Positions 1-64,000 of a stretch of 64,000 nt of DNA are shown in pieces. Positions within the stretch are counted from its first letter, which is position 1; every line of letters starts with the position of its first letter. Position numbers and translations under genes: made by a program. The notes under the pieces are model-generated. The model worked only from the letters and a program-made list of their open reading frames with translations. It had not been told where the DNA came from and searched no databases. This DNA comes from Selaginella moellendorffii (Eukaryota; Plantae; Lycopodiophyta), in the NCBI RefSeq assembly GCF_000143415.4, contig NW_003314294.1, positions 243,402 to 307,401 on the forward strand, in the 5' to 3' direction.

Positions 1-229
1 TTGCTTCCAATCCACGCTCCAGCGCCGTAGAATCTCTTCCGGGCTTGAGGTATTTCCTATACCTTTATTTCTATTGTTCCCAGGAAAACTTAAAAAGTAC
101 AAAAAAAAAAAATTTGAATAGCAAAAATCATTTCATGTTTCCATATTTCCTTGCCAAGAGCCGTGCATGCAGAGCTCCAAATCGCTAGCATTGGAATAGG
201 CACTCAGAACCGCTGGTGCCTCCATTCTA

Positions 230-960
230 TCTGCTTGTAGAGCTCTCGGTTCCTGCCGTGTTAAGTGTAGGCCACAACCAAAGCGTGAGCTCACTTTCCA
301 GAAAACTCACCTGGCCACGTCAAGTTCGTTGGATGAGAGCCCGTTCTTGTTGGACTGAGCTCGTGAAGCTTGATCCCGAGTTTTAGCAGCTGGAGCAGCG
401 ATCATAGTGTTCCAGGAGACCATACTCTTGTCAAACACAGCCGCCTCCCAGGTATCACCGCAACTTCACTCCCAGCAGTCTTGTGCTTCGAAAACCTCGC
501 CAGGCCGACTCCCCCAAACTCGCCATACATGATCACCATGGCAGTGGTGGCTTCTCTTTCCAACCTCTCGATGATCCAGCAGCAAACTTCAACAAGCATT
601 GAAAACCCTGGCAAAGGTGACTTCGTCGGGCTCTTCTTGAAGAGCACTTTCTGGGCCTCTCCTTGCCGAGCACAAGCATTGATCATAGCGTTCCAGGGGG
701 ACCACGTTCTTGTCAAACACAGCCGCCTAGAGCACCGCGCTCACAAGTGCGATCTGATATGCCCGCCCTGGGAATATGTAGTGATCATCGAGTTCCACCA
801 TATCACATTGTTGTTCTCGATCTGCCTCTTGCAGCCCACGGGGGGCAAACAGCATGAAGTCGGCGGGATTCGCACTGATCATGCCTGCTCTTGATGAATG
901 CTGCGATGATGAAGTTCCAGAAGTGGTTCTTCACGATGGCGTCGTTGACATATGAGCATA
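230..960 (-). pseudogene. Degenerate PLS-class pentatricopeptide repeat (PPR) gene fragments
   Basis: Minus-strand frames give PPR-like pieces (WNAMINACARQGEA, MYGEFGGV, FWNFIIAAF). A ~47-bp unit recurs at ~400 and ~681. Frameshifted. Confidence 0.7.
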
Positions 961-1029
961 CTGATTCGGAAGAATCTACTCTAGAATATACCTGTTTTCT
1001 ATGAAGCATATTCTTCATTGTCTTTTCCT

Positions 1030-2315
1030 AATACAGTCTATTCCACTAAATAAAGAGCCCTTTAGACAAACCACATACTATAAAATTAGGAAAGTAAATT
1101 AATACTAAATTATCCACTTTATACTTTGTAAGTGGATGATGATAGGAGTTGTAGTTTCGTTATCCATGTATACATGGCTTAAGTATTCAATAACTTTACT
1201 CAAAGTAGTGGATGGATGCTCATCAAATACAAATCCCAAGACTTAGCATTAGCAGCTTGTAGGAATCGCAAAGGTAAACTTAAGTCCATTAATAGTATTA
1301 TATTATGACCATATAAATTTTTTTATAGTGAGGCACTAATAAAACTTTGTACTTTTGTGACATATATATATCGAAAAGATGGTAAATAACCATTCTAATT
1401 TGATTGTTGAAAGTTTATGTCCTTCACAATCATCCCTTAAAATTGAAACACATTTGGGCTAACACAACTTTAAAACTAATATCAAAAACATCCACACAAT
1501 TAGGATACATCAAAACTAAAGGAGTCATTAATAACTCCTTTGTGATGCAGAAATGCCCATTTAAAGTCATTAGACTAAATAAAAGATGGTGCTTTAGCAA
1601 TAGTCACAATAGTGCAGTACGATTAAAAATATGATCAATAAATAACTAAATTATTGCACATTTCTCAAGAACTATTGCATATTATTCATATATTTATAGT
1701 GAATAAACTCTATAATCCTTGGTTCTCCCAGCAGCTACACTGCTAATTTGGTAGACTATATCTACAACCACAATATTATCCAAAACACTCATAAATAATG
1801 TATATTTCTACCCTTAAATTTGAAATTGTATATATTGAGCATCCATGTATGTGTTTCCTCTTGTGGAGCATCCATGGATGAAGATATCCATTTGTGGCAC
1901 ACAATATAAGTAGATGACTAATTACCTCACATGGAATAGCTAATGTATACAATAGAAGAATTGGTAAATTATGAAAATAGAGGTGTTAGTTCCCCTTGGC
2001 TTAATAGGGGTTATGGGATGTAGTACAAGTGGATGATTAGATGTCTCACATGGAATAACTAATTTATATAATTAAAAAATTAGTAAATTGGGGAAATAGA
2101 GGTGTTAATTCCTTTTGGCTCAATAAGGATTATTAGTCAATAATCAATAAAAACATTAATATCTCTGAAGGGGATGATAATTTGGGCTTTCTTATTAAGT
2201 GAGAGAGATAAAGTGTATTACAATGGCATTACCTACTTAAATACTTTGTATGACTCATCAAAACCTCACTCAAGCCACATAACTAACACACTCTAGTGGC
2301 AAAAGGTGGGAGGAA
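1030..2315. repeat. Dispersed TE-derived repeat, diverged inverted copy of ~12400-13722; includes a degenerate relative of the 21.5-kb TRIM
   Basis: Reverse-complement matches by eye: 1041-1190 vs 13561-13720, and 2280-2312 vs 12401-12435. Confidence 0.8.
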
Positions 2316-2999
2316 TGCCCATGAAGCTTACTTTAAGCCATAGTGTTTCAAAATATTATCCCAAAATCTCAAACTATAAAAAACAAAAAGAATGGTTATT
2401 TTTGTTTAGTGATCAAGGATATAGTTACATGATGAAAAAGTCCCAAAAGTTAGTGGGACTAGTGGTTAGGCCTTTGACTCATTGGTGGTTCTAGCAAGCA
2501 TTGCCATGGATGGAAAAGGATTTGGTGGGGATCAAAAAAGTGATATTCTTTCGTTTATTCAAATATTGCATTACAGTTTCCTTTAAGGTGTATTAGTTAA
2601 TGTTTTTTATTTGAAATTTTTATATTATAAAAAAAATTATTACCAAATGATTTATTCTATTCCACTATTTCTCTTCTTGATAAGTAAGTGCTAAGTACAT
2701 TAAGATATGATGATGTTAAAAAGTATATAGAGTTAAAACTCACTATCTTAAATTATTATAAGATTAAGAAGCATAATCTTTATCATGGTCTTATGGAGTT
2801 TAGTGTTTCATCTTCTTAGGCTAACAGTCATGAAATCATATGATACTAAGTGAAAATGTTATCTTTTATGTTAATAATAAAGCTATTCTATTTTTACTTA
2901 GCAACTATTATTACAAACAAAAATAAAAAATATTTGATAAATATTTTACTACTATATTTATCTTTTAAAACTAAATTTTAATTATTTTGTTGTGGTGGA

Positions 3000-3700
3000 T
3001 CTTTTATATCTAGCCTCTAATGGTTAAGACAGATGCAAGTGATATTGCTATTGAAGCCATCTTGCTTCAAGTCGGGCATCCTCTTACATATATGAGCCAT
3101 AAGTTTGATGCTATACAGTGGAATTGGCCTACTCAAGATAAAGAGTTATATATTGTGATCATTACTGTGAAGGAATGGTGACATTATTTGAACTTTCATA
3201 TGAATTCAAGTCATCAATCTCTCTAGTGTTTCAGTCAATAAAAGGATTTTTGAGGGTGCCTTGCTCATTAGCAAGAGTTCCTACAAAAAGTGTCTATTAA
3301 CATCTGGTACAAGAATAGAAGTGATAATAAGATGGCTAATGCATTCTCCTAGATGGTAAATTCTATCTTGTTTGTGAAGCTATTCAGCAATCTCTTATAT
3401 GAGCTTAAGGAGTTTTTTTAATTTAACCATTTTATCACTGATATTTGTGTGAAGGTTTTATTAAGGGATGCCTCTACAGATTTTGAAGGGTGACAAATTT
3501 GCATCATTCGAAATATAAAATGGAATCCTAGTGAAGAAGGGATTTATAATGGTTCCTCGTGTGAATAAACTTATCAAACAGATTTTGGTTGAGTGTTATG
3601 ATATGTTAAGTGCTAAGCATCTGAGAGTACTGAGAATGTATAGTTGGTGAAGAGGCCATTTATCAAAGGCTGTTGTACGTGGTTGGGTCATAAGGAAAAT
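3000..3700 (+). mobile_element. Degenerate Ty3/gypsy pol fragment (RNase H, start of integrase)
   Basis: ~3031-3150 translates DASDIAIEAILLQVGHPLTYMSHKFDAIQWNWPTQDKELY, a Ty3 RNase H motif. Downstream sequence is broken by stops. Confidence 0.8.
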
Positions 3701-3983
3701 GACACCAAGAATATTCCGTAGTCAGTGGGATTTAAAGTCATAACACCTTAAAGGTTGGGAGGTTGGCCTAGGATTCTCTCTTTTGTTCGTTTCACCACTG
3801 CAGGCTGCTTTTTATGCCCAAGCACTAGTCCTATAAAATGTTGATAAGATTTTCAAGCTTCTTAAGAGGTGATATCTCTTCATCCATACTAGTAACCAAA
3901 AGTCACAAAAAATGTTGGATTTATAGTGATTTTTTTGACAATACATAATTTTAAACAATTTTAAGTCTCAATATGAAAGAATA

Positions 3984-5104
3984 TTAAACACATTCTTTCA
4001 CTTTGATGTTTCCAATCAAAACAAAGACAATGTTGGAAAATTTGTCACGTCCAGTGTGTTTTTGGGGGAAGATATATGAAATCATAGTTTCCAAATCCAC
4101 AACAAAAGGGTGAAGCTTTGGGCAAGCTTGTTTGGACTAGAAACACCTCAAGCTTCCAATAATGTGCTTTTCATATTCTTCCTGCTTAGCTATGGCAACT
4201 TTTGTTAACAATTTCCATTCATTTGGATCTGGATAAAATATCCTCTTGAAACAAAAATCAGATGTTTTTGGTGTCACTCTTCCCACCAAGACATAAGCCA
4301 GAGCCAGGAATACCATACCACAAAAAACTTACTTCCAGGCCATCTGGTAAGTCGTGTGGAACCGAGGATGAGGCATTGGCATCGTCAGAATTACTGAAGA
4401 TCCACTCTGCTGCATGCTCTGTGCGACCACCCTTTCTTCACAATGACCTCAAGCATCATTCGCCCTCATAATAGAAGTCCCTAGGATAACTCCTTATCTC
4501 CTTTTGTTCTGAAATTCTCCATTCATGACCCACTGTCTGAAAACAATAGAATGGACAGGTGCGCCACCGCTTCAAGTCAGGGGTATACATCACAGCGTTA
4601 TCCCAGAAACACTTGTTGATAACAATAATTGCATAACTTTCCCTCTCAGAGCATAGCTCTATTCCAGAGCTTAAAATCCCGTCATTTATCTGAGAATCAG
4701 TGGTGAAAAGCATTTTGTCAATGGCAGGCCATTGCTTGAGCACAGGATTACCAACATAGAGCTTTGTTCTAGAACGTAAGAACACCATCCCTTGGTTAGT
4801 ACCCAAAACTTGGTCCTTGAAATCTGGGAACGGGTCATCTAAGAAGGGACCTGAGAGTGGACACCAAGCTTTGAGAGCGTTGTTAACATACGTGAGAATC
4901 CAAACCCCCGAATCCATTGTAGCTCAACTAAGAGTTGAGATTATAAAATCTATAGAATTTACAATTCTTTTCATATCAACATCATTTGTGCTTAGATTTG
5001 AAGTTTGGTGATTGAACGATATCTCTCCAAGTCTTACACACACTGCTTGCACACACTGCACTAGATGCGATATAATCTCCCACAAGATGCTCACTGGAGG
5101 CCAT
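3984..5104 (-). pseudogene. F-box protein pseudogene, paralog of the 44.2-kb and 52.5-kb genes
   Basis: Pieces ILWEIISHL..VCKTWRDIVQSPNFK, MDSGVWILTYVNNALKAWCPLSG and HPFVVDLET..FPQKH.RDKFSN match the intact paralogs. Interrupted by stops and frameshifts. Confidence 0.85.
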
Positions 5105-5799
5105 AAAGAAAAAATATTGTGGTAAATTAGAACACAAGTTTATGAGGTTTAGTATAACATTTAACAGATTGATCCTCTAGAAATTGTGCATGTCCAACAG
5201 CTAAAGTGCTTCATATAAGTTAAACTTTGGAACAAATTTGAAAATTTATTAAATATGAAATGGTGCTAAAATTGTAATCATATCTATATTTCATAAATAT
5301 GCCTCTCTTGCATATATAAACACTTACCATAAATAGCATATAGGACCAAAACAATACTAACATATAAAGCATGATAGTGAGGGTGTCTTTATAAATACAG
5401 TAATGTATCATATAGCAATATTAAGGACTGGACTCAATATATAACATATATAAGTCAAAGATATATAGCAAAAGAGAATTAAAAGTCAAACCAAGTATGC
5501 TCAATAGAAAACAACACATATGAATTATTACTTTATATTTATCTAGCTAAGTACATATGCTAAACCCAATTAACTACCATTTGGACAAAAGGGGCTAATA
5601 AAGGAACTAACAGTATCCATTGTGGTAGTAAAGAGAGGGTGTTAACCTGATAAGTACATTTTTAGAAAAAAATAAAGTTTTCTTGGATTGAGAGGATTAA
5701 GATTAGATACTAGTAGTTTACATAAGTATGATTAAAATTATTACAAATATTGCTACTAAAACCTAACTCCTTTTGCTACAAGTTTTCAATGGGATCCAG

Positions 5800-7270
5800 C
5801 ATAATCTGTGGCATCCTGGATCACAATACTACAGAATAATCTGGACAGAGAAACTCTTGAAGCTTATCACGAGGTGGCGCAAGTCCATTCTGTCCAGAAG
5901 CTACAGTGGTGTGATCGCTGCAAGCTTGCGAGAGGATGGAGGCAAAGATCATCACAGCCTACGCTCACCATGGCTATGGCATCGAGATGCTGTGGAGCCG
6001 AAGTTCCTGTGCATCACGGGGATAGACGAGGCTATGGAGCTGGATCGACAGGACAGTGCTCCACACGTGCTACTCTCTCAGGGTGTCACATCATCCAAAG
6101 TAAAAAGTGAGGGCAGATCTCTCGATCCCAGCATGCGGGTTGTGCGCACCAACAAACTCGATCCTCAGACGAGCCACACCAACCATACGGGTAGCTTTCT
6201 AAGCCCATCTTCAGTTCTTGCCCTAATTTCTCCATCTCCACCATCTTCATCCTGCGTGGTACCATAGGTGGAAGTGAGGATGGGAGTGATGTTGAGCCTC
6301 CATCCATGGATTTAGTTTGGGAGACATGGGATTGGGGTAGCGAAGAGCCATGGTTGGAGTCTCCCACAGAAAACACACCAAGGTCTCAAGTGCAAACACC
6401 ATCTCCATGGCCAGCTCCACTTTCGACATAGTGTCCAGCACCATCTCTGGCACCTGCTCCAGCACTGCATTCGGCACCAGCTCCGGCACTAGTTGTGGCA
6501 CTGCGTCGAACATTAGCTCTTACACCAGCTCCAGGACAACCAGTGTTGGAGGTATTTCCCATCCCACTCTTGCCGAATATGAACAATCGAGCAACGAACT
6601 TGACGGGATTCTCTCGAAAGTGAGAGCTCACGACGTGGTCTCCTGGGCGGCCTTGATCGTGGCCTACACTCAGCACAGGAGGAATCAAGCAGCCGGACAA
6701 GGTGACTCTTAGCAGCGTTCTGACTCATCAACAAGCTTGTGCTGGATCCATCTCTCGTCATGCCGACTTTCCCAAACTTGCCGTACATGGTCGCAGAGGC
6801 CACGGACACATTGGCTTCCAGGTGAGAGCCTCGAATGCGCTTCTTTCCCACCTCTCGAAAAGCTCCAGCGCTCGGCCCTCGCAACGTCCAGCCTGCACGT
6901 ACATGCTCACAAGCGCGTTCTCCGGCCTTCTTCCAGATCCCTCAAGCTGGAGCAAGCGCCAAGGACGCTGGAGAGAGTAGCGATGTCGGGCTTGATCCCC
7001 GCCGAGTCCATGCTCCTAAACATCTCGATCGCCTTGCAGCCAACGCCATCCAGGTCTTCCACGCCCTCCCGCGAAGAAGCCTCTTCTCCTGGAACTTCAT
7101 CATCGCGGCATTCGCCAAGAACAGGCACGTCGACGCTGAGGAGGTGATTGCCGAGGAATCCATCGATGGCGACAATGTGGGCGTGGATTCGCCGGTAGGT
7201 CTGCCGCATTAGGAGCGCGGCGTAGGTCTGACGCACCTGGAAGGGCGACTGGAATTGATCGTCGTCGAGG
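5800..7270. pseudogene. Mosaic of PPR fragments (both strands) and a Pro-rich AGP-like fragment
   Basis: Contains IITAYAHHGYG, KVRAHDVVSWAALIVAY and AIEMFRSMDSAGIKPDIATLSSVLGACSSL. ~6375-6570 reads PSPWPAP..PAPSLAPAPA..TPAPGQP. Confidence 0.7.
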
Positions 7271-7794
7271 GTTTATAGTGGATATGCTAGGAATATGCTA
7301 GTGAAAGTCTTTTATACTTCTTTGATTTGATTTTTTGTATCTTTTGGTACGCTGTAAGAATTCATTGGGATGATCAGTCACACAGGAACCAGCCAGCCAC
7401 ATCCTTCTCCCACTCTCCAATGCATCTAGAATGAAAATCACCAAAGCTTTTGGCTATGGCTCATCTTCTTGATTTACATTCTCTGTGGGCATTCCTTGAC
7501 TAATTTTGTTTAGTCATATTAATGCAACCGAATTGAGGAATCACAACTATTACATTAAGGAATATCGTAGTTGGATATTCTAAGTATATAACTTCAAATG
7601 CTGAAACTATTGGAACGTACACGGAAGGGCATGTTGAATGTTGAATATTGAATGTTGAAATGTTGAATGTTTTCACGGGCTTTTACGTGTTTTCCATGCT
7701 TCCAATCCCGAACCTCTCAAACGTAAACCCTTACATGCATATCGTATGGGGCCCGTCATCTTTACAGGGTCGGCCCGAAGCTAAAACTTTCAGT

Positions 7795-7801
7795 ATATAA
7801 G
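7795..7801 (+). promoter_or_regulatory. Putative TATA box of papain copy 1
   Basis: TATATAAG lies ~35 bp upstream of the ATG and is conserved in all three copies. Confidence 0.5.
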
Positions 7802-7831
7802 CTCACTCGTGCAGCTGCGAAGCAATCATCC

Positions 7832-9057
7832 ATGGCGAGCAACATGATAGCTTTGATCTTGATCTTGCTGGTGGTGGTAGGGGCAGCACCGTTTGCGATT
7901 GCGCGGCCAGCGGCTCTGGAAGGCGATCGCGCTCTAGAGATCAAGAACATGTTCGAGGGTTGGGCTGCCAAGCACGGCAAGAGTTACAGCAGCGACTGGG
8001 AGAAGGCTCGCAGGCTGATGATCTTCTCCGACACTTTGGCGTACATCGAGAAGCACAACGCGCTGCCCAACACCACCTTCACGCTCGGCCTCAACAAGTT
8101 CTCGGATCTCACAAATGCCGAGTTCCGAGCCAATTACGTCGGCAAATTCAAGCCCCCGCGCTACCAGGATCGCCGCCCGGCCAAGGACGTGGACGTGGAC
8201 GTGTCGAGCCTCCCGACGAGCTTGGATTGGAGGCAGGAGGGAGCTGTGACACCGATTAAAGATCAGGGCCAGTGCGGTATGATAAGAACTCGTCGTTTTT
8301 TTTGTTTTTTTTTTCTAATCTCTCTTCTATTTGGCCTTTGTGGGTGTGGGTGATTCGCATGATCCACAGGGAGCTGCTGGGCTTTCTCGGCGATTGCATC
8401 GATCGAGAGTGCACACTTTCTGGCGACGAAGGAGCTCGTTTCTCTGTCCGAGCAGCAATTGATAGACTGTGACACGGTAGACCAAGGATGCCAGGGTGGG
8501 TTTCCGGAGGATGCGTTTAAGTTCGTGGTGGAAAACGGTGGTGTCACCACGGAGGAGGCCTATCCATATACGGGATTTGCAGGCAGTTGCAACGCGAACA
8601 AGGTTGGTATACTTCACTAATTATTTCATATTATAGCTGTTTTTTGTTCTTTAAAGAATAAGGTGGTGGAGATCACTGGTTATAAAGACGTCACAAAGGA
8701 CAGTGCTGACGCCCTGATGAAAGCAGTCTCCAAAACTCCCGTGACCGTTGGCATCTGCGGCAGCGACCAAAACTTCCAGAATTACAGAAGTGTAAGAAAA
8801 TCTCAAATATTATTTCTATTTATTTCTAACTTAATTACATCGTTTTCCAGGGAATTCTTTCTGGTCACTGCAGCAATTCGCGGGATCATGCGGTCTTGGT
8901 CATTGGATATGGAACCGAAGGTGGGATGCCCTACTGGATCATCAAAAACTCGTGGGGAACTTCCTGGGGGGAGGATGGATTCATGAGAATCAAGAAAGAG
9001 GATGGAGAAGGGATGTGTGGGATGAACGGACAGTCATCATACCCCACTACTTCGTAA
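7832..9057 (+). CDS. Papain-like cysteine protease (C1A) with signal peptide and I29 prodomain, copy 1; exons 7832-8276, 8370-8602, 8657-8791, 8851-9057
   Basis: ERFNIN-like and GLNKFSD prodomain motifs, LPTSLDWR, and catalytic [21 protein letters not shown] and [12 protein letters not shown] introns of 93, 54 and 59 bp keep the frame. Confidence 0.95.
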
Positions 9058-9911
9058 AATAACCACTTTATAATCCAAACTTTATATTAATATATCAATT
9101 ATACACTGCCATCACAATACATTAGCAACTAGTGAAATTTGCTCTTTTGACTATGATATGCAGTAGATCCAGAGCTAGGTATAGCCACAGCATCACGATC
9201 TAGGGAGAGCTGCAGGCTTGCAGCAGCAAACAGTCATGATTGAGAGTTACAGTGGATACACCTACAGGCAAACCAAAGTACAAGTATCTTTTTATCACTA
9301 TATATTGGTCATTACATTCATGTGGACTTACGCATATAAAAACCTAAAAAAATTTAAAATATGAGAGAGCTGAAGATGCCAAAACACTTCAAAGTTTTCT
9401 AAATGGAATTTGAAGAAAATATTTTAGGGGGGTGTGATATGTATTTGAGAAGAAAATCACAAATATATTACAAGATTCTTCAATAAGTAGTTCAAAAGTT
9501 TAATTGCAGTATCTTGTTTTGAAATATTCTGTTTATTAAATAGTTTACTGATGCAGTAATGCTTGGTTTGCTTAACAATAGTGCTTACTGTTTAATAATC
9601 TAACTGTAAATTTTAAATACAAGATTAATCTTATTATTTATCAACCATTAGATGTTAAAATAAATGAAACATACTTGGAAGTAATTAGTAATGTTTATAA
9701 ATTATAAACATATTTATAAATTATAAATTCAATATTAATCTAAATGAATAAATTAATTTGAAAATATAATAAAATACACTTGAAAGCTCTGTAGCAAAGT
9801 CAGGCTTATGAGATCCAAATGTACAGCTAGAATATAATATCTGTATAGTGGGACTTTGATAGCTGTTTGATTCACTCTTATATATAAGTTAGGGTTTTTG
9901 GGTTAATATTA

Positions 9912-9916
<5 letters not shown>

Positions 9917-9953
<37 letters not shown>
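9917..9953. repeat. (TA)n microsatellite, duplicated at ~18525-18562
   Basis: Seen directly. Confidence 0.95.
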
Positions 9954-9956
<3 letters not shown>

Positions 9957-10339
9957 CATGCACTCATATTGGTGGAGTTGAAGGGCAACTTTAATTATTT
10001 TTGCCAAAGTAATAGCCTCCTCATTTTTTGACTATAAAGTAGCAAATGCTTAATATGACATGATTTCCATTAAAAAATTAGACACAGTTGATGGGAGTAT
10101 TTATTATATGGCTCTTCCTACTTTTGTTACTAATCCTCACATTAGGCTAGAGTTCTTCCTTGGTATAATATAAATTATTAGTTTGATCACTTTACAATGA
10201 TTGCCATTTATTATTCTTGGGATGATGTATAGTGTTTATGTGAGTTTCCCACATATCTTTAATGGACAACATTGTAGTGGTACAATAGTTTATAAGTAAC
10301 CACTAATGCAGATTAAAACTTTTTTCTAGATGTCTTTAA

Positions 10340-11790
10340 GTACACATTTTGGACATTCATTTGGCTTTTGCTTTGGCCACTACCATATAGCACCCTTTTG
10401 GCTCTACTTTGGGGTTTAGGGATTTGTGTCTTACAACTCCATCACCTATACACGAAGTTTGATGTTTTCATTAAACGATAAACCATTTTATAAAGTAACA
10501 CTAGCATATATTACCTTTTCTATCCTTAGCACTAAACCAATGTTCATTAATTGTTTGAAACCAAAGGCTCACCATGCCTTTCCTATCGTCTAAGGAGTAT
10601 AATATCTCAAACTTAGAGATTCATTAGGCCACTTATGGGAGTCCTTCCCCTTTCCTTTGTTTAGTTTATGCTAAACTCATTATAGACACCTAATTTGAGT
10701 ACTCATGTTAATGATTCTAATAATACTTTTTAGCAACTGCATATTCTCTATCTAAGGCTGTTTGAGTCAATTATGCAATTTAGTATTTGCTTTCAAAGCC
10801 TTTAACTTCATGTGAAACAAATATGTCAGAGTGGATTAAGTTGGGAATATTATGGTTAATGCTTTATCAAGATTTCGTGAGATTTGTGTATACACTTGCC
10901 CCAACCACCTTTGACAATACTCTTCAATTGACATAATATTATGAGATATCACCTCTTTTATTTATCATTACACATACGTCATTTCCACTCCATGTGGGAG
11001 ATGATCTTATTCCAATGGAGGTTGACATTACTTCTGCCCGTATTCAAGGACAAGTGTAAAGACGTGGTTGTGGCTATGGTCGTGATGTTCACTACTAAAC
11101 ATATGATGAAATTAGCCATAAGTATTAGTGTTGTTGGCATTTTCTAGATTGGCATCTTTTATTTTTTAGGTGGAAGTTTAGCGCAAATAACATTCTGTTG
11201 GCACTACTACAATAACACATAGACTCTTCTAGAATGCATGTGTAGTGGATGGTCCTTGTGTGAATAAATAAATGACCACTCTATCTTTTTAAAATAAGAG
11301 GTCCTTTATTATCCTCTCTATATTAGTTAATATAGGCTTGAATTTATCTTCTATCATTAGGCACATTATCATCTATAATTATATCATGCACTTGAGTTAG
11401 TCTTCTTTTTCTATGGCAACAGCTATACACATGCACATGCACAGGATGAAGCAAACCTAGTTGTGCATATGTTTGAGTTTCAATTATCACAGATGGTGTT
11501 GAGTCAATCTTTTGACATCATCTTGGTATAAATTAATTGTAACACAATCATACCATTCCTCTCACTTCTATTCTATTTCATCCCTTTACTTTTATATTTG
11601 CTTTTATGACTTTTGTCTTTTTATTTATTTCTATTATGTTTTGTTTTTGCTATTTTATTCCCTCTTCAAATCCCTTAGATAGTGACAATCTTTGTGTTAT
11701 AGCAATTGATTAGCTCAAGAAAGAGTATGTTAATTTCTTTGATTTTGACTTGTCATCTGTAGCCAAGATTGCAATACATAATCCTACTCC
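10340..11790 (-). mobile_element. Degenerate LTR retrotransposon remnant (gag-like region, PPT, LTR start related to the 20128 LTR)
   Basis: Minus strand reads aggtgatggagt-TGTAAGACACAAATCCCTAAACCCCAAAG at ~10447-10350, similar to 20128-20210. Weak gag-like translation (KQRKGE). Confidence 0.5.
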
Positions 11791-12399
11791 AACTAGGGAT
11801 GCTTGTTCAATCAAAGTTTTTATTCGGTGTCTATCACTAAATAAAATAAAAAATTTTATACATAAATGTCAAGAAGATGTTAGAGAAAGGTGTTATCTAG
11901 AATTTTCAAAGTCCTTAGGTATATAAATCTCATTTTGTAATGAAGTATAATGGGAGTATTTTGTTTTAAAGTTCCCTATTATGATAGGTTATCTAAAATT
12001 CCTTACTCTAAAATATGTGAATGATATATAGTACTTCCTAGGCAATGTGCAATATTTCAGTCATTTTGTTGATCAATTTTTTAATTATATTGCACTATTG
12101 TGAGCATTGCTAAAGTCATTAACATCATCTTTTATTTGGCTTTGAACTATGAATGGGCATTTGCATATCTCAAAAAGTTGTTAATGACTTTTGCATGAAG
12201 TTTGGCATTATTGTAGTATATCAATTGGCTACTGCAAGGATATAAGTATGCTAATTGGTATTTAGATTAGGCTTAGACCTAGATTAGATGCAAAACAAAG
12301 GCAAATATGCAAGCAAGAGCTAAATTATACCTTAAGTTGATCAACTATGCCTAACCTACTTATTATCCCTACTATCCCGACTACAAAAATAATCACTCT

Positions 12400-13722
12400 A
12401 CTCCTCCCACCTTTTGCCACTAGAGTGTGTTAGTTATGTGGCTTTGAGTGAGGTTTTGATGAGTCATACAAAGTATTTAAGTAGGTAATACTATTGTAAT
12501 GCACCCTATCTCTCTCCCCTTAAGCCCACTGGAAAAGAGGCAATTACTTAATAAGAAAGTCTAAATCATCATCCCCTTTAGAGATGTCAATTTCCTCATT
12601 GATTATTGACTAATAATCCTTATTGAGCCGAAGGGAACTAACATCTCTATTCCCCCAATCTAATAATCTTTCCATTATATAAATTAGTTATTCTATGTGA
12701 GGCATCTAATCATCCACTTGTACTATATCTCACAACCTCTATTAAACCAAAGGGAACTAACACCTCTACTTTCATAATCTACCAATTCTTCTATTGTATA
12801 GACTAGCTATTCCATGTGAGGCAACCAATTATCTATTTATATTGCATCCCACAAATGGATATCTTCATTCATGGATGCTCTATATGAGGAAAGATATATA
12901 CATGGATGCTCAATATATACAATTCCAAATTTAGGGGTAGGAATATACCTTGCTTATGAGTGCTTTGGATAATTTTGTGGCTGCAAACATAGTCTAGCAA
13001 GCTAGACTAACAGTGCAACCACTGGGAGAACCAAGGACTATAAAGTTTATTCACTATAAGTGTATGAATGATATGCAATAGTTCTTGAGAAATGTGCAAT
13101 AACTTGGTTATTTATTGATCATATTTTTAATCATACTGCACTATTCTTACTATTGCTAAAGTCATCAACGCTATCTTTCATTTAGTCTAATGACTTTAAA
13201 TAGGCATTTCTGCATCACAAAAGAGTTATTAATGACTCCTTTAGTTTTGATATATTTTAATTTTATGGATGTTTTTATTTTAGTTTCAAAATTGTATTAG
13301 CCCAAGTGTGTTTGGATCTTAAGGGATGATTGTGAAGGACATAAACTTTCAACATTCAAATTAAGATAGTTATTTACCATCTTTTCAATATATATATATC
13401 ACAGAAGTATAGAGTTTTATTAGTGTCTCACCATAAAAACTGTTATATGGTCATAATACGATACTATTAATAGAGTTAAGTTTACCTTTGCGATTTTACA
13501 AGCTACCAATGCTAGGTCTTAAGATTTGTATTTAATGAGCATTCATCCACTACTTTGAGTAAAATTGTTGAATACTTAAGCCATGTATACATGGACAACA
13601 ACGACATTACAACTCACATCATCATCTATTTACAAAGTATAAAGTGGATAATCTAATGTTAATTCATTTTCCCAGTATGTGGTTTGTCTAAAGGGCTTCT
13701 TATTTAGTGGAACAGACCGTAT
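12400..13722. repeat. TE-derived repeat (inverted partner of 1030-2315) containing a decayed TRIM at ~12496-12960
   Basis: tgtaatgcaccctatctctctccccttaagcc and the internal sequence resemble the TRIM at 21511-22185. Confidence 0.75.
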
Positions 13723-13908
13723 TAAATATCATGGTAAATTGGACCACAAGTTTATAAGGTTTAGTATAACATTCAACAGGTTGAGCCTCTAGAAATTGTG
13801 CATGTGCAATAGCTAAAGTGCTTCATATAGATTAGTCTTTGGAGCAAATTTGAAAATTTATTAAATATGAAATGGTGCTAAAATTGTGATCATGGTATTT
13901 AAGACACT

Positions 13909-16900
13909 CTCTATATTTCATAAATATGCCTCTCTTGCATATATAAACACTTACCATAAATAGCATATAGGACCAAAACAATACTAACATATAAAGCATG
14001 ATAGTGAGGGTGTCTTTATAAATACAGTAATGTATCATATAGCAATATTAAGGACTGGACTCAATATATAACATATATAAGTCAAAGATATATAGCAAAA
14101 GAGAATTAAAAGTCAAACCAAGTATGCTCAATAGAAAACAACACATATGAATTATTACTCTATATTTATCTAGCTAAGTACATATGCTAAACCCAATTAA
14201 CTACCATTTGGACAAAAGGGGCTAATAAAGGAACTAACAGTATCCATTGTGGTAGTAAAGAGAGGGTGTTAACCTGATAAGTACATTTTTAGAAAAAAAT
14301 AAAGTTTTCTTGGATTGAGAGGATTAAGATTAGATACTAGTAGTTTACATAAGTATGATTAAAATTATTACAAATATTGCTACTAAAACCTAACTCCTTT
14401 TGCTACAAGTTTTCAATGGGATCCAGCATAATCTGTGGCATCCTGGATCACAATACTACAGAATAATCTGGACAGAGAAACTCTTGAAGCTTATCACGAG
14501 GTGGCGCAAGTCCATTCTGTCCAGAAGCTACAGTGGTGTGATCGCTGCAAGCTTGCGAGAGGATGGAGGCAAAGATCATCACAGCCTACGCTCACCATGG
14601 CTATGGCATCGAGATGCTGTGGAGCCGAAGTTCCTGTGCATCACGGGGATAGACGAGGCTATGGAGCTGGATCGACAGGACAGTGCTCCACACGTGCTAC
14701 TCTCTCAGGGTGTCACATCATCCAAAGTAAAAAGTGAGGGCAGATCTCTCGATCCCAGCATGCGGGTTGTGCGCACCAACAAACTCGATCCTCAGACGAG
14801 CCACACCAACCATACGGGTAGCTTTCTAAGCCCATCTTCAGTTCTTGCCCTAATTTCTCCATCTCCACCATCTTCATCCTGCGTGGTACCATAGGTGGAA
14901 GTGAGGATGGGAGATGTGTTGAGCCTCCATCCATGGATTTAGTTTGGGAGACATGGGATTGGGGTAGCGAAGAGCCATGGTTGGAGTCTCCCACAGAAAA
15001 CGCACCAAGGTCTCAAGTGCAAACACCATCTCCATGGCCAGCTCCACTTTCAACATAGTGTCCAGCACCATCTCTGGCACCTGCTCCAGCACTGCATTCG
15101 GCACTAGCTCCGGCACTAGTTGTGGCACTGCGTCGAACATTAGCTCTTACACCAGCTCCAGGACAACCAGTGTTGGAGGTATTTCCCATCCCACTCTTGC
15201 CGAATATGAACAATCGAGCAACGAACTTGACGGGATTCTCTCGAAAGTGAGAGCTCACGACGTGGTCTCCTGGGCGGCCTTGATCGTGGCCTACACTCAG
15301 CACAGGAGGAATCGAGCAGCCGGACAAGGTGACTCTTAGCAGCGTTCTGACTCATCAACAAGCTTGTGCTGGATCCATCTCTCGTCATGCCGACTTTCCC
15401 AAACTTGCCGTACATGGTCTCAGAGGCCACGGACACATTGGCTTCCAGGTGAGAGCCTCGAATGCGCTTCTTTCCCACCTCTCGAAAAGCTCCAGCGCTC
15501 GGCCCTCGCAACGTCCAGCCTGCACGTACATGCTCACAAGCGCGTTCTCCGGCCTTCTTCCAGATCCCTCAAGCTGGAGCAAGCGCCAAGGACGCTGGAG
15601 AGAGTAGCGATGTCGGGCTTGATCCCCGCCGAGTCCATGCTCCTAAACATCTCGATCGCCTTGCAGCCAACGCCATCCAGGTCTTCCACGCCCTCCCGCG
15701 AAGAAGCCTCTTCTCCTGGAACTTCATCATCGCGGCATTCGCCAAGAACAGGCACGTCGACGCTGAGGAGGTGATTGCCGAGGAATCCATCGCTGGCGAC
15801 AATGTGGGCGTGGATTCGCCGGTAGGTCTGCCGCATTAGGAGCGCGGCGTAGGTCTGACGCACCTGGAAGGGCGACTGGAATTGATCGTCGTCGAGGGTT
15901 TATAGTGGATATGCTAGGAATATGCTAGTGAAAGTCTTTTATACTTCTTTGATTTGATTTTTTGTATCTTTTGGTACGCTGTAAGAATTCATTGGGATGA
16001 TCAGTCACACAGGAACCAGCCAGCCGCATCCTTCTGCCACTCTCCAATGCATCTAGAATGAAAATCACCAAAGCTTTTGGCTATGGCTCATCTTCTTGAT
16101 TTACATTCTCTGTGGGCATTCCTTGACTAATTTTGTTTAGTCATATTAATGCAACCGAATTGAGGAATCACAACTATTACATTAAGGAATATCGTAGTTG
16201 GATATTCTAAGTATATAACTTCAAATGCTGAAACTATTGGAACGTACACGGAAGGGCATGTTGAATGTTGAATATTGAATGTTGAAATGTTGAATGTTTT
16301 CACGGGCTTTTACGTGTTTTCCATGCTTCCAATCCCGAACCCATGGGGCCCGTCATCTTTACAGGGTCGGCCCGAAGCTAAAACTTTCAGTATATAAGCT
16401 CACTCGTGCAACTGCGAAGCAATCATCCATGGCGAGCAACATGATAGCTTTGATCTTGATCTTGCTGGTGGTGGTAGGGGCAGCACCGTTTGCGATTTCG
16501 CGGCCAGCGGCTCTGGAAGGCGATCGCGCTCTAGAGATCAAGAACATGTTCGAGGGTTGGGCTGCCAAGCACGGCAAGAGTTACAGCAGCGACTGGGAGA
16601 AGGCTCGCAGGCTGATGATCTTCTCCGACACTTTGGCGTACATCGAGAAGCACAACGCGCTGCCCAACACCACCTTCACGCTCGGCCTCAACAAGTTCTC
16701 GGATCTCACAAATGCCGAGTTCCGAGCCAATTACGTCGGCAAATTCAAGCCCCCGCGCTACCAGGATCGCCGCCCGGCCAAGGACGTGGACGTGGACGTG
16801 TCGAGCCTCCCGACGAGCTTGGATTGGAGGCAGGAGGGAGCTGTGACACCGATTAAAGATCAGGGCCAGTGCGGTATGATAAGAACTCGTCGTTTTTTTT

Positions 16901-18520
16901 GTTTTTTTTTTCTAATCTCTCTTCTATTTGGCCTTTGTGGGTGTGGGTGATTCGCATGATCCACAGGGAGCTGCTGGGCTTTCTCGGCGATTGCATCGAT
17001 CGAGAGTGCACACTTTCTGGCGACGAAGGAGCTCGTTTCTCTGTCCGAGCAGCAATTGATAGACTGTGACACGGTAGACCAAGGATGCCAGGGTGGGTTT
17101 CCGGAGGATGCGTTTAAGTTCGTGGTGGAAAACGGTGGTGTCACCACGGAGGAGGCCTATCCATATACGGGATTTGCAGGCAGTTGCAACGCGAACAAGG
17201 TTGGTATACTTCACTAATTATTTCATATTATAGCTGTTTTTTGTTCTTTAAAGAATAAGGTGGTGGAGATCACTGGTTATAAAGACGTCACAAAGGACAG
17301 TGCTGACGCCCTGATGAAAGCAGTCTCCAAAACTCCCGTGACCGTTGGCATCTGCGGCAGCGACCAAAACTTCCAGAATTACAGAAGTGTAAGAAAATCT
17401 CAAATATTATTTCTATTTATTTCTAACTTAATTACATCGTTTTCCAGGGAATTCTTTCTGGTCACTGCAGCAATTCGCGGGATCATGCGGTCTTGGTCAT
17501 TGGATATGGAACCGAAGGTGGGATGCCCTACTGGATCATCAAAAACTCGTGGGGAACTTCCTGGGGGGAGGATGGATTCATGAGAATCAAGAAAAAGGAT
17601 GGAGAAGGGATGTGTGGGATGAACGGACAGTCATCATACCCCACTACTTCGTAAAATAACCACTTTATAATCCAAACTTTATATTAATATATCAATTATA
17701 CACTGCCATCACAATACATTAGCAACTAGTGAAATTTGCTCTTTTGACTATGATATGCAGTAGATCCAGAGCTAGGTATAGCCACAGCATCACGATCTAG
17801 GGAGAGCTGCAGGCTTGCAGCAGCAAACAGTCATGATTGAGAGTTACAGAGCTAGGTGGAGTGGATACACCTACAGGCAAACCAAAGTACAAGTATCTTT
17901 TTATCACTATATATTGGTCATTACATTCATGTGGACTTACGCATATAAAAACCTAAAAAAATTTAAAATATGAGAGAGCTGAAGATGCCAAAACACTTCA
18001 AAGTTTTCTAAATGGAATTTGAAGAAAATATTTTAGGGGGGTGTGATATGTATTTGAGAAGAAAATCACAAATATATTACAAGATTCTTCAATAAGTAGT
18101 TCAAAAGTTTAATTGCAGTATCTTGTTTTGAAATATTCTGTTTATTAAATAGTTTACTGATGCAGTAATGCTTGGTTTGCTTAACAATAGTGCTTACTGT
18201 TTAATAATCTAACTGTAAATTTTAAATACAAGATTAATCTTATTATTTATCAACCATTAGATGTTAAAATAAATGAAACATACTTGGAAGTAATTAGTAA
18301 TGTTTATAAATTATAAACATATTTATAAATTATAAATTCAATATTAATCTAAATGAATAAATTAATTTGAAAATATAATAAAATACACTTGAAAGCTCTG
18401 TAGCAAAGTCAGGCTTATGAGATCCAAATGTACAGCTAGAATATAATATCTGTATAGTGGGACTTTGATAGCTGTTTGATTCACTCTTATATATAAGTTA
18501 GGGTTTTTGGGTTAATATTA

Positions 18521-18565
<45 letters not shown>

Positions 18566-18723
18566 CATGCACTCATATTGGTGGAGTTGAAGGGCAACTT
18601 TAATTATTTTTGCCAAAGTAATAGCCTCCTCATTTTTTGACTATAAAGTAGCAAATGCTTAATATGACATGATTTCCATTAAAAAATTAGACACAGTTGA
18701 TGGGAGTATTTATTATATGGCTC
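13909..18723 (+). repeat. Segmental duplication copy B
   Basis: Near-identical to 5283-10113. Confidence 0.95.
16429..17654 (+). CDS. Papain-like cysteine protease (C1A), copy 2, 4 exons
   Basis: Nearly identical to copy 1 (A>S in the N-terminus, E>K near the C-terminus). Catalytic motifs intact. Confidence 0.95.
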
Positions 18724-20356
18724 ATTCCAATGGAGGTTGACATTACTTCTGCCCGTGTTCAAATCCCTCATATAGTGATAATCTTTGTGTTATAGCAGTT
18801 GACTAGATCAAGAAAGAGTATGTTGATTTCTTTGATTTTGATTTATCATTTGTAGCCAAGATTGCAATACAAAACAGAACCAATATATGGGCCATACTAG
18901 CAAAGGTGTTTGATGGATATGGTAAATTATCATTTAATGATATTGAGAGACTAAAACTCAATATATAAGGGTTCTTGTTACTATCTAGTGCAAGATATAA
19001 TGAGATGGGAACTCTTTATTGGGTTAAATGTGTTTAGCTAATAACATATAGGAATTTTGTCCTTATGTTTATCCAGTTTAAGTACACTTAAAATACTCCA
19101 CTAGCATAAGAGGGACTGATAAAGGGTTTAGTAATACATAAAAGGGACTAGCAATATTGATATTTTGCTGTTGTAATAGTATTTAAAAGGATTTGCTAAT
19201 AAATAACTTTTGATACCTATAGTTATATTCACGACACTCTTCCCCCTCTTAAGGAATATTTATATTCTCATCGATGTATACTTTAGTCTAAACCACCACC
19301 AAAGAAACAACTCCAGAAAAAGTTCATGGTGTGAGAATGCACTAACTTAAATGAGTTATAAGGCAACCTCTTTATTTAAGCTTATTAAAGATAATATGCT
19401 TTTACCTATAAGTGATATAGAGAGAGAAGATAAAGGCCCCAACCTTCATGAGCAAACAATCCAAACCCATCAATAAAGTTTAGGTAGACTACTGTAAATA
19501 GGTAGTTAGAGTTGTTTACATAGTCACACTTTTTTAACAAAATAAAGAACATTGAGACAGAGGTGGATGATATGACTAATCAATAATACTTACCCCATGA
19601 TTAAAAATTTCACTATATAAATGAAGTGCTGAAGCCAGTACTATCCCAAACCCAAAGATCAATAGATGGACAATATCAAAGTCATAGATAAAGATATCTT
19701 AAAAATAATGAATTATTGGTGAATTAATTTTATATTAGAACACAAAAGCATTCCAATTAAGCTATCTAACAAACTAGTATTATAGGAACCACCAAGATTA
19801 TAATAGTGCAAAGTTATAAGATTAATTATCCAACAAAATTCAATAGCAAGTATACCATTGAGTTTTCTTAATGATATACTTGCTATTGAATTTTGTTGAA
19901 AACTCAATAATAAAACTGAACTACTAAAGATTGCAGATAGCATGCTAAGAAAATTATGAAAGGCAACTCAAAGAATATAAAGTATCATTGATAAACAAGT
20001 AAAATATTTATAAATATATCATTTGAAAGAAATAACATTCCAATCTATTGAAACCAACTTTAATAATAATCAATAAGACAAAATAAATATTACAATGGTC
20101 AACAAACACTCAATTATACTAACTATTTGTGATAAATAAAAATCCCTAGGCCCCAAAGAGGAGCCAAAAGGGTGCCACGTGGTAGTGGCTGAAGCAAAAG
20201 CCAAACATGCATAATACGTTTGGATTGAAAGCTCTAACTTGGAGAGTCGAGAGCGGGAGTGAAACTCCCGATGGAGTGCTCAAGGAATGAGCATGAAGCG
20301 AACAATAAAAGAGTCTCTAGAAAAGGGACATAAGAGGACTAACACATGACATGTGG

Positions 20357-20735
20357 TGGAGTCCGAGATGGAGTCTGAGATGGACCTGAGATGGATCTAA
20401 AATGGAGTCCGAGATGAAGTCTGAGATGGAGTTCGAGATGGAGTTCGAGATGGAGTCCGAAATGGACCCGAGATGGAGTTTGAGATAGACCCAAGATGGA
20501 CCCGAGATGGAGTCTAAGATAGACCCCAGATGGAGTCCGAGATGGGGTCCAAGATGGACCGAGATGGACCCAAAATGGAATCTGAGATGGAGTCTGAGAA
20601 GGACCTGAGATGGAGTTTGAGGTCGAGACCGAGACCGAGACTGAGACCGGGATTGGGACCGAGACTAAGGCCGAGGCTAAGACTAAGCCTGAGCCCGAGT
20701 CCGAGTTCGAGTCCGAGTCCGAGTCTGAGTTTGAG
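20357..20735. repeat. 12-bp minisatellite (GGAGTCCGAGAT)n grading into a 6-bp (CCGAGW)n array inside the LTR
   Basis: Seen directly. Confidence 0.9.
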
Positions 20736-21510
20736 GATGAAAGCCTAAAGCATTCATCTCCTAGACCCTGGGGTTTGGTGAGCTCCAAAAGTATAGTAGG
20801 GGGAGGATTCCAGTGGAGCCAGTTTGGCCAAGAAAGGTCAATTTAGCCCAGAAAAGCTGTACCCAGGTGTTGGGTGATGAGATAACCACTGGGAAGTCCA
20901 AGGCTAGAGTGAATATGGACCAATAAGCAGGGTAGTTTGGTGAAGTGTTCAAGAGCCGGCTTTAGTTCCCCCAGGAGATCAAATGGTCGATACTCCCAAT
21001 CCAAGTGTGGGTGGCACTATCTACTTGGATACCTGGCATGGCTCAACAGAACCTCGCTCTAAACCCATGGTTAGAGCACCAAAAGGCGGAAAGTGGGGAG
21101 AGAGTACCTATGAGGCTTGCATAAGGTCACAGTGTTTTGGAATGTTGTCCCAAAGTCCCAAACTGTGAAAAGGAAGAGGAGCAGTCCTCTAGTGCAGTGA
21201 CTAAGGATACGGTCACATGGTGAGGAAGTCCCAAAGGATAGTGGGACTTAGAGGTCGGGCCTACGGGCTTTGTTTCAGTGGCAGTGTTGGCGAACACGGC
21301 CATGGACAGAAAGGGATTTGGTGGGGATTGAAAAGGGGATATTGGGGAAGGTTGTTCCCCACATCTGTGGACATCCTAAGGATGCTGAGGAGTGGATCTG
21401 GGATGACCACTCATGGACGGATGGCCCAATCTTGGAAAGACAAGACTGTGATCCCGGTGGTATTGGACCACCAATGTGGCAAAGGTGATTGGGTATGGCC
21501 TTAATGTAAC

Positions 21511-22185
21511 TGTAGCGCACCTTATCTCTCTCCCCTTAAGCCAACTGGAAAAGGGGCAATTGCTTGATGAGAGAGCCCTTAGTGGCTATTTTATCCCCAT
21601 TTATCTCCCAAGGTTCTAAAGATCCACGGTGACAGTATATCCAAATCTCATCCCATGATCACATGCGCTACACTCACCCCCCCTTTTAGAGATGTCAATG
21701 TCCTCATTGACTATTGACTAACAACCCCTACTGAGCTAAGGGGAACCAGCACCTCCATTTCCGCACTCAATCTACCAATCCTTCCATTGTGTAGACCAGC
21801 TATTCCATATAAGGCAACTAGTCATCCACCCGTACCGCAGTCCCATGGTGGATACCTTCGTCCGTGGATACTCCACACAAGAGGAAGGACGTACGCATGG
21901 ATGCCCAATACGTACGATTTCAAATTTAGGGGTAGGAATATACCTTGCTCAAGGGTATATTATACTTTTAAGTAGCCACTAATCAATGGGAATCGAACCC
22001 GTGCCATTTGCTCCGATACCAACTGTAGCGCACCTTATCTCTCTCCCCTTAAGCCAACTGGAAAAGGGGCAATTGCTTGATAAGAGAGCCCTTAGTGGCT
22101 ATTTTATCCCCATTTATCTCCCAAGGTTCCAAGGATCCATGGTGACAGTATATCCAAATCTCATCCCATGATCACATGCGCTACA
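21511..22185 (-). mobile_element. Intact TRIM, 675 bp: 162-bp LTRs 21511-21672 and 22024-22185
   Basis: LTR termini TGTAGCGCA...TGCGCTACA, 4 mismatches between LTRs, minus-strand PBS TGGTATCGGAGC (~22021-22010), PPT (~21673-21688) and perfect TSD GTAAC (21506-21510 and 22186-22190). Confidence 0.95.
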
Positions 22186-22413
22186 GTAACGAGCTGATAT
22201 GTTGGTGATACCTTTGAGTGTCAGTCATAAGATTAGACACGTGGAGCACTCAGACTAAGTGCAAAGGTTGAGTGGCAGGGATGCCATTCTCGGGGCTAGC
22301 AAGCCCCAAGTCCGGAATAGGACCTATGGAAGTTGTGAGTGAGACCCCTCCAAGTGGTCAGAGGTGTGGTTAAGTGACTAAAGTAGAATGGAAAAAATTA
22401 GTCACTTACAATT

Positions 22414-22792
22414 TGGTATCGGAGCGGTCTCAGATCCGACTCTATTGGTTGACTAGGGGAATCACACCACATATTAATTGACATTTAGCTGGTCCAGTTT
22501 GCTTCCATTGGGCTCGACCCAAGGGGTAGGGTGTCAAGAGAGAGGGGCTCTTAACTTCCATTCACGAGGGCGTGAACTTGCAGGAAAGTGTGGTGGATTG
22601 TAAACAACCAAAGAGAACGACTTGAGGGACGATCCATGGGGTTTAAATATAGAGTGAAAGGGCCCATGAACAAGAATGCACCTCCTTTTCCAATTGGTTA
22701 AAGGTTTTAGGATATTTGGGGTTAAGTGTCCTTGGGTTTAAATAGTATTGGGCTAGACGACCTCCTAGGAAGTCCAAACTCAGAAGCTTACA
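22414..22792 (+). mobile_element. Cassandra-like TRIM: PBS, internal domain, PPT and 194-bp 3' LTR (22599-22792) with a decayed 5S-like domain
   Basis: Colinear with the element at 63136-63569. The LTR contains gttaagtgtccttgggtttaaatagtattgggctagacgacctcctaggaagtcc. Confidence 0.9.
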
Positions 22793-25700
22793 TTATCACA
22801 CTAATTAATTTGAATAGATCCTAGTCAACAACACTAAGGAATTAGAGTTATTGAAGAAAGCATCAGTAACATTTTACCGAATATCTTAAATTCAAGAAAC
22901 CAATCTAAAGTAAACCATAAAGAGTATGTGATAATACAAAAAGCTAAAATGCCACAAAAAATAATAATAAGCCATCACTAAAGATCATCAATTATCCTAT
23001 TAATAGATGATACAAAATCACTGTTGAATAACAACTCACTATCTTGAAGAATGGCAAATTGTCAAACATCAACAATAATTAAATAAAACCTCAAACAAAG
23101 ATAATCAACTATCCTAAATGTCAATCAATTATCATCAATGATTTCTATATGCAAATACCAACTTGAATATTGGAACTAATGAGTGAAATTAACTTCCCCA
23201 ACAATTCCTAATAAATGGAACAATAAGCTTGAAGAAGCATATAGGCAAATTTCACTTAACAATGATCACAAGTTTTATATGAATTAACTTCAATGCCAAA
23301 GAAAACATCAGGGTATAACCCACAATATCCTCCTCAAAACATCCATAAGTGAAACTTTATTGTAGCATACATGCACTACTTAGATTATCATTTTTATCTC
23401 TACATATGCAACGAGACTAATTGCCCAATCTCATTGGATAATACTTGCTGAGATGTATCCTTTGATACCAAATGTAACACACGTGATTTTCACCCTTTAT
23501 CCTATTGTGATTTACCACAGGATAACCATGAAGCAGAACCTAAACCCTCTATATGCCATGTGTCACATACCACGTGCCACATGCCATGTGTCCAATGATA
23601 GTGGAGCAAAAACCAAGTTTCAATGTCTTAGGCCACTAAATGGACGAAGAAAATTCCTAAGCATAGAGCGAAGAAGTAAAGGAAGCAGAGCACAGAATGA
23701 CTCTCAAGCATACAACCCAAAGAGCAAAAGAATAGGAGCATGGAGCAATATAGAAATAGCCCTAGAGCATTCAACATCCCAATATTAAGACCCACACGCA
23801 AAATGGAGTCAAATAGAGTTTGCACTATTTTAGCATACTAGTAGCCTATAGGAATTAGCTAGTATGGAATGGAATTTGGGTATAGGTACCCCATAGAATG
23901 GAACTTGGGTTTAAACCCAAACCAAACACAGAATAAAGACAGGCACACAAGAGAAAGCTAAATTGTGCTTTAAGTTAGTCAACCATGCCTGACTAACATA
24001 CTATCCCTACTAAACATTTGAAACACACCCACCCCCCATCTTCCCTTAAGGAACACACATTTTTGGGCTTTCATCTTTAGCCAGCTTTAGTACCAAGAGT
24101 TAGTCTTTGAGACTAACTTTAAATTTACTAAATATAGAATAATATTACATTGTGAATTTGGAAATAGAAACAATGCTATTGTGTGCAGAATAATCTCTAC
24201 ATTCCATGTATATGCCCAACTAGCAAATCTAAACACTTTCCATAAATAACTAATAGGACTCAACACAAAAGGCATGATAATGAGTGTGTCTTAGTGAACA
24301 TGGTAAACTATTATATAGTGAATATTGAGGGACCAAGCTCAATATCCCTAGAATTCCCAACACTAGTAAGTGTAAGCCAATATATATATTTTTCATACTA
24401 GGCCGAATATGCTCAACAAGAAATATATAGGAGTTCCTACCTTATTTTTATCTGACATATGTATATATATGATGACCAATTTCTCAACTAGCTTGGGTGG
24501 AAACTGATAAAGGGTCTAGCAATACTGACCTCCTGCCATTATGACAATAAGGAAAAATTATCTTAAAGGACTAACTAATAGGTAACTTTTGATACCCACA
24601 ATCATATTCACGACACTCTTCCCCCTGGAGAAGATTGATGTCCTTATTGATGCATACTCTAGTCTAAACCACTACCAAAGAAACAACTTTAGACAAAGTT
24701 TATAGTGTTCACACCTTGTAAGAAATGCATGAATTTAAATGAGTTAAGAAGCAACCTTTCACTCTAACACAAATATGCTATAACTCAGACATTTTCTGGT
24801 CATCACCGACAAGGAAATGACCAACGAAGTTAACCACCTTTACTATTTTGAATGTCATCCAGCTTACAGAAGATCATATGTCACTTTTACCCACAAGTGA
24901 CATAAAGAAAGAAGCTAGAAACTCTAACCTTTCTGAGCAAAGAAACCAAACCCATTGGTAAGTTTTAAATAAACTATTGTAAATAGGCAATTAAAGTTGT
25001 TTACATAGGCACACCCTGGTTAACAAAATAAGGAATATCGAGAGAGAGGTGGTTGATGTGATTAGTCAATAGTATGACTAGAGATTTCATTATACACATG
25101 AAATGTTGAAACTAGTCTATCTATACTAGCCCAACCCAAAGATCAAGAGATGGACAATATTAAAGTCAAAGACAAAGATATCTTAAAGACTTAATTATTA
25201 GTAAATAAATATTATATTAAAATATAAAAGTATTCCAAGTAAGTTATCATCTGATATACCAGTATTAAAGTTTAGGAACCACCAAGATCATCATAATTGG
25301 AAAACATAGGATTCACTATCTAACAAAATTCAATAATAAGTGTACCATCAAGAAAACTCAATGATAACATTTAACTATCAAAGTTTACAGACAACATACC
25401 AAACAACTTATATAAAAGACAACTAAAAGAATTATCAAAATTAACTCAAACAAAAATCAATAAAATGGAATGAATGTTGCAAAGCAAACAAACACTTATT
25501 CATGCTAACCATCACACCAGCTAATTTGAATACATCTCAGTCAACTATACTAAGAAACTCAAGTTTCTTAAGTAAACATTAGTAATATCCTATTGATGTT
25601 TCAAACCCAGAAAACCAAACTAAAACAAACCATAAATAATATGTGGTACTGCAAAAAGTTATAAGCCATCAAAAAGAATAATTAACCGTAGAGATGTATA

Positions 25701-26487
25701 ATTATTATTAAAGAAAGAATCCACCATCCTGAAAAATGACAAATCATTTTATATCAACAATAATCAAGCAAAACAATCAACTATTCTAAATGATAGTTAA
25801 TCATCACTAATTATTGCTAATGATGTAATCTAACACTATAGATTAAACACAACCAAATAATATTAACTAAGATAGAATCGACATGCCAACATAGAAAAAT
25901 TATGCAAACCCACAATATGATCCTCTACAACACCATCCGGTAAACAAGCAAATCACTAATAAATCCAAAGAAAGTATCAAAAGTCCTTGACAAAGTTTAC
26001 AAGTAATCACTAGTTGTAAAGCAACTAATAATCACTCTTCAATTTGCCTTTATAAAGCCCAAACACTAAACTAATGTTATTAAGTTATATATTTGCCCAA
26101 TAAAAAGGTAACACAAGTACAAGGATAACCACAAACTAAATAACCACTTGAATAACTTAAACCGTAATAAACTTATTAATATGTCTAGCCAACAACTTTA
26201 AGCATGCATTGAAGAGGTTAGCTATGCATAATTTACACTCAACTGAAACTAAAATGAAGATTATGAGATGGACTCATATTGGTATACAACCTTCTAATAG
26301 ATAAAGTTATAGTACAAGTACTAACACTTCAACCTCCAACAATTAAGTTGGATATCACCATCCTTTTATCACGATTAAGTCAAGATTAATGAGAGCTCAC
26401 TACTTTTATAAAATCTAACAAAATATAAGGTGCAACTTGCCACCAAGCATATGGATACAGCAAAAAAGCACAAGAGTCACCTTTCTA

Positions 26488-26802
26488 GAAAAGTGCAATA
26501 ATGTTTTATTTCGTTAAAGTGGGACTTTTCATTATCCCACTTATGGTGTGTGGCCACATGCCATTTTTATAACAACAATAAAAAATTGAAGTTTTAACTT
26601 TATAATTTATAAATTAAAAACTTTTCATATGATTTTGTGTTATAATATTGTGAAATATTAAAAAATAAATTAAAAAACTGATAGAAATATTAATAAATAT
26701 TAATTAAGTACTAGAAAATGGCATGTGGACACATGCTAATTAATGTCCCACTTTACTGAATAAGTCCCACTTTAACAAAATAAAGCATAATAACCATTTT
26801 TC
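26488..26802. mobile_element. MITE-like element with imperfect terminal inverted repeats
   Basis: ttttatttcgttaaagtgggactt pairs with aagtcccactttaacaaaataaa, and ccacatgccatttt with aaaatggcatgtgg. AT-rich core. Confidence 0.6.
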
Positions 26803-27399
26803 TTTTCTTACACCAGCTCTAGACTTTATCCAACTTAATTGCCTTAGTCTCAAAAATTAACATCCTTTTCAAGCCACATCATATAAATTACATACTAAGG
26901 TTTAAGCTAATTGAAGTTAACTCCAACCTTTTCACTAATTTCTAATAGCTTTATGGTTTTCGATCAAAATGATCAACAAATCAGCCATTGGAAAAGTCTA
27001 AAAAAATTTGTGGAAAATTTCTATCCAAAAGAAAGAATGACTCTTAGTCTAGAAATACAAATTCTTAAGACTTAACCAACTTCCTCCTACTTACAACTTC
27101 ACACAAGTTCACTTTAATATAAGTTCTCATGACCCAACAACATGCTTAAGCTTCGAACATCCCATATATCTTACATCTGACACTGTCATTTGTAAATGCT
27201 AATGAATATCTAAAACTTGATCACAAAGATCATATTTTTTTATATCTATATTGCAAAAACACTCTTCTTCAATCACCTTCAAAATCCAATGTGAAGACAA
27301 AATACTAACAAAAAATAACATGAAAATCAAGTTTTAAGGAAAAACTCCTTATCACTTGAAATAAAAATATCACTTCCACTAACACAAGTACTAATAATG

Positions 27400-29100
27400 T
27401 CAATGCTTCAACTACACACCTTCTCCATCCAACAATATACTCCAAGTGCTAATAGATTTTACCAATAAGCTATAACAAATAAACGCTATAACATTTTTCA
27501 ATATATAATAGGTAAATTCTCAAGGACCAACTCAAGCTTAGCATAATGGACCACCGCAAGTAGATTAACTTCACTATTAACCACTTTGGGGTTGATCATT
27601 GTTAATCAAGCAACTTTGTAAATACATTATTCATGATCATTAGGATATGATATAAGTATCACAATGATTTAATTATTAATCAAGCAACACCATAAGCAAT
27701 GCTTATATCACTACTATAAAAGTCATAATGCAATATCACCTTTGCTAATGGATCACTTTAATATGAAACTCAAACATCGTCTAACTAGTTTGAACTAATT
27801 ACCAACATTGTCTAAAATTGAGCTTGACGACTCAATGCATCCAAAATAATATTTTCTTTACCAAGTTTATAAATGATTTCAATATAAAATCTATCGAGCT
27901 TTTTTTGCCAACAAGCCTACTTTAGTGTGAGCTTTGGCTATGTTGCAAAGCAGCCTAGTGTGTTACTATCTATATAAACCTTGGTATATCTACTCAAATA
28001 CTATCTCTAATGTTCCAATGCCAACGCTATAACAAATATTTCTTTCTCATGTGTTAGCCATCTTTATTGGGTTTCATCCAATTTCTTGGAGTAAAATGCA
28101 ATGGGACAATTATATCACCTTAGTGTAGCTCTAATCATATTATCACAATCTTGGTGCAACATAGCACCTATAGCATAATTAGATACATCACAATGCACTT
28201 TAAAGGATTTATCAAGATGATCCTAAGAACAAGAACTATAATCAAGATCTCTTTCAACTATACAAAAGTATATTGACAAGTTAGTATCCAATAACACGGT
28301 AAACTACCCCTCATTAACTCAATTAATGGAAGAGCAATACTTGCAAAATTGTGAACAAAATTGTAAATAAAATTGCTTTAGCATATAGTTTGTTTTCTTG
28401 CAATTTTTTGAAACACCAGCTCCAAGTGTTTCAAATGATCCTCCAACATTTCACTAAGGACTAGAATATCATTAATATATAGAATAATAAATATGTCTAA
28501 ATAATATCTAAATATTCTATCCATCATTGTATTGAAAGTTTCCAGAGCATTACATAACCCAAACAGCATAACTAAGAACTCATAAGAACTATAACAAGTC
28601 TTAAAGGTTATCTTCTCCACATCCTGATTTACCACCTATATTTGATGATACTTAGATTGCAAATCAAGTCGTATGAAATATTTAGCCTTTCAAAGTTGAT
28701 CAAAAAAGTCATCAATGCAAGACAAAAGATAATTGTTTCTATCCATGATCTTGTTAAGAGCTCGATAATCAATATACATCCTCATGGTATTATCTTTTTT
28801 CATAATAAAAAGGACCAACACTCCATAAGGTGACTTGCTTAGTGAGATATGACTGTTACTTCTTGAGTTTAACCATTTCTTTGATGTTCAAATGGTATAA
28901 AACCTTTATAGGTGGTTTAGAACCTAGAACAATTTCAATTCAATGATCAACCTTACAGCTAGGGTGGTTATCCTTTAGAAAGATAATTCCTTACTAACAA
29001 CTTCAATATTTCCATTGGCACAAGATCAACCCTATCACTGATTCTAATTGGGTCACTATCACCCCTAGCTTCCATCACTTATACCTAGAAGGTTCAACAC
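27400..29100 (-). mobile_element. Degenerate Ty3/gypsy pol (RT, RNase H, probable integrase remnant)
   Basis: 28378-28635 reads KITFKTCYSSYEFLVMLFGLCNALETF...YINDILV (decayed YxDD). An RNase H-like stretch lies at ~28000-28200. Many stops. Confidence 0.85.
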
Positions 29101-30109
29101 CCCTTCTTAGCTGCTTTTTAATTAGCTCTCACAATAAAAAAATTAGCATCCTAATCCCTTGAGGAGCATTTTTGCAACTGGAAGGACACATCTGACTTTA
29201 ATATGATGTAACTTTGTCCAACACTATAAATACCTTTAATATATTTGTTGAAAACATCCATATTAAACATCATTTGAAGGTTTGGTATCTTTAACATTAC
29301 CAAATCTAATATTTCTTTCCACTCAAGAGGCATATCTATAGAGTGTAGAGAGTGTCTTGAACCTATAGTGCTGTTCTTATGTCCCAATTTGTGATCTAGC
29401 AAAAGAGAATTAAAAGCTAGGTCAAGAATGCTAAACCTAAATAAATTACACATATATTTATGTTAATAATAAAGATATAATTTTAATTATATTAAGTGTT
29501 TTAGATGATATCATTTAGTTTCATGGTTATAGTTACTGACTTATAATTTTCTAAACTATATATGATAAAGAAATTAATGTAAATTTATTAGATTTATTAT
29601 TTTATCACAAAATTTGTAGTTTTAGAATTATTTTTTCTTAAATTTTTTTTATGCATTATATATGAGTAAACTGTTTGCATCTTTTAAAAATTAATAATGT
29701 GCATGAAATTATATGATTATCATTCAATAAAATGATGGTATATTACATTTATATACAGTATATTTTAATAGTTTATTATTAGTTACATGTTTGAAATCCT
29801 TTTCATATGATGTTTAATGTAGAATTTTTTATAATTTGATAATACCAATATATTAATAAACCATAAGATTATTATTATGGAAGAAACTAAAATGTGGAAA
29901 GTCGTCAAATGTGTTTTCTAAATATTAAAAAAAATTAATAATTTATTTTCCATTGGATTTAAAACATAACATTGTGGAAAGATGGAAAGAATATTCATTG
30001 CAAAAGGAAGTGACATACTTCTTGGTATAAGTTCAGTGGGCTCTGCATATTGTATGTGGCCTTTCAGACAAATTTGATAAACAAGAAAATGCTAACTTCT
30101 AAAAGTCTT

Positions 30110-31534
30110 TCATGGTGACTTCAGCACAGGTACTTTGAAATCCCGCACCTGACTAACATTCACTCGTATCGAAGGTCCCATGGTGGAACAGATGTAAATG
30201 GATTTCCAGTAGACACCTTTAGCTCCTTTGGGCTTGTTTGTCTCCACAGAGTTCTGGAGAAACACAAGGAAACATAAAGTTCCAGAGCCAGGATCTTTAT
30301 ACTTACAATCACAGCTAGAAGATTCAAGAGGAGATCCTCGTCCTCAAAGTTCGTCTTCCCGAATGGAATGTGAACGATTCCTGTTTTGTCAACTTTGTAC
30401 TCTACTTTCCCGCCTTTAAACTCTCCAATTGCCTGAGAACGAACGCATTTCAGGAAGAGAAAGAAACGAACGCGAGGAAGTGCGTACAGTTGGAAGGTCC
30501 GTCGTCACAGTCCCTGCCTTGGGATTTGGCATCAGTCCTCGAGGCCCCAGCAGTCTACCAAGCTTTGCAACCTGGAGAACGCAAACATTTCATGCTGAGA
30601 CACATGATCCATCAAAATATCACCTTTGGCATCATATCTGGAGTAGCCAGCAGCTTGTCGAACTCCATGAAGCCACCAGCGATTTGCTCGATCAATTCCT
30701 CTCCTCCTACAACGTCAGCTCCAGCGGTCTTGGCTTCCCCTTGCTTCTCTCCTTCCAGTGCCAGAGAAAACCACACGTCAAGTGCGCAAGTTCGTTTAAA
30801 ACAAAACCATTACCTTGCGTAAGAACAGCTATTCGGACCTCTTTCCCAGTTCCCTTTGGCAGAGTCACCTGGAAACGAAGCACTTGAAAGAAACCTCTTG
30901 GAAGATCCAAAAAGGATGGAATTTAGATAGAGAACTTCCACTCACAGTAGCACGGAGCTGCTGGTCATTGTACTTGGGATCGATGTTAAGTCGGCAGTGA
31001 ACTTCAGCGGTTTCAACGAATTTGGTCGACGCGGTCTCCTTCATCAATCGCAGAGCGGTCTGTGGATCATACTCCTGCCTCTTGACACGCAGTTTCTGCA
31101 GCTCTAGAAATCTCTTCGATCTTCTCTGCAAAGAAAGGACGCAAAGAAAACCACTGTGTCAATCCTCCACCGCAAGAAAAATCCATTCCACAAACCAAAG
31201 TAAAGAATCAGCTCACTCTATCGCTCTTGTTGGGCAGCGCAGCCTTCCCCTTCTTGGGCTTGACCGCGGGCGTGGATGCCACTGCCTCCTCCGTCTCCTC
31301 CTCCTCATCCTCCACTGAGACCTCCGCCACGGCCACCACCGCCATCACTCTCGCCCTTCCTCTCAATCGCCATGGCTGGAGAGAAGAGAATGCCGCTGCC
31401 AAGGACGCCGACGAAGACCTCAACCTGGACAATCTGCAAGCCTGGAGCCTGGAAATCCCTCGTGATGGCAATGCCGAGCATTGCGATGACGCTGCGAGAT
31501 CTAGAAATCCTAGCGTCGCTGCCGTCGCGCACAT
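30110..31534 (-). CDS. RPL1: Plastid 50S ribosomal protein L1 (uL1c), multi-exon, with transit peptide
   Basis: Ser/Ala/Arg-rich N-terminus; [44 protein letters not shown] and C-terminal [14 protein letters not shown] introns. Stop at 30110-30112. Confidence 0.95.
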
Positions 31535-31613
31535 CCCGTTTCCCCCACTCCCAGAGATCTCTTGTGGTGGATAACGCGAAAAGAGGAATATACCTCCCTT
31601 TAGATGTAAATGA

Positions 31614-31669
31614 TAAACCCTAACTAAGCCCTAGAAATTTACAACCTTTAAGCCCTTGCCTTTAGGGTT
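31614..31669. promoter_or_regulatory. Telo-box motifs in the divergent promoter upstream of RPL1
   Basis: AAACCCTAA at ~31615 and TTAGGGTT at ~31662. Telo-boxes are typical of translation-gene promoters. Confidence 0.45.
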
Positions 31670-32020
31670 CTTCGTGGATTAATCCTATCTTCTTGTTTGC
31701 TTCTTCCTAGCGCTGGCTTGGGCGGGCGATTCTCCTCCTCCTCCCCCTCCTCCTCCAGCTCCAGTGGCGCTACTCTCGAGCGAAGCTTTCGATTCCGCGA
31801 AAGATTTTAACGGAGGACTCCTGGAAAACCAAAGAACAAGGAAGAAATCCACCACGAAAACTAGAAATCCCAGCTCACTTGGTAGCTCTTATCACAAATC
31901 CCTCGATCGGCATCGTGCTCTCGTACACCGGATCTGCGCAAGGAAGCATCAATCGAATTCACTCGCCTCTTCTCTCGCGTTACCGTTCGCCCCGAGAACC
32001 TGGGAGGAGAAGTACTTGTG

Positions 32021-33387
32021 ATGGATCCAGCGCACATAATCCCTCTCGTATTCCCGGTACTTGGCCGCATTGGAGGCCTCGGACGAGGCATCTCTGCGAG
32101 ATTTCAAAGCGGGAGATCAGCGCGTAGCTGGGATCGAGGATACTCACAGCGCGATCTTGGCCTGCTTGGACGACGTCGTGGCCGTGGGCGAGGCCTCCAT
32201 CGCCCAGATTTTAGGGTTTCCATGGCCCGGGAAGCATATTCGTTGTCACGCCCGTACAACAAAGCATATTCTCTGATAATTGTGCAAAAGCATATTCCTT
32301 GTCATATCCGTACAAAATGCATATTTCCCTGATACACTTCCTTGTACGGCAGGGTATGGGTGGATGATGAAGTGGAAATGACCGCTTTCTTTCCACATCG
32401 AGAACAACAAGAAAATCCTAACGAGGATGAGGACGATAGCGATGGCGATGCCCGCGCTCGTCCTCCTCCTCTCTCCGCCTGGATCCTGCGATTCAAGCCA
32501 GTGATCGAAGGTGAGTCTGATCAGGGAACCACGAGGAGCGGGCGAATGCGTCGATCGCGCTCCTGCTCCTCGGTTCTACTGCCCGAATTCTCGATCAAGC
32601 GGCCCCAGCACGAAGAATGCCACGAGCCGCTGGAGGATTGGCTGCTCCACCGGCATTCCATTTCTTCCCCTTCTTTCTCGCAGGATCCCGCCAAGAAATC
32701 CCGTTCCAATTCCAGCAGCCTCTCTCGCAGCCTCGACAGGAGCTCCTTCCTCCTCGCTCCCAATTCGTCGGCGCGCGAGGCTCCACGGCGTATCATTCGA
32801 GGGTTCGTCGCCGCCACGGACAGCCAAGAACCGCAAGATTCCCTTTGCGGCTTTCTCAAAGCCAATGCTCCACTGCCATACAGCAGCTATCAAGGATCCA
32901 ATCCTCGCGACAAACAAGGATTGGATCCAGCAAAAGGATTAGCATCCCTGCTCACCGAATCATCCACAAGTAAGCTCGATTCCAAAAAATCGGATTTTTA
33001 GCTTCGATTCCTTGCACAGATCGTCACCAAGAACAATCCCAGCATGAGCTTCATCAGGTAGGCAAAACTTCGAGGAGAAAAATCTCATTTTGCCTGGTTT
33101 GCTTGCAGCAATCTGGATCAAACCAGGAGAACTTTGTCCATCCGGAGTCTGTTCTAACCCGACCGCTCTACACCAAACGGCAATCCATCCGCAAGGAAGG
33201 GTCGTGGATCAACCGATGGTCGGACGAAAACTTGGCCTCGGTCTCTGGCCTCGGCTACGTTCCCAGCGCCGCTGCCATGGCGATCATCAGTAAATCTTAC
33301 ACGAGCTCACTCACAACACCGTCATGGTCTAACTCGATCGAGGCCTGGCAGTCGGACGCCGACTCCAAGGATGCTCGTCGCTGGTAG
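32021..33387 (+). CDS. Hypothetical Ser-rich spliced protein; start and exon structure uncertain
   Basis: GC-rich open frames at 32061-32276, 32342-33001 and 33103-33387, with plausible splice sites (ag at ~32352, ~33019, ~33108). No family recognised. Confidence 0.45.
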
Positions 33388-33697
33388 CAACTAGGAAACT
33401 GTAGTAGGTAACTTTTTTCTTTCTTTCAAAGTTCTCAAAGTTCATCTGCATCTGCGAATAACATATTAAAAACCAAGGCAGCGATTTCGAAAATGAAAAA
33501 GCCTGCGAGTAGCGTAGCTATGTAGTAACAACTTACTGAATGGTGGTTCTTTAGACAAAATATAATATGCCAGTATGGACAAGGTACAATGGACTGCACA
33601 ACAAAAAACAAAGAAATTTTCATGGTCGCTCGTCAGTACTTTTTTTGCTAATATAGACAAAGCACCAGACACACCTGATTTCTCCCAGATTTGATTC

Positions 33698-35662
33698 TCA
33701 CTGCGCCTCGACTGCATCATTTTCGGAAGCTACAGGAGGAGCTGCCGGATTCTTAGCGACGTCGGACAACTCCAGCGACGCGGTCTGCGTTCCTTTCAGA
33801 TCACCGGCATTCGTACTCTCAGGCTCCACACCTATAAAAGTGAATACACAAAAGGAATGAAAACATAGCTGAGAGACAACCAAGGCCGGAGAAAAGAGAA
33901 GTAACAGTCGCGTACCTTTGTTCGTTGACGCATCTCCAGCATCCTCGGACCCGGGCTGCACCACTACTTCGTTGACTACCTCTTCCTGATCCCTTGGAGC
34001 GGCCTCCACCACTTCTTCAGCCTTGGCTCCATCGCTTGGATTGTTTTCCTGCGCTGCAACCTCTGGAAGGCCCTCATTTGCGTAATCCTCAATGCCTATC
34101 TGCTGCTGCTTGTCATCGACTACAGGAGCTTCCTCTGGCTTCACGTCTTCATTCCACTTGCCAATCTCGAACTTCGCGTCGGATGGAACTCCGTAAAACG
34201 ATATGTCAGTGTCCGTCTTGTTAGCTTCCTGATCGGCAGATGCCTGTGCCTTTGTCAATGCGTTCCCTTCGTCCGCGGCCTTCTTCACTGCGGCAGCCAT
34301 ATCGACCTGCTGTTGGACACCGCCTTGGCCTAAGTTGACAACCTCGTGAGGACCACCGTCGTCGGTATCCATGGCCGTGACCCCGCCGTGCTCCTCGGAT
34401 TGAGAAGGAAAGCCGGAGAGGATGTCCGCGAACGGAAACGCGGCGTTGGGATCCGATAAGTACGTCGATGGGAAGCCGTGGGTGTCGACAGTCTGGTAGA
34501 GAGCGTGGTTGGCTTGGTCTTCTTCCTTGATCCGGGGCTGCTGCTTTTGAAGCATCGACTCACCAGGCTCCTCCTTCGGCTCCACTCCAGATGGAGAAGC
34601 TCCTGGCGACATTCCTTCCTGCTTTCGCCGGACTCCACGAGCAGACCTTGGCGAAGTGATATGCATCTCGTCGCCCTGGCTCTCTTCCTTCCCTTTCTCC
34701 GAGGGATCCAGCTTCGCTCCAATCAAGCCGCCGACTCTAGGCTCCAGACGAACACCATTCCGCCGTAGCTCAGACCTGGCATGTATCTCTGCTCTAGCAG
34801 CCTGTGCCGCGATGTCAAGCGCAGCCTTGGCGGCAAGAGCAGCCTTGGCCGCAGCTTGGGCTTTCGCAAGAGCCGTCGCCTTTGCGTTAGCGGCAGCTCT
34901 AGCAGCAGCCTGGGCAGCGTTCTTCGCCGCTTGCAACGCTTCCTGGGCTTGATTAACACTTGGCTTTGGAGGAAGTACCTGCTTGCTATCCTCTTCCATG
35001 GGAGCCTCAGTAGTCGGAGTAGTAGCAGCAGTAGTAGCGCTAGGATTGGCAGCAGCACTAGGATCATCACCCTCGCTCTTGACAGTCCGGGCCTTTTTGT
35101 GCGATGGGCTTGCCGGGCTGGTACTCTCCTCGTTCTTGTTCCTACACTCGGGACAAGTATACGCATTTGGGTCGAGAGCCGCGCCGGGAGAGTTCTTCGT
35201 CTCGCATTCTACGTGAACCGATCGCTTGCACTGTCCACAGTTGAGCCAGATCTTAGGATCACCCAGAGTCCCCGCGTCCTGGTAAGTGACGAGGCAGTAG
35301 GGGCAGAACATATTCATGCTGTAGAGCATGGTGCAAGTGTTGCACAGCCGCTGGTAAACCCCACTCTTCTTCACGCGCCGCCAAGCGCTGTTCTCTTTGC
35401 TCCCACACCACGAGCAGCTCTCGTCGGATTTTCCCCCCGGCGCACCCGATCCCAGGCCAGGCGCTGCTCCTGCCACTGCCGCCGGGCCTGGAAGAGCTCC
35501 CACAGCTCCAGCGCCGCCCTGGTCGACCGCCACGGCCGCGATTCCCCCTTCCGCCATACCTTTGCTCGGATCACTGGCGCCGCGGTTGAGCAGACGCTTG
35601 CGAGGAGGCAAACAACCTTCTGGCGCTCCAGCCGTTGCCACTCCCGCGTCGGCGTCCTCCAT
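33698..35662 (-). CDS. Nuclear protein with GATA-like C4 plus PHD-type zinc finger and Ala-rich coiled coil; probable 84-bp intron 33832-33915
   Basis: CLPPRKRL NLS-like motif; CSWC..CNTC; CPYC..CGQC..HVEC..CPEC (C4HC3). Confidence 0.85.
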   Translation of the reverse strand: MEDADAGVATAGAPEGCLPPRKRLLNRGASDPSKGMAEGGIAAVAVDQGGAGAVGALPGPAAVAGAAPGLGSGAPGGKSDESCSWCGSKENSAWRRVKKSGVYQRLCNTCTMLYSMNMFCPYCLVTYQDAGTLGDPKIWLNCGQCKRSVHVECETKNSPGAALDPNAYTCPECRNKNEESTSPASPSHKKARTVKSEGDDPSAAANPSATTAATTPTTEAPMEEDSKQVLPPKPSVNQAQEALQAAKNAAQAAARAAANAKATALAKAQAAAKAALAAKAALDIAAQAARAEIHARSELRRNGVRLEPRVGGLIGAKLDPSEKGKEESQGDEMHITSPRSARGVRRKQEGMSPGASPSGVEPKEEPGESMLQKQQPRIKEEDQANHALYQTVDTHGFPSTYLSDPNAAFPFADILSGFPSQSEEHGGVTAMDTDDGGPHEVVNLGQGGVQQQVDMAAAVKKAADEGNALTKAQASADQEANKTDTDISFYGVPSDAKFEIGKWNEDVKPEEAPVVDDKQQQIGIEDYANEGLPEVAAQENNPSDGAKAEEVVEAAPRDQEEVVNEVVVQPGSEDAGDASTNKGTRLLLLFSPALVVSQLCFHSFCVFTFIGVEPESTNAGDLKGTQTASLELSDVAKNPAAPPVASENDAVEAQ

Positions 35663-37034
35663 CACTCACCCTAAAGCCACCATCAGTGAGCTAGGGTTAG
35701 GGCTTGGCTCCAAAACCCCAGAAAAGCTCTGGCTCGTCCACGTCAGACCCATTTTCTTGGAGAAGTAACGGTCCCCGGTTCGAGTCCTTTGGAGGGAGGC
35801 TCTCTATCCAACAAAGCAATGATGGCATCCCGTGGGACACATGAAGAAATGAGGACGTGGTGGCGCGCGCTTTAAAAGTCCCATTTCAAACACCAACGAG
35901 CCAAAATCCCCAGGCCCTAAAGTCCACCACCTTTGACAAACTCCCATGCAAAAAAGCCGCGATCTCTCAAATCCAAAGAATGTGACGACATTGAAGAGAA
36001 TAAAAATCTCCGATGATTCCAGTTTCCAATCACCCCAAAATTCTGATAAAAGACCCAAGTCTTTGCTCAGTGCAGCAAATGCCCTTTGCGGGCATTTGTT
36101 TCAAGCCGTTTTTCTCTCGACTGTAGGAAAAAGTCGCCAGGACAAGTAGATTAAACAAAGCAAACACATCCATCCCGTGCGCTCTTACGTCCGTACTTAG
36201 ACTTTCAAGCAATCACTCACTCCAGTCGACCAGTAAGTACGGATTAGATTATGGACAGGATAGCTCCCTCACTCATCACTCAACCATTCAAATCCCATTT
36301 CGTGTGTGCGAGCCAGAGCTTTCATCCACTGCTGCGGCAAACAACGAACGACCATCCCTGTCGATGTCTCTCCGTTTTGCTTTGATCTTATCTCCATCCC
36401 CCGTGCCGTGGATCACTCATAGCTAAGTTTTCATGTCGAGTTGTTCATCGTGTTTGGAGTTTTAATCCGGAAACCGGTCAATAGGGGCCGATCCGATCGG
36501 ATCGGATCACTTGGGTTGGTTGGCATCGCCGGGAGAAACCGACCCACGAACCGAATTCCCACTTTTTAAAGCGCCCACACAGAGATCTTTGAGACGCACT
36601 CTGTCTTGTCTGCCAAAGAAGCCCTCTTTGGATGCATGACCGATGAACCGATTCCCAGGGGGGGGCTTGTCCCTTTTTCCGCTTCTCTTTTCTCGCATTC
36701 CATTGTCAAAAAGGGGCTCTTTTGTTGCGAGACAATGCAGCGTCTGGGCGGCATTGCAGTGCATGGTACCATGTAAAAGCATTTGCCGGCTCCAGGGTTT
36801 TTAAAGGAGGGCCAAGAAAACTAGCAAAGAAAGAGCGCGCTCCCAAAAGAGAGAGAAAAAGAGAAAAAAAAAAAAAGAGAAGAAAGCAAATTAAAATAAA
36901 GGAAAGAGAGAGCAGCTCTCTCGCCAAATGCCTTGATAGGCATTTAGCTTGCGAGCGAGCTCTCGGCTATGGATCTGGGCTCTCTAGTCTTCTTCTCCCA
37001 CCCCTTGTTCTAAATCTACCATACGTTGCTGGCA

Positions 37035-39141
37035 ATGTCTTACTACTCCTCCTCCTCGAGCTTTGGAGCCGCGGATTCGATGCCCAAGAGCGCCCAGCAG
37101 CAGCTGGAATCACTCCCCGATCCCAGCGATCGCGACCAGGACGACGATTTCGTGGCCGGGCTGGTGGAGCAAATGGCGCACTCGATGCTGGACGAGGAAG
37201 AGTGCGGCGGGGACGAAGGGTACCCCGCCACTACTGCCGCCGCAACACCGCTGTGGCCGCCGCTCCACGAAACTCAGGTGTGCTAAGAGCTTGAACCGCG
37301 AGCGAGCGAGCGAGAGAGAGAGAAAAGGAAGGAATGTAGCTTAGATTTGGTGTTGGGTTCTTCTTGTTTGTCTCTTCCTTGCTTGTTTCTTGCTGTTCTT
37401 CTCCGTAGCGAGAGATTCTCATCGATTCTTTGGTGGTTTTTTTTTTTTTCTTTGTAGCGGAGAAGCGGGTGGAGCTCCACGAAATCCAGCCCCAGCCCCG
37501 CGGTATCGCCGCCGACGCCGCTCCACCACTTCGGTCACGAATCCGAGCTGCCGCCGCCGCGCGGCAGCGATGCGTGGGAGCTGCTCCATCTGGCGGCGCA
37601 GGAAGTGATGCGTCTCAAGATGGGCGGCGGCGGCGGCGGCGGAGAGGTTCCTTGTTCTTCTTCGTGTTCTTTCTCTTCTTGTTCTTCTTCTTCCTCTGCC
37701 GGCTCTTGCTCCTCGCCCCCATCTTCGTCGAGTTCCTTGTTTTCTCGCGACGAGATCCGAGCTTACAACCGAGCCGCGTCAATGTACCACTCGATCGGCA
37801 CCGCCAAGAACAGTGGCATCGTCGAGTGCTGTGGAAGCAAGCCTGTTGGTTGTGCGTTTGGGCAGCAGCAACTTGACTGGAAGCAGCAGCAGCAGCAGCG
37901 AAGTACTCAGCGCCATTACCAGGTATGATCGAGCTCTTTCTTCGCAAAGTTCGTTTTTTTTTTTTTCTGTTTTTTTTTCCGTGTTCTTGGGCGTGCTCTG
38001 CCAGTTTCTCTGGTGTGTTGAGAATCGTACAGACATTTTGATTTGTTTGATGGATCGTTATCTTTGTTGGTCGCCCAGAGCGCGTGACCCTGTGGATTTG
38101 TGGATTCATGCGTGTTTGCTTGTACATCGATCTCCTCGCTTTCACTTTTCTTTGTCAAGTTTAGTGGTGTTTTTGTTAAGTTCGTTCTTGGTTTCTCAGT
38201 GCGCGTTCCTTAGATTTAGATTTGATCTCTGTGCTTTCGAGGGCGATGATTAAATGGGATTTGATGCGTTGGTGCTACTTTTGTCAGTGTTGCTTTAGAT
38301 TTTCTTGGTGTTTGAAAGTTTAGATTTTTAATGCTTGTTCTTTCTCGTGGTTCTTCGTTCGTTTGGAACTCAAGTTTTTGCAATGATTCCTTGCGCAGAA
38401 TGCTTTGAATCCAGCAGCTGGGATCGTTCCAGTCGCCTGGAACAGGCGAGCTCGATCACCTCGATCTCTCCAGCAGCAGCAGCAGCAAGCTCGACATATC
38501 GCGAGCAGCCGGAACTTGCATCAAACTTCTTCCACTCGATCATCAAACATCCACCACTCGGCTGGATCATCGCTCTTCTCGTCACAATGGCCAGCGGCAT
38601 CCAGCGTAAAGTCTCACACCACCGCCACCACCGCTAATGGCGGCACTGGAATGCGAGCCGTGTTCTTGAGAGGCCCCGGATTCGGAAGCAGCACCTCCAA
38701 CGGGACGGGAGTGTTTCTCCCGCAAGCCACCGCTCCCACTGCCAGCAGCAATCGCGATCCACAAAAACGAAAGCCACGTAAGTGAAGTGATCATCTCTTG
38801 ATGGTCAAGAAGTTCTCACCGTTTTAAATTGCTCTTCGTTTGATCCATCCATCCAGCTTGCTCCACGGTGCTACTCCCTTCCCGGATAGTCGAAGTTCTC
38901 AACCTCAACGTCGATGATCTGGAGTGCCAACCGCATCCATCGCTTGGTACTACTGGTAAGTTCTCGTAGAGTTCTTCCCAAGTTCTTGGATTGACATAGA
39001 TTTTGGTGCTGGAACGTCGCAGATCACTCGAGCAGCGATGATTATCTGAGCGTCCATCTCTCCAAATCCTACTCGGCGTGCTCTCCAACGCGGTGGCACT
39101 CCACTGCGGAGCACGCTCTCCCAACGGAGTGGACTTACTGA
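37035..39141 (+). CDS. Plant-specific uncharacterised protein (family often annotated 'TIP41-like'), multi-exon
   Basis: Motifs DDFVAGLVEQMAHSML, GMRAVFL..GTGVFLP, CSTVLLPSRIVEVLNLN and terminal LPTEWTY-stop. Confidence 0.8.
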
Positions 39142-39475
39142 GCTAGCGAGCTCGAGCTAGCGCATCACAGCCGTCCATCCAGAGGCCATCCTCACCGGAG
39201 CCGTCCGATCCCTCGTCATGTGGATAGAAATAAGTACCAGGGTCTCTTCTCACTTTCATACAAACTCTATGATAGCTTGTAAGATTTTTTGAATAAAACA
39301 TAGTCCTTTGAGTATATTCTCTAGATGGATATTTTCTTAGGGTTCTTGGGATAAAAGAGCCCTAAAATCAATGGAATATCCATTAGGGCTAGATCGAGTT
39401 CGCTGTCCGATCGCATCCTAGCGAGGCATCGCATCGCGTCCTCTCTCCGGCCAGGTCTTGGAATCTAGGGCTGCT

Positions 39476-40852
39476 ATGGATAATCTCGCGGCAGCCTCGA
39501 TGGATAATCTCGCTGCGGCGCTCGCCAGCGGCGGCACCCAGCCCAACATTCTCGGCCCCGTGGTGCCCCTCCTCAAGATCCTGTGTATGTGCATGGTCGG
39601 CCTCCTCCTCACGCATCCACGAATCGGCGTCCTCGGCCCGGATTCCTGCAAGCTCCTCAGCAAGCTCGTCTTCGCGCTCTTCCTCCCCTGCCTCATCTTC
39701 ACGGAGCTGGGCAAATCGGTCACTCCCAAGAACATGCGCGACTGGTGGTTCATCCCCGTCAATGTCCTCGCCAGCTACTTGATCGGCTGCGTCGTCGGCT
39801 ACCTCGTCGCGATCCTCTGCCGCCCGCCGCCCCGGCTCTTCCGATTCACGGTCGCCATGACAGGGATCGGCAACACCGGCAATCTCCCCCTCTCGATCGT
39901 CGGCTCCGTGTGCCATGGCTGGAATCCATTCGGCAAGCAGTGCAAGCAATCCGGGGTGGCCTACGTCTCCTTCGCGCAGTGGGTCGCGGTGATCGTGCTC
40001 TACGTCTTCGTCTATCATATGCTGGAGCCGCCGCGGGATTACTACTGCTACATCGATGAGCTGGGTCGCGGCGAGGAGATCATCGATCAAGAGGGTGGTG
40101 TCCAGGAAGAGGAAGAACAGGAGATCCAGGCGGCCCAGATGCCCGATTTCGTGGAGGCCGAGTGGCCGGGCGTCAAGGACGCCGGGACCGAGGAGACGAG
40201 GACGCCATTCCTGGATCGGATCTTCCGGCGCGCGTCTTTCAACGAGAGGAGGGATCCGGTGGTGGAAGATCACGAGAGAGTGCGGTGCTTGCGCGAGCCG
40301 AGGGTGGTGAGGAAGATGAGGATCTTGGCGGAGAGGACGCCGCTGCAACACATGCTCCAGCCGCCGACGGTGGCGTCGCTGCTGGCGATCCTGGTGGGAT
40401 CCGTGCACTACTTGCAATCGGTGGCGTTTGGCGAGGGTGCGCCGCTCGAGTTCTTCACGGATGCGCTCACGATCCTGGGCAATGCGATGGTTCCTTGCGT
40501 GCTCTTGGTTCTCGGGGGGATGTTCTCCGGAGGTCCGGCAAAATCGGAGCTGGGGCTGCGCACCACAGTCGGGATTTGCGTCGCCCGGCTCGTCGTGCTG
40601 CCCGCGATTGGGATTGGAGTGGTGGTGGCTGCCAATCGCGGAGGATTTCTCCCCCAGGGCGATAAGATGTTCCATTTCGTGCTGCTGCTCCAGCACGCCA
40701 TGCCCAGCTCGATCTTGATGGCCGGATTGACGAGCGTGAGGGGATATGGCGAAAAGGAAGCATCGTCAGTGTTGTTCTGGCAGCACATCTTCTCTGTGGT
40801 GTCGCTCGCGGGTTACATTGGGATCTACTTCAAGTACATTAGCTACATATGA
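39476..40852 (+). CDS. PILS: PIN-LIKES auxin carrier (PILS2-like), intronless
   Basis: LLSKLVFALFLPCLIFTELG, WWFIPVNV, GIGNTGNLPL, AMVPCVLLVLGG and FVLLLQHAMPS. Two hydrophobic blocks flank an acidic loop. Confidence 0.93.
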   Translation: MDNLAAASMDNLAAALASGGTQPNILGPVVPLLKILCMCMVGLLLTHPRIGVLGPDSCKLLSKLVFALFLPCLIFTELGKSVTPKNMRDWWFIPVNVLASYLIGCVVGYLVAILCRPPPRLFRFTVAMTGIGNTGNLPLSIVGSVCHGWNPFGKQCKQSGVAYVSFAQWVAVIVLYVFVYHMLEPPRDYYCYIDELGRGEEIIDQEGGVQEEEEQEIQAAQMPDFVEAEWPGVKDAGTEETRTPFLDRIFRRASFNERRDPVVEDHERVRCLREPRVVRKMRILAERTPLQHMLQPPTVASLLAILVGSVHYLQSVAFGEGAPLEFFTDALTILGNAMVPCVLLVLGGMFSGGPAKSELGLRTTVGICVARLVVLPAIGIGVVVAANRGGFLPQGDKMFHFVLLLQHAMPSSILMAGLTSVRGYGEKEASSVLFWQHIFSVVSLAGYIGIYFKYISYI

Positions 40853-40941
40853 ATCAAGGATATTTTAAGGCTGATTTTAGGGCTCTTGAGCTTACTCTGT
40901 TTTTAGGGTTCTTGACTCTTTTGCCCAAAAATTTGGGGGCA

Positions 40942-42892
40942 ATGGGCATGGGCGTGGAGGGCGTGAAAGCGCTGCAGCTGGACGATGATGCTTTCATCGC
41001 ACTGCTCCGGAAGCTCATCGGCGAGGCGAAGCATCTCCAGAACAATCCGCCGGAGCTGATCCCGCGGGAGGATCTGGCGGCGCGGCATGTTCTTGAGGTT
41101 TTGATGCCGCTCAGCACCGAGTATGGCGGCCCGCTTGTGGTGAAGCATGTCATCTACACGGAAGGGAGGGGGAATGTGATTGTGGAGTATCCAGGCACGG
41201 AAGTTGGGAAGATCGTCTCCTTCGTTGGCTGCCATATGGACGTTGTCACTGCGAATCCGGACGACTGGGTGAGCTTGAAAATTTGGATTTCTTCTTCGCA
41301 TTCTCGGATCCGATCTTCGAGACTTTCTAAGAGGCTGGAGTTCTTCCATTGCTCTGATGAGGTGCCTTTGTTCTTTGTTGTTTCCTTCGCAGGAATTTGA
41401 TCCTTTTAGTCTGAGTATCGATGGTGACAAGCTGAGAGGACGAGGAACTACTGATTGCCTGGGACATGTAGCGCTTGTCACTGATCTCATGAGGCAGCTC
41501 GCGGAGAAGAAACCCAAGCTTAAATCGACCGTGGTGGCAGTTTTCATTGCGAACGAAGAGAATTCATCCGTGGTTGATATTGGAGTCGATGGTTTAGTGA
41601 AAGACGGGCTTTTGGACAGCTTAAAGAACGGTCCACTGTAAGTGTCGCTGTTTTTTTTTTTTTTTCTTCTTCTTCTTACTCTGGTTTTGGTTTTGATCTG
41701 CAGGTTTTGGATAGATACAGCAGACAAGCAGCCGTGTATAGGGACTGGCGGCATGATCTCTTGGAAGCTCACGGCTTATGGAAAGCTTTTCCATAGCGGC
41801 CTTCCACACAAGGTTCGTTATTTCTCTTCTTCCAACTGAATTCTAGAGTAGGTTTATGTAGGCCATTAATCCGCTTGAGCTTTGTATGGAAGCTATGAAG
41901 GAGATCCAGACGCGGTTCTACTCTGATTTCCCCGCACATCCAAGTGAAGAACGCTATGGTTTTGCAACACCATCCACGATGAAGCCCACGCAGTGGAGCT
42001 GTAAGTATTCTGTGGAATACATGACATTTTTTACCTTGAAACTCGTTTTTGAAGATCCCGGAGGTGGAGTGAATCAGATCCCTGGCCAGTGCACGATTTG
42101 TGGAGACTGCAGGTCCGTTTTTTTTTATGTTTTCTCTAGTAAATGCTCACATAATGCTGATCTATCGTAGGATCACACCATTTTACAAGTGAGCCTCTTA
42201 AGTTTGACGATCGGATCAGTTGACTAAACTTCTGGTGTGACTAGTGTCCAAGACGTAGTAAAAAAACTCAAGAGCTACGTGGATGACATCAACGCGAATA
42301 TTGAAAAGCTTGGAGTTAGGGGCCCGGTTTCTAAGTATACACTACCAGAGGAGGGCCTGAGAGGAAGGTAAGCTCTTTTGTGTAAGTTTTGGAATCTTGA
42401 CAACGCATTTTCTCGTTTTTTATCGTATTTCCAGATTGACTATGGAATTCGATGAGATGATGATGTCTGGCGTGGCGTGCAATCTTGATTCCCCGGGCTT
42501 CCATGCGCTGTCCAAGGCCACTGAAGAAGTCGTGGGGGTTGTCAAGCCTTACTCCATCACGGGCTCTCTTCCTTTGATTCGTGAATTGCAGGTATGTGTT
42601 TTTCCTTTTCGTTGTTTCGTTCTCTGACGATCTCTTTCTTTGTATTCGTCATGCACGACTGATGCTCGATCACAGGATGAGGGCTTTGATGTCCAGACCG
42701 CAGGCTATGGTAAGCAGCTTGAGCGTTTCGTGTGAAGCTTTCAGTTTTGATATGGATATGCCCCGTTTCTCAGGATTGATGTCCACATACCATGCTCGTA
42801 ACGAGTACTGCTTGCTGTCTGATATGCGCCAGGGCTTCCAAGTTATGGCCAACATCATCTCGCGCCTAGAAGAGTGTCGCCTAGAAGAGTGA
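40942..42892 (+). CDS. NAOD: Acetylornithine deacetylase (M20 peptidase family), ~10 exons including an ~18-nt micro-exon at 42171-42188
   Basis: GCHMDVV, LRGRGTTDCLGH, FIANEEN, GKLFHSGLPHK, YSITGSLPLIRELQ and YHARNEYC. Canonical short introns. Confidence 0.93.
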
Positions 42893-43270
42893 AGTGAGCT
42901 ACAGGGTTATGTCTATAACGCAGAACTTTGGCTATGGATTTCACAGTACCAAGTCCAGCTGATATAGCTTTCTTGCAAATATTCCAGGAAAACCTTTCAA
43001 TCCATAAGTTTCTTTTGCCTCTCGTGCTGCTTTGAGGATCAGCAGCGCAAGCATATGCGACTGCAAATCTGAACAACTGGGTAAGCTTTTTCTGGATCTA
43101 GGTTTTATCTCGCATTCTCTAGAGCGATCTTCGCAATTTTCTTTTAGTGATCTGTGTAGCGCTTGTAAAAACACAAGCTGATTTTTACTTCTACGTTTGA
43201 GAACCCTTTGAAAATGGTTCTTTTTTCTTTTCTTTTTGAGAGAGAGAGAAAGAGCGAGCTTTGTGGCGCC

Positions 43271-44125
43271 CAATGGGGCATGGGACCCCTCTCCTCGGTA
43301 AGAAGGCGAATCCGGATGACTGGGTAAGCTGGAAAATTTGGTTTTCTTGTTCGCATTCTCGGATCTGATCTTTGAGAATCTCTTTTTTCTGTTCCAACTG
43401 GCTAGAGTTCTTCCATTTCTATTGGAAGTTTTCTTTTTTTTTTCTGATGAGGTGCCTGTGTTCTTTGTTGTTTTCTTCGCATGAATTTGATCCTTTATCT
43501 ATGGTGACGAGCTAAGCGGACGAGGAACAACTGAGGGACATGTAGCTCTTGTCACTGATTTCATGAGGCATCGAGGGACATAGGGCATAGCAACCGGCAT
43601 GATCTCTTGGAAGCTCACGGCTTATGGAAAGTTTTTCCATAGCGGCCTTCCACACAAGGTTCGTTATTTTCTCTTCTTCCAACTGAATTCTAGAATAGGT
43701 TTATGTAGACCATTAATCCGATGGAGATCCAGACTCATTTTCCCGCACGTCCAAGTTATGGTTTTGGGACACTACGTGGAGCTGTAAGAATACATGACGG
43801 TTTTAACCTTGAAACTCGTTCTTGAAGATCCCGGAGGTGGGCTGAAGCATATCCCAGGTTGGTGCACGATTTGTAGGAATTGCAGCTCCGTTTTTTATGT
43901 TTTTCTCTAGTAAATGCTAACATAATGCTGACTTTTCAGATTGACTAAACTTCTGAAGACGTCTACGTGGATGACAGCTGGCTACGGTAAGCAGCTTGAC
44001 CGTTTTGTGTGTTCCCGTTTCTCAGGATTGATGTCCACGTACCATGCACAGAGCGACATCTTGCTATCTGATATGCCCCAGGGGTTCCAAGTTATGCCAA
44101 CATAATTTCTTGCTTAGAAGAGTGA
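43271..44125 (+). pseudogene. Deleted NAOD duplicate (exons and introns retained in pieces)
   Basis: Colinear pieces match NAOD 40941-42892, e.g. MISWKLTAYGKFFHSGLPHK. Many deletions. Confidence 0.9.
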
Positions 44126-44201
44126 ATATGTTCATATGTTTATGTTATATGTGTCTATAACGTTTAACATGATTAGAATATGTGGTTTAGGTCAGGCTCA
44201 T

Positions 44202-45161
44202 ATGGATCTGATACCATGGTGGGAGATCTTTTCGCGTCTGGACAATTGGAGCATAGTCCGTGCAAGCAGTGTGTGTAAGTCATGGAGGGACATAATCCAA
44301 TCCCCAGACTTCAAAGCCAGGGGTGTGATGGATCAAGGGGTTTGGATTCTCACTTATGTCAATGATGTGTTGAGGGCGTGGTGTCCACTCTCAGGCTTTT
44401 TTTTGGATGAGCCTTTCCCAAGCTTTGAGTGTCCTTATAGAGTTTTGGCTATTGAGCATGGGCTGGTGCTTTTGCGCTGTGGATCAAAGAGCTATGTTGG
44501 CAATCCCGTGCTCATGGAATGGAAAGAAGTGTCTCCCATTGACAAGATATTTCTCAAGACCGATAAGGTGGATGAAGAGATCCTATGGTCTCACAAAGTA
44601 CTATTTAGCGTTGATCGCCAGAGGTACTCCATATATGTTATCAATAGCGACTGGTTGAACGAAATTTCTGTTATATATGACTCATCCGTGAGTGCTTGGA
44701 GAATCGATCCATCTCTTGGTCCGGCTCTAGAAGCTAGAGCTAAACCACAGTATTCTTTAGCGATAAAGGAGCCGAGAAGTTACATCAGTCATTTCGAGTA
44801 TAAGGGGCAAAAAACGCTTGAGGTGATTACTAACAACGAGTTCAGTGTCTGGGAAGAGAGGGATCCATCAATTCGAAAATGCATGAGCGACATTCATAAG
44901 ACGTTTGAGGTGGATAAGAGTCGGTGGAACTTGGTGGCAAAAATTGGCATACCTAAGCGCGAAAAATATAATTGTCACTACCTAGAAACCCTGTATATCT
45001 TCTGGTCCAAAGAAGCCCGCCCAAAACTTCGTCCTTTTGTCGTGGACCTGGAAACTAAAACCGCATATGTTTTCCCACGCAAGTACAGGCGTGACCGATT
45101 TTCGAGCACTGTTTATATTCTGATTGGAAAAACCACCCCGGTTCCAGACCAACTGAAATAA
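44202..45161 (+). CDS. F-box protein, lineage-specific, single coding exon
   Basis: N-terminal F-box MDLIPWWEIFSRLDNWSIVRASSVCKSWRDII, and HGLVLL..YVGNPV (F-box-associated-like). Confidence 0.8.
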   Translation: MDLIPWWEIFSRLDNWSIVRASSVCKSWRDIIQSPDFKARGVMDQGVWILTYVNDVLRAWCPLSGFFLDEPFPSFECPYRVLAIEHGLVLLRCGSKSYVGNPVLMEWKEVSPIDKIFLKTDKVDEEILWSHKVLFSVDRQRYSIYVINSDWLNEISVIYDSSVSAWRIDPSLGPALEARAKPQYSLAIKEPRSYISHFEYKGQKTLEVITNNEFSVWEERDPSIRKCMSDIHKTFEVDKSRWNLVAKIGIPKREKYNCHYLETLYIFWSKEARPKLRPFVVDLETKTAYVFPRKYRRDRFSSTVYILIGKTTPVPDQLK

Positions 45162-45245
45162 CCATTGTTATTTGGAATGCCTCGTCCACTTTCTAAATTT
45201 GTTCTAGGAAGCAAAAATAGAAAAATTACTAATATTCAATGCTTG

Positions 45246-45812
45246 GATATACCTAGAATACATTTGAATATTCTAGGATATTTTACCATTTAATGGTTGT
45301 TATTCATTTAGATTAATCTTGTATTTATAACATGTTTATAATTTATAAACTTTCTTAAACCCTTTCTAATATATTCTTTTTTATTCTATCATCTAATGGT
45401 GCAATAAGATTGATCTTGTATTTAAAAATTACAAACATGCTTATAATTATAAACTTTATTTGATCAATTGAATTAAAAATTAAAAATAACACTACTATTA
45501 AGAAAACCAAGCATTTCTACATGCAAAGCATAGCAACTAATTATATATTAGATATATTTAAATAATTTGCTATGCATTGCATGTATTAATTTAATTGATA
45601 TAAACATGTTCATAATTTATAAACACAAGATTAATCTTATTCCATATCAACCATTAGATGGTAGAATAAAAAATAATATACTAGAAAGTGTTTAAGAAAG
45701 TTTATAAATTATAAACATGTTTATAAATTATAAATACAAGATTAATCTAAATAAATAACAACCGTTAGATGGTAGAATATCCTAGAATATCCAAGCGTAT
45801 TCTAGGTATATT
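45246..45812. mobile_element. Foldback/MITE with ~180-bp inverted arms
   Basis: atatacctagaatac..ttctaggatatt..gattaatcttgtatttataa is mirrored at 45620-45812. A related half-copy lies at ~9560-9750 and ~18170-18360. Confidence 0.8.
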
Positions 45813-46019
45813 CACTACCATCCTACAGGTTTAACCAAAAATCTTAAAATTATTTTTAAAATCCAGAAATTTTACAGTGAGGTATTCTTTTTTAAGCTTA
45901 AGAGAGCCTGCCATAAACGATGTACTTAGAATGATAAAATGATGATAGACATTATAAGACCGAATAGTAATACAAGGGAGACATAAGACCACTATACCTA
46001 CCTTCTACACTCCTTACAC

Positions 46020-46530
46020 TCTTTTGTGCTCCTCCGATCTGCACAGGTAGATAAGGCTAGAGAGATCCTTCTCGGCCCAAGGAATCCCAGGGAATTGATC
46101 CCACAAAGGCTAGAAGGCTGTGCAGTCGTATAGGACATGAAAGGCGTCCTCTGCCTGGCGGGAGTACAAAGGAGGCAGTCTCAAGGTGCCAAGGTGTTCT
46201 AGTCCTTTCACTGCAAACCAGTGGGCCGAGCCTTGGTGATAGACCCGTCCCATTGAATTCACTGTCAAGCAATAGATTTCATACTTGACAGCCATGAGCA
46301 TTCTCTCGCCCCATGCTTGTTCCATCCACCAGGTGCAGTTGTCCATGGGACCTTGAATTATCTCCTTGATATCTAGCTTCGTAAATAAGACGTTGATAGC
46401 ATGCATGGAGAGCTTGGTTTGGAGCTATGACAAGCACGGCTGTGTTCCGATGACATGCTTCATGCAGGGAGCTCCAATTGCCAGACCAAAATATTATAGG
46501 GTATGAGACATTCCTCCTGCATATAGAGGG
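46020..46530 (-). mobile_element. Non-LTR (LINE) remnant, 3' region
   Basis: Homologous to 51390-51760. EDAFHVLYDC resembles the decayed C-terminal zinc finger of LINE ORF2. Confidence 0.55.
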
Positions 46531-47308
46531 AATATAACTTTTTTTTTTCACATCATGTTATTTAGTTTGTCGATCTCTAGATATTTTTGTTTTCGTCTTC
46601 TACCATATGTCATATATAACATTCCAATCCACTGCTTTTTGTTGTTTTGCATTTATATGCAAGAATATGGGGATAGGTAGTTTTTGAGCTGAGCTTACGA
46701 GCTGAGCTCAAGTCAATGAAAATCAACAAAAGTCATAAGAAGTTAATATAAAACTAACAAAAGTTTAATGGCATTCCCAAACCAAGAATTTTTAACTTAA
46801 AATTTAGGTGTTTAAATTTATTCGTTCAACACTAACTTTAGTTTACAAAGAAAAAAACAATTATTAAACAGCATAATTATTATTTATTCAGTTTTCTTCT
46901 ACTTTCATGTCTAACAAAGTAGGAATGGGTATAATGGAATACTTTTTCCCTATAGACTTGTATTGCATGTAATATTGTGCCATGTGTTCAGCATAAACAG
47001 GTAAGTGGAATTGACTTTAGTTAATAAATATTGTAAACACTACTCCCAAGAATATCCTCACTTAACTCTGGATCACATGGTACTTAACTCTCAGTCATGA
47101 CTGTTTGCTGCTATGGCTCCATAGCTGCTGCAAGCCTGCAGCTCTCCCTAGATCGTGATGCTGTGGCTATATCTAACTCTGGATCTACTGCATCACAATT
47201 TACCAATCATAGTCAAAAGAGCAAATTTCACTAGTTGCTAATGTATCATGATGGCAGGGTATAATTGATATATTAATATAAAGTTTGGATTATAAAGTGG
47301 TTATTTTA

Positions 47309-48529
47309 CTAAGTAGTGGGGTATGATGACTGTCCGTTCATCCCACACATCCCTTCTCCATCCTTTTTCTTGATTTTCATGAATCCATTCTCCCCCCAGG
47401 AAGTTCCCCACGAGTTTTTGATGATCCAGTAGGGCATCCCACCTTCGGTTCCATATCCAATGACCAAGACCGCATGATCCCGCGAATTGCTGCACTGACC
47501 AGAAAGAATTCCCTGGAAAACGATGTAATTAAGTTAGAAATAAATAGAAATAATATTTGAGATTTTCTTACACTTCTGTAATTCTGGAAGTTTTGGTCGC
47601 TGCCGCAGATGCCAACGGTCACGGGAGTTTTGGAGACTGCTTTCATCAGGGCGTCAGCACTGTCCTTTGTGACGTCTTTATAACCAGTGATCTCCACCAC
47701 CTTATTCTTTAAAGAACAAAAAACAGCTATAATATGAAATAATTAGTGAAGTATACCAACCTTGTTCGCGTTGCAACTGCCTGCAAATCCTGTATATGGA
47801 TAGGCCTCCTCCGTGGTGACACCACCGTTTTCCACCACGAACTTAAACGCATCCTCCGGAAACCCACCCTGGCATCCTTGGTCTACCGTGTCACAGTCTA
47901 TCAATTGCTGCTCGGACAGAGAAACGAGCTCCTTCGTCGCCAGAAAGTGTGCACTCTCGATCGATGCAATCGCCGAGAAAGCCCAGCAGCTCCCTGTGGA
48001 TCACGCGAATCACCCACACCCACAAAGGCCAAATAGAAGAGAGATTAGAAAAAAAAAAAAAAAAACGACGAGTTCTTATCATACCGCACTGGCCCTGATC
48101 TTTAATCGGTGTCACAGCTCCCTCCTGCCTCCAATCCAAGCTCGTCGGGAGGCTCGACACGTCCACGTCCACGTCCTTGGCCGGGCGGCGATCCTGGTAG
48201 CGCGGGGACTTGAATTTGCCAACGTAATTGGCTCGGAACTCGGCATTTGTGAGATCCGAGAACTTGTTGAGGCCGAGCGTGAAGGTGGTGTTGGGCTGCG
48301 CGTTGTGCTTCTCGATGTACGCCAAAGTGTCGGAGAAGATCATCAGCCTGCGAGCCTTCTCCGAGTCGCTGCTGTAACTCTTGCCGTGCTTGGCAGCCCA
48401 ATCCTCGAACATGTTCTTGATCTCTAGAGCGCGATCGCCTTCCAGAGCCGCTGGCCGCGCAATCGCAAACGGTGCTGCCCATACCACCACCAGCAAGATC
48501 AAGATCAAAGCTATCATGTTGCTCGCCAT
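47309..48529 (-). CDS. Papain-like cysteine protease (C1A), copy 3 (inverted), 4 exons
   Basis: Same structure and catalytic motifs with several substitutions. The final TCG>TAG shortens the protein by one residue. Confidence 0.93.
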
Positions 48530-49109
48530 GGATGATTGCTTTGCACTTGCACGAGTGAGCTTATATACTGAAAGTTTTAGCTTCGGGCCGAACCTGTAAA
48601 GATGACGGGCCCCATACGATATGCATGTAAGGTTTACGTTTGCCAGTGTTATAGAGGTTCGGGATTGAACTATCCTTGCGATGGAAGCATGGAAAACACG
48701 TAAAAGCCCGTGAAAACATTCAACATTTCAACATTCAATATTCAACATTCAAATGCCCTTCCGTGTACGTTCCAATAGTTTCAGCATTTGAAGTTATATA
48801 CTTAGAATATCCAAGTACGATATTCCTTAATGTAATGGTTGTGATTCCTCAATTGCATTAATATGACTAAACAAAATTAGTCAAGGAATGCCCACAGAGA
48901 ATGTAAATCAAGATGAGTCATAGCCAAAAGCTTTGGTGATTTTCATTCTAGATGCATTGGAGAGTGGGAGAAGGATGCGGCTGGCTGGTTCCTGTGTGAT
49001 TGATCATCCCAATGAATTCTTACAGCGTACCAAAAGATACAAAAAATCAAATCAAAGACGTATAAAAGACTTTCACTAGCATATTCCTAGCATATCCACT
49101 ATAAACCTT

Positions 49110-50120
49110 TGCGCCTCGACGACCACTTGCAATTCCAGTCGCCCTTCCAGGTGCGCCAGACCTACGCCGCGCTCCTAATGCGGCAGACCTACCGCAGGGG
49201 CGGCGAATCCACGCCCACATTGTCGCCTCCTCGGCGATCACCTCCTCCAGATGTATGGCAAATGCGGCAGCGTCGACGACGCCATCCAGGTCTTCCACGC
49301 CCTCCCGCGAAGAAGCCTCTTCTCCTGGAACTTCATCATCGCGGCATTCGCCAAGAACAGGCATGGCTGCAAGGCGATCGAGATGTTTAGGAGCATGGAC
49401 TCGGCGGGGATCAAGCCCGACATCGCTACTCTCAGCGTCCTTGGCGCTTGCTCCAGCTTGAGGGATCTGGAAGAAGGCCGGAGAACGCGCTTGTGAGCAT
49501 GTACGCGCAGGCTGGACGTTGCGAGGGCCGAGCGCTGGAGCTTTTCGAGAGTTGGGAAAGAGGCGCATTCGAGGCTCTCACCTGGAAGCCAATGTGTCCG
49601 TGGCCTCTGCGACCATGTACGGCAAGTTTGGGAAAGTCGGAAGCTTGTTGATGAGTCAGAACGCTGCTAAGAGTCACCTTGTCCGGCTGCTCGAGAGCTT
49701 CTCGGTTCCTCCTGTGCTGAGTGTAGGCCACGACCCAGGAGACAACGTCGTGAGCTCTCACTTTCGAGAGAATCCCGTCAAGTTCGTTGCACTTCCCATT
49801 TCTGGATTCCTACTATTTAAATTTCGATTGTTCACATTCGGCAAGAGTGGGACGGGAAAGACCTCTAACACTGGTTGTCCCGGAGCTGGTGTGAGAGCTA
49901 ATGTTCGACGCAGTGCCACAACTAGTGCCAGAGCTGGTGTCGAATGCAGTGCTGGAGCAGGTGCCAGAGATGGTGCTGGACACTGTGTCGAAAGTGGAGC
50001 TGGCCATGGAGATGGTGTTTGCACTTGAGACCTTGGTGCGTTTTCTGTGGGAGACTCCAACCATGGCTCTTCACTACCCCAATCCCATGTCTCCCAAACT
50101 AAATCCATGGATGGAGGCTC
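49110..50120. pseudogene. PPR plus Pro-rich fragment mosaic, inverted paralog of 6290-7270
   Basis: MYGKCGSVDDAIQVFHALPRRSLFSWNFIIAAFAKNRHGCKAIEMF (+) and PAPSLAPAP..PAPGQP (-). Confidence 0.8.
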
Positions 50121-51189
50121 ATCTTTTCCATAGCAGCCTTCCACTACAAGGTTCATTATTTTCTGAATTCTAAATCCCAGGCTTTAAACGTTTTCCTACA
50201 ACACTAACTTCTCTACAATGTGATGATTCGAACACAATTATAAAGATTCGTTTTTTGGATTATGCCAGTAGTGATCAAATTCTGCAAGGAAAAACACTAA
50301 GACCTTGAAGTCCCTTCTTTCCTTGAGATCTCGTTCACAAAGCGACACCAGTTCCAGCTAGTGAGCAGCACAACAACAAGGCCACTGACACAAAAGCAAT
50401 AATCCAACTTGCATTTTTGCATCCATCGGTCTCATGCTTCTAGTTAAGCACCTCAAGACTATCAAAACATGATCTCTCTCTCTCTCTCTCTCTCCTAATT
50501 GATTGATTCAAATAATCCCCAAAAGACACCAAGGGACACATCTTTTCATTACTGTTTTTATTCTAATTGGAAACACCACCCTAGTCCCAGGCCAGCTGAT
50601 GTAGTAGCCAATATTGCCTGCAATATGGGCAACCCAAGTCTTGAACCAAGTTGATCTCTATGTTGCTAATTTGTGGGACATCAACCTGGAGTGACAAGAA
50701 GTATAAGAAATCTGTCAAGAGAAGTGTAAAAGAACAACTCTTTGTAATAAACTTGGAGTTCACTTTTTTTAGAAACCTAGTGCATTTTACTTAAGGTAAT
50801 ATTAGAAGTATAATATACTTTAGGGATAAATTTATTTTATTTTTAAAACACTTTTTTTGCTTAAACTATATTAGCTATGTTTTTAATGAGTTGGTGACAG
50901 TATAATTCAGCTAAAATCACACTCACCTTGTTCAATTATCTTTCAGAACCACACTCAATGAGAGTATATCTTTGTGAATAATTAAAACCGGTTAGTTTAT
51001 ACTGCCAAAAATAAAATAATCTTCTTACACTCACAAAATAAAAAAAACAAATCTATATCAATCTATAGTTTAAACTTTCTTGGATTAACTCTTGACCTCT
51101 TAGCTCACCTCAAGAACAAAGCTCGCCAGCTACCATAGACAAACAAAGAATACATGGGAGGAGGATCCACAAGACATGGTGGTGGGGCA

Positions 51190-52350
51190 CCGCCTCACCC
51201 ATGGGATTGGCCATAGCAGGGTAGAGGACGACTTTAAAAAATTGAACAGCCTTACCATTCAGTAACAATCAAGAGTGCCATTGATCCAGCTCCAGATCCC
51301 AACCGATGAGCGCCCTAAGGAGGTTAAAGCTGATGAATTAGAAAACCGAAACATAAACCATCCCTACAGTCTCTTGTGCTTGAGCCGTCTGAAGCTCCTC
51401 AATTCTACGCAGGTAGATAGCCAAGTGGTGTGAAGCAGCAGACTAGAGAGATCCCTCTCGGCCAGAGGTATTCACATGACGACTAGTTTCCACCCTGATT
51501 CCTGCCCCTGTATGCGGCTAGCATATATCACACCTAGGGAGGAACATGGTGATATCCTGTCCCATTGGATTCACACCATGTGCATTCTATTGTCCAACCA
51601 TTTACACAAAGCTTGGGCAAATCACTAGGTGTAGTTGTCCATGGGACCTTGAATGATCTCCTCAAGATCCAGCCCAAAGCGCATCATCCAATCCTTAACA
51701 TCAGACCACTAGCCCCTGTCTTTCATACATAAGACTGCACGCATGGAGAGCTTGTTTTGGGACAGTTTTATATAGCTTAGCAACCAGGGTGCGGGGACCT
51801 GGAGTTGCTGATCAACAGATGCTACGGAACATGATCCAAGGCTTTAGCTAAATCGACATATCCCAGGAAAAGCACTCGGTTTCACTTGAAGTGTAGCCTC
51901 TCAAACAGAGAATTATCAATTGGTCAATACAGGAGTAAAGCCCGCTTGCCCATTCACATGCAACCCAGTCGTCTCCAGCCAATTGGACAGCTCTCTGTCA
52001 ATGAAACAGGCAAACACCTTTGCAAATACTCGCCACAGCCACAGCCTAGGGCGGATAAGTCTATTAATTGTCCATCACATGCCTATTTTCCAGCTGCCGG
52101 TAACATCTTAGTCAGGCCTAGAAAGCTCATTGTTTCACTGTGGCTGGTGAGCTTGTGCACAACCAGTTCCACCATCCAACCTGAGGGATCTGTGGGGTTT
52201 GGATAGCTTAGTCTGTGCCATGCAATTCCCCACAAGGCTATCACGTGATGGGTGTTCAAAGTCAATAACCTAACCAACGGGTTAGATTTTACCAAAGTGC
52301 TCTGCCCGCCATCTCGAGACACAATATTCTCTCCTGCTGGTGTGCGGGTA
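51190..52350 (-). mobile_element. Degenerate LINE (RTE-like) reverse transcriptase remnant
   Basis: Minus strand ~51950-51810 reads GQAGF..CIDQLIIL..VLFLGYVDLAKALDHVP, matching the non-LTR RT QxGF/xDxxKAFD motifs. Confidence 0.7.
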
Positions 52351-52504
52351 GCCAGGCCTCGCAAGTGTACATGATTTAAATTTAAATATGTATTAACTGT
52401 AAAATGGTAAAATATGCTAAAATACACTTGAAAAAATATGCCAAAATCCAAGCATATTCTACATGTGGACTAAATAAAACTTCTATTGTTCAGATGTGGC
52501 TTAT

Positions 52505-53461
52505 ATGGATTTGATACCATCTAGTATATGGTGGGAGATCTTCTCGCGTCTGGACGATTGGAGCATAGTAAACAGTGTGTGTAAGTCATGGAGAGACATA
52601 ATCCAATCCCCAGACTTCAATTCCAGGGGTGTAATGGATCCAGGGGTTTGGATCATCACATATGTCAATGATGTGTTGAAGGCGTGGTGTCCTCTCTCAG
52701 GTTTCCTTTTAGATGAGCCATTTCCAGGCTTTGAGAATCCTTATAGAGTTTTGGCTATTGAGCATGGGCTGGTGCTTTTGCGCTGTGGATCGAAGAGCTA
52801 TGTTGGCAATCCTGTGCTCATGGAATGGAAAGAAATACCTCCCATTGACAAGATATTTCTCAAGACAGATAAGGTGGATGAAGAGATCTTGTGGTCTCAT
52901 AATAAAGTACTATTTGGTGTTGATTGCCAGAGGTACTCCATATATGTTATCAATAGCGACTGGTTGAACGAGATTTCTGTTCTATATGATTCATCCTTGA
53001 GTGAATGGAGAATTGATCTATATCTTGGTCTAGCTGTAGAATATTGCGGGTATCCACCATATCATACAAAGAGAAAAGAGCCGAGAAGTTATATCAGGGT
53101 TTCCGACTATAAGGGGAGAAAAACGCTTCAGGTGATTACTAACAACGAGTTCAGGGTCTGGGAAGAGAGGGATCGATCAATTCGAAAACTCATTCATAAG
53201 AAGTTTCAAGTGGACAAGAGTGAGTGGAACTTGGTGGCAAAAGTTGGCATACCTAAGCGCGAGGAATATAATCAACGCTACCTGGGAAGCCTGTATTGCT
53301 TCTGGTCCAAAGAAGCCCGCCCAAAGCTTCGCCCTTTTGTCGTGGACATGGAAACTAAAACTTCATATGTTTTCCCACGGAAGCACAGGCGTGACAGATT
53401 TTCGAACACTGTTTTTGTTCTGACTGGAAACACCACCCCGGTTCCAGACCAGCTGAAATAA
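52505..53461 (+). CDS. F-box protein, paralog of 44202-45161
   Basis: MDLIPSSIWWEIFSRLDDWSIVNSVCKSWRDII. Colinear with the paralog through the shared TTPVPDQLK end. Confidence 0.8.
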   Translation: MDLIPSSIWWEIFSRLDDWSIVNSVCKSWRDIIQSPDFNSRGVMDPGVWIITYVNDVLKAWCPLSGFLLDEPFPGFENPYRVLAIEHGLVLLRCGSKSYVGNPVLMEWKEIPPIDKIFLKTDKVDEEILWSHNKVLFGVDCQRYSIYVINSDWLNEISVLYDSSLSEWRIDLYLGLAVEYCGYPPYHTKRKEPRSYIRVSDYKGRKTLQVITNNEFRVWEERDRSIRKLIHKKFQVDKSEWNLVAKVGIPKREEYNQRYLGSLYCFWSKEARPKLRPFVVDMETKTSYVFPRKHRRDRFSNTVFVLTGNTTPVPDQLK

Positions 53462-54109
53462 TCTGCTTTCAATTTCAATATAAATCCTAAGTTACTTTGG
53501 TTAACTTTGTGCATAGTTTTCTTCACTTGCATCAGGAAAGATGGTTGTGCCCGCTGGCGGTGGCTTGGCGATGGAGATTTTTCATTCGTCTAAGGTGCAT
53601 TAACACGTGTTCCATTAGATATTCCATTAGGAGTGGAGATTAAGATCATGAAACACACTTCTAAGGTTTTCTTGGCAATCAGTCCGCATCCAAATGCGGA
53701 TTTCCTCGGAAGATGGCCTACGCAGTGCGACTGTTTAGTATTCCGTGACCTTACAACTCGCTCCGCTGTAAAATAGTATTGATCCCGCCAGACACTATCA
53801 GGCACTTTGTTTGGACAGCAGTGGTATTGGCTTGTTTGCGAGTTTGTGTAAACCAGTTAGAGCGATTCCCTGATTTCTACAGTGTGTTTACTCCTGCCGT
53901 GGCTTTCTCGTCCGGATAGTCGATATCTTAGATCGCTCCACGCAGAAACTTCTCAGGGAGCAGCGAATCACGATAATTGTTATCCCAAGATTGAATGCCT
54001 CATCTTTGACAAGCCTCTATGTTTTTTTTTTCTTCTCAGAAGAAGAAAGGAAAAGACCAAGACACACAAGATTGAATACTTTCTTTTTCCAACTGATAAG
54101 CAATCAGTC

Positions 54110-54800
54110 CGCTGGAGCCCACTCCAAGTGAAGATGAAGCCCACGCAGTGGACCTGTAAGTAGTGTTTGTGGATTCCATGACATTTTTAAGCTTGGAACT
54201 CGTTCTTGAAGTTCCAAGAAGTGGAGTGAACCAGACTCCCAGGCCCGTGCACAAGCAGGTTCGTTTTAACGTTTTTGTCTAGAAAATGTTCACGTATGTT
54301 GATCTTTCTGTAGGATCACAAGGATTGAATCATGACTCGTGTATGACATCAACTCGAATATTGAAAAGTGAGCCATGTATACACTACCAGACGAGGGCCT
54401 GAGAGGAAGGTAAGCTGTGATGTTTAAGCTTTGGAATCCTGGCAACGCATTTTCTCTTCTGTTATAGTTTTTCCAGATTGAGTATGGAATTCAATGAGAT
54501 GGTGCGTGCAATCTTGATTCCCCAGTGTGCAAGGCGAAATAGAACAAGGGGCCATGTACACACTATCAGGGAAAGGTAAGCTCTCTTTGTGTTTATGCTT
54601 TAAAATCCTTAGTACGTATTTCCTTTTCCAGGTTGACCAGTGAGGTGACGGCACACTGGGGATAATCAAGCCTTACTCCATCCTGGGCTTTTCTTCTTTT
54701 GATTCGTGAGTTGCAGGTACATGTTTCTCCTCGTTCGTCTCTGATGAGATCTTTCTTTGATGCTCGATCGCAGGATGAGCGTACTGCTTGTTGTCTGACG
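54110..54800 (+). pseudogene. NAOD pseudogene fragment (3' half) with an internal duplicated exon/intron junction
   Basis: MKPTQW, ggagtgaaccaga, acactaccagacgagggcctgagaggaaggtaagct and aagccttactccatc match 41970-42680. Confidence 0.85.
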
Positions 54801-54961
54801 TGTGGAAGATGTATCAAGTGAAAGCTATCTTCATTTCTTCCTCAACAATATGGCTTGGCAACAATGCAAGCCTTTGTAGAACGCGTGTCTTGTTATTTCC
54901 CGCCCATTTTCGAGTTTCATGCCCTAGGTTCTTCCCGCTTTCGAGTTTCATGCCCTAGGTC

Positions 54962-56200
54962 ATGGCAACGATCGTGTTTCGGATGCTGGCATTCCTCATC
55001 GTCGTCTTGTCTCTGGAGCGCAACAGCAAGGTCGGAAATGGCCAGATTTCTCTATGGCAGGGCGCTGATCTCCTCACGCGATTGGATGTCGGGAGTGCGA
55101 ATTTCTCCATCCAGGATGCCGCTGAGCCAGCTACGGCAGATTGTTTGGCGGAGCTCGGGTAAGCCTACATTGATTTCCCCTTTCCTGGGAGCACAGTTTG
55201 GTCATTTGGATCCTTGGTGCGTTGCAATTCCAGGTCAGGAACTCGCAGTTTCTGTGGTGTTGCGCCTCCCTTGCATCCAGCTCCAACTCAAGGTCCAAAG
55301 GAGGGGGTTCCAGCTCCAGGACAGGAGGAAGCTCCAGGGCAGCAAGCTCCAGCTCCAGCTCCAGCTCCAGGGCAGCAAGCTTTAGCTCCAGAAGTTCCAG
55401 GTTCAAGACCTCCAACCATTCCAGCGCCACAGAAAGCTCCGGCTCTAGCTCCAGGACAGGAGGAAGCTCCAGGGCAGCAAGCTCCAGCTCCAGCTCCAAG
55501 ACCTCCAACCATTCCAGCTTTAGTTGTAGGGCAGCAAGCTCCAGCTCCAGGGCAGCAAGCTTTAGCTCCAGAAGTTCCAGGTTCAAGACCTCCAACCATT
55601 CCAGCTCCACAGCAAGCTCCAGCTCCAGCTCCAGGACAGGAGGAAGCTCCAGGGCAGCAAACTCCAGCTCCAGCTCCAAGACCTCCAACCATTCCAGCTT
55701 CAGCTCCACAACCAGGGATCACTCTCCCGGGTGTTGGGGGTGGTGGATTTGGTGGGCTTGGCAGCGGTGGTGATGCCCTACCTCCATCTCCACCACAAGC
55801 TCCATCTCCAGCAGACTCTCAAGCTCCATCTCCGGCAGACTCTCCAGCTCCAGATGAAGAATACCCGTGGCCTAGCCCGGGAAACACTTGGTATAAAAGC
55901 TCCCCGGTTCAACAACCAGGACCAGAGTTGGCAGATGATCCCGATGACAATGACGAGCCGGAAGACTTGCCGGCAGTAGCTCCAGGCGTGTCTCCTCCAG
56001 CTTCTCCAGGTGCAAAGCCGCCTCCTTCTCCAGCTCCTCCAGCTCCTCCAGGTGCAAAGCCGCCTCCTCCTCCAGCGGCAGGCGTGCCTCTCCCAGCTCC
56101 TTTCTTGTGGCTCCCCCTGTCCTTTGGTTTGGGCACGGTGGTACTCTTTGGGATTCTGATCTACGTGATTAGAGAGAAAGGCGAAGGCCTTGTCTTGTGA
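54962..56200 (+). CDS. Pro/Ala-rich arabinogalactan-like protein with N-terminal signal and C-terminal transmembrane helix; join(54962-55158, 55234-56200)
   Basis: Hydrophobic N-terminus and a frame-preserving phase-2 GT-AG intron. PAPAPGQ/RPPTIPA repeats, an acidic linker, then FLWLPLSFGLGTVVLFGILIYVI followed by REK. Confidence 0.75.
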
Positions 56201-56339
56201 GAGATGAATGCAGCGGGTCGCTAAAGGTTGGGTTGAAGGAGAAACAATACCGTGAATATCCTATATCGTTGCTATTCGATTCGAGCTATGATAGGCGATA
56301 TTATTGACTGTCGCCATGATCGATTGGATCGCACCCGCA

Positions 56340-57125
56340 CCTGGATCCATCGTCCGCCCTCCAGCTCCACGATCTTCCAGCGCCATGCCCCAGATTGTTT
56401 CGCGCGCAGGGTTTAGAAACTCAGATGGACTTCGGCAGGCAAGCTCGACAGCTCTACGAGGAGATGGAAGATTTCGACACGGATGCTTGTTCCTCGAGGG
56501 AAGAAGATCTCTGGCCAGGGGTCTTGAAGTTTGGGGGCGCAGAAAGTCCAAGTTACGGTGGTGATGGATCTCTGCAAGCTTGCGATTGCTGGTCGAGCTT
56601 CACGTTGCTCACGGCTTCGACTCCAACTTCAAGGTCTCATCAACGAACTTGACATGGCCAGGCGAGTTTTCTCCAAAGTGAGAGCTCGTGACGTGGTCTC
56701 TTGGACGGCTTTGATCGTCGCCACCACTACGATTTGGAGTTCATGCGGCTCTTGGCGAGGAAAGACGGATCCGGCGACGGCGTTGAAGCAGCGAAGCTTG
56801 GATCCGGAGGATTTGGAGAAAGGCCAGGAGCTTCACGTAGAGATCACTGCCTCGAGGGACTGCTCTAAATCGCCGGTGGTTCTCAATGCACTCGTCAACA
56901 TGTGCGAAGAGTTGTTCAAGGGGATGAGGGACAAGGGTGGACGATTTTGATCTCGGCTTACGTCGAAGGCTCTACCGCCGAATGATCCTGGAAGGAGTCC
57001 AGCCAACCGAGGTGACGATGCTGGTGGTCATTGCCGCATGCTCGGCTATGGAGTCACCCTGGGAAGGTATAGTCACTGCTTTGACAGACTCTAAATTCTT
57101 CACGGACATGGCTTTGTGCATGTGA
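56340..57125 (+). pseudogene. PPR pseudogene
   Basis: ARRVFSKVRARDVVSWTALI, NALVNMC and MILEGVQPTEVTMLVVIAACS, broken by frameshifts. Confidence 0.75.
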
Positions 57126-58726
57126 TATTGGACTCGATGGTTTAGTAAACGACGGGCTTCTGGACAGCTTAAAGAGGACACGTTCTGAGGTAAGAACTCT
57201 CTATGCCTTCTTTTATTTTCTGACTACGAGTGAGAGCAGCGATTTGCACGTAGTCCATACTCTGTGTAAGCTTAACATTATATACTCTGGATTGTGATCT
57301 CTTTGTCACACATCATCTCTTAAAGCTCTATAGATACGACATATATGTGCAGCCCTTCTGTCCGACTGTACTACGGTTTCCTTAGCAGCACTGTTTGCCT
57401 CTGGAGGTTGGTTGTTTCAGGAAGAACGTCTGGAGCTGATTATTTTCATTATGCTTGCAGCAAATTTGAGAACGATGGTGGGTCGTAAAATATGCAATAT
57501 ATTTATCATCACATATTCCAAATATTAAACATATATTCAGTCATGTGTGGTGATGTGTCTACCGGACTGCTGATGAAAACCCTTTAAAAGGGAAATCCTT
57601 GTAGCATTGCATGGCATCAAAAGTGTCATTGATGGCATAAACTTTTAGATGATCCAAGAAAAAAGAAATTGTAAATTGTGACAATAAGTAGAGGTATTAT
57701 CTGTCTCTAGTTTGCATACACAGTAATAATCTCACTGTTAGCTGTTGTACTTATTCTTCCAGTGCAATTTCAATAAAATTCTACAGCTTCTCTTGTCAAG
57801 TTAATTATTGTTTTTTTCAGACTTTAACAATTTGGCACTTCCCCCAATGATGATAAAAGTCAGTGAATACCAGTACTGATGTAGTGATTCATGTAATTTT
57901 CTTACGACAAGATATGGCAGTGTCTGCTATCCAAGTTGTTGTCACTGTGCCTGTCAAACCTTCGTATGTGCACTGATGAACATAGTGTTACTTGTTTGTG
58001 TAGCTAATCATCGAGCTTTCCAAGTCGTGTTTTGTGCTACTTTTGCAACAGCGGTTTTCTTACCTGTGGATAATGCTAAAGTCAGTAGGCAATCACTGTA
58101 ACTCCTAGCACTGACCTCCAGGATTTTGAGGAATCAAATAACCTGAACTCTTTCCGTTCATTGTCATTGTGGTTTGAAGGTGAGAGTAATCATAACACTT
58201 GACAACTCTAATACGATGAAACTGAAGGCTGTATTGAAATTATTTGTCCTGAGGCAGTGTGCTTTCAACTTTTCACTTGAAGGTATTATTCTACTTTTCA
58301 AAGCATGACTCTTCGTTCCCAGTAATCTTTTTCCTCAGGCCGCTGAAATTGCATACCTCATGCAGTTCTTATTGTACTTCAGAATAAGCTCCCGTGTTAG
58401 ATCCGACCTTGGCTTGGTCATTGTCGAGGCTGAACGCATTTCAGAATATAAGAAAACCACAGGATCCTTAGAAGCGTGTCAAGACGTGGAAATTGGTTAA
58501 AAAAGTAACAAATTATACAAAATGAAATGAGTCGTATGAGTATCTTCCGTGAATACCGCGGGGTAGAGCAGCTTGGTAGAGATCAAGATGATCATTTCCA
58601 CCAGTCCAGGTAGGACAGATTTTCAAGGCTGGTTTCGTCCCTTCACTTGTGAGTTGGCCACAATGGCACAGTTTAAGCCATCAAATCTTCATAAATAGCT
58701 AGTAAAGTAAGAAAATGAATTTTTTG

Positions 58727-59694
58727 TTATGGTTTGTATGACATAGTTTGAGATGCAAAATCACATGTAACCCTTAGGTTTTTTAGAAATGGCAAACCTA
58801 TAATATTCTCACCTGGCTTAGAAGCTTTAATGTTTAAACAAAGCCCAGCCCCCTCAACAAACTTTGACATGTAGGAATACTTAAAGCTACTTGATTGCCA
58901 AGGTCAAACTCTATAGGTGGCAAGTCTACCATATAAGCCTTTCCCGTACGTGAACAACCAGTGCCAAGTGTTCGATTGTAATACATATCATTTACCTTAC
59001 TTTTAATCATGTCAACAATTATTCTAAAAAATTTTGGTTCAAACCAAGTATCTTCACTCCCGGTGTCCCACGGAATGTCAAATGCATACTCTTCATACTT
59101 CCAATCATAACTTATCCTATACACCCGTGTTGTAAGGATGTTTTGATTTTTAACCAGTCCAACCACACTAGCACAGTAAGGATGTCCAGAAACCCCAAAG
59201 ACTAGTTCATTAAAAACACCAGTGTACAAAAAACTGAATGATGTGTATTTCCATTGAGTAACCACCGAGTCCATTCGTCTGCTCAAGCCTAACAACGCTT
59301 TGACTGTGTTTCCACGAGATCCATCTGGTCTTTTAGTCATCCATTCATCTGCCAGCAAAAATCTTGTTCGCCTCAATTTACCATCAACCAACCATTTACT
59401 TTTCTTGACATGACCTTTAACCCAGAGGCCATCTGAAAAACTTATGTTTCTACAATAAATACAGTCTACACCATCAACCTCTGGAGCTTGAATAAAGGAT
59501 TCCCGGATGTCATCTATATCTAGTTCATCTAGAACAAATGGTAAACTTGAACCTGTGTCCACCAGAAATGAAATTGGAACCCCGTTGACAGGGATGGTTG
59601 CCCAAAGCCCAGACTGTGTTGAGTCCAAAGGTAATCTTACTATCTGAGCCCACGAAACAATTGCATATAAAAACAGAAGGAAGATGAATCACAT
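58727..59694 (-). pseudogene. Intronless secreted pepsin-like (A1) aspartic protease, disabled by a codon-2 stop and one late frameshift
   Basis: M*FIFLLFLYAIVSWAQIVRLPL is in frame with FLVDTGSS, ALLGLS and WDTGSE. The shifted frame continues YMSKFVEGAGLCLNI..NIIGLPFLKNLRVTCDF..stop. Confidence 0.8.
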
Positions 59695-59824
59695 CCTTAA
59701 ATGCTTTGGCAAGTCCAATTATGGACTTAATAACATAAATGCTTTTTATAATTAGAGGCGAAAGGCAAAAGGGGGAGCTTAAATACTTCTGGCGAGATGA
59801 CGCGCACCTCACGAAATTGTGGCT

Positions 59825-60585
59825 CGACGCCTGGGTAAGCTTGGTTTGTATCAAAGAATTTGTGATTCTATTTCACATTCTCTAGAGAGATTCCTCTGTT
59901 GCTTTTAGTTGAAGAGAATGACGACTTCCTGGGACTGTCATTGAAAAGCACAACTGTGGTGACCCTTTAACGAATCCACACTCTCATCTTAAGTGTAGTG
60001 AAATGTGGAAGATGGGAAGACCATCTCCTTCGTTGGCTTAAGATCGTATCTGAGATTGCGATTAAGAAAACCAAAACTTCAAGCTCACACAATCGTCCAG
60101 ATTACCAGTGACAACGTCCATATGGAATTGTTCCATTTCCGTTAGGTTTTTTTTATTTTTTTATTTTTAATTTTTATTTTCTTCTGATGCAGTCTATAGA
60201 TGGAAGCTAAAACCGATTGGCTTCCTTCCCTCTTAGTTTTTTCATCTTCAGGTTTTGGAGAGACAAGCAACCAGGTGGCATGATCTCTTGGAAGCTCATG
60301 GCTTATGGAAAGCTTTTCCATAGCAGCCTTCCACTACAAGGTTCATTATTTTCTGAATTCTAGTAGTGCAATTAATCCACTTGAGCTTTATATGGAAGCT
60401 AGGAGATCCAGATGCAGTTCTACTGTGATTTCTGTGGACATCCAAGTGCAACACCATCCACTATAAAGCCCACTGTAAGTGTTTTGTGGATTCCATGACG
60501 TTTCCAGCCTTGAAACTTGTTCTTAAAGATCCATAAACCAGATCTGCAAGATTTGTGGAGATTGGATAAACGTTTTTCTCTAGAC
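59825..60585 (+). pseudogene. Scrambled NAOD pseudogene with an internal inversion at ~60040-60125
   Basis: gggaagaccatctccttcgttggct (+), the reverse complement of 41232-41300, then ggcatgatctcttggaagctc..ttccatagc. Confidence 0.8.
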
Positions 60586-61049
60586 CACACTACCTTATAT
60601 GTGAGTGTCCTTGTGTATCATTCGGAAGCTCATCCTCCCAAAGGAATGTGATGATTCACATACAATTATAAAAGATTCCTTTTTGGGATTATATGCAGTA
60701 GGAGAATGGAGAGGAAAGCTCTCAAGATACCATCATAGAGCCACAGGTTGCCATATGTCCCAGCATACGACATCCTCACACCCCCACTGGGTGCCAAGGC
60801 TGGAAAAAAAAAACCAGAAAAAACAGCTAACCAAATCAGCTGAGCTCTTGAAATTAACATCTTTTGAAGAGTACATTCTGCTGCATCTCCCCTGCTCAAT
60901 GTGATCCCCTCTTCAGTATCTTCAACATCAAGAAGCATCTTTGCAGCAGCACAACAGCAATAAAGGTGACATGAAGCATGGGAAGATTCTAATAATGTTC
61001 TATTGGCCGGATTTAAGGCCACAATATTAATATTTAGAAAGCTACTTAT

Positions 61050-62140
61050 TAGCAAGTCCTTTTAGATATTCTTTCCTTAATGTTATGATGAAATAAAGTT
61101 GGTATTGTTGATCCCTTTTTGTTCAAATGTTAGTAAATTGGGTTTAGCATCTATATTTAGCTAGATAAACATAAAGTAAAATGTATTTCTTGTTGAGTAT
61201 ATTGGGCCTGGTTTTTTGTTCGATAGGTTGGGAATGCAAAATATTTTTCGAGAATTGACATAAAGTTAGGATACTACCAGATTAAGGTAGTTCTCTTTTG
61301 CTCTATCTTGCACTAACTTAATAAAAACCTATATGTATTTAGATTGGTCCCTAAATATCATTAGATGATAGTTTGCTAAACATTCTCGCTATCATACCCT
61401 ATGTGTTGGTTTTGTTCAGTTCTATTGACTATTTATGGAAAGTGTCTACATTTATTAATTGAGTATATCTACAAAATGTAGAAATTGTTTTGAATATAAT
61501 GGTGTTATTTCTAAATTCACAATCTAGCTCCATTCTATATTTAATCAATTTTCATGATTATCCTAGAGACTTGGGGTGAAAGCCTAAAGCATGTGTCCCT
61601 GGGGGTGGGGGGGGTTCCAAATGTATAGTAAGGATAGTGGGTAGGTTGAGCATGGCTGATCAACTTAAGGCATAATATAGTTTTATGTGCATGTCCTTGA
61701 TCTACATTTGGTTTGGGTCTAAGCCCAAACTCTATACCATACTAGTTAATGGAGTACGTATATCTTCGCATCAGGCTATTGGTATACTAAAATGGCACTA
61801 GACTTTATCTAGATTTGTTTGACTCTGTTTGTGTTTTGGTCCTAGCATTAGAATGCTAGAAGCTATAGGAGTGTTCCAAGTCACTCCATGCTTTTGTCCC
61901 TTTTCTTCTTGGGTTGTACCTTTAGGAATCATTTTGTGTTTTACTTCCTTCCCTTCTAGGCTTTATGGTTAAGAGTTTAGCTCTGTCCTTTTGCTGAGTG
62001 GCTCAAGGCCCTAAAACTCTAGTTCCACTCCACTATTCTAGGACACGTGGCATATAACATGTGGCATGTGAAGGGTTGAGGTTCACCTCCATGGTTATCC
62101 TATGGTAGATTATAGGGTAAAGGGTGAAAACCATGTGCAC
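61050..62140 (+). mobile_element. Diverged LTR of the same family as 23473-24615
   Basis: 62040-62135 is the reverse complement of 23480-23590. 61620-61720 matches 23910-24010. Confidence 0.7.
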
Positions 62141-62149
62141 TATACTTAA

Positions 62150-62650
62150 TCTCACAAACACATATAATAAGTTGCTATGAAAGGTGTAATGTTTCATCAA
62201 AGGTTTTAGTTCAATGGATGTGCAACAAAAGGTTAAGAAGGATTTTTTAGCAATGTTGATTGATGTTATCATTAAAGCTTAGATATTTTCACCAGTCAAT
62301 TTGGTCAACTCTGGTGAATGGGATGGTCTACAAGGTAGTCAACATGATGACCAGCTAGCCAATACTTTATATTCAGGGAAAAAACGACCATTATTATGTT
62401 GTGGCTTGAATAATGGAAATGACAATGAGGCTATGAAGCTTCATTCAGACAAAAAAGACAAAGTAGAGGGCAATTGTTTTTATTGCTACAAAGCTGAATA
62501 TCAAGGCAAAGATTGTCTTGAAAGGGTTAACAAATTCTAAGGTGAATGTGGTGGGATTTATTATGGATATAGTTCAAGTATTTGCTATGGTGGATCTTCC
62601 ATATCTCACCTCTTGTTATTGAGACAAATGTGAGTGAGATTGTTATTAGG
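62150..62650 (+). mobile_element. Degenerate retroelement gag fragment
   Basis: CFYCYKAEYQGKDC is a decayed CX2CX4HX4C knuckle, directly downstream of the LTR. Confidence 0.55.
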
Positions 62651-62690
62651 GTTGTCTTGCTTTAATTTGGGCATCCTCTTATGTACATGA

Positions 62691-63095
62691 TGTAAACAAT
62701 CAAAGAAAATAACTCAAGAGACAATTCATAAGGTTTAAAATTTTAAGAAAAGGATTGCTTTGTCAAGAGGTAAATCTCTTAACCAAGCTAAGCTGAGACT
62801 TTTAGAAGCAATAGTAACTGAGTTTAACAAAGGGGTTAAATTTTATATTCTTGGGTTTGAATATATTGTGCTGAGTGACCTCCCGGGAAGTCCAAACTCA
62901 AGAGCTTACACATGAATCACACAATGGAATTGACCTACTATAAATAATCAAAGAGAACTATTCAAGAGATGATCTATAAAAGTTCAAATATAAAGGGAAA
63001 AAGTGCACTCCTTTTTCCATTTAAAGTTAAATGTTCTTGGGTTTAAATAATACTAAATTGGATGACATTCCGGAAGCCCAAACTTATGAGCTTAA
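62691..63095 (+). mobile_element. Two decayed Cassandra-like solo LTRs (~62691-62910 and ~62938-63095)
   Basis: tgtaaacaatcaaag...gtgacctcccgggaagtccaaactcaagagcttaca, and a second shorter, more degenerate copy. Confidence 0.7.
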
Positions 63096-63135
63096 TTCTA
63101 TTTAAGATATACTCTTTATCTTAAGTAGGTGTAAG

Positions 63136-63569
63136 TGTAAGCAACCAAAGAGAACGACTTGAGAGACGGTCCATGGGGTTCAAATATAGAGGGAAAGGGC
63201 CCATGAACAAGAGTGCACCCTTTTTTCCAATCGGTTAAGGGTCTTGGGATAGTTGGAGTTAAGCGTCCTTGGGTTTAAGTAGTACTGGGATGGGTGACCT
63301 CCTGGGAAGTCCAAATTCAGGAGATTACATTTGGTATCGGAGCGGTCTCGAGTCTGACTCTATTGGTTGGCTAGGGGAATCACACCACATGTTGATTGAC
63401 ATCTGGCTGGTCCAGTTTGCTCCCGAGGGGTAGGGTGTAGAGTTGCGGCTCTCAGCTTCCGTTCACGAGGGCGTGAACTTGCAGGGAAGCGTGGTGGATT
63501 ATAAGCAACCAAAGGGAACGACTTAAGAGACAGTCCATGGGGTTCAAATATAGACGGAAAGGGCCCATG
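63136..63569 (+). mobile_element. Cassandra-like TRIM: 194-bp LTR 63136-63329 with 5S rRNA-like domain 63257-63312, PBS 63332-63343, internal domain, PPT, second LTR from 63500 running into the gap
   Basis: AGTTAAGCGTCCTTGGGTTTAAGTAGTACTGGGATGGGTGACCTCCTGGGAAGTCC matches the A-box/IE/C-box part of plant 5S rRNA (about 50/56 against a recalled consensus). Confidence 0.9.
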
Positions 63570-63669
63570 NNNNNNNNNNNNNNNNNNNNNNNNNNNNNNN
63601 NNNNNNNNNNNNNNNNNNNNNNNNNNNNNNNNNNNNNNNNNNNNNNNNNNNNNNNNNNNNNNNNNNNNN
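63570..63669. other. Assembly gap (100 N)
   Basis: Run of N. Confidence 1.
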
Positions 63670-63882
63670 TCATGGTGAAATAAATCTTTTTCTCCCTCAT
63701 AGGGAGATGTAAGTAACTGAATCTTAAATTTTTTAGTATATCTAGCGTCTCTATTAGTAAATAAGGTAATTGACTGATATATAACTAAAGGTCCATGCTA
63801 TATATTGCAAGGTAAATATGGTGAGTCATAGGTGAAAAATAAACGTGCAACCTGAAAGTCCTAACTCAGGAGCTTACATTAA

Positions 63883-64000
63883 TGTAAGCTCCTAAATTTG
63901 GACCCAAGGACGCTTAACCCCAAATATCCCAAGACCTTTAACCGATTGGAAAAGGGGGTGCACTCTTGTTCATGGGCCCTTTCCGTCTATATTTGAACCC
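63883..64000 (-). mobile_element. Inverted Cassandra-like LTR lacking most of the 5S IE/C-box segment; truncated by the window end
   Basis: Reverse complement of the 63136 LTR, with a deletion between ccttgg and gtccaaa. Confidence 0.8.

What the first reader, a model, noticed from the sequence alone, without database searches (positions are those of the whole stretch)
40849..40944. PILS stop overlaps an ATG (ATGA) in frame with acetylornithine deacetylase: candidate bicistronic locus
Seen: the PILS TGA (40850-40852) overlaps ATG 40849-40851, which reads without a stop for 31 codons into the NAOD start at 40942. Only 89 bp separate the same-strand CDSs, leaving little room for a 3'UTR, polyA site and promoter. 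PILS is intronless. Established: ATGA overlaps mediate coupled termination-reinitiation in bacteria and some viruses, and polycistronic nuclear mRNAs are known in green algae. Inference: a dicistronic or overlapping transcription unit links an ER auxin carrier to an M20 ornithine-pathway hydrolase. Alternatively the NAOD promoter lies inside the PILS CDS; a telo-box-like TTAGGGTT sits at ~40903.
Basis: partly seen in the sequence, partly recalled or inferred. Interest (0 to 1): 0.75.

Follow-up and report, generated by a model that had tools for sequence, protein, structure and literature searches.

The report
Two tightly packed spikemoss genes
In the spikemoss Selaginella moellendorffii an auxin-carrier-like gene (PILS2-like) ends 89 bases before an acetylornithine deacetylase gene, and the evidence fits two separate, very tightly packed genes whose small gap carries the second gene's promoter elements, not a two-protein messenger RNA.

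Summary
The sequence observation is correct. The PILS2-like ORF (39476-40852) stops at a TGA that overlaps ATG 40849. That ATG stays open for 31 codons, in frame, up to the NAOD start at 40942. The gap is 89 nt and holds TTAGGGTT at 40903.

The window is Selaginella moellendorffii. NCBI already annotates the two genes separately.

The bicistronic reading is not supported:
- The 31-codon extension has no homologue, and NAOD relatives start where ATG 40942 does.
- All 3 substitutions seen in the gap change the putative amino acid, against 19 synonymous to 5 nonsynonymous in PILS.
- PILS has a strong start context and 21 further ATGs before NAOD, so leaky scanning is implausible. Reinitiation after 458 codons would be unprecedented.
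- The gene adjacency is absent in the relatives I could reach.
- The gap has no ATG and carries two telomere-repeat-like boxes. The 12-mer TAGGGYTCTTG occurs three times in 64 kb: twice here and once in the PILS 5' region.

Assembled RNA crosses the gap in three runs. In a fourth, the NAOD contig starts inside the gap at 40890, at 3.4 times the PILS depth.

Most likely these are two abutting or overlapping transcription units, with the NAOD start site inside the gap. Contigs cannot prove transcript ends. Public csRNA-seq and 5'GRO-seq data would settle it. This is an ordinary case for this compact genome.

The parts
39325..39390 (+). PILS 5' region with a telo-box cluster: TTAGGGTT at 39337, its reverse-strand copy at 39365, TTAGGGCT at 39383. 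It includes the 12-mer TAGGGTTCTTG at 39338.
   Evidence: RNA contigs of the upstream gene end by 39299 and the PILS contig of run X17 begins at 39338. A haplotype SNP at 39336 may set that contig start.
39476..40852 (+). Intronless PILS2-like (PIN-LIKES, Mem_trans) CDS of 458 aa, including the TGA stop.
   Evidence: Pfam PF03547, E=2e-83, matching the full-length profile. It is 63-65% identical to the Diphasiastrum proteins and 53-59% identical to proteins named PIN-LIKES 2. NCBI calls the same gene. Its allele is named 'protein PIN-LIKES 2 [Selaginella moellendorffii]'.
40849..40852 (+). ATGA overlap of the PILS stop (TGA) with an ATG in weak context (C at -3, A at +4).
40853..40941 (+). 89-nt T-rich gap without any ATG. 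Proposed NAOD core promoter and 5'UTR, and the PILS 3'UTR or termination zone.
   Evidence: In run X6 the NAOD contig starts at 40890 and no coverage is recorded at 40862.
40877..40889 (+). First telo-box-like module, TTAGGGCTCTTGA.
40902..40915 (+). Second telo-box module, TTTAGGGTTCTTGA. Its first 9 nt are a perfect plant telomere-repeat match.
40942..41267 (+). NAOD exon 1. The start ATG is in strong context (G at -3, G at +4).
   Evidence: (joint 41267^41392).
40942..42892 (+). NAOD (acetylornithine deacetylase-like, M20 peptidase) gene of 442 aa in 10 exons. The exons are 40942-41267, 41392-41637, 41704-41810, 41860-42000, 42055-42112, a micro-exon of about 18 nt at 42171-42188, 42245-42365, 42433-42588, 42673-42708 and 42773-42892.
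   Evidence: GT..AG joints in RNA contigs. The NCBI call has PF01546 and PF07687. A frame check gives 442 codons. The micro-exon bounds are inferred.

Best explanation
These are two independent, same-strand nuclear genes of Selaginella moellendorffii packed almost end to end. NAOD is transcribed from its own start site inside the 89-nt gap, roughly at 40863-40890. That places it just upstream of or between two telomere-repeat-like boxes that act as promoter-proximal or 5'UTR elements, as the same module does in front of PILS. NAOD is translated by ordinary cap-dependent scanning from ATG 40942, the first ATG of that short leader. PILS transcripts end within or shortly after the gap, so the PILS 3'UTR abuts or overlaps the NAOD promoter and 5'UTR. 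RNA-seq assemblers therefore fuse the two genes in some runs. The ATGA overlap and the open 31-codon frame are coincidences with no coding role. Shown: the gene structures, the conservation pattern, the motif distribution and the placement of RNA contigs. Inferred: the exact start site, the PILS poly(A) site and the function of the boxes.
For: (1) NCBI calls two genes, with NAOD starting at 40942.
(2) NAOD relatives start 8-20 residues before the conserved FxxLLxKLIGE block, as ATG 40942 does. None of 93 hits aligns to the 31-residue extension.
(3) All three substitutions seen in the gap (40856, 40862, 40891) are nonsynonymous in the extension frame, against 19 synonymous to 5 nonsynonymous in PILS.
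(4) In run X6 the 2092-nt NAOD contig begins at 40890, which no known haplotype SNP explains. Only 18.2x is recorded at 40856 and nothing at 40862. NAOD depth is 143.5 against 41.6 for PILS. NAOD depth exceeds PILS depth in all four runs.
(5) TAGGG[CT]TCTTG occurs only three times in 64 kb: at 39338 in the PILS 5' region, and at 40878 and 40904 in the gap. TTAGGGTT is enriched in the window, 8 matches against 2.55 expected.
(6) Telo boxes lie mainly in plant 5'UTRs and 5' flanks (PMC3022908) and are enriched in S. moellendorffii promoters (PMC3212954).
(7) The gap has no ATG, as a 5'UTR should, and ATG 40942 has a strong context.
(8) The neighbouring junction is equally tight: upstream-gene contigs end by 39299 and the PILS contig starts at 39338.
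Against: Contigs cross the gap without a break in three runs: X1 and X14 from 40773 to 41269, and X17 from 39338 through PILS into spliced NAOD exon 2. RNA therefore covers every base of the gap, and read-through molecules cannot be excluded. All RNA evidence is from assembled contigs, which cannot show real 5' or 3' ends, strands or single molecules. The X6 contig start at 40890 could reflect an unseen polymorphism or a coverage dip. Higher NAOD depth could also be 3' bias. No canonical AATAAA lies in the gap, so the PILS poly(A) site is unknown. The TATA-like ATATTTTAA at 40860 is lost in the other haplotype (40862 A>C).
Confidence: 0.75

Rival explanations
1. NAOD is still a separate gene, but its start site lies upstream of 40849 inside the PILS coding region. 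Its mRNA would then carry ATG 40849, and part of the protein could be made with a 31-residue hydrophobic N-terminal extension as an alternative isoform.
For: Contigs in X1 and X14 run unbroken from 40773, a break set by the SNP at 40772, into NAOD exon 1. The frame from 40849 is open and in phase.
Against: ATG 40849 has a weak context (C at -3, A at +4) against a strong one at 40942. The extension has no homologue and takes only nonsynonymous changes. In X6, NAOD-level coverage does not reach 40862. Any start further upstream would add out-of-frame ATGs from the PILS 3' part.
Confidence: 0.12
2. This is a true dicistronic mRNA. One capped, polyadenylated PILS-NAOD transcript yields both proteins, with NAOD translated by termination-reinitiation at the ATGA (or at 40942), or by leaky scanning as in green-algal bicistrons.
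For: The ATGA overlap, the in-frame open gap and the lack of ATGs in the gap. The X17 contig spans both genes with NAOD intron 1 spliced out. A UGGGA pentamer lies at 40819, 30 nt before the ATGA, and recalls calicivirus TURBS motif 1 (the comparison rests on my own knowledge, and a 5-mer is expected by chance about 8% of the time). Other tight pairs in this genome were noted by the scan (leads only).
Against: Algal bicistrons have a weak ORF1 start context and depletion of ATGs before ORF2, and they work by leaky scanning rather than reinitiation (PMC11291117). Here ORF1 has G at -3 and G at +4, and 21 ATGs follow it before NAOD against 17.8 expected. Reinitiation efficiency falls with upstream ORF length (PMC11291117), and ORF1 here is 458 codons. 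NAOD depth exceeds PILS depth in every run, and the ratio varies from 1.1 to 3.4. The X6 contig breaks in the gap. The adjacency is not seen at the Diphasiastrum PILS locus or at two NAOD loci. The two functions are unrelated.
Confidence: 0.04
3. This is an artefact: a mis-assembled or mis-called junction, such as a false PILS stop or a wrong NAOD start.
For: None found.
Against: Both assembled haplotypes and RNA contigs from four studies agree on the sequence. The Mem_trans profile is matched to its last position 10 residues before the stop. The NAOD N-terminus matches its relatives.
Confidence: 0.01

Closest known systems
Telo-box (short interstitial telomere motif) promoters and 5'UTRs of plant genes
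   Same: Telomere-repeat-like boxes sit within about 65 nt upstream of the ATG of both genes. They are clustered and enriched over chance, as described for Arabidopsis and rice 5'UTRs (PMC3022908) and for S. moellendorffii promoters (PMC3212954).
   Different: The boxes read TTAGGG[T/C]T on the coding strand and share only the 7-mer AACCCTA with the canonical AAACCCTA. No site II or TEF partner was looked for. The genes are not translation-apparatus genes. The boxes lie in a gap that must also serve the upstream gene's 3' end.
Tandem overlapping or abutting transcription units in compact eukaryotic genomes
   Same: The stop-to-start distance on the same strand is too short for a separate 3'UTR, terminator and promoter. 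RNA coverage is continuous. The two genes have different expression levels.
   Different: The transcript ends are not mapped here, so overlap against mere abutment is inferred.
Green-algal nuclear bicistronic mRNAs (Chlamydomonas, Auxenochlorella; PMC11291117)
   Same: The inter-ORF distance is short (under 100 nt), the inter-ORF has no ATG, and stop/start overlaps do occur in some algal loci.
   Different: ORF1 here is long (458 codons), has a strong start context and is not depleted of ATGs. There is no single-molecule evidence and no conserved collinearity.
Termination-reinitiation at AUGA-type overlaps (bacterial translational coupling; calicivirus and influenza B TURBS; comparison from my own knowledge)
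   Same: The four-base ATGA stop/start overlap, and a UGGGA pentamer 30 nt upstream.
   Different: No TURBS-like structure was tested. The restart product would carry an unconserved 31-residue extension. No cellular plant example after so long an ORF is known to me.

Membership tests
Nuclear bicistronic mRNA of the green-algal type | Both ORFs lie on one capped, polyadenylated molecule, shown by long-read evidence, and ORF2 has no monocistronic form. | tested here: inconclusive
   Only assembled contigs were available. One contig spans both genes (X17) and two cross the gap, but in X6 the NAOD contig starts at 40890. Contigs cannot show single molecules.
Nuclear bicistronic mRNA of the green-algal type | Weak Kozak-like context at ORF1 and a stronger one at ORF2 (PMC11291117). 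| tested here: not met
   The PILS ATG reads gctgctATGg, with G at -3 and G at +4. That is as strong as the NAOD ATG, ggggcaATGg.
Nuclear bicistronic mRNA of the green-algal type | Depletion of ATG triplets upstream of ORF2 (PMC11291117). | tested here: not met
   There are 21 ATGs between the PILS start and the NAOD start, against 17.8 expected from base composition. Only the 89-nt gap itself is free of ATGs.
Nuclear bicistronic mRNA of the green-algal type | Collinearity of the two ORFs conserved in related species. | tested here: not met
   The Diphasiastrum PILS locus has no NAOD within 6 kb either side. Two NAOD loci from unidentified plant assemblies (L010, L011) have no PILS in the 5 kb upstream. 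No other Selaginella species of known identity could be reached.
Termination-reinitiation (ATGA coupling) | The restart ORF encodes a selected protein sequence from the overlapping ATG. | tested here: not met
   The 31-codon extension has no homologue among 93 NAOD exon-1 relatives. All 3 of 3 substitutions in it are nonsynonymous.
Termination-reinitiation (ATGA coupling) | A short upstream ORF, or a dedicated tethering element (TURBS) before the stop. | tested here: inconclusive
   The upstream ORF is 458 codons. There is one UGGGA at 40819, which is within chance. The structure was not analysed.
Telo-box promoter / 5'UTR element | A telomere-repeat motif located in the 5' flank or 5'UTR and enriched over chance. 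| tested here: met
   TTAGGGTT gives 8 matches against 2.55 expected, and 0 of 100 shuffles reach 8. The boxes lie 39 and 65 nt before the NAOD ATG and 93-139 nt before the PILS ATG.
Telo-box promoter / 5'UTR element | Binding by TRB proteins, or an effect on transcription. | not testable with these tools
   Needs ChIP or DAP-seq, or promoter mutagenesis.
PIN-LIKES (PILS) auxin carrier family | A full-length Mem_trans (PF03547) domain, with closest named relatives being PILS2. | tested here: met
   PF03547, E=2e-83, profile positions 4-343 of 343. The allele is named 'protein PIN-LIKES 2' by NCBI. Transport activity and ER location were not tested.
NAOD / M20 acetylornithine deacetylase-like | Peptidase_M20 plus M20_dimer domains, and similarity to proteins named acetylornithine deacetylase. 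| tested here: met
   The called gene product carries PF01546 and PF07687. Exon 1 is 66-72% identical to proteins named acetylornithine deacetylase. Enzyme activity was not tested.

The most novel reading that the evidence does not exclude
A real capped and polyadenylated PILS-NAOD read-through mRNA exists at a useful level. NAOD, or a 31-residue-extended NAOD, would be translated from it by termination-reinitiation at the ATGA after a 458-codon ORF. To my knowledge that would be the first cellular example of long-ORF stop-start coupling in a land plant.
Probability: 0.04. Interest if true: 0.75.

Novelty: new member of a known kind. Interest (0 to 1): 0.25.

Why it matters
As a single locus it matters little. 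Both genes are already annotated, and the ATGA and open frame look coincidental.

Its value is as a clean, checkable example of how tightly S. moellendorffii packs tandem genes. An 89-nt gap must hold one gene's 3' end and the next gene's promoter and leader, and it is built around telomere-repeat-like boxes. Other first-stage notes of this scan (unchecked) report many such 'stop - telo box - ATG' junctions in this genome.

If these micro-junctions prove to be self-contained terminator-promoter modules, they would be of interest for promoter biology and as compact parts for plant synthetic biology. That general question can be tested directly with the existing csRNA-seq and 5'GRO-seq data for this species (PMC11335568).

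Tried and rejected
- **Rfam scan:** 39100-41400 at E<=1 found nothing, so no known ncRNA lies in the gap.
- **Extension homologues:** no hit covers the extension. The few hits with higher query coverage are unrelated upstream read-through ORFs.
- **Conserved adjacency:** the Diphasiastrum PILS locus, a transcript contig of an unknown plant (L003) and two NAOD genomic contigs of unknown plants show no PILS-NAOD linkage. I could not reach another Selaginella species of known identity, so this test is weaker than it sounds.
- **Contig ends as transcript ends:** most are artefacts of haplotype SNP bubbles. The start at 40773 follows the SNP at 40772, 39397 follows the 39391-96 indel, and 39338 follows the SNP at 39336. 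Only the X6 start at 40890 is not explained this way.
- **TATA-like ATATTTTAA at 40860:** it would place a start site near 40890, but the other haplotype loses it (40862 A>C), so I do not rely on it.
- **Depth ratios:** NAOD exceeds PILS in all runs, but the tool warns that contig depth is a poor measure, and 3' bias could mimic this.
- **Literature:** the search for Selaginella moellendorffii plus 'polycistronic' listed 10 of 47 papers, and none of those is about nuclear protein-coding dicistrons in this species.
- **Bacterial-type promoter/terminator scan:** not used, because it is irrelevant for a plant nuclear gene.
- **Joined exon model:** I concatenated the NAOD exons only inside a script, to check frame and length.
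Full report
**1. What is in the sequence**

- A single ORF runs to a TGA at 40850-40852. Its first ATG is at 39476, giving 458 aa.
- The A of the last sense codon (ATA) plus the TG of the stop form ATG 40849-40851.
- That ATG opens a frame of 31 sense codons that runs straight into ATG 40942, the start of an M20-peptidase gene.
- The two coding regions are 89 nt apart (40853-40941).
- TTAGGGTT is at 40903-40910, and a second box, TTAGGGCT, is at 40877-40884.

**2. Identity of the genes and the organism**

The upstream ORF matches the whole Pfam Mem_trans profile (PF03547, E=2e-83). Its best relatives are two Diphasiastrum proteins (63-65% identity), followed by proteins named PIN-LIKES 2 from mosses and seed plants.

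The exact protein is encoded on GCA_000143415.2 scaffold GL377598.1, so the organism is Selaginella moellendorffii. There NCBI calls three same-strand genes: one at window 37035-39141, PILS at 39476-40852, and a 442-aa gene at 40942-42892 with Peptidase_M20 and M20_dimer domains. The allele on the second haplotype is named 'protein PIN-LIKES 2'.

Exon 1 of the downstream gene is 66-72% identical to proteins named acetylornithine deacetylase. The two genes are therefore already annotated as separate genes.

**3. RNA evidence (runs found)**

No raw-read RNA run was on offer. I laid Logan contigs from four runs of four different studies. They are RNA-derived, because they carry GT..AG joints at all NAOD introns.
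- In X17 one 2099-nt contig runs from 39338 through PILS, the gap and NAOD exon 1, and is spliced into exon 2.
- In X1 and X14 contigs run from 40773 to 41267/41269.
- In X6 the PILS contig stops at 40722. A low-depth piece (18.2) still covers 40856, and nothing is recorded at 40862. A 2092-nt NAOD contig of depth 143.5 (PILS: 41.6) begins at 40890 and runs to 43191.

Comparison with the second haplotype shows that most contig ends are assembly bubbles at heterozygous sites. The start at 40773 follows the SNP at 40772. The start at 39397 follows the 39391-96 indel. The start at 39338 follows the SNP at 39336. The X6 start at 40890 is not explained by any known variant.

RNA thus covers the whole gap in some samples. 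In at least one sample the abundant NAOD RNA does not reach back to 40862. NAOD depth exceeds PILS depth in all four runs, at ratios of about 1.1 to 3.4.

The tool warns that a contig across two genes shows no single transcript, and that contig depth and ends are weak evidence. I treat all of this as suggestive only.

**4. Is the 31-codon frame coding?**
- A word search with the extension plus exon 1 found 93 relatives. They align to exon 1 only, and their N-termini start 8-20 residues before the conserved FxxLLxKLIGE block, as ATG 40942 does.
- Between the two haplotypes the gap has two substitutions (40856 A>G, 40862 A>C). A third (40891 C>G) appears in run X17. All three are nonsynonymous in the extension frame, whereas PILS shows 19 synonymous to 5 nonsynonymous. 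The numbers are small but point one way.
- ATG 40849 has C at -3 and A at +4. ATG 40942 has G at -3 and G at +4.
- Shuffled gaps stay open in this frame 16% of the time.

**5. Could NAOD be translated from a dicistronic RNA?**

Green-algal bicistrons have three defining features: a weak ORF1 start context, depletion of ATGs before ORF2, and leaky scanning rather than reinitiation. Reinitiation efficiency also falls with upstream ORF length (PMC11291117).

This locus does not fit. ORF1 has a strong context. 21 ATGs follow it before NAOD, against 17.8 expected. ORF1 is 458 codons long.

A UGGGA pentamer lies 30 nt before the ATGA. It recalls a viral reinitiation motif, but that comparison rests on my own knowledge and the match is within chance.

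**6. What the gap looks like instead**

It is T-rich, free of ATGs, and carries two telomere-repeat-like boxes. The 12-mer TAGGG[CT]TCTTG occurs only three times in the 64-kb window: twice in the gap (40878, 40904) and once in the PILS 5' region (39338). Both regions also share GGATATTTT just upstream.

Telo boxes are known to concentrate in plant 5' flanks and 5'UTRs (PMC3022908). They are enriched in S. moellendorffii promoters (PMC3212954).

The junction upstream of PILS is equally tight. The upstream gene's contigs end by 39299 and the PILS contig starts at 39338. No Rfam family matches the region.

**7. Conservation of the adjacency**

The second haplotype keeps everything, but it is only about 2% diverged. 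The rest is negative:
- The Diphasiastrum PILS orthologue is also a single exon, and has no NAOD within 6 kb.
- Two genomic contigs from unidentified plants carry the closest NAOD exon-1 relatives, and have no PILS in the 5 kb upstream.

I could not reach another Selaginella species of known identity.

**8. Verdict**

The bicistronic, coupled-translation reading is unlikely (about 4%).

The best explanation (about 75%) is two separate transcription units that abut or overlap. The NAOD start site would lie in the gap near its telo boxes, and the PILS 3' end in or just beyond the gap. A start site inside the PILS CDS, with a possible extended isoform, remains a minor rival (about 12%).

Earlier notes of this scan (unchecked AI notes) list many similar tight same-strand pairs with telo boxes in this genome. 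One follow-up on another pair (LpxC and a PPR gene) reached the same 'overlapping genes rather than operon' view. I use these only as context. So the scan has met this pattern before on other DNA of this genome.

Public csRNA-seq and 5'GRO-seq data for this species (PMC11335568) would decide the start-site question.

**9. Limits**
- All RNA evidence is from contigs.
- Exons were searched one at a time.
- The large representative search was not used, because the family scans left no protein open.

Noticed in passing
window 43306-44124; also 54133-54759, 57123-57175, 60007-60532, 50123-50161: Degenerate fragments of the NAOD gene, exons and introns, at about 73-92% DNA identity with deletions. 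They lie directly downstream of the intact gene and are scattered over the next 17 kb. They look like decayed tandem or dispersed partial duplicates, or gene fragments captured by a mobile element. None includes the gap or the PILS end.
   Followed up: partly
window 43191 onward, against L002: The two haplotypes stop being collinear at 43191, in or just after the NAOD 3'UTR. RNA contigs of X1 and X6 leave the window sequence there with loose ends (ATCCCACGGG...) that follow the other haplotype. This is a structural difference between haplotypes right behind NAOD.
   Followed up: partly
window 42171-42188: An NAOD micro-exon of about 18 nt, flanked by GT..AG introns. It appears in RNA contigs of three runs as 17 letters between the joint sides at 42113 and 42245. 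One low-depth X1 contig (depth 11.5) skips it (joint 42110 to 42243).
   Followed up: partly
window 39371-39421: An ATG at 39371 opens a 16-codon upstream ORF in the putative PILS 5'UTR, between the telo boxes, if the start site is near 39338. The second haplotype has indels in 39391-39431 that alter it.
   Followed up: no
window 40664-40704: RNA contigs of three runs have loose ends on both sides of a stretch of about 40 nt near the PILS 3' end. This indicates a paralogous PILS transcript that shares this conserved stretch.
   Followed up: no
window 31616-31669 and 32211: A pair of opposed telo boxes 39 nt apart (31623 on the minus strand, 31662 on the plus strand), with ORFs opening on both sides. 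It is probably a bidirectional promoter. Another box at 32211 lies 167 nt before a 207-codon ORF.
   Followed up: no
window 9864-9920 and 18473-18529: Identical 55-nt contexts around TTAGGGTT at 9889 and 18498. They are two copies of a repeat, possibly the LTRs or ends of a mobile element.
   Followed up: no
window 45200-45900: A very AT-rich block (GC 0.18-0.24) directly after the 341-codon ORF at 44136-45161.
   Followed up: no
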